A stretch of 63,364 bases of DNA, counting the filler, from Sphacelaria rigidula (Eukaryota): NCBI GenBank assembly GCA_964200075.2. It is 8 parts of 8 records of this genome, joined end to end, with 100 filler letters (N's around TTAATTAATTAA, not from the genome) between each part and the next. Parts side by side here need not be neighbours in the genome. Positions count along the whole stretch, not along the records: positions 31,734 to 39,566 come from CAXNAA020013315.1; 7 more parts are not named here. One strand, given 5' to 3'. The position numbers and the translations under genes were made by a program. Of this stretch, positions 1-63,364 are shown piece after piece. The notes beneath the pieces are model-generated. The model was not told where the DNA came from. It worked only from the letters and a program-made list of their open reading frames with translations, and searched no databases. How positions within the stretch are numbered: position 1 is the first letter of the stretch; every line of letters begins with the position of its first letter.

Positions 1-128
1 CCCATCTCTACCCCGGTTCGTGCCTTTCATTTTGGTCTCGTGGACTGGGTCAGCTCTCCGCACCGCTTCAACTCACATCACAAAAACCCAGTCGACTACT
101 TTGTTTACTCACGTTCTCACGCTTTCCA
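1..128 (-). mobile_element. SINE body fragment (same family as 9340-9650)
   Basis: Reverse complement aligns by eye to 9436-9564 (TGGAAAGC.TGAGAACGTGAGTAAA...AGTAGTCGACTGG...CGAGACCAAAATGAAAGGC.CG.ACCGGGG..GATGGG). Truncated by the contig start. Confidence 0.8.
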
Positions 129-519
129 TATATATATATATATACACACACTTTTATTGCTGCCGTAGAGAAAAAAGTATGCGTAGGGTAGACACTCTCC
201 CATGATCGTAGTGGTGGGCGGAATCTGACCGTCGGATCCATACCAGCAAAAACCAAGCAGGATTAACGAGAGGATACTTACAAATTCGATCGCCGGTCCC
301 GCCGCCAACCGTACGCCGCGCGCTTAAAACAATAATTAATCGGTTGCAGCATCTCTGCAGGAGACCAACGCTCACGCCATACGTGGGAGGAGGTGTGCTT
401 CTTTGGCCCCCGCCCGCCATCCTTCCCTCCACCGAGTTCGCGGCTGGAATGTTTGGACAGATCTCGGCAGCGTTAGGCGGTGGAGCAGGTCGCAGCGACC
501 CCGTACTCGAAGATATCGC

Positions 520-1420
520 CTCCAGGTGGGATGACATTATAGGGAAGTAGATTCTTTAGTATGAAGACGGCCGTATCAGCACGTAAGATCCGTGCTTCAT
601 TCACGAGACGTGACCAGATGTTTTACAAAATATACACGTTAAGCCTTAGAAGGCAAGGTCAGCCACAAAATGAAATAACAAAGGGGCAGTTTTACACGAA
701 AATTGTCCATCCTTCATAAATGCTCGAATGTTCTGAGTGTGAAATAGCATGGTCGAGTCACAGTCTGATGCGTAACGGGTAGTGACGTGATGAGGGGCAT
801 TTCTGTGTTAACTTTCAGGGTATGTATACTCGACAGCGGTCCACCTTTGTCGTAGCCGTGCTTCCCGAGCAGGGTACTTGACGGAGGATCACTTATGGCG
901 TAGCGATTGTCACACGGTGACACTTGAGGTGATCTTGAAACGCAGCGGAGTAAGGAAATTTTCGAAGGCGACTATTGTGGTGTGTGCGTGCGTTGATGTA
1001 CGAACAGAGGGATGAGGCTTTGATCGTACCTCTCCGGACCTTTCGCCATCGTTCCAAGCTCTAGAAACCAACACCTTTCAACATGCTGTCGAGGATGTGC
1101 GAACGTTTCGCTCATTGTCGGCGTCCGGCCTTCCTATAAAGACCTCTGTTCCAAAACGTCAAGCAGCCGTGTGACAAGAGGGACAGCCTTACCCCCCACA
1201 AGATCGGCACGCCGAAGCGAGAATGTATCAGCAACCAGTGCCCGACGAGACGTATTTTCTTCCTCGCATGACCTCCCGTCTCGGAAGGACGAACGGGTGT
1301 CCAACCACACGCACCACGCTCATTGAATACCTCACCACATGGCCGCGAAAGGATGAACAAGTGCTCGGCCATACGCGCCACGCTGACGAAATACTTCACC
1401 ATGGCCGCGCCACATTCGTG
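520..1420 (-). pseudogene. Highly decayed Ty1/Copia integrase-region remnant
   Basis: Minus-strand peptide GEVFNERGACGWTPVRPSETGGHARKKIRLV...PILWG loosely fits the Copia integrase motif GI..EFT.....NG..ER...LWAEA. Many stops and frameshifts; recognised by eye only. Confidence 0.35.
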
Positions 1421-3099
1421 TGCAGTTTTTCTTGGCCCCTACGTAGAGCTTCAGCAATCGCCCATGCATATGGCGTACGTTTGATAGCCTCACAGGTCAT
1501 CATATGACACCGCTGTCACGCTCTCCCGCGAAGAGCACACGCGAGCAACGACTGTTCCTGCGAAATTTAGCGGCGCGAATTTTTGTAGCGGTCCGTTCCC
1601 CCAAGAATAGTTCCAATATTCTCGTCCGAAATTCAGCGGCAATCGTGTTGCCGATCCGACATCACCCCTGCCGTGAATGTGTTTCATTTCTCACGGTGCT
1701 ATGTTTTCCCAGGGTACGGCAGCGCGTGCTGGAGAAGACTCAGCTGTGGGGACCTAGTTTCAGTCTCTCTCGACAGTTTGAGTTCCATGATCCGAGGAAC
1801 AGGTGGGTGATGTAGTACAGCAAGAAACAGGCTAAGTCGACTTCCAGGTCGCAAACGAGTCCGATTCTGTGAAGAACCGACGTCATTGCAGAGAGCACGC
1901 GCTCGACGTTCGAAACTCAATAACTAGAGCACGAACACACTCTCCGCGGGAGCTCGCCACTTTTCCGTGGAAACATACTGATCTCAATCGTGTGGAATAC
2001 GACAGGTTCCTTTTTCGATAAATAAACGACAAAAAAAAAGTGAATCATAGCGGTCAAGTTTCGTCTGTGGCCGAAGGCTCCCTCGCTGCAAAATAGCTGC
2101 TGAAGAGCTCGCAGCACAGATAGATAACCCGCTGACTATTTCGATGTCGAAGGTGCCTCATAAGAGGACGTGTGATTCCATGCGTATACTCGCGGTAGTG
2201 TTTGTTCTAGAGGGTCGACACGCTTTCTTACGCCGCGCGGTAACAGGCTCGAAGTTAATCTTACAAGCGGGATAGATGCAGTCGGAGAGACAGACGACGA
2301 AGCTCGCCAGCAGCACAAAACTCACCTCGCTCTGTTGGCTAGAAAAAAAAAATCAAAAACAAATGACATGTTGGCAAGGTTGAGAGCTACCGTCGTGAGC
2401 CAGGTGTCGAAATATCGACTCAGAGGGGGAGAGCACAACACGATTAACACGCCTGAAAAATAACGTAGTACCGGTGGGTGCTTACCGGGTACGTCAACGA
2501 CATTCCGTCACGACCCACGGTACGTGCAAGAAAGGGTACGAGGTGAGGTGAGGCGGGTCGGATGGACGTCACTCGCAAGTTGACGAGACATTCAGGCCGT
2601 AAGCTAACGGAATCGGTGTACATTTTCCACGTATTTAATCCACAGAGGGATGGTGACTGTTCAGGACTTCTCGTCGGTAATGGAGCAGCTTGGGGTATAT
2701 CTGTCAGGACAGGAGACCAACCATCTGACCCGATTGTTCGACAGGTAAGCATAATAACTGCCACATTGCGACAAGTTCACTATATACGAATTCTACACCC
2801 ACCAAGCACTTCGCTGATGAGAACGCCAGCACCAACGGCGAAGGTAAGGTAATGCGTTACGATGAAACCAATGAAGAAGAACAGGCAACGGAAAATCGGA
2901 AGTAGAGAGAGGCAATATTTTTTCACGCAAAAATGTATCAAGACCTGGCCTCCGAAGGACCATTTTTGGCGATGGTAAAAATACGTTTTATTTTCTTTTC
3001 TCTTCTTCTTCACTTGATGATCCCAGTACACCGTTGGAATATCCGCCCATAGTCTCATTGTCCAGCGTTTCGCGGAAACATCGAGCACACGTACTCAGC

Positions 3100-3560
3100 A
3101 CAATGTTGCTCACTGATGCGACAGCCTTGGGGTGTGGTTATCCCGTGCATCCTGAGCAGACGAAAGTAGATCCCAGCGCGTTGTGTGGAGTGGTTCGTGG
3201 GGCGTGTTCGCCCCCCAGAAGTCTTTTATTTCCGCAGCCGCCATGTATGACCCTCAGAGAAACGCTGATTCATTGATGTCGAGTCGTGAAGGACTCTGAC
3301 TATATTGCAACCTGTTCCGACTAGAGTCTGCAGCGACGGAAAGAACGACTCCCGCGCGGAATCAGGTCAAAAGAGGAGTTGTGATATAACAAACCGGCGA
3401 TCCTAGTCTGGAACCAGACATTCTTTTTTCACTGACTGCGATTGTTTCGCCATGCCTTCAAGATATGGTTATTAGATATGTTAACAACAAACTACGTCCA
3501 TAACAACAATCTTATAATGCTCTCATTCTGATTGACTTCTTGATGAAAAACGTGAAAAAT
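3100..3560 (+). pseudogene. Decayed Copia RNase H remnant
   Basis: VDPSALCGVVRGAC...QPPCMTLRET resembles DRRSVSG.V....TQ.CVTLSTTEAE. Shares GGCGATCCTAGTC with the second remnant at ~5047. Confidence 0.4.
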
Positions 3561-3837
3561 GACGGAGTGTAGATATGGCGACGGGGCCATAGACTACACG
3601 GACTTCTGCCAGAGAATATTGTTCGACCAAGACGGGATGGAGGCTTTAGCCAACAAGATCAGCGTACGCTTCGCGGAACTCCGGTAAGGACGCAACATCG
3701 TGCTCAGGCAACTCCCTTAAAAGAACGCCGCTCCCCCAGGTCTTCCCACTGCGTCATTTATTCGGAAACGATAACTGCCCTGCGTGATTTTTCCGACGGT
3801 GTTCGAATTTCCGTGTGCCCCTCCCCCCTCCCCCTCC

Positions 3838-4005
3838 TGGTGATTGAGTGCGAGCCTGGTTTGGCGAAACCTCGGCGTTCTTCGTCCCGGTTTTGTAAGG
3901 ATGCGAGGTCAATGGTCATATGACTACGGCATGCATGATCATGAGTATCCCCCTCCCCCTCCTCCACCCTTGCTCCGCCTTGAAAGGGATGCGTAGTCAA
4001 TAGAC
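3838..4005 (+). repeat. Copy of abundant dispersed repeat with a poly-C tract
   Basis: TGATTGAGTGCGAGCCTGG...CGTCCCGG.TTTGTA.GGATGCGAGGTCAATGGTCATATG...GATCATGAGTA.CCCC. Other copies at 14120-14250, 14480-14600, 55820-55950, 12090-12127(-), 27830-27880(-) and 7800-7834. Confidence 0.85.
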
Positions 4006-4259
4006 AAACGGCGAAGGCAAGCAACAAATAAGTACGCCCCCCCCCCCCCAGTGTTCCTTTCTTGCGACCCAACCGTGTGTAGCCTTACATGGCCGAGACC
4101 TTTCGGATGAGGAAGAAGAATCGAAAGAGGTCATGTTAATTCTCGTTTCGAACCGACTTCGTATGTGAAGTCTGCTGAGGGAAGTATCAAATAAAAATAC
4201 CGAGCTTTTTCACCCTACGTCCAGCCACGTGGTCAAAAATAATAGTCAAGATGCACCAC

Positions 4260-5320
4260 GATCAGCAACAGCTCGTAGCAGATTACTAGACTGCTATGGG
4301 CGAACTGCTTCGCCTAGTCTGTCTCCCTCAGGTCCTCAATGGAACTGAGAGTACACGAGACGAGACTTGCAGCTGATAAGAGGTGAAGAGTTACTTAGTA
4401 AGCGAGAACAAATTTTCCGTGCTTTCATTTGATGACCCTCCGCCCGTTCGAGATGACCATGGACGGTGCTCCTTCCAGCTGATAAATGCCTAAGCGAGCA
4501 CGCGAGTGGACGTCTTCAAGCGGTGCTCCTCATCCGCGGAGTTGAGGAGAATTCAAGTCTCAAAAGTCTTTTATTCTGTTCTCGTCTGGTCAAGCTACTC
4601 TTCACTGCATGTTTTTCACTGCAAAGTGTCGTCCATCGGGTTCACCTCCAATTGTCGACCTTCTGCAGTGGTGTATGCAGGACTCGACACAGATTGTTTT
4701 ATACGGCGGACTTACACGATGTTTTCTAGAGCTGACTGCTGTCCTCGCTACATCGTACCGTACCGAGCCGTACCATGAGCACGTGTAGCCTGTTTCCCTC
4801 TGGCAGCTGCAAAGGCTCTGAGTTTCTCAACGTTTCTTTTCAACCCTGTATGTGCACTCCACTAGTACATAGAGGTTAAGGTCAGACGCAATCGTCGAAG
4901 ATGATATAGTAAGAGGTGCACGCTGCTTTCGTGATCGAGTGTTGCGTAGTTTTCCTCTGACGATGTCTACCACGAATCCGAGAAATTGGACCAATATTCG
5001 AATAATGGTAACGATAGAAAAGACAAACTTACTGTTGAGAATACTCTGGCGATCCTAGTCCAGATCCCGATGGTACTTACTAATGACGCTACGAATAACT
5101 ATGATCGAATTACCCTAAATCTGAACAATAAATGGGTGTTAACGATGATGATATGAATAAAAATCAGGCGAAGAGGGGTCGATATTCGATCCGCATTCAA
5201 CATGTACGACCTGAGCAATACCGGATTCGTCAGTCGCAGGGACTTCCGAGAAGCTATGAGAAAATTACAGGTAGGAAAAAAATGCCTTTTTATATTGATA
5301 TACAACAGAGTGAGCTGTGA
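4260..5320 (+). pseudogene. Decayed Copia RT/RNase H remnant
   Basis: Colinear degenerate motifs Y*TAMGELLRL (cf. YREAVGSLMWL), NRRR (cf. DRRS), TMSTT (cf. TLSTTEAE) and IRIQHVRPEQ (cf. I.I.HV.SE.Q.AD). Many stops. Confidence 0.45.
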
Positions 5321-5769
5321 TTTAGCGGTTCCTGACTTTTTACGGAACTGTCCTTAGAAAATCAGATGCTCCCGTGGTATCCGCAAGGGCGGTTCGTTCG
5401 GCTGAAATGGGGTCCCCCTTCGTGGGGTACCTATGTTCTTGCGCATGCGGTGTTCGTTGTCATTTCAACAGCCGAGTTTCTGAGCATTGCTCCTTTCTGC
5501 GTGCGCAGGGAAACAGGAGCGATCACCTAGCAGTACTGAAACACTATCCCGTTCATGCTCCGGAGTAGTCCAGAGCTCACCTGTTGAAAAACAAAATAGC
5601 ATGCTTTTTTCCCCTCTCTTTTCCCCTCATCTCCTCTCCTTCCCACTATTCTTGGCATCTGTGTGTATCGACTACAGTATTTATTAGTTTTTACACTTTC
5701 TCAGCGACTTCCGGTTGCTTCGCCGGCATTCCGTCAGTCGGTGTCCTTTTTCCTTCCTGAACTCTTATC

Positions 5770-6230
5770 TCAACGGCGTATTATCGTTGGCGTGGGGAAA
5801 ACCACAGGTGGCTCGCCACAGCAGTGACGTAACTTCTTCCAGAAGAGAGGTAATTCCTCTACATAGTCTCGCGCTTGCTCGATGAAGTCAAATGAGCCTA
5901 CCTCCTTCACCCCTCGAGCCCCGTGACGATCTCGATCGCAGATTCCCGTCACGGAACACCAGCTGCAGTCCCTCTGTTCCCGATTCGGCCAGCTCGGTGA
6001 CCCCGACAACGTCAGCTACGAAGATCTGTTTTTCTTCGCTCAGTCGGCCTTGCCTCAGCTGTCTACCACGAGGTGAAAATAGAGTTACGACGACGTGCGT
6101 GAAAAAAATATGGTGCTGTAGGTATTCTTTTTTTTGTCGGAAACCAAGAGCTCCTGATATAAGCTTTTCCATGGCAACGTCGAGTTGAAGTATATTGAGT
6201 GTTTTACGGCGAATTTTCTTAGCCATCGCT
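5770..6230 (-). pseudogene. Possible decayed Copia gag N-terminal remnant
   Basis: ORF 5888-6226 (DVVGVTELAESGTEGLQLVFRDGNL...) is only weakly reminiscent of algal Copia gag. Lies among other Copia remnants. Confidence 0.2.
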
Positions 6231-7834
6231 TCGCTAAATCAACGAGAGGATGAGACACAGTAGACTACCGCAGAGATTAATCTTGGCGCTCTTCACATGC
6301 AAGCGATCGGGTGAAACCAAGCAATATTCATCAACGAGCGAGAGACTCCTAGAAGCCGCATTTTGGTTGTGCTGAGCTCCGGTCGCTGAAAGATTGGTGA
6401 GGCCTTTCTGATTTCTTACCATACGGATATATATATATATCAAGAATGTACTGGGTACTAGGAAACGTGCAATCTGACAGCTAGTCATGGTTTACACAGA
6501 GAACAGCGTCCATATTTGATCCCGTGACTTGACTACAAATGAAATGGGTTTGTTTTTGTCCATCGTCCTGGTGGCAAGGCAATATCCCTTGCAGCTCATG
6601 CTGAATTTTCTTTCCATTGACCAATATTCTGTTTCTGTTAAAAACCCACAAAGCGACGATTGACCGTCGAACACTTGAAATGAGGTTCCTGTCTCCCTCT
6701 CAGCACTTGAAACGCAAAAAACGACACAGGAACACACGAGCAGCGGTAGACGGAAGTGGCTATGACGGGATAAGAGAGGCAGCCAGCGGACCGATTTTGG
6801 CAAAGGACAACGTGCAGCGGTGAGGGGGGCACAAAACAACGCGCCCTGAGTACGAACCCGTTGGTATTCGAGTGTATCGGTGGATTTCGTTGAACTTTCG
6901 AAGCCATCATGAACTGACTCGAAAACTAGATGACAGCACCTGCAGAAAAAAAACGCCTGCTTAGCAATTCAACTATTGATGTATGAAGGGGAGGAGGAGT
7001 GCCTTCATGTCTGTACATTTCGCTCTCCTGCTTCCACCTGTATAGGAGAAGCACTGAACGTGTCGTTTCATGGGTCGGCCAAATTCATGATTCGTCCGGA
7101 AATCACTTGATTTTAGTGCAATTGATTCGTACCATACGCAGAAATTGCAACAACACTAAATGGCGTTGCAGCCCAGGTACGCGCGACCCAGGTACGCGCA
7201 ACCCAGGCACGTGGAATGGCGCAAACGTTGCGTGGAGACTTTGTTTTACCAGCGGGCAACTTTTTTTTCTCTTTTTCGAGCATTCAGGCCTAAAACATCG
7301 TGAATTTGGTTATTCAAATCGACGATGGTTCGTCCGAACCTTGTATTGTTTGCCTTACATTCGTTTGTCGTGCGGATACCGACGGCGGCTGGATCATGAC
7401 TACCTCGGGAACCAGTGAATGTGCGATGATCAATCCATCAGTGAACCCGGTTAGTATCGTTGCCCGCGTTCCATATTTTGCCTTCAAGTACAACGTATTT
7501 GCTTGTGAACATGGTCGAAGCTACTCCACGTCCATGAAAAAGCACATCACGTAGAACATAAAAACATGTGTTGACCCCTACATATGCACAAAGTTGTTCC
7601 CACCTGTTGCTCGCGTATCATGTTCGCTTTAGTGAATAGACCCCCAGAGCTAGTCGTTTCTCTATTTGCGCTCGAAATGGCCTTTGCTATTTCTGTGAAA
7701 AATATCATCCACGAACAGCGACCGGCCGACCGCTGGTGATGCTCTTACTACTATCGCGGAGCAAACAGTGCCTGGTCTAGGTTCACCCCCCCCCCCCCCT
7801 ACTGCTCCGTCTCGAAAGGGATGCGTGGTCAATG

Positions 7835-7934
7835 NNNNNNNNNNNNNNNNNNNNNNNNNNNNNNNNNNNNNNNNNNNNTTAATTAATTAANNNNNNNNNN
7901 NNNNNNNNNNNNNNNNNNNNNNNNNNNNNNNNNN
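7835..7934. other. Artificial contig spacer
   Basis: N44-TTAATTAATTAA-N44; stop codons in all six frames. Confidence 0.99.
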
Positions 7935-8949
7935 CGTTTCTGGCCATTTTTCGTACCTTTCCTAGGCAAAAAACGAGAAGGTATACCTTTTCTAGGCCAT
8001 TGCCCTTAAAAAATTATATGTTCGGCACCGATCTACCCGCAATGGCAATAATTTGCCATAATCCACATACCCCGGATTATAGTTAGCGGTTGATTTTGTA
8101 TTCACTGGGCAGACCTGAATGCAGCTCTTCCTATTTTAGGTTTTCTTTCTCTCGATTCATGAGGGTGAGGTGGGTGCTATTGCATACACAGAAGTGCCTT
8201 GTTCTATCCATGTAAGGGGCTTTGATGAGGTCTCATTCGACCGCGGGTCTGCACCCATCAATACTCGGATGTACGGCAACGGTTTTTCAAACGCATAAGA
8301 AATGGATCGCGTAGTTCCCACAACCTCCATCGATACACATACAGGCTTATGTGCTACATCTATTTTACATGTTCAGGGCTTTCATTCAAGCTATAGATCG
8401 TCGCTGAACTCCTGGTATATCAAGACATATGTCCCCATATTATCGGCATCAAATCGCAGGTGTTTAGATTTTTTGCTCTTCGAAACACAAACAATGACCC
8501 AATGCTACATAATTTAATTCAATGCGTTTCAACTTATTCATGTATAAGCCGATATACAGTCAAATGCCAAATGCTGACAGCATTGCTGACACACCAGACT
8601 AGGCACACGCACCCCCCCACCCCCGGAGAAATGTGATGATTTCATCAATGTACAGCTACAATAGCTACGGTGGCTCTGTTGGAATTTTGACGGCAGCAGA
8701 GCGAAGGTGCTCAATTCTAGCTAAGAACATGTACAATAGTAGTAGTACCGTAAATGACGGGGTATAACACCCTAGGTACTTAGTTTGTTCAACTTCGAGT
8801 TGTCACGAAGAAACCTGCTTCTTTCTTGTCGAAGAGTCCCCAATATCGCAAAAATTTTCGCTGATACTGTTTGGGTTGTACTGGTATGACCTCTGTAATT
8901 ATCGGGAAATAAATATCGAAAATGTCACCACTGGGGGTATGATATCTCA

Positions 8950-9340
8950 TCACCTCACACACAAACTGAAGGTGACGAGACACAATACTCCCGGCTGTTA
9001 CGAGTACGGGTTCCAGCCTGAAGTTCCTCGGGGGGGGGGGGGAAGACCACAAAGTGGTGGTAGAGCCTACAGCAAGGTAGATCTCGACGAACATCGTTCA
9101 CCGGTGTACGTTTCATGTCATTGACAATCCAGTTCTGGCGAAGGTCGACGTCGAACAAGTGATCTTGCTATCCAGGTGAAAACGTGAGAGTGGTCTTCCA
9201 CCGTTCCACCGGTAGCTGACCCTGTCAAAGATCGTGTACCGTAGCAGCGAGGCGAAACAAGAGCAACCGTGTTCATTGCGCATATGTATATGGCTTATTT
9301 CATCGGTGTCGACGACGCTCAGGTGCTGGTTCGGAAGATT
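8950..9340 (+). pseudogene. Possible decayed DIRS/Ngaro-type reverse transcriptase remnant
   Basis: Colinear peptides KLKVTRHNT, VLAKVDVEQ and YFIGVDDAQVLV resemble K.R.IHDLT, LAK.DVK.AF and the YVDD region of DIRS RTs. Frameshifted. Confidence 0.3.
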
Positions 9341-9650
9341 ATGCCCAATAATGCCGTTAGTGTGGAGGGTGTAGAGAACGGGGGTTCGATTCCCGATGCG
9401 TTGGGTTCTTTCTTCGTTATGTATGATTTCCATCGTGGAAAGCATGAGAACGTGAGTAAAGAAAGTAGTCGACTGGTTTTGTGTGACGTGAGTTGATGCG
9501 GTGCGGGAGTGCTGACCCAATCTGCGAGACCAAAATGAAAGGCGCGTACCGGGGGAAAGATGGGTTGATCCCTTGAGACCATGGTCTCTTCTTCCCGAGG
9601 AAAGGAAGTGGTCCAAAGTGTCAAGGAAAAAGAAGGAAAAAAAAATGCTG
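9340..9650 (+). mobile_element. tRNA-derived SINE
   Basis: Pol III B-box GGTTCGATTCCC at ~9383-9394, body shared with 1-128, 3' tail CTTCCCGAGGAAAGGAAG followed by an A-rich tract. Confidence 0.75.
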
Positions 9651-9666
9651 GGGTTTATAGCACTCA

Positions 9667-9915
9667 GGCCGCTTCTTATAGTCAGAGAACGGACTCGTTG
9701 AGAACTGCCCTTTTTGAGTCTTCGCGGATTTTGGGCGGGATACGGGCTTTGGCGGACTGGACCTCCTCTGAAAGATTTGCTATGCTTTCCTAGAGGATTC
9801 TAGCCCAAGAGGACGCCCAATCCGCCAAGGCCCATATTCCGCCAAAAATTCGCGATGAAAGGCTGAAAATATGACAGTTATCAGAGAGTCCGTAGTCTGA
9901 CTAACAGAGGCGGTC
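9667..9915. mobile_element. MITE/foldback element (~250 bp)
   Basis: Imperfect ~100-bp inverted arms: GGCCGCTTCTTATAGTCAGAGAACGGACTC... versus ...GAGTCCGTAGTCTGACTAACAGAGGCGGTC. Confidence 0.7.
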
Positions 9916-10216
9916 GTATTGTAGACAACTTCTTACGGTACCGAGAACATACTCGTAGGTTCGTTCACGTTTTTTTTTTTTAACGCCGCACTATAGGACC
10001 AAACAATACAGGGAAAGTGTATGTATTTTTGCATTCGGCAGAGAAGCGGTCAGGACTCTCACAGTGACATACTACACTTCTGATAATCTCTGAGTGCAAT
10101 CAAGAAGCGCATGCTCGGTATGATTTTGTCACCCCGCTTTGTAACGAGAAACACCGTATAGAGTATACTCCGCTTGCATGATAATATGCACAGCACGCAC
10201 ATGGGCAATACTGTAG

Positions 10217-11990
10217 ACCGAACCGGAACATGATGAATTGAGAAACCGAAGAAAGATCGAACTGGAACAAAAGCATGAATAACGGCGAATTAGAATGAAG
10301 GCTGAATCGGAAGTACAGCACAAGTTGGAGCGAACCGAGACATGGACCGAACCGGAACATCACTATAATAAGTTGAAGCAAAGCGGAACATAGACTGAAC
10401 CAAAACAACAGCATGTATTGAAAGGAACTAAAACTTAGACCGAACCGGAACAACACTAATATGAGCGAACTGAAACGTAGACCGAACCGAAACTACAACA
10501 TTAATTGAGGCGAACCGAGAGATGGGCCGGACCACAAACAGGCAAAAATTGAATCCAACTGGAAGGTGAATCTAACTGGAACGTAAGTATGAACTTGAAC
10601 CCAACTGGAACATAGATTGAACCGGAAGTATGACAGAATTTATGGCGAATCGGAACATATGACGAACCGGAAGTACAACACAAGTTTAGGCGACAAAAAG
10701 CGGACCAAATCGGAGCAACAGCATGAATTGTAGTGAACCGGAACAAAGGAATAGATTTGAGCGAACCGAAACATGGGCCAACCCGAAACTAATGAACAAG
10801 TTGAACCCAATTGGAAGATATGCCGAATCGAAACACACACCGAACCGGAAGCACAACACAAGTTGAAGCGAATCGAGGCGTGGGCCGAACCGTCGGAACA
10901 ACAGCATGAATTGAAGCGAACCAAAAGATGGCCCGAACCGGAACGAGAACACTAATCGAACGAACATAGACCGAACCGGAACAACATCGTGAACTAAAAA
11001 AACGAAAACATGTATCCAGCAGCAACAACGGCATGAACTGAAGCGAACCGCAACATAGGCTGAACCAGAACGAAGGAACAAATAGAACCCTACTGCAACA
11101 TGCACCGAACCGGGCTAGAAGCACAGGTTATAGCAAATAGGAACAAAGACCGAACCGGAAGGATAGCACAAATTGAAGCGAATCGAATGGTACTGAATCG
11201 GAACAAGTGCATGAATTGGAGCGAATGGAAACATGGACCGAACCGGAACGACAGCGTGGATTGAAGCGAACGGAAACAAATCGTAAGTTGAGGCGAACGG
11301 AAACATAGACCGAACCGGAACGAAGGCATAAATTGGAGCGAACTGAAGCGTGGACCGAACCGGAACAACAGGATGAACGGAATCAAGCCGAAACATATGC
11401 TAAACTGGAACAAAAAAACGAATCGCACCAAACCGAAATATTTACCGAACCGGAATAAAGGCATAGACCATTGCGAATCGGAACAAAGGTCAATCGGAAG
11501 TACAGCACAAATTCAAGCGAACCGAAACGTAGACCAAATTGGAACAGCAGCGTAAATTGAAGGAATGAACCGGAACAAGGGCAGAACCGGAATAACAGCT
11601 TGGGTTTAAGCGAACCGAAACATAGACCGAATCGGAACAGCAGCATAAATTGAAGCGAACCCGGGTATAGACCAAGCCGCAACGAGACCATAAATGCAAC
11701 TGACCCAAAACATAGACCGAGCTAGAACGAGAGCATAGATAAAAGCAAACCGAAACATCGACCGAACCACAACGAGAAGGTGCATTGCACTTAATCCGAA
11801 CATAAACCCAACCGGAACAGAGGCGTGAATTGAAGCAAACCGACACGTGGACCGAATGTGGACAGAGTAAGGATAAGCTGATTTTCGTTTATGATTTTGT
11901 TTTTGCACTTTTTTTTGTGGTGATGCGGAGGAGAGGCGCGAACACATACCGAACCGGAATAAGGGCATGAATCGAAGCGACCTGAAACAG
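10217..11990. repeat. Degenerate ~45-bp minisatellite (roughly 35-40 units)
   Basis: Consensus GACCGAACCGGAACAACAGCATGAATTGAAGCGAACCGAAACATA. It produces recurrent 15-aa pseudo-peptides (MLLFRFGLCFGSLQF on the minus strand) in the ORF track. Confidence 0.9.
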
Positions 11991-12996
11991 ATCGAAGGCG
12001 GAGAGGTTAGGGAGAATGGTTCTTCTTATGATTTTATTTTTGCATTTTGTTCTTGTGGTTATGTGGAGGAGGGGGGGGGGGAGAGGGGGGGGGTGTACTC
12101 ATGATCATGCATGCCATAGTCATAACACGGGGAGGGGGAGGGGGAGGGGGAGGGGGGGGTCCAACAATATGCCCTGTCTCCAGGCCATTCTTATTTATTT
12201 GGAGGAGAGCTATTTTCCAACATTTGGAATCGTGGGGATTTCTTCTCATTCTTTTCAGTGATATCTCGCTCCCACACTGGCTGCTTCAATCTCCACTTCT
12301 CCGCTCCTACAGTACACCGGAGTGCCCAGCAGCCAGCAGCAGCACCTTGTCTCAAGCTGTGCGCTTCCGTGACGATGGCCATGCCTGGGTTGGCTCACTG
12401 ACTACATGTGTCGTTGCCTACCTCGTCAATTTGGACAAAACACGATCTGCGTATGCTGTCGTGGGCATCGGAGCACTCGGGACTGCTAGCCCCACTAAAT
12501 TTCCGAATCTCGATGATCACACTTGAATCAAGTAATACACACCGTGGATATTTTGGCGCTCGAACGGAGACAAACTGTACTGGCTTGCTTTGCTAATTTC
12601 CTCGTTCGTTCTGCGGGTTGCATACATGAAAGTCCTTCCGATCTTCCGCTTTGAGGGTGCAATACAACCCCGCCGCGCCAACTGATGTATATACAGCAGC
12701 AATCGGTTCAAAACGCACTTCGTGGACTCGAATCCCGACAGAAACGCCTTTTCATTTTTTGAGTTCCCGTCGTCCTGAAACATGAGGACGTACGTGAGTT
12801 GGGGAAGTAATAAATAAATAAAATTGAATGAAAATCGAACGGCTGCGAGGGTACTGATCGAAATACTCGACAAAACGTTTGTGAGGCAAATGTCGGGGGG
12901 AGGGGAGATGCATTCATCCAATGAGAGTACAGAATGGATTGATCCGAGAAAGGGTCCTGTTCAGGGTATAACGAACGGAAACGTAACGAATAGCTG

Positions 12997-13565
12997 AACC
13001 ACCGTGCAGTAGGGTACAGCAGGGAACAGCAGACGACGAACTGAATAGGTGCATGTGGTCGTGCACTGCCCCTCAGCAAAGCACGTGAGCTTTTTCTGCT
13101 TCTCCCTCGTGCATTCGTAAATATGATGAGCGGAATATATCGTGCCCAGCATTAATGTAGATATTCCAGCACGTACAATGAAGTACATGTTAGTGCGAGA
13201 CATAACATTACCAGGCATACGAAATGTTGTTGCGGCGTACGGCCGCAGATTCGTGAGGCGCAACATGGGGAAGGATGCGGCTAAACCACCGTGAGGTAAG
13301 GGTACACAGCAGACGACGAACTGAATACGTGCATGTGATCGTGCACTGCCCCTCAGCGAAGCACGTGAGCTTTTTCTGCTTCTTTCTCGTGCATTCGCCA
13401 AAATGAAGAACTAATGATATTGTGCCCAGCATTACTGTAGATACTCTCTCACGCAAATGTGAAGTACATGGTAGTACGAGATATAACATTACCAGGCATA
13501 CAAAATGTTGTTGCGGCGTGCGGTCCCGCAGATTCGTGAGGCGCAACATGGAGAAGGATGCGGCG
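12997..13565. repeat. Tandem duplication, 2 x ~285 bp
   Basis: Units ~12997-13282 and ~13284-13565 both start AACCACCGTG and end GCAGATTCGTGAGGCGCAACATGG.GAAGGATGCGGC. Confidence 0.9.
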
Positions 13566-13959
13566 AGACGAAGATTCGGTAAACACGGGCATCGCGCAAG
13601 TCGGGGGTAGTAGGATACCGCTTTGTATCTGGCGCAAGCATCCATAAAGCTGCATATCAACGGCGAGCCGGAGGTGCGCGCTCTTCACGGCTGCTGTGTT
13701 TTGTCCAACTACGCCTCCCCCGCCCATAGCCCCAGGGTTGACATAGGTTGACAAAGACACTGTAAGAAATGCCACTAGCTGCGTGACCTAGGCAACCAGA
13801 TTATACCAGTTTTTCTTTTTCGCGTGAGCTTCTTCTGCGGTAACCATGATGGTCGATTTGGATAATTTTGTGTGGGGTGGAGAACCCCAATCCCGCGCAA
13901 AGGGGATGATCGTATTAAGTGGTGTTCAAAGGGTGAAACACCCATGAAGCAGAGTATGT

Positions 13960-14600
13960 CGTGGCTGTCTCTGGAAGTGGCGATTCCAGAAAGTGAGGCA
14001 ACTCATGTTAACCTCTCATCCAGGCGCAAAATAATCGGTACGTTCCGGGTCTACCTATCTTAGCAGGATACAGCTCACCCTCCCTGCGATTCACCGAATA
14101 CATCACGGCGCTTCGCGCTTGGTGATTGATTGCGAGCGTGGTCCGGCGAAAAAACCGTCGTGCTCCGTCCCGGCTTTGTAGGGGTGCGAGGTCAATGGTC
14201 GTATGGCTACGGCGCGCAGAATCATGGGTACACCGCCTCCCCCCCCCCGCGCGCGCAAAGGGGATGTTCATGCTACGTAGTGTATATATGGTGCGCCACC
14301 GATGATGCAGTGTGTGACCCATGGCTGTCTCTGGAAGTGGCAATGCCAGAACGTAAAGCAGCTCGTTTTAGGTTCACATCCAGGTGCAAAATAATCAGTA
14401 CGTTTCGGGCCGAACAATCTTAGCAGGGTGCAGCTCACCCTTCATGTGACTCGCCGAACACATCATGGCGCTTCGCGCTTGGTGATTGATTGCGAGCCTG
14501 GTGCGACGAAAAACCGTCGTACTCCGTCCCGGCTTTGTAGGACTTCGAGGCCAGTCATATGACTGCGACATATTCAAGATCATGAGTACACCCCTCCCCT
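13960..14600 (+). repeat. Two tandem copies (~360-bp period) of the poly-C-associated dispersed repeat
   Basis: TGGCTGTCTCTGGAAGTGGC at ~13962 and ~14322, each followed by colinear homologous sequence ending ATCATG.GTACACC.C.CCCC. Confidence 0.9.
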
Positions 14601-14704
14601 TTCTTCTTTTACGTTTTTCGCGCTTCATTACTTGACGGTTTCTTGTTGATTTGGACACCGTGACCAGGACGGGAGTATTGTGCTCGCTCGTATTGTTTGT
14701 CTCT

Positions 14705-15075
14705 TGTACTGTTGTTGTTGTTGTTGTTGTTGCGTGCCTTCATGCCACATCCCTTCCCCTTCCTTCCTCGAGATGAGTCCTTTGTTCGAGGCTCAAACGC
14801 GTCTCTCCTCCCTCCACGGTGCATGCTAAGAGTTCGGTATCGCGGGCTGGGTCAGCAATACCACACGGCGTCGTTTCTGGTCAGATTTTGTTCTTACAGC
14901 TGAGGTCCTCAGGTTTCCAACAACGGGTTCATCAGGTAATCCTTAAAAGGAAACTCCTGAAGAGGAAAATCCGTGTCTCCCGAAATCAGAATCCTCAACT
15001 CCGCTCTTGAGCCGGTTTGTGAGATACTGGCACTGTTGTGTACATGTATCGCTTGAGACCACCGCGACGCGGCGG
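14705..15075 (-). mobile_element. Probable tRNA-derived SINE with (CAA)n tail
   Basis: On the minus strand: degenerate A-box-like GGTGGTCTCAAGCG at the 5' end, 3' tail GGACTCATCTCGAGGAAGGAAGGGGAAGGG, then a (CAA)n tract. Confidence 0.6.
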
Positions 15076-15141
15076 ACGTTGTATGCTAGAAAACGCGTTC
15101 GTCCACACAACGATAGCTGACCACTTACCCCTTCGACCACT

Positions 15142-15223
15142 AGGTTAGGCGATCTGGTGAGTCGGCATCATTTATGCCATTTTTCAGGTGTAATTGATGC
15201 CGATCCAACAGATCGCCTAGCCT
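15142..15223. repeat. 82-bp hairpin (mini-MITE-like)
   Basis: Arms AGGTTAGGCGATCTGGTGAGTCGGCATCATT / AATTGATGCCGATCCAACAGATCGCCTAGCCT. Confidence 0.75.
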
Positions 15224-15695
15224 CGTGGTAAAAAGGTTAATGGAGGCAATTATCAACTTTCTCAAGATTCATGTATCGGTGTTAGACTGCACACGCCTCG
15301 ATGCATACCAGAACGCGCAAATTAGGGAGAAATATTTGACACTCTATAATATCCAGGTGCTTTTACTAAAACTCAAGCACAGCGGGCGCACACCATACTA
15401 TAACAGGGCGATATCGTTAGTACAAGCAAAAATTGACGGACTACTTCCAAGTGGGACTCCGTATTTTGAAGTGGATTGGGTGAGACTCACCCCACCTTTA
15501 CCATACCGTAAGAGTAGTGGTTAATGGTGCGAGCTGATTGATTTTCACCGTCGGAGTAAAGTGAGGGACCGCCTTGAGAAGGGTCGCCTTAGAGTGGTGT
15601 CCCCACCGGATACAAGTCTCATTTGCTTCATTGTGCACAATAAACGTGGTTTTTGGAGGATTGCCCTTCGCCCCCCCCCCCCTCCTCATGAGTAC

Positions 15696-15731
<36 letters not shown>

Positions 15732-15767
15732 TTTACAACCCCAAACCATCCCCCCAACCCCTTTGGG

Positions 15768-15867
15768 NNNNNNNNNNNNNNNNNNNNNNNNNNNNNNNNN
15801 NNNNNNNNNNNTTAATTAATTAANNNNNNNNNNNNNNNNNNNNNNNNNNNNNNNNNNNNNNNNNNNN
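15768..15867. other. Artificial contig spacer
   Basis: N44-TTAATTAATTAA-N44. Confidence 0.99.
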
Positions 15868-18800
15868 CGATTTACGTGAATATTTTGCCTCCCAAAACCA
15901 AGCACTTTCTTGGGGGGGGCTATCGTAGAAAGTGTCTAACCCTCACCCTAACTCTAACCATAGGGATATTCACATTCCGATGCGGTCCTCTAAGCACGAG
16001 GTCCTCTCACGCGTAATACTGTCACCTCTGTCACAAGGATATCTCTGCGCCTGTACTTCACAGGTGAATCTTACGTGTTGCATGATCCCAGGGATTTCGG
16101 TACTGCCCTTTGCTGGTCAATACAGGTGGCCCACAGCGGGGACGTTTGCCCACGTGTGTGCCTTGTTAATCGCGCCAAGGGCTCACCGCATGGTCTGGTG
16201 TTTGCTGCTGACGAAGGCCAAGGCAATGTTCAATTGTTTTCGATTGCATTGCTCTTATGTTCACGTGGCGACATAAGCGGTGTAATCGTGCTCCCAAATG
16301 AACAAGAACCCGACGAAGAGAAGCACGGGGGCAAAATACCCCGCCAACAGTTATCCTGCTGCTTGAAGTTTTTCATGAACTTGGGAAGGCTTCTGTGGTT
16401 CGGAGTCGACACCCCGCGAAAAAGAGCCAGTGCGGGCGACTTTCAATGGCCAGAACACGCGCCACAGGTATCAGATGACGACCCAAACCTGAAAGGTAAT
16501 GTACCGCTGCGCCTTCTCCGTGCACTGCAAAAGAAAGCGCGCGATGAGATGTCTTGCTGCTAGAGAAAACTCGGCAAAAGTGGTGAAAAACGTGAAATGA
16601 TACATGTACATATATAATACAAAATGCATAATACCGAATACCTAATACCTGATATATAATATACAACATATAATATAATAAATACTGTATAACATACAAT
16701 ATATAATATATAAGGATCTCTGCTGTCCACGGGAGCTGACCGCATCCGCCATCGCCTCGGCAATAAACCAGGGGACAGCCGGCCGGGTGTCCCCCCCCCC
16801 CCCTCCCCCCCCCGCCCCCCCCCCCCACACCCCCCCCCCACCCCCCCCCCGCCCCCCTCCCCGCCCCCTACNNNNNNNNNNCCCCCCCCCCCGGCAAAAA
16901 ACCCGGGGCCCGCCGGCCGGGGGCCCCCCCCCCCCCTCCCCCCCCCCCCCCCCCCTCAAAAACTCGGATTTTCGATCTTGGGGCCCACGTGTCCCGAAAT
17001 ATATTTCTGATAGACCCTTGGTACACGACAGGATTTTCGTGCATGAGTGTGGTATCGCGTACTAGTGAAGCCGGAAAGCAGACAGACGGCGAAAAATCCT
17101 TTGCATACAGTACTGACGGGACCCGAACTGATCTTGGGTGTGCTGTAGGTTGTGACAGTTTAAGAGACAACCAACTAGGCTACTGACAGTCAGCGCTTTA
17201 GTGCTTGGTTGGATGTTCGGCTGTCTAACTCGACTTGGTAGTAGTCGGAGCGTTGGAGCGGTCCCAGAACAGGTCTCAATAAAGGGAGGACCGTTTTGTT
17301 TGTGTTTATTATCGCGTTCTATGATCCAAACGATGGGAGCCACACAGGTGGCCATTCGGCTGCCTCTGCAGGGTCGGAGGGACAATCCCTTGTCAAGGTT
17401 GATTTTTGCAATGACCTTGTCAGTTGCTAACACCAACCAAAGTATTCATATCTGCGGACCCTGCACAGGGTCAGATCTTGTTCAGGGGGGGACAGATTAT
17501 ATGAACCCTGTGCAAGGATGCACCCTTTCCGGGTATAGGGAACCGTTGCCTGCCAAGGTTGCGTTTTTCACCAGACTCCGATACACCATGTCATCCACCA
17601 AGGTGTCCGAAAATGCGGACCGTGGACAACGTCGGGCGTTGTGCCGGGTGAAAGATATACAGGAACCCTGATCAAGGATGGACCGTGTTATGGATATACC
17701 GAAGCCGGCCCACTTGCAACGTCGAGTCTTGTTCTCCATAACAACCACGGATGCCAATTACAACGCTGAAAACATGCACAGCCCCCGTTCGGCGGACCAC
17801 GAGCAATGTTAGACGCAGATATGGCAACCGCTGCTGAGACGTGCCACCCCATGCAATATGGTCGGGCCGTAGCTGTGTACATTCATATGTTTATATCTAA
17901 TCATCTCCGAAATCACATGCTGTATATAGTATAGTATGTACACAGGGTATTTTGAACGCACGAGCCTGAACCATGCTTTGTAACGAGGCGTCCAGGAGAT
18001 GTAATGGTGATTTTAGTGTGCAAGTTCCTCCACACCCACCCCGGAAGATGACATTTCGGGCCAATACCAATGCTAGGGATCCGGTTCGCGGATTTTTGCT
18101 ACAGTTCGTTCGGGGGTACACAAGTGTTAGCGACCGTTCGAACGGACGCACAATCGCGGCGACCCTGCAATGTCTCCGTCGACTTATACTGGAATGAATG
18201 TACAATGTCCGCACCCGCCCGCACACGGACTGCCCATAATGTATACATATATATATATATATATATATACTTCCTCTGTCCCATGAATCTGGGGAGTTAT
18301 GTTTGTACGAGCCCTCAACGGTGTCGGATGTCTTTGACGACAATTTGTTTGAAATCTTGAGCGTTTTTCCGGTGAAAACTTTTTGTTTTCTTCTCGCGCG
18401 CTACCCTGCATGTGCTAGCGGCTTTATCCGCGAAAAATGTATGGATATCCGCGAATAAATACCAAAAAATACGAAATGAGTTGTTTTACTTTGACTACCA
18501 GCTGCTGGACAGGGGGGATGACGGATCAAATACCGCACATGTAAGGTCGAATCCCTGGAGAAAAAAAAGAAAATAGATTGAGAATAATGAACAGTAGATA
18601 TTTGAAGTTTGAATGTCACCCACCAGGACAGGCTAACGGGGGGCGGGGTGGCAGACGCGCAACAGCAGCAGCGCTTGACCCAGGACCAAGGCTATCCACC
18701 GCAAGAAAAAGCATGGAATACATTCCTCAAGAATGGCGTCAATAGCAGCACAGTAGTTTTCAACTGAAAAGGGAGATTTTCGTAGTGTTTTCGTAGTCGG

Positions 18801-19846
18801 GGATATTCGGAAGCGTCTTCGCGTACCACCGCTTATCCCAGTGGACGCAGTTGATCCCAAAAATTGGGGATCTACTACGCATCCCCTCCACATTCCAAAT
18901 AAGATCACATCTGCGTTCATCATTGAACGACTTACGGGCTGGCCGGTTTTGGTGTGGTGACTTACGGGCTCACCGGCTTTGGTGTGTGTGTGTGTGTGTG
19001 TGTGTTTGGTGTGTTGCTGCGGCATGGACAACATCATATTAGCTGCGTGTTCAAGTGGAATCCTGTCATGAGAGTGTGCATTGCGTAATGACCACTGTAC
19101 ACACCCGCCGCAGCCCATGCGCGGGAACACAGTGCATCCGGGCAGATAACGACAGTTGGATGCTCTGAGTACTCTACACGGCCGTGTACCCGCAAGTAGG
19201 GAAACTTGTGGAATCACATCATCGTCGTACTTACTACAAGTACCGTTGTCTGCTGTCTGCTGTGCGGACTGTACACTATGTCCAGCGGGCAACAGACGGC
19301 AGCAGTACAGAAGTACTACTGTACAGGGCCTGTACTGCTCTGAACAGTTGACAAGCGATGCGATACAGGCCCACCCCCGCTACTCGTGCTGCCACTTGGA
19401 TAGTCTGCACATTACACAGACACAGTGTACGGAGAGCGTAGTGTCTTGTACAACAGCAGTGCAACAACAATAGTATGATATGGCGGTATTCTCGATGGCA
19501 AGCAGTTGATGCATACTGTATACAGTCCGTGTTGTCAGAGCATCCATACAATCAAGCATGCGCGGTGCTTGGCTGACCAAGAAATCAAGCCGATCGTTTG
19601 CTCTTCAATATCAAGCAGAGAGTTTATCGCCGCAGGCTTGCCGTCTTCTGCCCTACGACAAGATGACTTATTTACTGCCGTGCTGTGGATTGCTGTGAAG
19701 TGCGCCTGGCCGCTGTTTCGTGTGTGCAGCATTCAATTTGAAACTGGTTTCATCGTGGGTTGGTTCTGGACACTCATTCAAAGAGCATATAATGTGATAT
19801 AAATTTCCCGTGGGTGTTATATTACGTATATATTTTCCTCTATCTA

Positions 19847-19905
19847 CAGGCAGTCAGTCATGGCTCAGGCAGTCAGTCATGGCTCAGGCAGTCAGTCATG
19901 GCTCA
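19847..19905. repeat. 19-bp tandem repeat x3
   Basis: (CAGGCAGTCAGTCATGGCT)3, perfect. Confidence 0.95.
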
Positions 19906-21424
19906 TATGTCAAAGCCGTGTCCACGTTGTCCACGCTGTTTTTCATCGGAAAAGTTGATATCACTGTTTTCGCTTTCGTTTTTTTTGCGCCGGGATACTG
20001 ACACGAAACATTCGCCGACAAACCGGCAAAATCACCCTCTGCGACACAACAGGCACAGAGCTATCGGTGTTGATGCGTGGTTTTGGCCGCAGTGCGCTCT
20101 CGCACGCAAGATCAACACATCACCGGTCGTAATGTAATCAAGGCTGTACTAAGTTCAATTCACTTCGGAGAACACGTGCTCAAAAATGCAACGTAACGAA
20201 GAAAAGCGTGGTATATCAACATGTACGGGCTGATATCCCATCCGAACGACGAAAGCACGGTAACATAGACCATAAACATCACAGAGAAAGACCATGCTGC
20301 GTGCGGCTCACCCCGGCTAAATGTACGCAACCGATCGTCTCTGCCCATAACCCCATCCCCACCCCCGATCTTTCTTCCTCCTTCTCCTTCCGCTCCGGGC
20401 CGTCAGTAGTGTGCGCTCCGTTTCTGGTACTCGTCAGTCATATCCACTTTAGGCCGTAGCTGTTGCGGGCATCTGCCTCTTCCCCTTGTTCTTGGGTTTC
20501 ATGGTGGTATCGTCTCCTCGAAGCTTCCGCTGCAATAGAGCAACAACCCCACACTTGCAGACTACAAGTTGTCTGCTGTCTGCTGTGCGGCATTCGTATG
20601 TACACTATGCGTGTGTGTTGTCGTCTCATCTGTTCTGGACGACGGTCTAGACATTTTGGAATATTTGGGCGCACCAGCCGGGGTCACACACACAGAAGGT
20701 TCGTGTTTAGGTTCTGAAACTAAAAAACACTGCATACTGCCGTGTTGTCTGATGTTGAGCGTAGTAGTTTGCACTCCATACACCACTGCAAATGTATATT
20801 GTTTTCAGTGTACTGTACTGTACTCCATATAATGGCGTCATGGTTCGAGCAGTTTTTCAAAACGTTCTGCTCGTTTTTCAAAAAGTTCTGCTCGTTTTTC
20901 AAAAGTAATCCGAAAAAACGAGAGTGGTTTCTGTACAGAAATCTAATGCCGAATCTGGAATAGCCTGAGACAACAACCAATTTGAAAACTGGAATAGATT
21001 ACTCTGCTTCGCAATCGCGCTTCCAATTTTCTTTTTTCCTTTTCCTTTGTTAGGGCCTGTCTTAGGCCGTGTCCTAGCATATCATATTTCGATCGAAAAA
21101 GTGTAATGAAAAAACTAAGCTAAGACAAGCCTTAGGGCGTGTCTAAGCACTTTTTTTTTCGATCGAAAGAGTGCGATCGATTTTTTTTTCCTGTCTGATA
21201 GGTCCACCGCATTTGTGTTCCTCGACGGCTTCAACTCAAAGTTGAAATTAGCAGCGCGCGGAGAAGAATGCAACGAGGGAAAAAAACATTTGTTTTCGAT
21301 CGAAAAAATGCAGTCGAAAGCCACGAAGCGGCATTTGACTCCTATATTACAGACCACCACGCCAAATAACACCTGTTCACAGGACCATGCAAACTCCATC
21401 CATCTCATTCTCAGCTACAACCGC

Positions 21425-22760
21425 AACCCTGCAGCATGGAGCACGAGATGAGCACAGGGATAGATAAACTACAGTGGTCGGGTGTGCTTTGTTTATTACT
21501 TGTTGGCGAAAACTTGCGCATCTTCTCTCATGGTAGGCATCAGGGACGGAACTAAGGTACGATAGGCAACCGAGTTGCGTGCACGCTCATGGACGATGCA
21601 GGCAGTACAAAGCTGCACGTTACTGAAGTTATTTTCACGCCGCATTTTAAGCAGAGAGAACTGATAGTCCTGGGCTGTCTGCACTACACGTTGTCCGCTT
21701 CTCCTTTATATCCTCCTGCACGAAACACGCACACACGTGCTCAAAACACCCTGCTTGCAAGCAGTGCAAACAGTACATACTGTCTAGGTAGTAGCTCCGT
21801 AAGCGCGCTTAAGGTTAAGCTTAGTTTGGGGTGTTCTGGCTTAAAGACGCTTTTTTTTGGAAAAGCTTGGAGAGAGCTTGACCCTTAGACCGCGAGGTTA
21901 GTCTTCTGTTGAATCGGCATCAATTTCAAGTGAAAAACTATGCATGATCATGTGATCCAGAAAGACTAATCTCGCGGTCTAAGGGTTACACACGCGGCCA
22001 TTCGGCTACCCCCTTAAACTCCTCTATCGCGATTTTCATCCTCTCGAGGGTAAAGTGACCCTCGGAAGGATAAAACTATCCTCTAGGGGGTATTTGGCTC
22101 CGGTCATGAAAAGAATTCTCTGGAGGGCATACGATGCTTCAGTGACTTCTGAGGTCTGAATCCCTCCAGAGTACCAAAAATATGGTCCACTGGAGCACGT
22201 GGTTTTCGTGAACGTCCCTTAGAGGGAAATATGAACGGTACAGGGAAATATGAGCATCATTCCTCTGGCGGAGGAATCGACTATGGCCTCTAAGGCATTT
22301 GTTGCGACTCCGGAAGACATAGCCGTGCAGTATCCTCCAGCGTGTACATCAGCACTTGTGCACTTGTATCCTATAACTGCTTTCAGGGGACCTTTGGGAC
22401 CATTACGCCAGAAAAAATATATGTATCACCCGCCGTTCACAGATTGAATTGCAAACCCGACAACGCCTATTCCCAGCTACAATACCACCACAATAGCCCT
22501 GCAGCAAAGAGCACGAGTTGGGCACAGGGATATAGATACACACTGCAGCAGTTGAGTATGATGTATGTCTTGTTGGTGGATGTTTGAACTTGAACAGCGG
22601 GGTATGGTGCTGGCAACAACCGGCGGCGGTTTACTGCATACACACCCATGGACAGTGCAGGCAGACAAAGCTGCGCACACTGTTCAAGTCCTTTTCACGT
22701 CACACTGTGAGCAGAAAACACACATTTAGTCCTGAGCTCTCTGTTCTGTACTTTGTCCCC
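21425..22760. repeat. Old diverged direct duplication (~21425-21710 vs ~22495-22760)
   Basis: Shared CCTGCAGCA..GAGCACGAG.TG.GCACAGGGATA and CATGGAC..TGCAGGCAG.ACAAAGCTGC...TTTTCACG...TAGTCCTG.GCT.TCTG. Confidence 0.65.
21882..21985. mobile_element. piggyBac-like MITE (104 bp)
   Basis: TIR CCCTTAGACCGCGAG(G/A)TTAGTCTT. Flanks TTGA / TTAC, each one mismatch from TTAA. Same TIR at 44102-44150. Confidence 0.7.
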
Positions 22761-23424
22761 TTCCCTTTCACGTCCTACTGACTGCAGCGGTGAGCACGCT
22801 GCAAGAACGGGCATCGTGTATACTCAGCAACTGACGGTATATAACACCCCCATGCACCCAAAGTTACAGTCATCCACTTTGTTTAGCCACGCGTGGCGCA
22901 TATGCCGCGCTAACTCTGAAGTATATTGCACAGCACGTATATAAGCACTATGGTACTGTCCTGCACGGTAGCGTACTGTTCAGTAGTACAGCATCAAACC
23001 ATGCTTATTGTTGTGAAGGTCATATCACCATCAACGTAGAGAATAAACCGCGATCATAATTTTTCGCGTGTACACTCGAGAAAATGCTTCATTTTGGTGC
23101 TCGAATGGTAAACAGGGGACTACGGGGTTTTGAAGCTTATATGTTTAAATATATGAGATTCATACGAGGTATACATCATAAGCACAAGCTCAAGCTACTT
23201 AGCATGGCTGTGTGTACATACACTCGCAATCGGTGTATGGGATTTGAAACCAATCGAGGCTGTTGAAGACTTCGATCCGCTTGCTCAAGATATGAAATGG
23301 GGGGCAAGAGGATGAGTTCTCAACGACTTTTGCTGTCTCTCGACTCTCATTCACCGATACCGTGCCATATGTTGGACTTAAACAGCAAAAGATGCTCGCA
23401 AATAAGAGTCCTTTTTTGCCCAGT

Positions 23425-23700
23425 TCAAGGTATTGGTGGGCAAAATGAGGACTTATTTCGAACAGTTTCTGGTGTATAAATTCCATTTGCGAGTGTGTAT
23501 GGGATTTGCACAGCCTCTGCTGTTCGAAATAAATCATTTTGGCCTGATTCCAATAATTTGGAATCAGGGCTTATTTCGAACAACAGTTGTGAAAATTACA
23601 GATTTCCATAGCACTTGTGCCTCCAAAAACAACGCAGAACAACAAATTGTGCGAATTGAGGTTTAACTCCGAGATGAGGTTCATCCTTAAACAGTGCTTT
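23425..23700 (+). repeat. Dispersed repeat (DNA-transposon-like, non-coding)
   Basis: 23425-23590 matches 39138-39310 (GGTATTGG.GGGCAAAATG...CAGCCTCTGCTGTTCGAAATA). 23640-23700 matches the reverse complement of 39678-39740. Confidence 0.85.
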
Positions 23701-23800
23701 NNNNNNNNNNNNNNNNNNNNNNNNNNNNNNNNNNNNNNNNNNNNTTAATTAATTAANNNNNNNNNNNNNNNNNNNNNNNNNNNNNNNNNNNNNNNNNNNN
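23701..23800. other. Artificial contig spacer
   Basis: N44-TTAATTAATTAA-N44. Confidence 0.99.
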
Positions 23801-24830
23801 CATGGACCGTCTCACCGAGCGGGCGGGGAACAACATCGCCCGCCCTCGAGTCAGCACAGTGAAGACACTGGCGGACAAATTCGTGCACATTAGTTTCTAT
23901 CCCCTTCCAGACACAAAACTATTTCAAACGCACGAGCGTCGCATCCGCACCTCGATGCCCGGCATCGCGCATGTGCGCACAAATCATCAAGCGTACCTGC
24001 AACTGCTTGTCAGAACTCGGAATCCACAAAACGTTTCGACCACGCACATGCACACGAAACAGACCTTCATTGTCCAAGATAGCAGTACCAACATCCGACT
24101 CGAAAGATTGCACATCCGCATCCTCAGCTCCAAGGTCTTCGTTGCGCTTGGCGGCTCTTAAACCGTCACAACCTGAATTCTACGGGTGGCGTTTTCCACG
24201 AAGGAAGTTGCATATCGCTGCCACTGCTCCGGTTGGCGTGTGGAGCGGATGTTGGGAACCTTCGCCCGGGTTCAAATGACGCTGTCCGCGGAGTAAGATC
24301 AACAGAGTTGACATGGGCATATATTTCGGCTGATAAAGTTGAACGGTACTACAGTGTCATTATCAAACCCTGCGACCATCAGAAATGAAACAAAAGTGGG
24401 CAAAACTCCAACTCCGTTACTGTAGGCTGGCATGGCATGAGAAGCGCACGATGGACGACACATTCGATCAAAAGCATAGAGATGTTCAACCCCGCCACCC
24501 ACCCTCCCTCCTGGACATTCGCTCACGGTAGATGTGGAGGCTCCCCAAGGCTCACTCATTCGATGCGACGTGTACATGGCGAAGCTTCGGCGCCGGTCGA
24601 GGCATTCCGGACGTAATGTACGACACCAAAATCGATCTTAGGGTACGAGCACCACGAGTCCCCTGTTGCAGTGATACCCTGCAAACTATAAATGCTGAAG
24701 ATCGCACGCATCTGACTGTTTCGCCCGTATTTCCGGTGATGGTTTTGGCTTCTGCGCGAGATTGAGGACGCCTAGATTCGGGCATATACCAGACCTTCAC
24801 ATAAATCCCTCACTCCGACGCTCACAGTTT
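23801..24830 (-). pseudogene. Ty3/Gypsy pol remnant (integrase HHCC zinc-binding domain plus decayed RT)
   Basis: 23801-24160(-) reads LWIPSSDKQLQVRLMICAHMRDAGHRGADATLVRLK*FCVWKGIETNVHEFVRQCLHCADSRAGDVVPRPLGETVH, a classic Gypsy H2C2 motif with one stop. Upstream lie far more decayed RT-like peptides (KVWYMPESRRP, SGMPRPAPK). Confidence 0.85.
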
Positions 24831-25130
24831 TTACACAGATCAGACAAATGACACCTTGCCGGCATACACTTGCATGGATGAGAGTGGCCCGGATGGCATG
24901 TATAGTATCGCCAGCCACAAGCAGATGTTTCGGTTCACGTTGCATCTCACCACAGGAGATTCCGGGTGTGAGAGAGCTTCGTCCTCTATTACTGCTCAGC
25001 GTACGTGGTGCTTCGGAAAGGCCTGCGCACCGTCAACATATTGCTTCGGCTGACAGGCCGTCGCGGCATGGCACCTATAATCTGTGTGACAGAGAAGGAC
25101 CGCTACCAGTAGCTGGTCGTTCTACACCTG

Positions 25131-26700
25131 ATGCACATGGCACATGTGGCGGAATCAAACTTGAAGATCGTGAAACAGCTACTTTCGCTGTCCTTGTGCG
25201 ACAGCAGGAATTGGGCAAGGGTGGGGTTTGACGAGCGGCAGAAGATGGCGAAAAAGTTCTTCAAAATAACCATTAACAAGAAGACCCCTACTGCGCTGGA
25301 GGAGCTTGATCCTATCGGCGAATGCCGGAATGTGATGAAAGGGGAGGTGAAGGAGCAACCGTTCTTCGGAGAGGGCGTCGGGCGGCGGTGACGATGGCGG
25401 TGGGAAATGTAGTTTAGGGCTGGCGGTGACGACACGGCGCTCGAATTCAGCGGCGGCATCAGGCGGGTGATGGAAGACAGGAGTAGCGATGCTGCCGGTG
25501 GCGGCAATTTCGGCGAACGGAGGTATCGACGGCAGAGGTCTGGCGGGAGCGGACCCGCAGACATATCTTGCGGCGGCAACAAACAGGCGACCAAGAGGGG
25601 TAGCGCCGGCGCAGACGATGGCGCCGGACGCGGGTTTTGACACCCGCACGGGGATTTAGTTCGACTCTATCGTATCTTGCGGCGTTGACAGGCTTTGAAG
25701 CGAAGGGGAACAGCGGCGGTGGGAGAAGCACACCAGTCAAGTGCCGTGCTCCCTCGCCTTTCTAGTCGTGGATCGCAACGCCATCTGCTGTGATGGCGTG
25801 ATGACGTGGGCCTGATCAGAGCACCCACAACGCGGCAGGACACGGTGTGGGTGAGAGAGAGATGTCCGCAGTCCATTTGGGAGAAGTAGCACGTGACTTC
25901 TATCGATGCTGATAAATGGATCGTTGTACTCCTGGGCATGCCCTCTGGGTGCATTACGCCGCAGGGCTCAGACGTGGCACAAGTCACTAACAAACGCGTT
26001 GTGAACGATGGCTCCTTGTACATACTGGTGAACAGGGTATACAACGCGATCGAGAACTGAGGGACAAGAGCGAGAGTTCTAAGCCGCCCGACGGACAGTA
26101 TTCGTGGCGGACTTACCCTACGCTGCTGTTCATGTTCTTCTACCTGTTGGCTGGATGGTACTTCCTACCATATGCATCCGGGTTTGTGTCATGTCACTGT
26201 AGAAGATCTACCTGTCCATAACAACAGCGTATGGGCACATACTCTCCCGCTGCTGTCCAGACTCGGACGCCCGCCGGAAGCACGTGAGTATGTTAATGCA
26301 AGCCAGCAAAAGCGGCGCGAGGAAGTCACAGATGCCAAGGGTGCAGGTGTCCGGCGCACTGCGCGCTGCGCGGCGGTTGCCGGGACAATTGCTTTTTGCC
26401 CCCGCCCACTTCGCGAGTGACCGGCGCGGTCCCCCCTCGTGATACCAGGAGCGGAAATAGCGGCACACGCAACCGATCTCATTTTATGGGAAGGAAGGGC
26501 CCACAGCGAACAATGGAAGGGGCGGATTCACGGCGTATCGTCGAAGGGGCAGGGCGAATGGAGCGAGCAGTGCATCGGGGGCCGCTGTTCGTGTACGTCA
26601 TGGTGGGGAACCGTGCTGATGCAACGGTAGGAGGGAGATGGTGGGGGAGTCGGATCCGAGAACAGATCCTAGCAGTAGCAATTGTTGTGACCGTGAACCA
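25131..26700 (+). pseudogene. Possible decayed Gypsy gag and chromodomain fragments
   Basis: KIVKQLLSLSL...RVGFDERQKMAKKFF followed by a Gly-rich stretch. DLILWEGRAHSEQW at ~26475-26520 is weakly chromodomain-like, with a purine tract at ~26628-26648. Confidence 0.25.
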
Positions 26701-28689
26701 GATTAGCCCATCGGTCGGGGGTGGAAGTATTCAGCCGGAATCCGGATAGGAGATTCAGATTCCGAATGCAGAGGGTCGGAGAAGAACGACTCGACATCGG
26801 AAGCGGGAAACGACAATGATAATGATTCCGCGTTTTGATGCAGTCTTCTGGGAAGTTTCGGAGGCATTATTTCCGTAGATAGGTCGCACGCAGAGATCTG
26901 TGACATTCCAGGTTGTCTTCTCCAGGAAGTAGTCATCAACCGTGCTTTGTGTACATAGTGACGGTGTTTGGTGCATGGTGGGGTGCACCCTTTCGTGCAC
27001 AAGTGTATGGGAGTTGATGCGGTGACGCCGTTGGGCACATCGCCGGCTGTGTATTAGGCTAAAATATTAGTGTGAGGCGGGTTCCGACCTAAGGCAGGAT
27101 TGGTGATTTCACCCGCTCGCCCCCCCAAAAACCACGGCTTTGTGGTTCTCTTTGCAACGCCCAATACAGACGTGTGAAAACATGGAATAAAGAAAAAAGT
27201 ACTTTGTCTCTCCGAACTCTCATTTTTCGCAACCTTAGCCGACTTTACTCTTTATATCATCGCCCCATTCGATTCCGCTTGGCCGATTCACGGGGGGTAG
27301 AGCCACTTAAATCGGGGATCAGAGGAAAATTCGAGGTGGCAGACGTATTGGTATGAGCGGTACTCAGGCTAGGATGCCCGAGAGTGTGGGTCGCTGTACC
27401 TCTGCGCCAAAATCGATTTCGACAGTTCTGACACCGGATTCGCCATCCCCAACCCCCAGATTATTATCTTGACGTAAACTGCACCCTGCTAAGATTGTCC
27501 GGCCCGAAGTGTACGGATTATCTTGCATTTGGATGACAGTCTGCAGTGGCTTGCTTTATTTTCTAGTCCACCACTTGGAGAGACAGCCACGGCTTATACA
27601 CTGCCTCATGGGTGTCTCACCATTGAAGCACTACGTGGTACGATCATCCGCATTGTGCGGAGTTGAGGTTCTCCCACGCCGCACAACATGATCTAGCTGG
27701 GCTGCCGTCATGGTTACCGCAAAAAAAACGTACGCGCAAAACAAATCATCAACCTGGTTGCCTAGCTGACGCATTGAGGGGCGTGTTTTACAGCGCCATC
27801 GCCAACCGACGCCAACCGCACAGGGGGTCCGACCCTACAAAGCCGGGACGGGGCACGCCGGGTTTTGCCGGACCAGGCTAACTAACAAATTATTGGGGGG
27901 GGGAGGCGCCCCCCCTTCCCCCTCCTTCCCCCAAAACACCCTACTTCAGCTCGGAATCCGCCCTCAATCGAACGATTGTATCGACACAAAACCAAAATTT
28001 TGCCTCAAACCATAGCATTCACTTGGCCTATTCAAAATCTGTACTGTGCAGCACTACCAAAGCACGGGCATCGACCGCTCGTTGGGTGATATCGACTGCG
28101 TTCTGACAGCGAGCAAACGGCTGGGAATCGTTGGTTTGACCAATACGCTGAACGTTAAAAAAATGTCTGATGATGATGTTATCCATCGCCCTCTTCGACA
28201 TGCTTCAGATTGAATCATCTGTACCGAATCGAACGATCGATGTGACCACCTACCCTCGGCATCACACATCGGTGCCATTTTGTAGTATCGCCCTTTTGAT
28301 ATTGAGAGGTTTCGGTCTCGCTGACGAGACAAGGAGTCGACAGTACGTGTGCTTACGCGGGCGCGCGCGTTACACCGTGCGCGGCGATCTCCTAAACGCT
28401 TCACGCGCCACCTCAGCGACGACGACATGCACGAGTTTGTTTTGCGAGCTGGACCAGCCCTAGAGGCGAATTTGAAGTTTTCAGGCACATACGCCGGCGA
28501 ATATTTAGAGTTGGAGCGTAAAAAATGGTGTGGACAATGCATAGGGCATAAAAAAAAACGAAAGCACCGAAAGATTTCTTTCATGAGATAGGGGCGTTTT
28601 ACTGATACCTGAGAACTGATTATTTCCCTTAACTCATGAAAAAAAAACGTTTTAACGGTGGATTCTCGAAAATGGGGTTGAACATAAAA

Positions 28690-29039
28690 TGAGGGTCAAC
28701 TCAAAAGCCGTGCTTTCCCTCACCTAAATTCGTGACAAATGACTTTCATACGGACGACCCCGTCCCTTCCGACCTGCCTGAAACTATTTCGGGGAATTTC
28801 TAGCCTTCGGTTCCCCTAAAGGGTACGTGCGAAAGCTCGATTTTGTGGCCGAAAAACGTCCGTTTTTCAACCCGAAATCGAGCCAAGAGTGTGCTTTCGC
28901 AAATACCCAGTGGAGGAACGGAAGGCTAGAAACTCCCCGAAATAGTTTAAGGAAGATTGGGAGAGATGGGGTCGTCCGTATGAAAGTCATTTATCATCAA
29001 TTTAGGTCAGGGAAAGCACGGCTTTTGAGTTGAACCTCA
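28690..29039. mobile_element. Foldback palindrome (~350 bp, ~170-bp arms)
   Basis: GAGGGTCAACTCAAAAGCCGTGCTTTCCCT...AATGACTTTCATACGGACGACCCC is mirrored at the right end. Centre AAAAACG-TC-CGTTTTT at ~28860. Confidence 0.9.
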
Positions 29040-29407
29040 CTTTTTTTTCAATCCTATATTCGACAATCCACTGTTTTTTTGCGCTTTCGTTAAGAATATT
29101 GGGGCAATATACAAAAAAGGGTACACCCTGGTGCTTTCGGAACAAAAAAGGGTAACGTACTTTTCGCTTTGGGGCGCCTCGCTGCCCGCGGGCTGAACAC
29201 CTCGAAAACACGTTCCAGCGCCTCAGCCTCACGCTCAAGGTGTCTAGGCAGCATACGCGTTCATTTTTTTTCATTTTCACAAGTGTTACTGGGCTGAAGC
29301 CGAAAATAAGAGCCTGTGAGACTACCCTTTTTTGGAAGCAAACCAGGAGGGTGCACCCTGCCCTCTACTAAAAATTTATATCTCATCCTTTTTTGCTTTA
29401 CTGTTGA

Positions 29408-30058
29408 CCCTTTTCTGTGAAGTGGTGACCCTTTTTCATGAAGTGGTGACCGTACCGCCGTCTCGGCACAAGTTACGCCGAGCGGTCACAACCATAGCCA
29501 TTTTCGGTAAAATTACACCCCACCAAAAAAGGCCGAAACCCAACGACCAGAAGAGTGGAGCCCCCCTGTTGGTTGGCCCGAAGACCCAGAAGATGCAACA
29601 ATGCATACCGGTCGCTTGTGTGCAGGAGCTCACAAAGATCCAACGAACATGGGTGAACATCTTGCCGATACACCAGCCCGAACGGCATCATGTGGCGACA
29701 ACATCAGACCGTTGCCGGATCTGCAATTATTTGCGGCTCGGAAACGGAGATGGACATCGACTGGATTCCGGATTGGAGAAAAAATGCCTGAATCGAACGA
29801 CGTAGACTCTACAATCGGGTGTCTTCCTCCGATCGTCAACGTTGGATCTTTGTGAGCTCCGACACACAAGCGACCTGTATGCGTCGTTGGATCTTCCGGG
29901 TCGTCGGGTCAAACAACAGGGGGGGGCTCCACTCTTCTGGTCGTTGGGTTTCGGCCTTTTCCGGTGGGGTGTAATTTTACCGGAAGTGGTTATGTGTGTG
30001 GCTGCTCGACGAAACTTTTGCCGAGACGGCGGTACGGTCACCACTTCACAAAAAAGGG
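29408..30058. mobile_element. MITE with long TIRs (~220-240 bp) and ~190-bp spacer
   Basis: CCCTTTT..TGAAGTGGTGACCGTACCGCCGTCTCGGCA...GAGCTCACAAAGATCCAACG is mirrored at 29840-30058. Confidence 0.9.
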
Positions 30059-31633
30059 TAAAATAACAAGTTTTAGCATATGGCAAGCATTGTGAGTGGA
30101 AAGATTTTTCACCAATCATAGTCCTGAAATATACCAAAGTGCGGCGACCTGTCTTCACTCAGGTGAGAAAAACGAGTGGAATATGAGTCAAAAAAGTATC
30201 TTTGATTGGCCCACACATTCCGCCGCTGCGACACAGACAGCTGCTACCGTCAATAAACGAGAAGACAGCAGCTCCGTGCTGGCTCCGTTTGTTTGTCCCA
30301 ACCTGCACGCACCCGCCTGGCGTGTCTTCCCCCATCATAGCACCCGACTATAACTGGAGTACCAGAGAAGACTCAACAGACAGCTGTACAGCCATCACGT
30401 GACGATTGTTTCAACCTTTCTTTGTTTCGACAGCACCTTGATCCCGCCCCAATTCTGTGCAGCCCGAAACACAGCATGGGGCAGTACAACTGCTCAGGCA
30501 CTCTCCGGTACACATCGCACCGTGATCGTCGTAGAGTGTTTAGATGCCCAACAGCACAGCGAGAACTACAGGGAGCACCTTATTCCTTTGACTCGAGACG
30601 AAACATTACGAGAGTCATTTCAATATTGTGGGCGTAGTTTGAAAATATTGAGCTCTTTTGTTTCCATATGCGTTCCGAATTTGAGTACATAATAAGCTGA
30701 CGCTCTGCAGACGCGAATCAGTAAAGCAACACAAGCTCCAGATTGCAGCTGACGCACCCCTCTGAACCACGCTAGCAACAGTTAGGTCACCACCGTAGGT
30801 ATCCTTTTTCACTCCGCAAGTCAAGAAGGTCTCCACCAGTGTTTGATCTCTCTCACACACACACACCCAACTGGCCTGTGGCAGGCTCTTGGGGTCCGGC
30901 GCCTGGATGGTCAGGTATCTCAAGGTAAAACCAACGATGAATAACACCCCCCAAGTTCAAATTGGAGCATCTGTTATTTTTGCCCCAGCGCACCGTTCTT
31001 GCTGGCATCTGTGTGAGAGAGAACAGTAGTAGCGGTGATGGGAACATTGCCCTGTTTTTCAGCGCACAGAGGCGCGTCCTGTCCAAAAGGAGAGGCAGAG
31101 AGAAATCGATCTTCGCATTGGTGAGCTCCAGAGACAAGAAGAGGCGAAATCTCTCCGCAGCTCGATGTTCTTTGGTGATACCTACCCGCACATGAGAAAT
31201 CCCGTACGTGCTGGTGACATCCATGATGCCAATCTGTCGGGCGATTGGTAATCGCCCAGCGAGGGCACACAAAGGACACGGGCGGAGAGATCCCTCTCTG
31301 CCGTTGCTTCTCTCTCTGGTGATATCGTCGTCGACACGCGTGTACACCGCATTCGTTAGGTGCACCTAGCCACAGCTGCTGAACTGCTGCGGACATTTGG
31401 GGGGGGAAATGGCTTCGCTCTGTGTTACTGTTTCGCTTCATCCTTGCAGAAAATATATGCCACTTAAACCTCACATGTGAGATGAACCCCCCTTTTCAGG
31501 ATCCGCTGTTTCATGTAGAGGAGGACCCTAGGTGATGCGATTGATAGTTTGATTCCGTATATTTCATACGTCGGACGAGCACGAGTGTCACTCGTGGCAC
31601 TCGTGCTCGTTGGGCTGCTCGTTGGCCGAAAAA

Positions 31634-31733
31634 NNNNNNNNNNNNNNNNNNNNNNNNNNNNNNNNNNNNNNNNNNNNTTAATTAATTAANNNNNNNNNNN
31701 NNNNNNNNNNNNNNNNNNNNNNNNNNNNNNNNN
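31634..31733. other. Artificial contig spacer
   Basis: N44-TTAATTAATTAA-N44. Confidence 0.99.
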
Positions 31734-31994
31734 AAGATTTGCTCTATTTTTCACGAGGATTCCAGCACGCTTGTCCGATCTTTCGTACTCCCAGTTTCAC
31801 TCTTTGCCGGATTCTGGATTTTTTTTGTCACCTGAAAAAACTTCGAGTTGTCAGCAAATAGTACGTATTTTTCCCGACAACTCGAAATTTTTTCAGGTTA
31901 CTGCAAAAATCCAGAATCTGGCCAAGAGTAAAACTGGGAGTACGAAAGATCGGACAAGCGTGCTGAAATCCTCGTGGAAAATAGAGCAAATCTT
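31734..31994. mobile_element. Foldback palindrome (~125-bp arms, cut by contig start)
   Basis: AAGATTTGCTCTATTTT.CACGAGGATT.CAGCACGCTTGTCCGATCTTTCGTACTCCCAGTTT is mirrored at 31925-31994. Centre near 31864. Confidence 0.9.
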
Positions 31995-32597
31995 TCCGAG
32001 GGGGCCAAATCCGCCAAGCCCCGTAATCCACCAATAATCCGAGGTGAAACGTTCAACAAGGCAATTCTCAGACAGATTTGTTTTCAGGCTATAAGAAGCG
32101 GCCTAAAGCAAGAAAAAACAAAGAACAGAGCAAAACAAATGAGATAAAAAAATAAAAAAATAAGAAGCCCAAGGGATTCAGGGCAGCAGAGTACATACAG
32201 ACACATTTTGTTTCAAATAAGTGGGACGTTATTGAGAACAAAGAAATGAGTTCCGCACGTGCAGTCGTACCGGACAAGAGACACAAACACTATTGCACCG
32301 CATGAGGAGCTGTACACCCGCAGAAATCCGCACCGAATCCCACAAGAAAATACAGGCCTAAACACATCACCACTCGATCACTGGCAACCATGTACGGGTG
32401 CATAATGAGCATAGCCCTTGCTACAGTAGCAAGTGCATCCTGCATTGAAACAAAATTACGAATCGTCTTACTACGAACGTACAAGGAAATATGGCACAAC
32501 CTTCCATCAGTCGGAGACCTGCCTTCTACCCCCCCTCAACTCCCGCCCTTACGGCGCACCTCCGCCTCCTCCTCGCCGCCACTGCAAACTAACGTCG

Positions 32598-35266
32598 TCA
32601 CTGACTGTTGATGAACGCGACGTCGATGTCTAGAATGTTACGGTGTGCTTTTTGCTTCTTGCGCATCGCCTCGATTCCGGCCTTCCCCTCCGGTACGTCG
32701 TCGCCTGCGTCTTTGAGTTGCGTCATATCATGGTACGCCCGGCAGTAGTCTCGAGTGCGTCGCGCAAAGCGTCGCACTCGGTCCAGCGTCAAAATTGTGG
32801 CGCGGCACAGAGACTTCACGATATTAGCATGTAGGTTTCTTGGCACCTCGTCGTTGATCTCCCGCCGGTAATGCTGCTTCGATATCCCCCAGGAATATTC
32901 GATCCCGACCCCTGCAACCTCCGGGTGGCACTTGGGCGATAGCACGAGAAGGTGGCCACGGCTCTCAACGGTGTGCTGCAGTGCTGTTCTCTCGTCCCGA
33001 AAGTCCGGCTACTTTCCCAGGACGGTTACGATGTTATTTTCTGGCCTCACCTTGTCTCCCGTCCCCACCTGGTCCACCCACAATCCGCGCTCCCATGACA
33101 CCTGCTTCATTCCCTTCGCTTTACCAACGTAACCCTCCTTGATATACTCCTCCGTTTCTTCAGTCGAGCTAGTTGCTCCCCCCGTTTCCTCGCCTTCTGG
33201 AACGGGAGCGCTGTCCTTCTTCTTCGGTGTTTTCTTTCGCACCATTTTCGTGTCTATCTCGGGGGCATCCACATCGTAAAAAGGTGGGGGGTCACCCGAC
33301 TTAAATGTCATGCATTGTGTGTCACCTACCTTGAGCTTCTTCGGATGAGGTGTGGCTCCTACTCTGTACTCTGTGCTCCACTTTTCACCGAGTTTATACA
33401 TAGTCGCGTGCGCGCTTCCCAGACACCCCTCCGTCATTGTGGTATCCCGTGATACTTTCTGCTTCCCCCCGTATTTGACGTTCATGCTTGATGTTTGCAG
33501 TCCATCCTCACACATTTTCGCGTGTCCCGCAGAGTGGTCCACCTCAAACACTATTTGCTTGTCGGGTTCGACTCTCTCTAGGACATCCATGATATCCACC
33601 ACCTGCTTTTCGAAGTGCTCGAACCCCCATTAGCCACCTTTGGTTTTCCCGAAAACAAGATGTCGCGTGCCTGGAGTCCTTTGCGGCGCCGGGCGGCCCC
33701 GTTCCTCGCGAAACTTGTTCACCCGCTCCAGCTCATCTTTCGTCAGAGGCAAACCGAAGCCACGCGTCTCGTCCTGGAAAGCCGAAATCATATCTCCCGC
33801 CCCCTCCGTTTTCTTTCGCAGGCCACGCACTCCCTGGATCACCCACTCATTGCCCTCACGCGCGTACACTTTGTAAATGCTTTCGTCTTGGCCAAAATAG
33901 TACACCTTACGATCGCACTTGCACACCTCCTTTGAATGATGCGCCTTGCAGGAGGTACTGACAGCTTTTGGAAGGTGGACGCTGTAGCGCCTACCATCTG
34001 GCCCGAGAGCTTTGCGGAGTGCATCGAACGTTTCGATCACTCCGCCATCGTTCAAGAGGTCAACGTGGAACTCGATGCACGCCTTACCATTAATTTCACA
34101 CTCGTATACCTCCGCATCGTCAGTCTCGTCGCCGGTCCCCTCCAGAACCTCAAAGTTCGCTAGCTCCTGTTCATGTTCAGACAGAGAAGCGTTTTCCACA
34201 TGCTCCCACAGCGGTTGTCCTAATGCGATTTCCCGCTTCTCCTTGATGTACTCGTTGCGACTTTCCACTATATCAGGCCTCTCATGGCCGTCAGTGTAAT
34301 ACGATTGACTGTGCCTCTCGTACGTACACCCCAGTTTTGTCACGCATGAGTGGATCGTGGATGCGGAGATAGGGAGTGTCAGACTATACCGCTCCAGCTG
34401 CATCATCCCTCCTTTTCCCTCGAAGAAGCTGTCATTGATGTATCGACGGATCGAGTTGATATTGAGCCGCTTCTGCGACTTGAGCCACCGTAAGAGCTTC
34501 AGATTCAGATCCTCCTCGTTGAATATCCACTCCCTCTCAAACGCCCCCCTTCCGTCGCGCTTGAAGTACCCCTTGGTTTTCTTGAGTTCATCCGCCCACT
34601 TCAGAACTGTCCGAGGCTTCAAGCCGTCGAGGTCGGAACGCATCACGACGTCGACCGCGATCTTCAACAGAGACGATTCATGGCGAAGCGCTAGCGCATC
34701 TGACATAAGACCGTACACGCGATGATCGGCGGTCCTCACGGCAGTTTTTGTTGCGGGCGCGCCTCCTTCGCAAATACGATTGGCAGCCTCCAAGTATTCC
34801 AAGACGTTTCCGTTACACTGACATTCTGCCTTCAGAATTTCGAAGGTTGTATACGCTTGGTAGCCCAGACGGTCCATCTACACGGCCGACACAGGCGCGG
34901 GCACGCTGCACCCCAGCTCTGCTGCATTTTGAACTTGTGGGTACACGTCCTCGTCGGGCAGGAGTAGCATATGTCGACGTGGGAGCAGATGTGCCCCAAG
35001 GCGCTGGATTAATGAACCGAGATATTTATTCTTCGTCTTCAGTCCCGCGATCCATCGACCAAGGTAGGAAGCACGCCTGCTGAATCTGCCAGAAATCATT
35101 TCACCCCTCCTCCGCCAACCCCGTTCCACGCATCTTCGCTCTCGGCTGGAAAGCGCCGACGACGCAGCGAAATCCGTTCGGGTAATTCCGTGGCCTTCCA
35201 GGCGTAGCCGCTTAAGTCTTCGCTCATCGATGCAGTTGAGAGAGGCGAGGCTGTTGAGCGATTTCC
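32598..35266 (-). pseudogene. Transposase exon 3: DDE catalytic core with three in-frame stops
   Basis: One frame links ORFs 34878-35129, 33630-34877, 33009-33602 and 32598-32945, with stops at 34878-80, 33630-32 (GG*WG, cf. GYW) and 33009-11. Motifs: YYTDGHERPD, GQDESIY (D1), FEVDHSAGH (D2), GKAKGMKQVSWERGLW, PDF, SPKCHPEVAGVGIEYSWG (E). Acceptor CACATTCCACAG at 35267. Confidence 0.88.
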
Positions 35267-35646
35267 CTGTGGAATGTGGCGAGCGGTTGAATTTCGCCGC
35301 GGTGGGTTACACAACAGGGTCACCGAAGTGTGTCGGCGCACAGGTAACACCGGGCCTTTGAGTGAGGTTGTGAATGGGGGACACCAGCCATAAGAGTGGG
35401 ACAGACTGTGGCTCTAAGAGTAGCAAGACAGTTGTCAACCGTATAGACAGCATGTTGCACGCCCTACAACGCAGCGTGCGCGCGTAATGAACGACGCCAT
35501 CTGCAGAACATCACGTCAGGCGAATACACTTGCCGTACCCGAACGTCATCATGAAAAGTGTGGATTATGGCACCGTGTCAAACCTCCAGGATGCAGCAAC
35601 AGCACGCGCAGTAGTCACGACATACGCACGACCTGCGATGACTCAC

Positions 35647-36000
35647 CTCGGGGAATCACAGGTTCCTTATAATGGGATCCCGTCGCTACCTGTGGCGAGC
35701 GATCATCAGTGAGGAGACCCCTCTTCTTCTCTTCCCAACTCAACCTCCACTCCTCAGCCGCTGCCTCGGCCTCGTCACGTGTACCAAACCGCTGCGATAA
35801 CTTCCGCTGAACCTTTTCCCCTCTCGCAGGCGTGTACCGGAGAGTTGAACGAAACATCCCTCCGGGCTTCTCCTCTCGCACACGAGGTGTAGAAGTCTTC
35901 TTCCACTCCCGTTCCGCCACGGGAGAACTGGGTTGCCTATATTCCTTGTTGGAGTCCAATGTGTTTGCTCGAGGGGCGTTGTTGCTGTTGATCGATTCCC
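35647..36000 (-). CDS. Predicted transposase exon 2 encoding an AP2-like DNA-binding domain
   Basis: 354-nt symmetric phase 1-1 exon. Acceptor CTAAC...CACATTCCACAG|, donor G|GTGAGT. Peptide ...FRSTLRYTPARGEKVQRKLSQRFGTRDEAEAAAEEWRLSWEE. Confidence 0.7.
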
Positions 36001-36678
36001 CTGTGGAATGTGACAGTGAATTGGATTTCGTCGTCGTGGATTTCAGTTCCGTTAGTTTAACGTGCAGGAGAGCAGCAGCCATTCCGTCCATTCCAAACCC
36101 CATCCTTCGGCGCGACAAATGAACCACGAATCCGAACCACAACATGTGCACACTATCTTTGTGATTTGTTTGAGACTACCCCGCATGTCATCGTCGGAAG
36201 GGTGATGTCTTGCGTCATATTTCATCGGCAGCAAGGAGCAGCAGCGACAGCAGCAGTTGCACCCCTACAGACGGCGCTGCGCAACAACACAAGCAGTGGC
36301 ACTCGTGAAAGCACAACCCTTACGCATTCGCGAAGTGCAAAAGGCAGACGAAGCGTGCGGCTAAACGACCAGAAAGTGCCCTACATGCATTACCACCCTC
36401 GATGTGAACACATCTGCATGGTAGTTGCTGACGGACACCGTCTCAAACGTAACTTCAAACGGAAGAGAAGCAGCATGCGCTGCGCACTGTATGCCACACA
36501 AGGAATGTTCCGTCAACAACGATCGACGTTCCCTATTGAACATAACCTCAGGCGTCAAGATTTGGTCCGACCACGACTTCTGCCACGGAGGGGTGGGCTC
36601 TACGGTCATATGCGCAGTACAGACTGCAGCAGCAACAATAGTAGAACGAGTAACAAGCCACAGCCTCGAAGGACTCAC

Positions 36679-36991
36679 CCAAGGGAACGACTGATTGCTC
36701 ATGACCTGAGCTCCTGATCGCTCCTGGCAAGTTACCACTAGTGGGTCGACCCCTCCTCCCTTCCTCCCAGTTTAACCTCCATCCCTCGGCAGCTGCTTCC
36801 GCCAGCTGTCGTGTTTCGAAACGCGAAGATTTCTTCCGCTCGGGCCTTTCACCCTTCCCTGGTGTGAACCTCAGCGACAGACGATACTTTCGAGACTTCC
36901 TCTCTACATGAACAGTGGGTACAGAAGTCTTCGACCATAGGTTTCCCCTCGCAGAAGAGCTGGGTGGCGTGTTTTCGTTGTTCATGTCCAT
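36679..36991 (-). CDS. Predicted transposase exon 1 encoding an AP2-like DNA-binding domain
   Basis: ATG at 36991 (MDMNNE...) to the phase-1 donor G|GTGAGT. Peptide ...YRLSLRFTPGKGERPERKKSSRFETRQLAEAAAEGWRLNWEE, a clear paralogue of exon 2. Confidence 0.7.
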
Positions 36992-37234
36992 CGCTACCAC
37001 CAGCACAAGTGGCCGACGTGGCCACTTGTGCCTCAATTCTCTAATTCCACCGCATTTTTGTCGGCACAACACAGCATCCAACGGTTTCAGATGCGTTTTG
37101 TTTCTTCAACTCAACTCGCAAGCGATTTAACTTCAGTGTAGGATGGTGGGAATCGAAGGGAAGGCATGGGCCCACGCTGGAGAGCACATGGGCATCTGCT
37201 CCTTGTTGAGACGATTAATTTGATATGCGGACCA

Positions 37235-37308
37235 AGGCCTAATTCGTGTCCGGTGATGGGATATTGCTCTGACAGTTCAACTCCGTTTTTAGGCTGGCCC
37301 AGCTCGTA
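37235..37308 (-). repeat. Transposon terminal inverted repeat plus TA target site
   Basis: GATATTGCT...TCCGTTTTTAGGCTGGCCCAGCTCG|TA. Homology to 47600-47668 stops right after TA. Confidence 0.8.
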
Positions 37309-39566
37309 CCGCATCTGTGTGACCTTCTTCTCGTACGATTGGTTATTTGAACGTTTTTCGCCCTATGTTCGGGTTCTTTGTCTTTTACCACGGGAAGCGT
37401 CCGCGTGATATACCCGGTACAGAGCAATGCTGTGAGGTCGAAAAAGTTTCAACTGTGAGGACAACAACCACGACAACTACAACGACAAATTGGGCACATG
37501 GACCGTCCTTTACAAAGAATCCACATCCCCATGAGTATACAAACACCCATGAAAATGCTGATCGCAACAAATATCGGGGGGTCATGATGATGCGAGAGAC
37601 CAAGTTTCCCCGGGAGCAGTGCTACGGTAGGGGTGCACTTTCTACGCAAAATCTTGTCTGGTTCAGGGACTCCCAACGATTTTAGATGCAGAAGAATATG
37701 GGTCAGGGCATCCTCGTTTGCAAATTCATTCGGAATATCCCTCGCACGTTGGAATAGTAATCCTGACGTACTCTCGCATATGTCATAAGTCGTGTTTTGG
37801 ATGAGATAAATGGCACCTGACAACTCTAACCTAAGATGAAAAAATGTGCACCATTACCGTAGCATCACTCCCGGCATTCGCAGCCGGTGCCTCGCGTACG
37901 TGCATTTATACTGCGATGCGAAGCGATCCCGAACTGGCCACGAAAATGCTGCCTGTACCTCGACTGTAACGTTTGCCATCACATGACGCCAAGGATATTA
38001 AAAAGTTCTCCGTATCCCAGCGCCGCCGGAATAAGTGGTGAAAATGCTCGTGCGCCGTCTTTGCTTCAAACTACCTGTGATAGTCGATTGCACTGCACAG
38101 CACTGTCACCGTACATAATCTGCCACTATGGGCTTCAACATCTTACGTAAAGTCTGAGCTATAGATGTCGGTCACAACTACCGTCATCGCGGAAGACACG
38201 CTCCACGGTGTTGCAGTGACTGCACCGGGAGTACGGGTGGGCATTACTGCCGCCAAATATGTTTCACTGCCCACGCTTCCTGTTTATCCCCGCGGTATTC
38301 CGCAGTGTGTCCCCCCTTGAATTTGCTCTCAACAAGTGTACTGCGTACAGTATGGAACGTGTGGTCGCGGTACAAACAACGTGCGATACTGTATGTGGTA
38401 GACCTGGCGGGCCAGGTTGTTGCCCAGGTGGTGGAAATCGCATACTAAGAGCAAATGAAAATGAGGTGAAGTCCGCATAACGCTGATAGCGTGCCTGTCA
38501 AGGAAAGGTCAATATCTTCACATCGATCCATGAAGTCGCAGAATATTCGGTTGATTGTGATGGAAACAAACTACAACAACCTCCCCTACCATTCTCACGC
38601 CGCCGTGATATGAAGCACGGTGAGTCTGGCACTGTAGGAAGCGAGGCGTTGCCCGCTGCCGGAGCACGTTCGCAGTGCTCCTCGGCTGAACACCCTCTCA
38701 TCTCTGGTTACTCTGCGCGGCCCCGTCTTGCTCGACACGACGCCTTAACCTCAACGGCATCTGCCTCTCTAACGTATGGAGAACCTTCACTGTTGAAAAT
38801 TTCCCGTCTTGGTGCCAGCCTCGACCGACAGGGGGCCGATGTGGATAACAAGGCTGACAAGATATGCCCCTGGCTTCGAACGGGTGTGTTATCATTACCC
38901 TCTACAACTGTCATGAGAAAGTGTTCTAGTTTTTGGAATAGCCTCAGCGTCGTGCAAAATTATTGTCTCAGGCCACGCTGCGCTTGAAACGCCTTGGATC
39001 GCCACTGCTGCGTCGACACCTAGCTTCGGCTTCAACCCATACATACATCAAGGTTCAGCTTTGACAGACGTGAGGTGTGCTCTGTTGGGTAGCCTATTAT
39101 CCGATATACCGCTTCCATATTATTGAAAAGGAATAACACTGGTATTGGCGGGCAAAATGGGTATCTATTTCGAACAGCTTTTCGTGTACGAATTCCATCT
39201 GCGAAGGTATATGGGGTTTGTACAGCCTCTGCTGTTCGAAATAGAGCCTTCATGTCCGATTCCAAATTTGGGTTTGGGCATGCTGTACAGGATTTATTTC
39301 GAACAGCAGAGAACAACATTTTCCTGAGTTAGAGAGTAGAGCGCTGATCGAGAGTGTCATACGGCTACACGTCGATATGCTACTCAGGGACATATGACGC
39401 CAGCCTGAAGGACTGGTGGATCACTGCTGTTGAGGGACTCCCCAGTCTCACTGGCCTCAGTTTCAGTTGTCAGCCTTTACAATATTCGAGTCATTCTACG
39501 ATAGCGGGGGGGGGGGGGGGGAGGGGTACTCATTTGTGTCTTACCTTAAGCCTTTAACCAGTGTTC

Positions 39567-39666
39567 NNNNNNNNNNNNNNNNNNNNNNNNNNNNNNNNNN
39601 NNNNNNNNNNTTAATTAATTAANNNNNNNNNNNNNNNNNNNNNNNNNNNNNNNNNNNNNNNNNNNN
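39567..39666. other. Artificial contig spacer
   Basis: N44-TTAATTAATTAA-N44. Confidence 0.99.
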
Positions 39667-40169
39667 AAGTGTGGGGAAAGCACTGTTTTAGGCTTGAGCC
39701 TCATCTCGAAGTTAAACCTCAATTCGCACAATTTGTTGTTATTGGTGCATTTTGGTGCAAACATCCTGTATGAAGTGTGACGAATGTTCAAATGTGTTTT
39801 CTCACGACCATTTTGCTGCAAAGACGTATTCGGAGAATTGTCTCTTCCGAGACCGCAGGAGGTGTCAAGGCATATATCGAGTTACTTATCGCCCTTCGAG
39901 GGTTTCTGTCATGAACCGGGACGCCATAAAAAGTACGCGAGTAACTGATTCCCTGAATATCCATTCATGTTGCTTCAGTGGTGCATATGACCCAAGCTTA
40001 CCAAGCTTACCCAGCTCTCCTTTATTTCCTCAGCACTCTGCTTGCAAAAGAGGCTGCCTTGATTTTGTTCGGCCGAAGTGAAAAACCCCAAACACCATTT
40101 TTGTCTTTGGACTTTCTGTCTGCTGCAGAAGCAAGTAGTTTGACTGCTACTGCGCAACCTCTGCTAAAC

Positions 40170-40254
40170 TACTGTCTCTGCGACGGTAATCGATCTGTTT
40201 CGAGAACAGTACCAAACGCCACGAGCCACAAATATTTCCAACAGGTTATGAGCC
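40170..40254 (+). mobile_element. Copia LTR 3' end (U5) and primer-binding site
   Basis: ...ACCAAACGCCACGAGCCACAAATATTTCCAACA (ends 40243, matches the LTR end at 47089) is immediately followed by GGTTATGAGCC, the copia-type half-tRNA-iMet PBS. Confidence 0.85.
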
Positions 40255-40440
40255 TCGATTCGCGACCACGTAGTCCTTCAGGTCATCGGCCTTCAATTCG
40301 AGACTACGACGGTCAACACGAGCGAGGGGACGTCACTTCAAGGTCGTCTCAGCAGCATCAATCAGAAGACCAAGAAACCAGATCCTTTCACAGGATCTGC
40401 AGGTGTTAATAGAAAGTATTACGAATAAAACTTGAGGCAG

Positions 40441-41613
40441 ATGAGTACATCGGGAGAGCCATCTGTAACTCAACTCATCGGGAGTATCAACAAGTTCCAC
40501 AATACGAAATTCGTCGATTGGACGCGCTCTACGCGCGCGATATTTTTCTTGACTCATACGGGGATATCTGATATCCTCAACGGAGTTGAACGCCACCCGG
40601 AAACTTATGACGAAGATTTTTCTGAGGTAGATCACCCACAACCAACTGCCAGATCGACATCAAGAACAAGCCCTATTGCGACCCGTTCCAGAAACCATCA
40701 GCAGCCGCCCGCTCGTTCGCCGTTACTATCGGTGGAGTCAAGCGCGGGGAGCGAGACGACAGCAGCGGTGGGTGATGCTGAAACTGCTGGTGATCAAGCC
40801 CAACCTCCTGTTCAAGGATTGTCTGCTCATCTCAGCGTGGAGTCAAATGTGAGACGAATTTTGAACACACGTGAGGTACAGAACTGGGACCGGTATAACG
40901 AACAGTTGTTCAACGTTTTGTACTTATCGAAAACTGGTTCAGCGGCAAGTTACCTCTTGCGTTTTCAGCCGAAGGGTTCAGAGAAACCAAACGGCAAAAG
41001 TGCGTGGGAAGGATTGGTAGCCAAGTATCAAAATTCATCTAAGCAAAGACGCCGCTTATTGATGCGATAGCTGGACACCATGACCATGTCACCAGGACAA
41101 GACCCGGATGTTTTTTTGGCAAAACTATTCCAGCTCCGAGACGAGCTCGTGCATATTGGCGAGCCCATCTCCTGCGATAGACTCACTGATATCATAGTCG
41201 AGGGTCTAACCAGCGAGTATGACCAAGTGAAATATAACGCAGCACGAGATCGAGACTTAAGCATCGGGGATATTGAAACTACCCTACGTAACATGTATGC
41301 CAATAGACTGGCGAGGAAAGTAACTGCGAGCAGATCACATGGCCGAGATTCATCAATGTTGGCAGCAGCAACGCCCAACTCCTCCAATCAGCCCGCGAAA
41401 TTTCGCGGAAAATGCTACTACTACGGAAAAGTAGGCCATCTCATGAGCGACTGTCGTTCGAGACGACAGTCCAATAATGGAAGCATGCCTGCAAAATGGT
41501 GCGCTCCTCATCGCACTGATCGACATGGCGATTCAGAATGTTATAGCGAACGCAACAAGAACAACCGCAACGACAACAACAACAACAGCAACAACCGCAA
41601 CAACGACAACAGC

Positions 41614-41705
<92 letters not shown>

Positions 41706-42591
41706 CTTCAATGGACATCAACGTCAAGCCAACATTGCCATCGCCAATCCAGCTTCCACGACCGTGCCATCGAACAACCACCAACAACAAATTTCAATAT
41801 CTTCAGCTGCACCTGCGACCGATATCTGCCGACCATCAAACGGTACTGGGTTTTCCTTTCTTTCAGGTTCGCATGTCACTGCCAATCATTGTACACCCGG
41901 CGAAAATTTCTTCAAGATGGCAGTTTACAGTGGCTCCAGCGGGCATATTTCGGATAATCACCTATTGCCGAATATCGAACGTGAGATGGTTGATTTCGTG
42001 AAGCTCGATCCACCCATGAGCATTCTTACTGTTGGACGTCATCTCCTGCAGGGTACGGGAAGAGGCATTATCAACACCATCGTTACTGATTCTGAAGGAA
42101 TCCAGCACTCTATTCAGCTTCCTGCCGTGACTATTCCAGGTCTGGGGAGACATCTGTTCTCTCGTGTAGAGGTAGTAACAAAATGAGCGTCAACCGTCTT
42201 TTCGGGTGATTCCTACGTAGACCTCGGAGATTCTAAAATTCCGATTAGCAACTGCGGTGGAGCGTTACACTACATTAGCATGCAGGTTGCTCAAGGTTCG
42301 AAAACCTTGAACAAAAGGATCGAGTCAGCACTCACGACTCAGGTATTTTCCGGAGAACGTATTGGGATGGGCACAGCATTATCAGCCGCAGTGTTTCCAC
42401 CGAACAAGACAGGGCCCGTCAAGATTGTAGAACCGCCTCCGACAGTAGCCGGCAGAGAAGTCAAAACTGTGTGCTATTCAGCCGGGAAAATGAGCAAGAG
42501 TCGTAACTACAGTAGATCTAGATCTTCATTGGCCAAGCCTACAACTGCATGCATCAGTACGGATAATACACGGAATTTGAAATCCCATTAA
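40441..42591 (+). pseudogene. Copia gag-protease polyprotein (copy A), disrupted
   Basis: Single frame with stops at 41068-70 and 42184-86. Gag core (AWEGLVAKYQ...GQDPDVFLAKLFQLRDEL...IIVEGLTSEYDQVK), degenerate Zn knuckle CYYYGKVGHLMSDC, poly-Asn, protease site mutated to VYSGSSGH, IPGLGRHLFS. Confidence 0.88.
41554..41706 (+). repeat. (AAC)n microsatellite encoding poly-Asn within gag
   Basis: Long AAC run in frame with gag. Confidence 0.95.
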
Positions 42592-44101
42592 AAGAACAGG
42601 CCGGTCAACTATACAGCGGCAGAAAACAGCAGGCGCGGAAATTACAACAAGGGTACAGGAACGAACATTATTCCATCTTCGACAACGAAGAGACTAACAA
42701 CTTCACGGAAAAAGGCCCGTGATCAGGATCAGCACCAGCCGCAGTCCAATCGCCGCCATCACCAGCATGAGCAGCAGCCGAACCACCAACAGCAGCCCAA
42801 GATATCGCACTCGGGCAGCTCCTACATCAAAGTTACAAAGACACGAGAGGAGAAAGGGTTCATCAGAGAAGTGCTTGACATCAAGAAACGAGGTCCTTCA
42901 GTATTGCGGTAGGGGCTAGTCACCTCACCTGCCTACGTGAAAAGCGGGGCGATTAAGCACCCCAGGAAAATCCAGCGCAGGGCACACGGTACAGGATATC
43001 ATCATCAACGGGGGCAATCAGCACAACGAACGAAAATCATCACCTGCTTTTTCAAGAAGCGACCACTCCAAGCGACTCCACCAGCAAGTCCGAGGGAAGC
43101 ATCCACTATGGAGAAGCCAACATCCAGGAGCACATCTTCAGCACACTCGAACACCACCAGCGACATCGCTCTCCTCGAAGCACAGGACGTGCTACAACAT
43201 TTTGTCACTTGAACTTTCGAACTCTCCGCCTTTCATTTGAAACGGAACACTTGTTTGTCAGTGCTATCAGGTGTCCTTCACTGTTCGGAATCTTTTACAC
43301 CACCACTACAGCAGCAACCACGATCGAGTGAGAGCACGGAATGAGGCGAGCAGTTATACGACAACACCACCGCGAACGAACCGAACAAGATCAACGAACG
43401 CCACTACAACTACAGCGCTATTATCGAGTACGGACCCAGCGACATCAGCGAACGCCACTACTCACCGCGTTTACTACTGAATGCTTGACGTAGCGCAGGG
43501 AAACATGGTAGGGCACGTATATCCTTTTTCATTGGTCTGTATGCAGGATCTTGGTTTATTTGAAAAATAGTCTACCGCGAGTATTGTACCGTACAAGAGT
43601 GAACTGAAATCGTTTATCAACATTTGTACAGAAGTTTTTGATTGCGCACTATCCGCATATGCTTTGAAGTCGAGTATGAAGCAGCTGTCACAGCCCCACT
43701 CATAATAAGCGTAGTGGCAGAAAAAAACAATACAACAAAGACACACCAGTGACGTGTGTATTATGTTTTTGTTATGCTTGCTATTTTACGTAGATGTTGC
43801 TAAGCATGATCGATTTTGGGTAAACAGGTAAAAAATGCCCGCGCATACAGCATGGCTGTCGTGCATCATAATTGTAGGACAGTACAGTAAACCACAAGTG
43901 TTGCGTATGACATTTACTGTACATGATTTCGTGCCTTTGGTTTTTATTGAGGATATATGTATGATATGCTGTACAAGTTTTCAGGAGGCATGTGCTGTAC
44001 AAAACAGAAGTGCATGCAGTGAACTGTGGTTCAACTCTCGCGTTAAGTAGCAACTTGCGGGTTGATATTTTGTGGAAACGAGGTTCTAATCGTTGATTTA
44101 A

Positions 44102-44150
44102 CCCTTAGACCGCGAGGTTATTCAGAAAGACTAACCTCGCGGTCTAAGGG
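44102..44150. mobile_element. Minimal piggyBac-like MITE (49 bp)
   Basis: TTAA|CCCTTAGACCGCGAGGTTA-TTCAGAAAGAC-TAACCTCGCGGTCTAAGGG|TTCA; perfect 19-bp TIRs. Confidence 0.75.
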
Positions 44151-44934
44151 TTCACAGGGTATGTGTTATCGTCCCATCTATTCTGGACGTCAATCTACAG
44201 CTTTCGGTACACATCTATGCGCACCAGCCGGGGTCAACCAAAGGGTTAGGGCATAGTCACACAGGAGAACAGAATGTAGGGTATTTGATGCCACATGTTA
44301 CTGTACGGTTCACAGAACGTTCGGGATGGTTTTGTTGCACATTTTTATCTTTCGTTCTTTCTAAAAAGTTCAAGGAATTTGTTTCTACAGGGCTCATGAA
44401 ATTTGATGCCTACGCGAGAAGCGCACACACATACGTGTGCATGCGGGTGGACTTTTTCAGGTCTAATTTGTATGGACTGACATTTGTCGAAAACATGACA
44501 GTACAGAATAAAATGAGGAATGGTACAACAGTTTTTGTACGTTGTATATTTCCGTCTGATTGCATTGCTCACTACCATTCTTAGTGTGTTGAGTACGCTA
44601 CTACCTTTGGTAGCAACATGTCTCATTCACGGGGAAGTGTTGGAAACATGTAGACGATGCAGTCTATATTCATTATGTTTGAATGACGTTCTTGCAACAA
44701 AATATAGCGGTACAATCTGTTGCGTTTCAACGAAACAATGAACCACGTAAGACCGTTTCATAAGTATTCTTTCATTGAGAGTACCTATTTTGTTTTGATT
44801 TATAGTCTACCTGTGTGAATGACGTTTCAGGTAGGATATTGATACAGTAGGCTGTTGGAAGTTTAGGAAATAATAGTTCCGAATATACATAGTCGGGATT
44901 GATAGCAGCAGAAAAGTAGTCATGTCCGTTTTCA

Positions 44935-45507
44935 GTAATAATCGACTCAGGGGCAGCGACCCACTGTGTGGATAGTAGTTTACTACCTGGGATAGAGCGG
45001 GGAATGTCAGATTATGTCGAGTTCAATCCCCCAATGAGCGTTAAAACGGCGGTAGGACACCTGCTACATGGAACAGGTAGAGGCGTTATACACACGATAG
45101 TGGTAGATACCCATGGCTATGAGCGGTCTGTGCGTTTACCAGCCATCGTAGTGCCCAAACTAGGGCAACATTTATTTTCGCCTTGCGAAGCACTCAAGAA
45201 GGGCGTGGATACTATTTTTTCAGCAGATCCGCACGTTGATTTGGGAGGTTTTCAAGTTCCAATGAATGTTGATAACAACGGGATATTAAGGAGTATGAAC
45301 ATGAAAACCATCCATGAGTGTGACTCAAGTAGCTCAGCGCTAACAGATACAACAGTAGTAGTAGTATCAGGGGAATCAATGGGCGTAGGCACAGCTTTGC
45401 TAGTCAGTAAGAGAGCAAAATTAAACCAAGATTCGCGTTGGAAGCAGAAAAAGAGCAGTAAAAGTAAGATATCATCGATTACGTCTGACGCAGTAGATCA
45501 GAATTAG
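44935..45507 (+). pseudogene. Copia aspartic protease region (copy B)
   Basis: VIIDSGAATHCVDSSLLPGIERGMSDYVEFNPPMSVKTAVGHLLHGTGRG...VPKLGQHLFS, colinear with copy A at 41920-42380. Confidence 0.85.
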
Positions 45508-46157
45508 AGGAGATACCACTCTACAAGTAAGAATAGCAATTTTCACCAGCTCAGTAAAAGGCAGCAACAACAGTAGTCATCTTCACGACGTAAAGCAGCG
45601 TATATCAAGGAGATATTGGGGATCAAGGATGTAGTAGATTCACTATTGTTAGGCAAACAGATTCAAAGTAACCAGAAGAAGGCATGTCTAGCGAGTAACA
45701 AGAGGAGATCAATTCAGTCACCTGTATTACACCTGAACAGTAGATCGGTAAAATCGCCTGTGTACATCAACAGCAAGGAGGATAGGCATGTACGTGAAAT
45801 AGAAGAGGGACGATTGCAAGATATTTTTATATCCGAACCACCCCGAGTATTGCAACCAGCAGGATTTTCAATATCCAGCAACAAGGAATTACGGACCAAG
45901 GACAGATCCGAGAAGCATTCGATCGTCATAGACAACAGCGAAGACGTCGACACCGAGAAGCAGCAGACAATCATACCATGGGCTAATGTTGTAGGTATAA
46001 CGTAGAGTAGTAAAGGGTTGAGAATAAGCACAATAAACGACGGCATGGTGTAACAACGACCGAGTGAGGACCGAGAACAGAGGAGAACAACTTCGACGAC
46101 ATCAACGAAGTAGATACGAGTTTTCGAAAAACAATTTCATGGAGGAAGACATGAATG

Positions 46158-46278
46158 ACGTACAGTAGAGTACAGTAACGCACAGTAGAGTACAGTAAAC
46201 GTACAGTAGCGCACAGTAGAGTACAGTTAAATTACAGCAGCGCACAGTAAAGTACAGTAAGGTACAGTAGAGTACAAG
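46158..46278. repeat. Degenerate (GTACA/GTAGA)n simple repeat in the Copia 3' region
   Basis: TACAGTAGAGTACAGTAACGCACAGTAGAG... with a 10-bp period. Confidence 0.85.
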
Positions 46279-46359
46279 TCAAGTGCAGCATACACGTTGG
46301 ATAGATATGAGATTGATTTTTTCTTTTTATAGGTATTCGAAATATCATTTCGAAGGGCG

Positions 46360-47089
46360 TGTTGGAAGTTTAAGAAATAATAGTTCCGAATATACATAGT
46401 CGAGATTAGCGGGAAACCCAGTAACGGTTCATCGTTAGAATAACGATCGTCGGAATAACCGAAGTAGTGCAGTGTGTGAGATATTCGTCGTAGAATAATG
46501 AATAGCTCATGTACTGTATAGCTCGTATACAGAGAGTCAGCATATTGTCAGAATATTGAAGGGTTGAGTACCAAGAGTCGAAGGTATGGACAGTTTGGAT
46601 GGATAGTTTTATAGTGTCCAAGAGTTTTATTGACAGAGTGAAATAGCCCCACGCTATTTACTCTCCAAAGCGACCCACCTCAAGCAAGCCTATCAGCCTG
46701 TTATTGGTTTCTGCGTTAATAAGGAACCAAGTGTTTAATGTGTTTGATTTAAGTAACGCCCAGATGAAGCGGCAAGTTTAAGCATCCTCTCTCTCGCACA
46801 AACAAGTGTTCAACCAACATTGTGCAGCCTCTGCGAGCTCTCTTGTTAGAGCTGGGTTCACAAGTTGAACCGATTGTTCCTGTCTACTGACAGTTGAACA
46901 CTGTGTATTTTATGCACAAGCCACGATAGCCAATAATATTTCAACAGATCATTCGCCTCGTTTACAGGTACTGTAACAGGTTGATCAGCCTCGCGTAACA
47001 TAGGCATGTTGCCATGATGGTCTCTGCGACGTTAGTCGGTCTGTTTCGAGAGCAGTACCAAACGCCACGAGCCACAGATATTTCCAACA
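46360..47089 (+). repeat. Copia long terminal repeat (730 bp)
   Basis: TGTTGGAA...TTCCAACA terminal inverted ends, preceded by a purine tract. Confidence 0.85.
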
Positions 47090-47499
47090 TGGACGGGGTG
47101 CATGAATGTTGTAATACCACTTCACGTAGGCAAATGCACGACCGCATAGGTGGTGGAATACGCTTGCATGAACATGAGTTGTGAATCGCACACTTTTGTA
47201 TTGTAGCTCCATGGGCGCCGGGGTTGATGTGAAGATTGCGTTTGGTGATTGATACGGGTCAGCGTCTTCCTCCACTGCGTCAGCCTTTCGTTACGTTTCT
47301 TCATCTCGATCTCCATGCGCTTTGCGCGCAGCCTTTCTCTTTTCACCTCCTGTTCCAGGTTTTTATTCGCGACTTCAAGGTCTTTGACCTTCTGCTGCAA
47401 CGTTTCTGGCGGAGCAACAAAACAGTGCAGGTAGGCGGGTTGTGGTGGGTGGGTGCCCAAGCATACAGGGGCAAAGGCGGGTTGGAGGGGGGGGGCGGG

Positions 47500-47599
47500 N
47501 NNNNNNNNNNNNNNNNNNNNNNNNNNNNNNNNNNNNNNNNNNNTTAATTAATTAANNNNNNNNNNNNNNNNNNNNNNNNNNNNNNNNNNNNNNNNNNNN
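47500..47599. other. Artificial contig spacer
   Basis: N44-TTAATTAATTAA-N44. Confidence 0.99.
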
Positions 47600-47668
47600 C
47601 AACTCGTCTGTGTCGATGAGATATTGCTTTCAGAGCTTAAATCCGTTTTTAGGCTGGCCCAGCTCGTA
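47600..47668. mobile_element. Terminus of another copy of the contig-5 transposon family
   Basis: TCCGTTTTTAGGCTGGCCCAGCTCG|TA identical to 37282-37308, with a different flank beyond TA. Confidence 0.85.
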
Positions 47669-50600
47669 TGGAGGATAAATATTAACTATTCATCTGATAT
47701 TCTACATTTGAACAAGGCTCTTACAGAGCCGAAAAAATATGTTTTTATTACCGAGGACGCTCAATAACGTACTCCTGACAAACGAGGTGTTATGCTCCGT
47801 ATCAAACCCGACAGCATCAAATTGGGGATTGGGTCCTGAGCGCGTTTATATGTCAACATCCATCGGCTCTGGCAATGCCGAGTGCTGAAGAACAACAATA
47901 CGCAAGAAAATGGAAGATACCCAATTGAAATACAGAATTTGCGCAGTTTGCTTGCAGACAAATGTGTACTGTCTGTTGGAGCGGGTGACAAACAGCCCTT
48001 ACTCTTCCAAAGTTGCTATACAGTAATAGGTGGAGTCGCGACTCGTACACCAGGGGAATCCGGATTATCAGACGGAGGAGGAAAAAAAAACGTCGCGGGG
48101 CTGTGGGCACGTAACGGTCGGAAAAAATCAGAGGGGCTTCCCTCCCCAGTGATCGACGCGCTCACAAGCACAACGCGGAGATCTGAACAATACTACAGCA
48201 AATAGACCGAACAAAAATCGGCGGGTCAGCGAGGGGTCTGGAGATTGCCCAGATGTACGTATACCACTGGACTCGAAGATACTCCCCGTGTACGGACAGA
48301 ATATATGGGAATGAGGCGTTTCATCAGCACTGCCATGGCCAAAAAAAAGCCTGTGTGTGAGTGTATGTATTTCTTCTCCAGCAAAATACAACGCAGACTG
48401 GAGCGTGCATACTCCCCCAGGACCGCCGCCGCGCTAACGTTTTTGAGAGACGCTGTTTAGTCTGTTCCATGGCTGCAGCAACAACTTTTGATGCCGAAAC
48501 CTCCCGTGAAACTAGCTGTGCAAGGTTTCACTCCCTCGACGCAGGGTCCAAGTAAGCAACCACACCGGAATTCAAGTTGGACCCGTGATGATTGATGAGG
48601 TGCTGACAACCCTTGCCGTTAGACACAGCAAGTGTGGGCCATCCGTTGAAATGGACACCATTTTCACTCGAAAAATGGACCTAGGGTTTAGACGACCTAC
48701 CCTCGCAGTAAGGGCCATTGATGCAATATTTTGAAGTTGCGGTGTGCGTGTGCTGAGGTACGCAACCTGCCACTCTTGAAAAATGTGGGCTGAGGGCTGA
48801 GGTTAATGGCAAACTGCAACAGAATCACGGAGGCACTACTCGTGGCGGCGAACGGGCACTAACTGCTGTCATACCATATGCAACAAAATTAGAGACTGCC
48901 ATGACGATTGGTTTTCATCGTTGGCAGTTGCAGCCATACAACGAAAACCTGAGATGTCTGTACTGTTATTCCTGCTACAGCTGTGCTTGCTCGATCATAA
49001 ACACAATCTGAACGTCGGCACGTACAGTAAGTGGTACAGACAGCACTCATACACAACCGGTGTATGATAAATCCGTGTACAGGACGAAGGCGATGCCAAT
49101 CGATGTAAAATTGTGAAATTGCTACAGAAAAACACATGATTGCCAGGGTAACCCGAAGTCTTGGGAGCAATATTTTGTCGGTTGCAGCGGCTAAACTTGC
49201 GATGAACAACTGTACTGTTACTTAAAAAAGCACCAAAAGACCACAGCCGCGTAGCGACTCCGATTTTGGCTGTGAGGGGCAAAGCGTCCTCTTCCACAAA
49301 ACCGAGGCTTTGGGGATTTGGGGCAAATGGGCAAATCAAGATTTTGATGGCATGTTAGACGGGCAGAAGAACGTCGTGCACCAAAAGTGCTCATTGAATG
49401 CTCATACTCATGTCCACTCCTTTCGAAGTCCTCTCGACCTTGACCTACCCACAAACGACGGCTTCGACTGCACTGTTTACTGTGAGCGTCATCGCTGTTC
49501 CTCGTCAAGAAAGGGGAGACAGGAATATGCCACTGTCGTTGGTCTGTGCATCAACAAAACCGCCTGCACACAAAACAGCTCCCAGTAGCAAGGCACCAAC
49601 GACCAGAAGAAATTTGTAAAAGTACGTAGGGGGCTCCTCTGCTGTGTAAACAAATCCTGTTGGGAAGAAAAGAAAAGAGAGATGGCGACGCGACGAGTGA
49701 TGATGACGACGGGCATACATGTGCCACAGAAATCGCGTCCCATCACAAGACCGGAGATTTGCGTCTGACTGCCTGTTTCTTCATCAGAACATTTCTTCTC
49801 CCATTGTCTGTGAATCTTGCTGTTTTCGGAAAACAAAACAACATAAAACTTCCAGTTTTTTCCCCCCAGAGAAGGGAAGGTAACAAAACAGTAAAGTTAG
49901 TGCACTGTTGTACTGCTTTGGAATGACTTGGACAGCTCCCTTCACCACGCTGTCGATTGCGGAATACTTTGAATGTGCATGGTCAAAAGTCGAGAGAGGT
50001 ATACATGGGATACTGAGCACACACTATGATACTGTAATATAGAACTGAGGGGACCACGGCCAAGGACAGCGACTAATACACCGATTCAACCCTAGTTCAG
50101 TCCCAATGTTCTCGGTGCGGTTACCGCAGGGCTGGAGCCCCTGCTACTGCATATATGGGTGCATAAGTCAACAGCAGACCAGTACGGTACGGTAGCATAA
50201 CAGCACCGTGCACCGAGGTACGAGTGCATGAAGAGTGCACGTAGGACAGACAACTAACTGTGTGAAGAAGTGGAGACTCAGACAGACAGCACTGCAGGCT
50301 CTCTGATGGCTTGTGGGGAAGAGGAAGGAAATTTGGGTTCGCTTGTTGCTGATGTACCGTACAGTTATGAGTGGAAGACACCGCCGTCTACGCCCACTGC
50401 CGATGCAAGCCACTACAGAACGAGTACGGTACTGTTTACAGGGCGGCTTTTTTCATCAAGTATAATAGCCAGGCAAACGCCGACACCGACAGCATGGCAA
50501 GGCACTGTTCTTCGACGCATAGCGGACATATATTTGCAATAACATCCAGGATACCACAGCAGAGTACAGTACATACTAGAGTACTGTGCTTGCTTCTGGT

Positions 50601-50923
50601 ACCCTGACCGTGAACTCGCGAAGGACTTCACGACTTGACAAAAAATATGCGGAATTATGACGTGCATTTTTCTGCCCAAAAACCTCCACGATGCTGTACA
50701 TGCCCCATCTGCCCCACGCTCCAAATTCCTTGTTGCGCCGCGAAATAGTACGGCAAGGCGAATACATGATCAGAAGAAAATAAGTGACACAAAGGACACG
50801 CCGACAAGCTGGACAACACCACGACACCAGTCGGGGCTGCCATAACATGAGATAACTGAGGGAGCGTACACTCCGCGATAACACATGCACAGTTGAGACA
50901 TTGATCTTTCAAGCAAAACTCGC

Positions 50924-51100
50924 CTGCTTTTCCACGAGGAGGGTCTCGATTTTCCCCCAATGCTCTATGGCATTGTCCTTGTGATGAAGCCGATGTGCGT
51001 CCGGTGTGCCATGGCTACCCCCTGCATTTGAAGCACCATTTGCTCCAACCGCCGCCGCCGCCGTGCCATTCACTGCGGGCATTGTGATAGCCGTGGCCAT
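50924..51100 (-). CDS. Probable first coding exon of an unidentified host gene
   Basis: MATAITMPAVNGTAAAAVGANGASNAGGSHGTPDAHRLHHKDNAIEHWGKIETLLVEKQ (59 codons), protein-like, ending at AAGCAG|GCGAGT (candidate GC donor). Downstream exons not identified. Confidence 0.45.
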
Positions 51101-53896
51101 ACTTTCACCAAGCAACAAAAACAATCTCGATAATACTGTAGACACCTCCCTCGTGAACTATCCGTCGCTCTGTCTATTGGTCGTCTCTCTGGTCGCGCAC
51201 TATTGAGATGACCGCTGCATTGATTCTACTGTAGGATAGTGAACATATAGGACAAACTACCTACCCCAGAAATAAACAACTATTTCTTAGCGTGAAAGCT
51301 TGAGTTGGAGGGAAACCACAAACAGTACAGTATGTGTATTGCGATTTGCGGATCGTGTGATACGAACAACGCTTTACGCCCGGGATATCGTGCTGTCGGC
51401 GGTGGGTGTGGGTGTAGTGTGTGTACTTGCAGGTGCAATGTCTCACAAAATCAGGTCGAGAAGGGGATGTGTGTGGCGCAGTGTAGTCGCGGCGGTAAAG
51501 ATAATATTTTGTCATCATCCTCTATTTGTAACGGCGTGTTCTGTTACGTTTCGACGACACAGGACAGCCAACAACGAATATGGAACTTTCAACACTAAAC
51601 AATGCATCGGCGATCGTCGATCGGCCCACAGTTGTGTAACTCAGCTTGCATCCGTAGCGTATACATGTACACTCAATGCAGCCGGCTTTACACACCCCTC
51701 CATACGCGTATACTCTGTATGGCGGAACAGGAGCTCTCCCGTCGAAGCTTGTCCTGCATACGCTGTTCTCTGCACTACACTGTATTCGGCCCATGCTCCA
51801 AACCATGTCTTGCCGAGTGGCTCAGCTGGATTTTCTCCTCGAGGATTTCTCCAAATGTTTCCTGCCGAACCATCACACAAACTTGACGGTTTCTTTGTTT
51901 CTTAGCTTCTCATTGGGAGCAGGCCTGTCGGTCAACCCCTCCTGACCACGCGTGGGAAACATGGTCGATACCATACCGTCGAAAGTAAGATTAAAAATTA
52001 GAAGTAGTTTGTATTGCCGCGGTTGCACACGCCTCACGGCTGCAGCGGAATATTGCGGACGTTCGGGACGGACACCTCTCCGTTCTTAAGCACGCACACA
52101 TTGAGCAAACCCCACTCTAGTGGAATCTGGCAGCCCTGTCGTATCTCTGGGGCTTTCAACTTTACCAAGCCGACTACGGTAACGCTTTCTTGAAGATTGC
52201 CACAATACTGTACCGCCCGACACGTGTCACTGGTGTGCGCTCATCGTCAAGCGATTTTGTCGTGCTCAGACGACCTTGCGTTATACCGCGGAGCGGCGAA
52301 GGAGAGGGGTTGGTGTTTCGAATACAAGCCCGTGATCTGTCAGTGTCGTGGTTTTGTATCCGAGTTGGTACCATGAGAGGCGATTTCTTGCCTGGTGACG
52401 TCTCATCTGGTGGGAGCGAATAAGCCGTATTTTCTACTAGGGACTGATCACTACAGTAGTACACGAAAAGTTGAGGCCAATTCAGGCCCATTTTTCGAAT
52501 TTTGGTATGTTACTTTCCTACTGGCGAGGCGATGTTGTTATGGCTTCTCAACAGCGCGCTGGCCATTCATCCCGCCTGCTATTCATGCTTGCTTGTCTGC
52601 TTCTGCATGGTTATGACCTGTCTGTACACTAACTGCTGTGCTCTGTAGACACCGCGGCGTTGGTGTACGGTACCGCATTGTCTGTATTAAATAATCCAGT
52701 TGCTGGTTGCTGACGCAATGCCTATCCTTCAGTGTGGTTTCCAGCAGAGGGCTGATTGAGAGCTGCGACGGCAAAGGACCCCTACAGGTTGCTTTGTGAA
52801 CTTTTGATTCATGGATGGCCCGTGGCGATCAGTGTAGAGCGCGTCTTCTGCGCACGAGAGACGAGCTGGCATGATTGAGCGTGTGCGGACCGACTGGCCC
52901 ATGCGTTGTACTGTGATATACGAGACACCGTGTTACTCAACTTCTGTGTGTGTTCATGGTGCATGCGCATGAAGATTCAGAGTAACTGACAATCGCGCAC
53001 CAGTACATACAGTGATGGCCGGCGTGCCGCCGCATAACGTGTGACCTACGAATGAACAGAGTAACGCCTACATGTGCCAACGTGTTCAACTCGTGTTCAA
53101 CTTGTTCCGTATGACTGGAGCAAAAATCTTGCTGCGCGCTGTTGCAGGGCGAACCGAAACATGCGATGTTGGCAAGGAAAGCCACTACAATACATGGCCT
53201 AACACATGGCGAGGATTTCTGGCGCGCCGCCGGAAGCAGCTCGGAAACTTGAGACTCCGGCACGCTTGAGGCGTCCTGACGGCCATGAGTTATGCCAGAG
53301 TTGCCCAAAAGGCGAACTGAGGGCGTATCAGGAATATCCTAAAAGTTCAAGGATGGATCGGAAGAGTTATGTTATTTGTTAATAGCGGTGTCAAATTATG
53401 GAAGCCCCCTTGCAACAGACCAGGAGAGATGTTTACGCACTTTGACGCAGTCCGCCGACCCACGCACGCCTCTCCGTGAAAGGTGGACTTGAGCCCGAAG
53501 TTCACGTTTCATGCGAGCCTTCATAGATCCTGTTGTAGAGATGACCGCACGAACCGAAGTAGAAAGGGCCTTCGCGGAGCACTCCGGTTATTGACCGCAT
53601 TTCAAGCCCAATGGCTACAACATGAAAAAGTGGACTTTAACAGCCATACGTGAAGTAGATCGAGATATACTGTGTTGTTGGTGGTTATATTCTGAAACCG
53701 CAATGAAAGCGCGCGTGCGTGTACTTTTTGTTTTGTGAGTCTGCTTGAACGCAGCTGCATCGCCTAGCCAGCCGCATATATATACCCGTTGAACGGTCCT
53801 TTCGCCTCGACATACGACGGTACACGGGAATATCATCTCCGAGTTAGTGTAGAACGTGGTCCACACCGTCCTGGTTAGGGGTACACTGATGGCTCC

Positions 53897-53900
<4 letters not shown>

Positions 53901-53945
<45 letters not shown>
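53901..53945. repeat. (AG)n microsatellite
   Basis: Perfect AG run just downstream of the actin-like stop codon. Confidence 0.97.
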
Positions 53946-53947
<2 letters not shown>

Positions 53948-53964
53948 TCCTCACGCGCTTGCCG

Positions 53965-54030
53965 TCAGAGAAATTTGCGCTGAATGATGCTTTCTCCACT
54001 GTCCTCATACTCTTGCCGCGTGACTTGCAA
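53965..54030 (-). CDS. Terminal exon of an actin or actin-related protein gene
   Basis: After a polypyrimidine tract ending TTCAAG| it reads LQVTRQEYEDSGESIIQRKFL*, matching the actin C-terminus [21 protein letters not shown]. Too short for the ORF track. Confidence 0.65.
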   Translation of the reverse strand: MQVTRQEYEDSGESIIQRKFL

Positions 54031-55359
54031 CTTGAAGACGCACGAAAACAGACGCAGGGTAAGAGAAGGGGAAGCATGGCATTCGGGGGAGAATGAGTGG
54101 GCCATAAGAATTCTCGGTGTTCTCTAGATGCCAGCGAAGCTTACGCGGTAATGCAGCAAATATGTTCCATCTCCAATCCAGAAGCTGAAACGCAGCGAAC
54201 GCAGGAAAGGGTACATATCCCATCTCATATCATTCCGTTCTGCAAGCTGCGTACCACACTGCTTCACGATGTCAAGTCCTGTCGTCGCGATTCAAGCTAT
54301 AGATGCCATCAGGGCTGCATGAAGGTTGTGATTCTATAGTGACGCAGCACCAGGACACGGGGACCGTATTTATCCTGGTGGCCATTCGATGTCTCAATCC
54401 CGCAAACACGCAAGTACCCGCACGGTAACGACGACACACTGACGTACAAATACTCGCTCTGGTCCGTCAAACAAACACCGGGGACCAACGTAGTCGTATC
54501 TCCCGTGGGGAGACGCTGTCGGCGCGTCCCCCTTTCTAGAAACAGTCCGAGGTTACGTAATAAGGCAAACGCACTCTCCAGAGCTCGTTTGAGAAACATC
54601 GTATTTAAGGAAGTGAGACCGACATATGTCTTTTTATACCACATGCGTCCTTAATGGAATTCACTACTGTACAACACGAGAACACACACACACGCATACA
54701 CACCATCAAAATGCACGATTCGATTGAAATAGACTGACGGCAAAAACAAGTCGTGTTCAGCGTCGTGCCTATCAACGACTGGAGGGCCGCAGGTTACGAA
54801 GCAGGGCACCCCCCCCCCCCCCCGGGTGATGAGTGATTGGGCCCCAAAACTAGTATTCCGGCAGGTTGCTGGGGGACGATGTGCACCGTGTCCTGACACA
54901 GTACAGTCGATACTGACGTGGCGCCGAAACAAGACGGAGTTGTTTCAGGATAGACGGGGGGTCACAATCGCATTTTTTCACAAGATGGGGAATTAGACGT
55001 TCCACCCCACACTAGCTTTGTTCTCTGGAACAACCGCCGACTGCTGCCGAGATAGCCCCCCGAACCGGCCAAAAAAGTGCACGGAGGCGATGATCATACA
55101 TGCCGGTAAAGATGGTTTCGTGCTGCACGACGCGACTTATTTGGGCGAAATAGCAAATCTCGAACTGCTCCACGCCTCTCATGTGGGCGAAATCGCTAGA
55201 AACGAGCCCAATGGTGGGATCGCAGCCGTTTTGTCGCACCGTTTCACGTGCACTTTTTGTGGGGGGGCTATCTCTCAAGGGGGCGGGGGGAGGGAAATAC
55301 TGTAAAATCCCCTCCACGCCTCTACCTTTGAACGACTCGCGACGGTTATCCCCCCCCCC

Positions 55360-55393
<34 letters not shown>

Positions 55394-55432
55394 CCACACA
55401 CACACACACCCCACAAGAGCGACGCGGCCCAC

Positions 55433-55532
55433 NNNNNNNNNNNNNNNNNNNNNNNNNNNNNNNNNNNNNNNNNNNNTTAATTAATTAANNNNNNNNNNNN
55501 NNNNNNNNNNNNNNNNNNNNNNNNNNNNNNNN
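55433..55532. other. Artificial contig spacer
   Basis: N44-TTAATTAATTAA-N44. Confidence 0.99.
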
Positions 55533-55617
55533 ATAAGTCGTGTTTTGGATGAGATGAAGGGCTCCTAACAATTCCAACCTCAGAAATTATTTGTGTACCC
55601 CTACCGTAGCATCACTC
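55533..55617 (+). repeat. Dispersed repeat fragment
   Basis: ATAAGTCGTGTTTTGGATGAGAT...TACCGTAGCATCACTC also occurs at ~37786-37870. Confidence 0.8.
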
Positions 55618-55744
55618 TGGTGTACCATGTTCGAACATCTAATTGCCAGAGAGTCAAATTTGTCGCGATGAAATAAGTTATGTAATCCACTAGTCGTTTT
55701 CTGCGTCACGAAGGGTATTTTGTTTCTTCAAGTACCCATACGCT

Positions 55745-55950
55745 ATGGCCAACCAATCTTCGCAGGATGCAGGTTATCCTTTGTGCGACTCGCCGAACAC
55801 ACCACGGCGCTTCGCGCTTGGTGGTTTGAGTGCGAGCCTGGTCCGGCGAACACTCGGCGTGCTCCGTCCCGGCTTTGTAGGGATGCGAGGTCAACGGTCA
55901 TATGGCAATGGCATGCGAGATCATCTATACACCTTCCCCCCCCCCCTCCC
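55745..55950 (+). repeat. Copy of the poly-C-associated dispersed repeat
   Basis: Colinear with 14050-14250 and 14410-14600. Confidence 0.85.
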
Positions 55951-56639
55951 TTGCCTCTCTACGATGGTGAGATACCCATGAGGCAAAAAAAGAAAACCCC
56001 CCGGGGCAGTGATGACAGGAAGCTTTCGCCGCGAAGTACTCTGAAATCAACAGGTTGGTTATCGCGATGAAAATCTAAAGAGCAGTAACTCCCAGGTTAG
56101 ATCATTGCTTTCGCTTATAGAAAAAACGAAAAGTCCTCGGGCAGAGTCCACGAGCGTTCCAAATCCAGTGTCAGTTTCCCCTCCCCCTCCCTCGCCCTTC
56201 TCATGAGGAGTACGCGCCCGAGGGATAAGCGAATAGGATTTCCTGGATGTTCGGACATGAAGAGGCGAGGAATGAGAGAAAAGAAGAGGAGAGACCACAC
56301 ATGTCCCCACCTAGGGAGGAGACATTTGACTTTGTTTTTGAAGTTCGGAACAACCACCCCCACCCCGAGAAAAAGTGTACCTATGCGATGTGTGATGAAA
56401 TATGAAATATGTCTCACGACACGTGCTGGTTGAGAGTAAAATTGGGAATGATGGTCATGAAATACAGCATGTTTGAAATGAAGCGGAACCACTCTTGGGC
56501 AGCATGCAGGAACAATACAATGACTGACATTATAGCTATTACTGTCACTTGCTTGCAAAATAACATGTTCAGCTATTGGTCATACCACAGCAAAGGTGGG
56601 GTTGAAAACCGGCGATTGAATAGAGCACTGTAACCACCT

Positions 56640-56938
56640 TTGTTCGTCAACACGAACGTGCGTGTAAATCGACATGATGACGATAATTTGAAAGATATCG
56701 CAAACTGGATGACGGTAAAATATGGCGAACATGACTGCTCGAAACCCAGTTTTCATCCATGGATCATACGTCTCACAACTCGACTGTTCACGCCCATGTG
56801 GCGGTCGCACATGAGTATGCCACACACTTGCCGGCCCTCTCGGCTCCGATTACATGACATCTCTCGTCACTCCGAGATTCGAACCCACGACCCAACCGTC
56901 AGGAGGTTGCGAGGTTACCAACTGAACCACCGGGGCGA
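56640..56938 (-). mobile_element. tRNA-derived SINE
   Basis: Minus-strand head GCCCCGGTGGTTCAGTTGG (A-box)...GGGTTCGAATCTC (B-box) at 56866-56938. No closing acceptor stem; 3' boundary approximate. Confidence 0.7.
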
Positions 56939-57559
56939 CTGGCCGTTGGCTAGTCGCTACATTTTCAACTCCTTCGTTTTCAAGAGGTTTTCGGGGGCGG
57001 TGGATGTGTTGCTCGGAAGAAGCTATTCGGTATTTATGTGCCATTCATTTTGGTTTTTTGCATTTTGGAAAATCGGAAGCGATACGTAACAACTGGACAT
57101 TTAGAGGGGAGGGATAAGGGTTCGAATCCAGGCACTACTGTCGATCCGGTCATTTTGGAAGGAGCTTCTGATACCTGTACACTGGTCGAAGGAAAGAGGT
57201 CATGATTCCCATCCTCGATTTGACTCTTGATTCGTACACGAGTTTGGTTGTTACATGCTACATGCTCGTGGTTCGAGCGACACACTGCGTTGAAAACATG
57301 TTGACATGCTCCTCATCTTTGGTACAACACCTGTATCACACCCTTTGTCCCCAACCATCAATTAAGCCTTTTTTCTCTCCCTTGTAGTTTGTGCGGCATT
57401 AATCAAATGCATGATTCCCCGGCCGTTTTTTTTCCCCTAACCCTCCATTTCGCGCATACTCCGCTCCTGGGGTGCATCCGACACGACCTTTGAGTTCATT
57501 GTGACAAACATAGCTTGTGGTGAATGATACACGTGTCATATGTTTCGAATATATTTACA

Positions 57560-57965
57560 TTATAGTTGTCTGCAGGGGATGGGCGTGCTCGACCGTTCTA
57601 GGCAACAAGATGAGCTTACCCTTCTACGGCCAGGGTAGGGCATGTGTTGAGTCGGCATCGTGTGGACTTGATTGACAAATAAAGCACGTGCTGTACTTGA
57701 TGTAGTGCACTTTCCCCACACGATTTCGTTTCTTGTCACACTTCATCGGTACACAACCTCTTTTTTGTTTTTGTTACCCTACACCCCATCCCTTCCTAGA
57801 GACGACTCCGTTGTTTCAAAGGATTCACCCATCGTTCCTGATGCCCTCACTCTTCAGACTGTGTAATCATATCTCCGGAAGAAAAGGAATTGCGTCTGGT
57901 GGGAATCGAACCCACGTTATCTTCACCCTGACAGAGGCAGTCTCACTACTAGACCACCGGGGCAC
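57560..57965 (-). mobile_element. tRNA-derived SINE
   Basis: Minus-strand head GCCCCGGTGGTCTAGTAG (A-box)...GGGTTCGATTCCC (B-box) at 57890-57965. 3' boundary approximate. Confidence 0.7.
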
Positions 57966-58269
57966 CTTCTCCGTGCCAAAAGACTCGAACGATGCGTGCC
58001 TCAATTATTGGAATATGGGGTGAGATACTGATGAAAGAGAAACCGCACTCAGGCCTACCCTGCCCCACCTTTGGCTCATATATATATATACATACATATC
58101 TTTCCCGCTCACTTCGAGGAGTTTGAATTGACCATGGTTAGTGTTAGAAAAAAAGAATAGGAAGCTGAGGGTGTCACGCGGTGGACCCAAGTCTTTTTTC
58201 CCTGGTGTCAAACTTCCACCCCGAGTTTCGAATACTTGAGCCGCGCGTAGCCTGTGGATTGTTGCCACA

Positions 58270-58293
58270 GAGCCATGGCCGGCCCAGCTCGTA
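58270..58293. repeat. Related transposon terminus
   Basis: GGC.GGCCCAGCTCG|TA, the same outer tip as 37308 and 47668 but with a different inner sequence. Confidence 0.5.
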
Positions 58294-58839
58294 TTTCCCC
58301 TGCTTCCGTACATACGTTTGCGTCCTGTTCTTGACCCAACAACTCAGGTGTTGCAGCAAGTCGTCCCTACGTGCACGTACCATTGGTCTCCATTACGATA
58401 GCAGACACGAGAAATGCCATGTCAAAATCCTCTAGGAAAACAGGAAGTGAACGGGGAAGATGGTGTCTCCCTTGGACACAGGCTGTCGAGGAGTCAGAAT
58501 TATCTCATAGGCCACAATATCAGTTCTCTCCAACTATTATCATCATACATCGACGAATTGTATCACACTATCGGAGAAGTATAAACGGTAGCAGCGTATC
58601 TTGACGCAACTCGACCGCACGGAAAGGAGCGTTCGCTCACCAACCCATACTCGACCGTTACTCTGTCCGATTTGTACACGACGCAGCTAGCTGTTCTGGT
58701 CTTTCGTCCTGGATGATATCATTTGTATACAGCTCTTCTGCTATATAAGCAAAAGTGCTGGCTATCCTTGTTCCCCAAGTATTTGATGAGCGCAATTGGA
58801 GGAGACGCGCACTACCGTAAACGTTTCAGGGTTCGGACG

Positions 58840-60275
58840 AATCATCGCCGGTTCGAACCACTAATTCCACGCTTTTTTTCAGGCCCGATTGCTCGGAAGA
58901 GAATCGAAAGCTGACTGCTGGTCAAAACGGTCTCCACGCAATGTTTGCGCCATTCCGCCTGTCTGGGCTGCTCGTACCTGGATTGCCACGCTGAAAACAA
59001 AGCTTACGTGGTGATTCGATCGGCACGAATCAAAAACACTAAAATCAAGTAACTTCCAGATGAAGCATTAATTCGCCCGACTCTAAAAACGTTCACCCAC
59101 AGTTACTTCCGTTCCCGGTTAGTTGCCAATTACGAACCTCGCAACGACCAACATGCGGAGGATACAATTCCGCATCTTTTTCAGGGAAGTGATTTTCGAG
59201 TCTTGCTACAGTCATCGTCAATCACGGTTCGGCACTCGAGCTGTCGATGTCCTCGGCGCAAGTATCTGGGACGACTAGGAAGAAGCGATGGGTGGTGCAC
59301 CCAGGGTCACTTCGTGAGATGTACAAGCACAGCTCTCACACTAGCTCTCGTGCGAAGGCGAACGTCAAAAAATGTGGTGGGCCGTCGTTGACCACGTTGG
59401 GAGGGAGCTATCACGTTTTTCGTAGGTGCACCGCTAAGCAAGCACGTATTTTGAGGCACATGCAACCGACAGCCGGAGCGCTTGAAACCCAGTTTCGATG
59501 TGCGTGGTCGCTGTCCGCACCGTACGCTTGGACAGTATGTGTTTTTCGTTTAGTGACATGATAGACCCTTCCCTTTCCGTCCTCGGGATGAGTCCGTAAT
59601 GTGAGTGAATCAAACGATTTCTCCCGGGTGCGCGCTGTATGTTGTTGCATTCATATGTTTGGGTGAAATGAGCAGTTCTCCAAAATACTTGGAAGCGTTT
59701 TGTAGATGGTGAAATGATAAACACGGTACATACCACGATGCCGGTTTGTTCACTGTATGCAGATAATACGTGACCATCTGGGAGATTACTGTCTCCGATT
59801 TTCTTTGATTTGTGTTGCCTAGCCCATACACTTGGACGCGAAATCCGTGGGAATCCTTCACTCAAGGCGGGGAATCCGAAGCTATCACTTGCAATTATTG
59901 AATATGCGTTTTGTTGTTGATAGTTCCTCTCGCCCTCGTTCAATGTTATCGCACGGGTATCAAGTTTTGAGGAGAAAACGGGGAGGTCACAGATGTCACT
60001 CGCCGGGCGATATATCACGGTTATAACGATTCATCGCCGGTTCGAACCACAAAATCCACCATTTCTGAGGCCTGTTTGATCGAAAGAGAGGAGAAAAGGT
60101 TGACCGCTGGTAAAATAAATTTTCCACGCAATTTTTGCGCCATTCCACGCGCCTGGGCTGCGCGTACCTAGGTTGCAACGCTGAAAACAAGGCGTAAAGA
60201 TTGATTCGTACGGTATGAACCAGTCACACTGAAATCAAGTAATTTCCAGACAAGTGGTAGATTCGTCCGACTCTC
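58840..60275 (+). repeat. Two diverged direct copies (~58840-59085 and ~60030-60275) of a ~245-bp repeat
   Basis: Both start TCATCGCCGGTTCGAACCAC and share TCCACGCAAT.TTTGCGCCATTCC, CGCTGAAAACAA and AAATCAAGTAA.TTCCAGA. Confidence 0.8.
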
Positions 60276-60799
60276 GCAATATATTACTCGTCGATGATCG
60301 AAATAGTGCACTATTGGAAGTCCCTGGCGATATTTTTGCGACGACCAAGAGTGCGTGCACTTTTATCCACAAATTACACGGAAGAGTTTCGAAAACTCAC
60401 CCTCCTGTGAGTTCAATTTTGCCAGGCTGTACATATCTCGTGAATTTGACAGTAGCAGTGTTGCGCCGAAAGAAAAAAAAAACTTTATGGCACAGAATCC
60501 GACATCTTTTCGCCCCGATACGTACGCACCCACAACGCTACCCCAGATTTAGCAACATGAGGTTGTTGCCTACAATCTACACGACATGGGGACGAAGTTT
60601 CAGCGCCTAAAAGTACTGAGAGCGCGTGTACGGCCGTGCCTCCTGAATTGAGGACCTCTACAGACAATACCATAATTTGTACTGCACAGAATTGTCATCA
60701 TACGCAATGGGTGCCGGCACAGATCGATGTTTGTTTCACGGCGCAGAAGCTGGGTAATACGTCATAACGTGGAAGTGAATGCACCCGCGTGTCAGAACA

Positions 60800-61500
60800 T
60801 GCATCCAGCGATGTGTCGTGCAGTCTGGGCTGCAGAGACGCCGTTTTGAGGGTGTATAGACGGCATGACCCACAATCCGTGTTCGCTCCGTCCACCGTGT
60901 GCACTACCCATCACGTGCCACCGAACAGCCTATATGCTGTCTATGTTGTGCAGTACGTACGTGCCAAGTTTGAAGCCGGTTGGAGGGGACACCGTGGAGG
61001 AATCCGCGAACAAAGTAACGCTTGACAAGTGGAAAATTCGGTACTGAACGCTCGAAAAGATACATGGGGTGTGGTTACGCCGCATATCACAGATTCGGTG
61101 AGATGCTGCCATCCTATTTCCACCCCTTCGGCCACCCGCCCAGTATGATGGCAATAACTGCGGGGTTCGCGAACGCGTCGGGTGCAGGGTGCGATGGAAG
61201 ACACTCCGGTTGTTTCTCGTCCTGATGGTGTGTACAAGACAGCGAGAAGCACTGTGGGCTGAGGTATCGCGCAGATGCGAAACCGCATCCCACTGAGGGT
61301 GTGTCTCCACGCCAAATATTCTGTCGATACCGTGACAAAGGTCAGGTTCAACGAACGCCTTCTTTTCGTGTCTTTGTTGTACCACGGTAAATGTATCTGT
61401 TTGGCCACTAATCGCGTGTAAGAATGTGTCTCGATGGAAATCGCCTGTTTGCCCTCCCATGAGTAAATATCTCGCAGACGAGGTTTCAATAAAGGTTGAC
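60800..61500 (-). pseudogene. Possible decayed Copia integrase remnant
   Basis: RYLLMGGQTGDFHRDTFL...TDTFTVVQQRHEKKAFVE loosely fits IRSDNGGEF...QEFT....Q.NG.AE. Confidence 0.3.
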
Positions 61501-63364
61501 ACGTCGGAACGATCGTAAATCTTTGCTCATCCCGTTCCGCAGCGATTTTCCGTTCCAGGGTTATGTCACGGCTCTACTCGCGCCCGAAATTGTAATGTAA
61601 GCCACAAGCGGCCGACTGAATGAAATGCATGTCAGCAACGAGCGGCCAACTGAATGAGATGAATGAAGCACAAGAAAAACACGAACTTGTTCCCATTACA
61701 ACCATCGACTTCGCTTCCAACGAATAAAAACGAATTTGTAGTCAACAACTGTATCGTTTGTTATTGCAATTGCAACTTCGGCCAACGAAAGTGTCGCGTC
61801 CACGAAACGCGAGCGTGCTCGGGTCTGCAATTTTCTTGTTACGCGACCGGCCCTGTTATGGAGAGTGCGGGTTCGGCCACAAACAAAGTGTTGTGGGGAT
61901 TATCAATGTCCTTCACGACGGTGTCGACGAATAAAGCTTTTTATTCCGAGGTGCCAACATCCGCCCAACCCTGCCGTCGGCTGAAAATCGACAGCGAAAT
62001 GCCAACAGCCAGTCACACAATTATTTCAAGCATCATATATGGCGTTGGTGGCGAGACTGGACGGTGGCACTTTCGGCGCGTTTTGTGAAAAACAAAATAT
62101 AACATTTCTCGGGTATTGCAGTTCCGCAATAAGAAAAACACAGGCATAGACCAACGCCGCGAAAAACAATAATGGCGTTAAATTTCCCAAGTGAAACCAG
62201 TCCCCTCGTGGGCGGGGTCCTGACCACATACGTCGCCGAAAATCACACCGCAGATGAAATGAAGCCCATAAAATCCCATAATATGACATCGTGGAAGGTC
62301 ACATGAACGATACGTTTGGTTGGTGAAGGAGAATGCATGACTTTCGCAATCTAGCGCAGTTTGTTTTGCTATTTCCAGGGAGTAACATATAGGAGGAGCC
62401 CGCACATGTGACCGTATCCATTTCAAAACGCGCCATCTCCTCAAAAAAAACACTTGCCCTCAACACTCAATACCCTCATGGTGTGGACACTGTATCCTTC
62501 GCAGCGGCGGGAAGTCCAGCCCGCAAAACCGCTCGATCGAATGCAGAGCGCCCACATCAAAACGCACGATGCGCCGGCGTCAGTCGATACGCAACAAATC
62601 GTACCACTTTCTATGGCAAAAGAGGCCGATACGACATCACGACCGTTGACCCCTCCACGCGCGGCGGGCACATCTTGAATGTCGAGCGCATAATGTGAAC
62701 GACAACCGGTCCTTCCATGAGACCACAGTACTTCCTGCAGTGTACATGGTCTCCGTCCACCCGCGATACAACCCGTGGAGTCTCAGAGTCTGGTTTCGCC
62801 GCTTTTCGTGCACCTGAGGCGAAATGTAGCGCGCACGCGAATGAATAGACGCAGAGAGGGTCAGCGAGCCACAGTCGTGTGCCGTTTCAGCCCGACGGAG
62901 AGGGAGGGGGGCGCGTTCCTCACGATAGCACCGGAAAAGGGGCGGCCTCGCCGCGCAGCATGACTGATCGACATCAATCGGCGGTTGCATGCTCGCGCAA
63001 CTGCCACGAGGTATGCTTTCTCAAAAGTCACTCATCGACAGACACATTCCAATACTATCTACGGCAGCCACATTGTGCAATACTATCTACGGCAGCCACA
63101 TTGTGCTCCCCTCATGTTACAAACTCACAGATTGCAACATTTGACAGATTGCAACAATTCAATTGCTGCAACCCACCGCAGCCCCATCCATCCAACATGA
63201 TATCAAACAGAAGAAGAAATCTCCGGGATTGCGGGCGATGGACGGGCCTGCGCATCACAACAAACGAGGGGGGACCGGGGCGCACGACTATCGACGCGAA
63301 CCTCCTTCGCTGAAGGTCTTGGTATCATACCTGTGCGTTGACCACTCTCTCACACATCGTTCAT

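Follow-up and report, generated by a model that had tools for sequence, protein, structure and literature searches.

Among brown-algal transposons, PMC12477816 describes TcMar-2_Ec32, a 4.4-kb mariner-type element of Ectocarpus that has 25-bp terminal inverted repeats (TIRs) with a TA duplication and has acquired an EsV-1-7 domain at the N terminus of its spliced transposase; Sola2-1_Ec32, of 4.6 kb, belongs to the same Ectocarpus library. AP2-type domains are found in plant and apicomplexan regulators, in the tyrosine integrases of phages and ICEs, and in homing endonucleases, and mobile elements of this kind are usually credited with carrying them into eukaryotes (PMC4117751, PMC3537659). 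The locus described here lies on the minus strand of a 63,364-nt stretch of Sphacelaria rigidula DNA (the window). TcMar-2_Ec32 and this locus are alike in being brown-algal ITm-type elements whose spliced gene has acquired an additional N-terminal domain, but the added domain is EsV-1-7 there and another one here. Our analysis indicated that the locus is probably a decayed copy of a multi-copy cut-and-paste transposon, from a brown-algal family that combines a mariner-like core with intron-split Arm-type modules, one of which has been duplicated.

Long transposases (about 900 aa) are also known in stramenopiles from Sola2, which was considered for its size; the Sola2 transposase alignment in Additional file 10 of PMC3627910 has no motif in common with this family, motifs such as DFAENY and SDG..QYKN being absent here. 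None of four motifs of the present family occurred in the 12 of 14 supplementary files of PMC3627910 that were searched. No report of this architecture was found in the literature (the sequences of the Ectocarpus library of PMC12477816 stood outside this comparison).

Results

Recomputed from the sequence, the spliced join 36991-36679 + 36000-35647 + 35266-32598 (minus strand) amounts to 3336 nt, or 1111 codons plus TGA. Exon 1 (36679-36991; 313 nt) has its ATG at 36991-36989, begins ATGGACATG (MDMNNEN), and terminates at the phase-1 donor G^GTGAGT (caret, exon border), read as G^GTGAGTCC; it contains the core of module 1 (about 36740-36943; module HMM match, 2.5e-27). The predicted intron 1 (36001-36678; 678 nt, GT..AG), whose final 45 nt share homology with the end of intron 2, is followed by exon 2 (35647-36000; 354 nt, phase 1-1), which is preceded by ...GTCACATTCCACAG^, ends with G^GTGAGTCA, and contains the core of module 2 (about 35696-35920), with a module HMM match of 9.5e-27 for the exon. 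Intron 2 (35267-35646; 380 nt, GT..AG) is skipped in RNA-like contigs. Exon 3 (32598-35266; 2669 nt), preceded by ...GCCACATTCCACAG^ and ending with TGA at 32600-32598, codes for a basic linker, a putative helix-turn-helix region, a DDE core interrupted by a large insertion, and a helical segment at the C terminus. All four junctions are in phase 1, with a GGG/GGT glycine codon split after its first base, and the junction peptides read QSVVPLG^ESINSNN and EPVIPRG^KSLNSLA. The motif GGTGAGT occurs eight times in the 63-kb window. The splice-signal pattern is not attributable to chance, because the acceptor CACATTCCACAG occurs only twice in the window (both strands), both times at the exon 2 and exon 3 acceptors, the two modules are 45% identical, and a direct repeat spans the acceptors. 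The layout given in the preliminary description, with its G^GTGAGT donors, CACATTCCACAG^ acceptors, four phase-1 junctions, 354-nt exon 2, and 3336-nt frame, was confirmed in full.

An AF2 model of the transposase (pLDDT, 83.2; pTM, 0.79) bore out the earlier assignment of the DDE core to ITm transposases: 11 ITm entries (Mos1, SETMAR, Sleeping Beauty) matched the core at Z 12.9-14.1 with 189-212 residues aligned, versus 7.9 for the next fold, ASV integrase, and the top seven Foldseek matches were all Mos1. In this model, the predicted catalytic core is specifically Tc1/mariner-like and superposes 189-212 of the about 200 residues of the solved domains of Mos1, SETMAR/Metnase, and Sleeping Beauty. 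The triad was judged on 14 aligned homologs, down to 23% identity. The first catalytic Asp (GQDES; 33885-33887; D461 of P0001, residue 683 of the spliced model), with D-E invariant in 14/14, and the second (VDHSAGH; 33537-33539; D577 of P0001), likewise invariant in 14/14, were accompanied by a catalytic Glu (GIEYSW; 32898-32900; E790 of P0001) conserved in at least 90% of the rows. As in Tc1/mariner transposases, the first Asp lies in DE(S/T), the second in D.S.GH, and the Glu in ...PE....IE..W...K; the segment HPE.AG.GIEYSW...K parallels the ITm motif PxxxPxLNPIExxW. A further likeness is a putative bipartite helix-turn-helix DNA-binding region N-terminal of the core (34278-34670; P0001 residues about 200-330), which was placed by eye from the alignment and had no Pfam match.

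The locus differs from known Tc1/mariner elements in several respects. The second Asp and the Glu are 213 residues apart, whereas the usual ITm spacing from the second D to E/D is about 34-41 residues; the interval holds an insertion domain (32901-33536) with a conserved GYVGKAKG..QVLWERGLW that is strand-rich in the model, and some distant relatives (P0036, P0037, P0039) carry a SAP domain (PF02037) in this region. The protein is about three times longer, and one or two extra Arm/AP2-type N-terminal modules are encoded on separate exons. No Pfam ITm model matched: with a limit of E 1, none of the pieces matched any Pfam family, and the 970-residue read-through had no Pfam match with E up to 0.01. 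No TA-flanked TIRs were seen, and no convincing terminal inverted repeats or target duplication flanked the gene, in 31734-39566, a piece that may lack one or both element ends.

The family comprised 48 homologs (E up to 1e-3), the named ones being from Ectocarpus, Sphacelaria, Laminaria, Pylaiella, and Hapterophycus, and exon 3 homologs in brown algae were 50-66% identical. Its multi-copy nature was evident from the 983 (X5) and 885 (X6) contigs mapping on 5.1 kb at 90% identity or more. Genes of this family are labelled 'unnamed protein product' in brown-algal genomes.

The two module ORFs were 45% identical over 112 aa (E 2e-23), and a 62-nt direct repeat (76%) spanned both acceptors. Alignment of the exon-plus-intron units gave 60.1% nucleotide identity over 313 ungapped columns for the exon and 51.6% with 27 gap columns for the intron, and dN/dS was 0.44-0.56. 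The first part of exon 2 copies the beginning of exon 3 (GESINS versus GKSLNS), and the rest copies exon 1, from around the start codon (where ATG aligns with TTG), across module 2, to the donor. The amino acid identity and the unit alignment uphold the proposal that exon 2 is a duplicate of exon 1. In the tree, the relatives P0056 and P0059, which share an MD(M/V)NNEN start, clustered with exon 1 (92/96 and 98/78), and exon 2 grouped apart from them with P0054 (96/82), which, although only 60% identical, carries the same chimeric exon-2 start and junction region. Since the modules are only 45% identical and a diverged relative has the same junction, exon 2, judged by these alignments, is the product of an old tandem duplication that this relative also carries.

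A single N-terminal module was present in 8 of the 48 full-length relatives, some of them only about 30% identical, and in P0005, an annotated Ectocarpus model, the module is followed by ...AAG^KSLNSL, a junction matching that of exons 2 and 3 here. By this comparison, the first module is ancestral to the transposase family and not a recent fusion, and the suggestion that AP2-like modules were newly fused by exon shuffling in this lineage had to be abandoned. The module was detected in just 3 of 80 distant metagenome loci.

Support for splicing came from runs X1 and X2, which are presumed to be RNA and have low depth on introns and a depth of 20-50 on exon 3. One contig in each (860 nt in X1, 869 nt in X2; shorter side, 255 nt) had intron 2 removed exactly as predicted, with a joint skipping 380 nt (CT..AC on the plus strand); this joint was absent in X5 and X6, whose contigs cover the introns. 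The X1/X2 contigs that splice exon 2 to exon 3 cease matching at 36002, and upstream of exon 2 they carry 28 nt of other sequence, unlike exon 1, for which the window held no match with up to three mismatches allowed. In the same runs, exon 1 had zero RNA-like cover at 90% likeness or more, and intron 1 had a depth of about 0. This sole transcript-like evidence therefore argues that the expressed relative uses another upstream exon. Of the 1111-aa two-module transposase proposed in the preliminary description, the frame and the splicing of intron 2 at the predicted sites held, but the joint of exons 1 and 2 was unseen.

These contigs could instead reflect a gene with one module, in which exon 1 and intron 1 would be a 5' remnant of a neighbouring copy or of a rearranged one, unspliced to exon 2, and transcripts would reach exon 2 from a different exon upstream, be it a 5' exon of the element itself or a host exon spliced onto the acceptor of the element. 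All eight module-bearing full-length relatives have a single module, in keeping with such a gene, and two modules in tandem were found in 0/48 homologs and 0/80 metagenome loci. However, exon 2 opens at an acceptor, with no start codon ahead of its module, and it therefore needs an upstream phase-1 coding exon, which is exactly what exon 1 supplies, complete with the MDMNNEN start shared with P0056 and P0059. Moreover, both exons have stayed open and gap-free over 313 nt at 60% identity, whereas the introns have decayed; the chimeric exon-2 start recurs in P0054; and the X1/X2 contigs stem from another copy about 7% diverged (about 93% identical), not from this locus. We consider a one-module gene a serious but rather unlikely alternative, and a transposon with a duplicated module remains our preferred reading.

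The nature of the duplicated module was approached through its predicted fold and through profiles. Its AF2 model (pLDDT, 81.4; core, about 94) has a strand-strand-strand-helix order (E22-26, E31-38, E47-50, H57-72), a predicted topology equal to the AP2/ERF-type three-stranded antiparallel sheet packed on a C-terminal helix. In hhalign, the module family (123 representatives, E up to 1e-3) matched phi11-type integrases bearing PF14657 at 86.1% probability (E 5e-6; 52 columns; Int residues 3-54), where Pfam places PF14657 at residues 11-53; a trimmed version reached 94.5% against PF14657-bearing integrases, versus 0.1-2.2% for controls and at most 0.5% for 20 column shuffles. Lambda Int, used as a single sequence, did not match the module family (hhalign, 0.5%). 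No module sequence reached a Pfam gathering score (22.3 bits for PF14657, Arm-DNA-bind_4), and PF14657 did not match the window's own two modules; sub-threshold Pfam matches were to PF14657 (8/72; best E, 0.0036), AP2 PF00847 (2/72; best E, 0.0038), and PF13356 (1/72). Sub-threshold PHROG matches were to integrase (7/72) and HNH endonuclease (4/72), and the nearest named clusters in Atlas were all Arm/integrase DNA-binding families (0.83). A profile search of PDB sequences with the module returned nothing. Taken on sequence and model, the modules are homologous to the Arm DNA-binding domain, an AP2-like domain found in the tyrosine integrases of phages and ICEs, and are by sequence nearer to this Arm family than to plant AP2. 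The AP2-like call made by eye earlier therefore survives as a type, through the topology and the 86.1-94.5% profile matches, although the modules score below the Pfam AP2 threshold and the integrase Arm is closer.

Structure comparison was more equivocal. Four AP2 entries and lambda Int 13-73 came within the top 50 of 48,161 chains, and AtERF1 (1gcc_A) topped the second-look ranking (Z 4.6, 53 residues aligned, 19% identity), followed among AP2 entries by 7wq5_B (Z 4.2), 6sy0 (Z 4.0-4.1), and 7et4_A (Z 3.7) in VIA-align, with no module match above Z 4.6. The best Foldseek rows, none with E up to 1e-3, were dsRNA-binding domains, and these tied with AP2 (Z 4.3 versus 4.2-4.6) in VIA-align. Together with the absence of any match above a Pfam threshold, these rows would suit another small sheet-plus-helix fold, dsRNA-binding-like or protein-interacting, with a convergent Arm likeness. 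We regard this as improbable: the N-terminal helix that a dsRBD has is missing from the model, in which residues 1-20 are coil, the profile-profile match extends over the whole Arm domain at 86-94% versus at most 2.2% in controls, and the sub-threshold matches in two libraries as well as Atlas all indicate integrase, AP2, or HNH families.

The 3336-nt frame has no frameshift but is interrupted by three in-frame stops: TAG at codon 352 (34878-34880), where homologs have Gln; TAA at codon 768 (33630-33632; Phe/Tyr/Trp in homologs); and TAG at codon 975 (33009-33011; Leu/Cys in homologs). On this sequence evidence, the copy is a pseudogene with three point nonsense mutations. A variant code that leaves the gene intact, with TAG/TAA as sense codons and TGA as the sole stop, is extremely unlikely: although the internal stops are TAR in all three cases and the terminal one is TGA, and although with TGA alone read as stop 970 codons are open here and 644 in a nearby Copia gag, the stops stand for three different homolog residues (Q, F/Y/W, L/C) that a single reassigned meaning does not fit, each is one base change from a homolog-type codon, the other long TGA-only frame is a decayed transposon too, and TA-containing trinucleotides are equally rare on both strands.

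Discussion

In the reading that we favour, a decayed transposon of an Arm-module family, the small 5' exons each encode one module of roughly 60 residues and the long 3' exon the DDE core. A tandem duplication, starting just upstream of the start codon and reaching across the intron some 16-40 nt into the exon that follows, created a new internal exon, which keeps the frame because it inherited its acceptor, donor, and phase 1-1. Intact members would presumably splice both modules into one protein of about 1100 aa. Like AP2 and Arm domains, the modules may use the sheet to bind DNA, probably at sites inside the element ends that are separate from the helix-turn-helix sites; such binding could contribute to assembly of the transposition complex, in a manner similar to arm-site binding by lambda-type integrases, and with a second module the recognised site would be longer or doubled.

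The module resembles the PF14657 Arm domain of phage phi11 Int, and of the lambda and Tn916 types, in its three strands plus helix, its length of about 50 residues, and its position at the extreme N terminus of a recombinase, but it sits on a eukaryotic DDE transposase and not on a phage or ICE tyrosine recombinase, and arm-site binding is suggested for it by analogy. With AP2/ERF and ApiAP2 proteins it shares the predicted topology, and the tandem modules recall double-AP2 proteins (PfSIP2, 6sy0; WRINKLED1, 7wq5); unlike these host regulators, it belongs to a mobile element, PF00847 was sub-threshold in 2/72 only, and its structure scores tie with those of unrelated small folds.

The locus shows clearly how a single tandem duplication that spans an intron can yield a new exon, in frame automatically, by which a DNA-binding domain is doubled. 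In annotation terms, the locus defines a large family for which Pfam has no model, neither of the transposase nor of the N-terminal module. Here, an AP2/Arm-type domain rides a mariner-type cut-and-paste DDE transposase of eukaryotes, a vehicle of another class, which brown algae carry in abundance and which also occurs in aquatic metagenomes. More speculatively, and with low confidence on our part, the family may be an undescribed deep Tc1/mariner branch that borrowed the arm-binding strategy, with an AP2-like module, sometimes doubled, reading sites inside the ends and the helix-turn-helix reading the tips, and may be a candidate source of lineage-specific AP2 regulators. If this were true, a symmetric phase-1 module exon in a mobile, multi-copy stramenopile element would therefore be a ready vehicle for seeding AP2-type exons into the host genes of stramenopiles and alveolates.

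Gene structure and splicing

The transposase gene is located on the minus strand of eukaryotic DNA, within the piece spanning 31734-39566, and consists of three exons: exon 1 (36991-36679; 313 nt), exon 2 (36000-35647; 354 nt), and the long exon 3 (35266-32598; 2669 nt). Re-reading of the sequence confirmed the exon coordinates, splice sites, phases, and 3336-nt frame of the preliminary description. The two donor sites have the sequence G|GTGAGT and the two acceptors CACATTCCACAG|, every junction of the gene lies in phase 1, and the joined exons comprise 1111 codons followed by TGA, with three internal stops (codons 352, 768, and 975) and no frameshifts. The 12-mer acceptor occurs at only two sites in 63 kb, both at the exon 2 and exon 3 acceptors, and the small ORFs of exons 1 and 2 share 45% identity across 112 residues (E 2e-23); therefore, this pattern of splice sites and paralogues is not due to chance.

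Four sequencing runs (X1-X4; 0.08-0.09 of sampled words present) are guessed, rather than recorded, to be RNA, and contigs from two of them belonging to one study (X1 and X2) behaved like RNA when placed on 32300-37400. The depth in X1 and X2 was 20-50 over exon 3, 9-20 over exon 2, and 0-8 over intron 2, falling to approximately zero from 36062 to 36916, with exon 1 uncovered. In each of these two runs, one contig lacked the 380 nt lying between 35265 and 35646; the skipped stretch has CT..AC ends on the plus strand and corresponds exactly to intron 2 (35267-35646). Contigs from two further runs (X5 and X6) covered the introns and lacked the 380-nt joint, as DNA would, indicating that intron 2 is real. 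The match of the spliced contigs to the window ended at 36002 and was followed by 28 nt of other sequence, which was sought across the window and not found. As these contigs are approximately 93% identical to the window, they derive from another copy, in which the sequence joined to the front of exon 2 is not exon 1. Exon 2 is thus internal and has a functional acceptor. Of the splicing proposed previously, the removal of intron 2 was observed as predicted, whereas the joint between exons 1 and 2 was absent from the contigs, and this junction stands as a prediction from the sequence.

State and copy number of the element

The locus is a dead transposon copy. Homologues carry Gln, an aromatic residue, and Leu or Cys at the three stop positions, which identifies the stops as ordinary single-base nonsense mutations; a variant genetic code was rejected on the same differing residues, although all internal stops are TAR. 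About 900-1000 contigs in each of X5 and X6 aligned to 5.1 kb of the locus at ≥90% identity, demonstrating that the family is multi-copy. Inverted-repeat scans of the locus, as well as tests for the CAGTG/CACTG and CCGTA/TACGG termini reported for Ectocarpus mariners, found no terminal inverted repeats, so a binding site for the N-terminal modules described below cannot be proposed.

Several other features were observed around the gene. The piece begins with a near-perfect palindrome (31734-31994), whose two 125-nt arms are 90% complementary and separated by 11 nt. A short repeat of very high copy number (37259-37400) lies immediately 5′ of the gene; its summed contig depth reached ~110,000 in X5 versus 300-1700 for the transposon, and loose contig ends are numerous at 37277, 37308-37320, and 37361. 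At 37610-37874, a small MITE-like unit (32-nt inverted arms, 81%, 201 nt apart) contains TACGGTA in its first arm or its second and TACCGTA in the opposite arm, reminiscent of the CCGTA/TACGG ends of mariner MITEs in Ectocarpus. The window itself consists of eight 7833-nt pieces separated by identical 100-nt linkers (44 N, TTAATTAATTAA, 44 N) at 7835-7934, 15768-15867, 23701-23800, 31634-31733, 39567-39666, 47500-47599, and 55433-55532; adjoining pieces are possibly non-contiguous in the genome, and a piece boundary can truncate an element. A gag remnant of a Copia-type LTR retrotransposon (40252-42183, plus strand; PF14223, E 6.7e-11) is interrupted by TAA and TAG stops in frame and includes a long run of Asn, and protease-like text resembling that of this remnant recurs at 44779-46155 (plus strand). 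The minus-strand region at 10062-11512 shows a strong strand bias (AT skew of 0.44 in 10001-12000), and its TGA-only frames form a degenerate repeat of ~12 residues (…VPVRSMF…), suggesting a tandem repeat array.

A mariner-like DDE core with a large insertion

Pfam searches of the window's own pieces, including exon 3, returned no relevant match. Using the exon 3 read-through with X at the stops as a query, we identified 48 relatives, among which those from Ectocarpus, Sphacelaria, Laminaria, Pylaiella, and Hapterophycus share 50-66% identity and the most distant extend to a Puccinia protein. In an alignment of 14 relatives, GQDES and the D of VDHSAGH are invariant, the E of GIEYSW is nearly so, and 213 residues separate the second D from the E. 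An AlphaFold model of residues 290-889 built on 40 sequences (pLDDT 83.2; pTM 0.79) retrieved Mos1 mariner transposase in all of the first seven rows of a Foldseek search against the PDB. In a second look with VIA-align, the 11 top entries were all Tc1/mariner (Mos1, SETMAR/Metnase, and Sleeping Beauty; Z 12.9-14.1, 189-212 residues aligned), followed by ASV integrase (7.9), Tn5 (7.6), piggyBat (5.6), and Hermes (5.3). This fall in Z score shows that the modelled core is specifically mariner-like, in support of the ITm-type assignment made initially. A Sola2 identity was rejected, as the published Sola2 alignment and this family have no motif in common.

The core differs from mariners in its large conserved insertion at a place where mariners have a short spacer. 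This insertion (residues 578-789 in the numbering of the exon 3 protein, P0001; window 32901-33536) carries the family-wide motif GYVGKAKG..QVLWERG. A SAP domain (PF02037) is recorded by Pfam in the insertion of three relatives (P0036, P0037, and P0039), and three others (P0042, P0043, and P0047) have a longer insert at this place that is SAP-like by eye; within a mariner-like core, this is an unusual position for a DNA-binding motif.

Identity of the N-terminal modules

A single module is present at the N-terminus of 8 of the 48 full-length relatives, including an annotated Ectocarpus model (P0005), in which it is joined to ...AAG|KSLNSL, equivalent to the exon 2/exon 3 junction of the window gene. 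A profile built from the eight modules matched 123 cluster representatives at E ≤1e-3 among 1.84 billion. Of 111 assessable module ORFs, 35 continue through the signature [LV]P.G[KEQ], which corresponds to read-through of a G|GT(A/G)AG donor.

The preliminary description had called these domains AP2-like by eye, and a model built from 72 sequences indeed predicted three strands and a helix (pLDDT 81.4; ~94 in the core). Signals from single members were below threshold, yet all pointed in one direction: Arm-DNA-bind_4 (PF14657) in 8, AP2 in 2, and PF13356 in 1 of 72 in Pfam, and integrase in 7 and HNH endonuclease in 4 of 72 in PHROGs. The nearest named Atlas clusters were all integrase Arm families, at 0.83, with nothing at ≥0.9. 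The decisive evidence came from profile-profile comparison with the integrases of phi11-type staphylococcal phages; in phi11 Int, the Pfam PF14657 domain spans residues 11-53. The module family matched them in hhalign with 86.1% probability (E 5e-6; 52 columns; Int 3-54), rising to 94.5% when both sides were trimmed, whereas four other integrase windows gave 0.1-1.6%, the reversed domain 2.2%, and 20 column shuffles ≤0.5%. The lambda Int arm domain, compared as a single sequence, gave no match (0.5%), and PDB sequence profile searches with two alignments (A1 and A2) returned nothing relevant. Foldseek with the module model yielded nothing at E ≤1e-3; in VIA-align, the AtERF1 AP2 domain was best (Z 4.6), tied with dsRNA-binding domains, and four AP2 entries together with the lambda Int arm domain were among the top 50 of 48,161 chains. 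Such weak structural matches are expected for only 55 residues. On this evidence, we assign the module to the AP2/integrase-Arm group as a remote member, nearer the integrase side; the original call thus holds for the group, on fold and profile comparison, and fails for PF00847 itself, outside which the module falls by the Pfam rule.

Origin of the second module

Alignment of exon 1 and intron 1 with exon 2 and intron 2 agreed with the exon duplication proposed earlier: the exons are 60.1% identical over 313 columns with zero gaps, and the introns 51.6% with 27 gap columns (70.5% for the final 45 bases). A TTG within exon 2 is aligned to the ATG of exon 1, and exon 2 opens with codons (GESINS) copied from the exon 3 start (GKSLNS). 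A single tandem duplication explains exon 2: the duplicated segment began shortly before the start codon, crossed the intron, and ended a few codons inside the following exon, which also accounts for the presence of both splice sites and a symmetric phase in exon 2. Between the two exons, dN/dS was 0.44-0.56 and dS was close to saturation. Among 72 modules placed in a tree, exon 2 grouped with the module representative P0054 (support 96/82), which has the same chimeric start (STGESLNKNNAPQAK...), and exon 1 with P0059 and P0056, with which it has the start MD(M/V)NNEN in common. The separate grouping of exons 1 and 2 makes the duplication older than the split of these copies, whose identity is no more than 60-64%. 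The comparison would also speak for a maintained two-module form. Module duplication is recurrent, given the partial duplications inside a single ORF in two further representatives (P0062 and P0093).

Distribution and possible function of the modules

At least 182 stretches of JGI/ENA metagenome contigs encode relatives with 25-50% identity, and a search of viral contigs for transposase relatives found none. The module was detectable in 3 of the 80 metagenome loci kept, which makes it a trait of only some family members, found mainly in the branch from brown algae and in a few distant lineages (P0022, P0027, P0038, and P0041). The tandem arrangement first described did not recur elsewhere: two modules were found in none of the 80 loci, and the module-bearing full-length relatives have one each. 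When longer proteins were sought with the module profile, P0038 alone was found among the matches listed. In two metagenome loci (L065, 598-1074; L066, 259-609), the module lies near the C-terminal transposase part, like internally deleted non-autonomous derivatives, and in L065 it continues into the following region with no intervening intron.

Our full-text literature search found no description of a Tc1/mariner-like transposase bearing an AP2/Arm-type domain. A recent survey of Ectocarpus transposons includes mariner families with spliced genes, one of which has acquired an EsV-1-7 domain, as well as 51 DNA families left unclassified (PMC12477816); the present family may already be present without a name in that library.

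Collectively, our analysis showed a spliced gene that combines a mariner-like DDE enzyme with integrase-type modules on its 5′ exons, together with an old exon duplication and the decay of this copy. We consider it somewhat more likely than not that intact members carry both modules in one protein. The modules would bind DNA through their sheet, at sites inside the element ends that would be distinct from those of the putative helix-turn-helix region, and this binding may help to assemble the transposition complex, by analogy with arm binding in lambda-type integrases.
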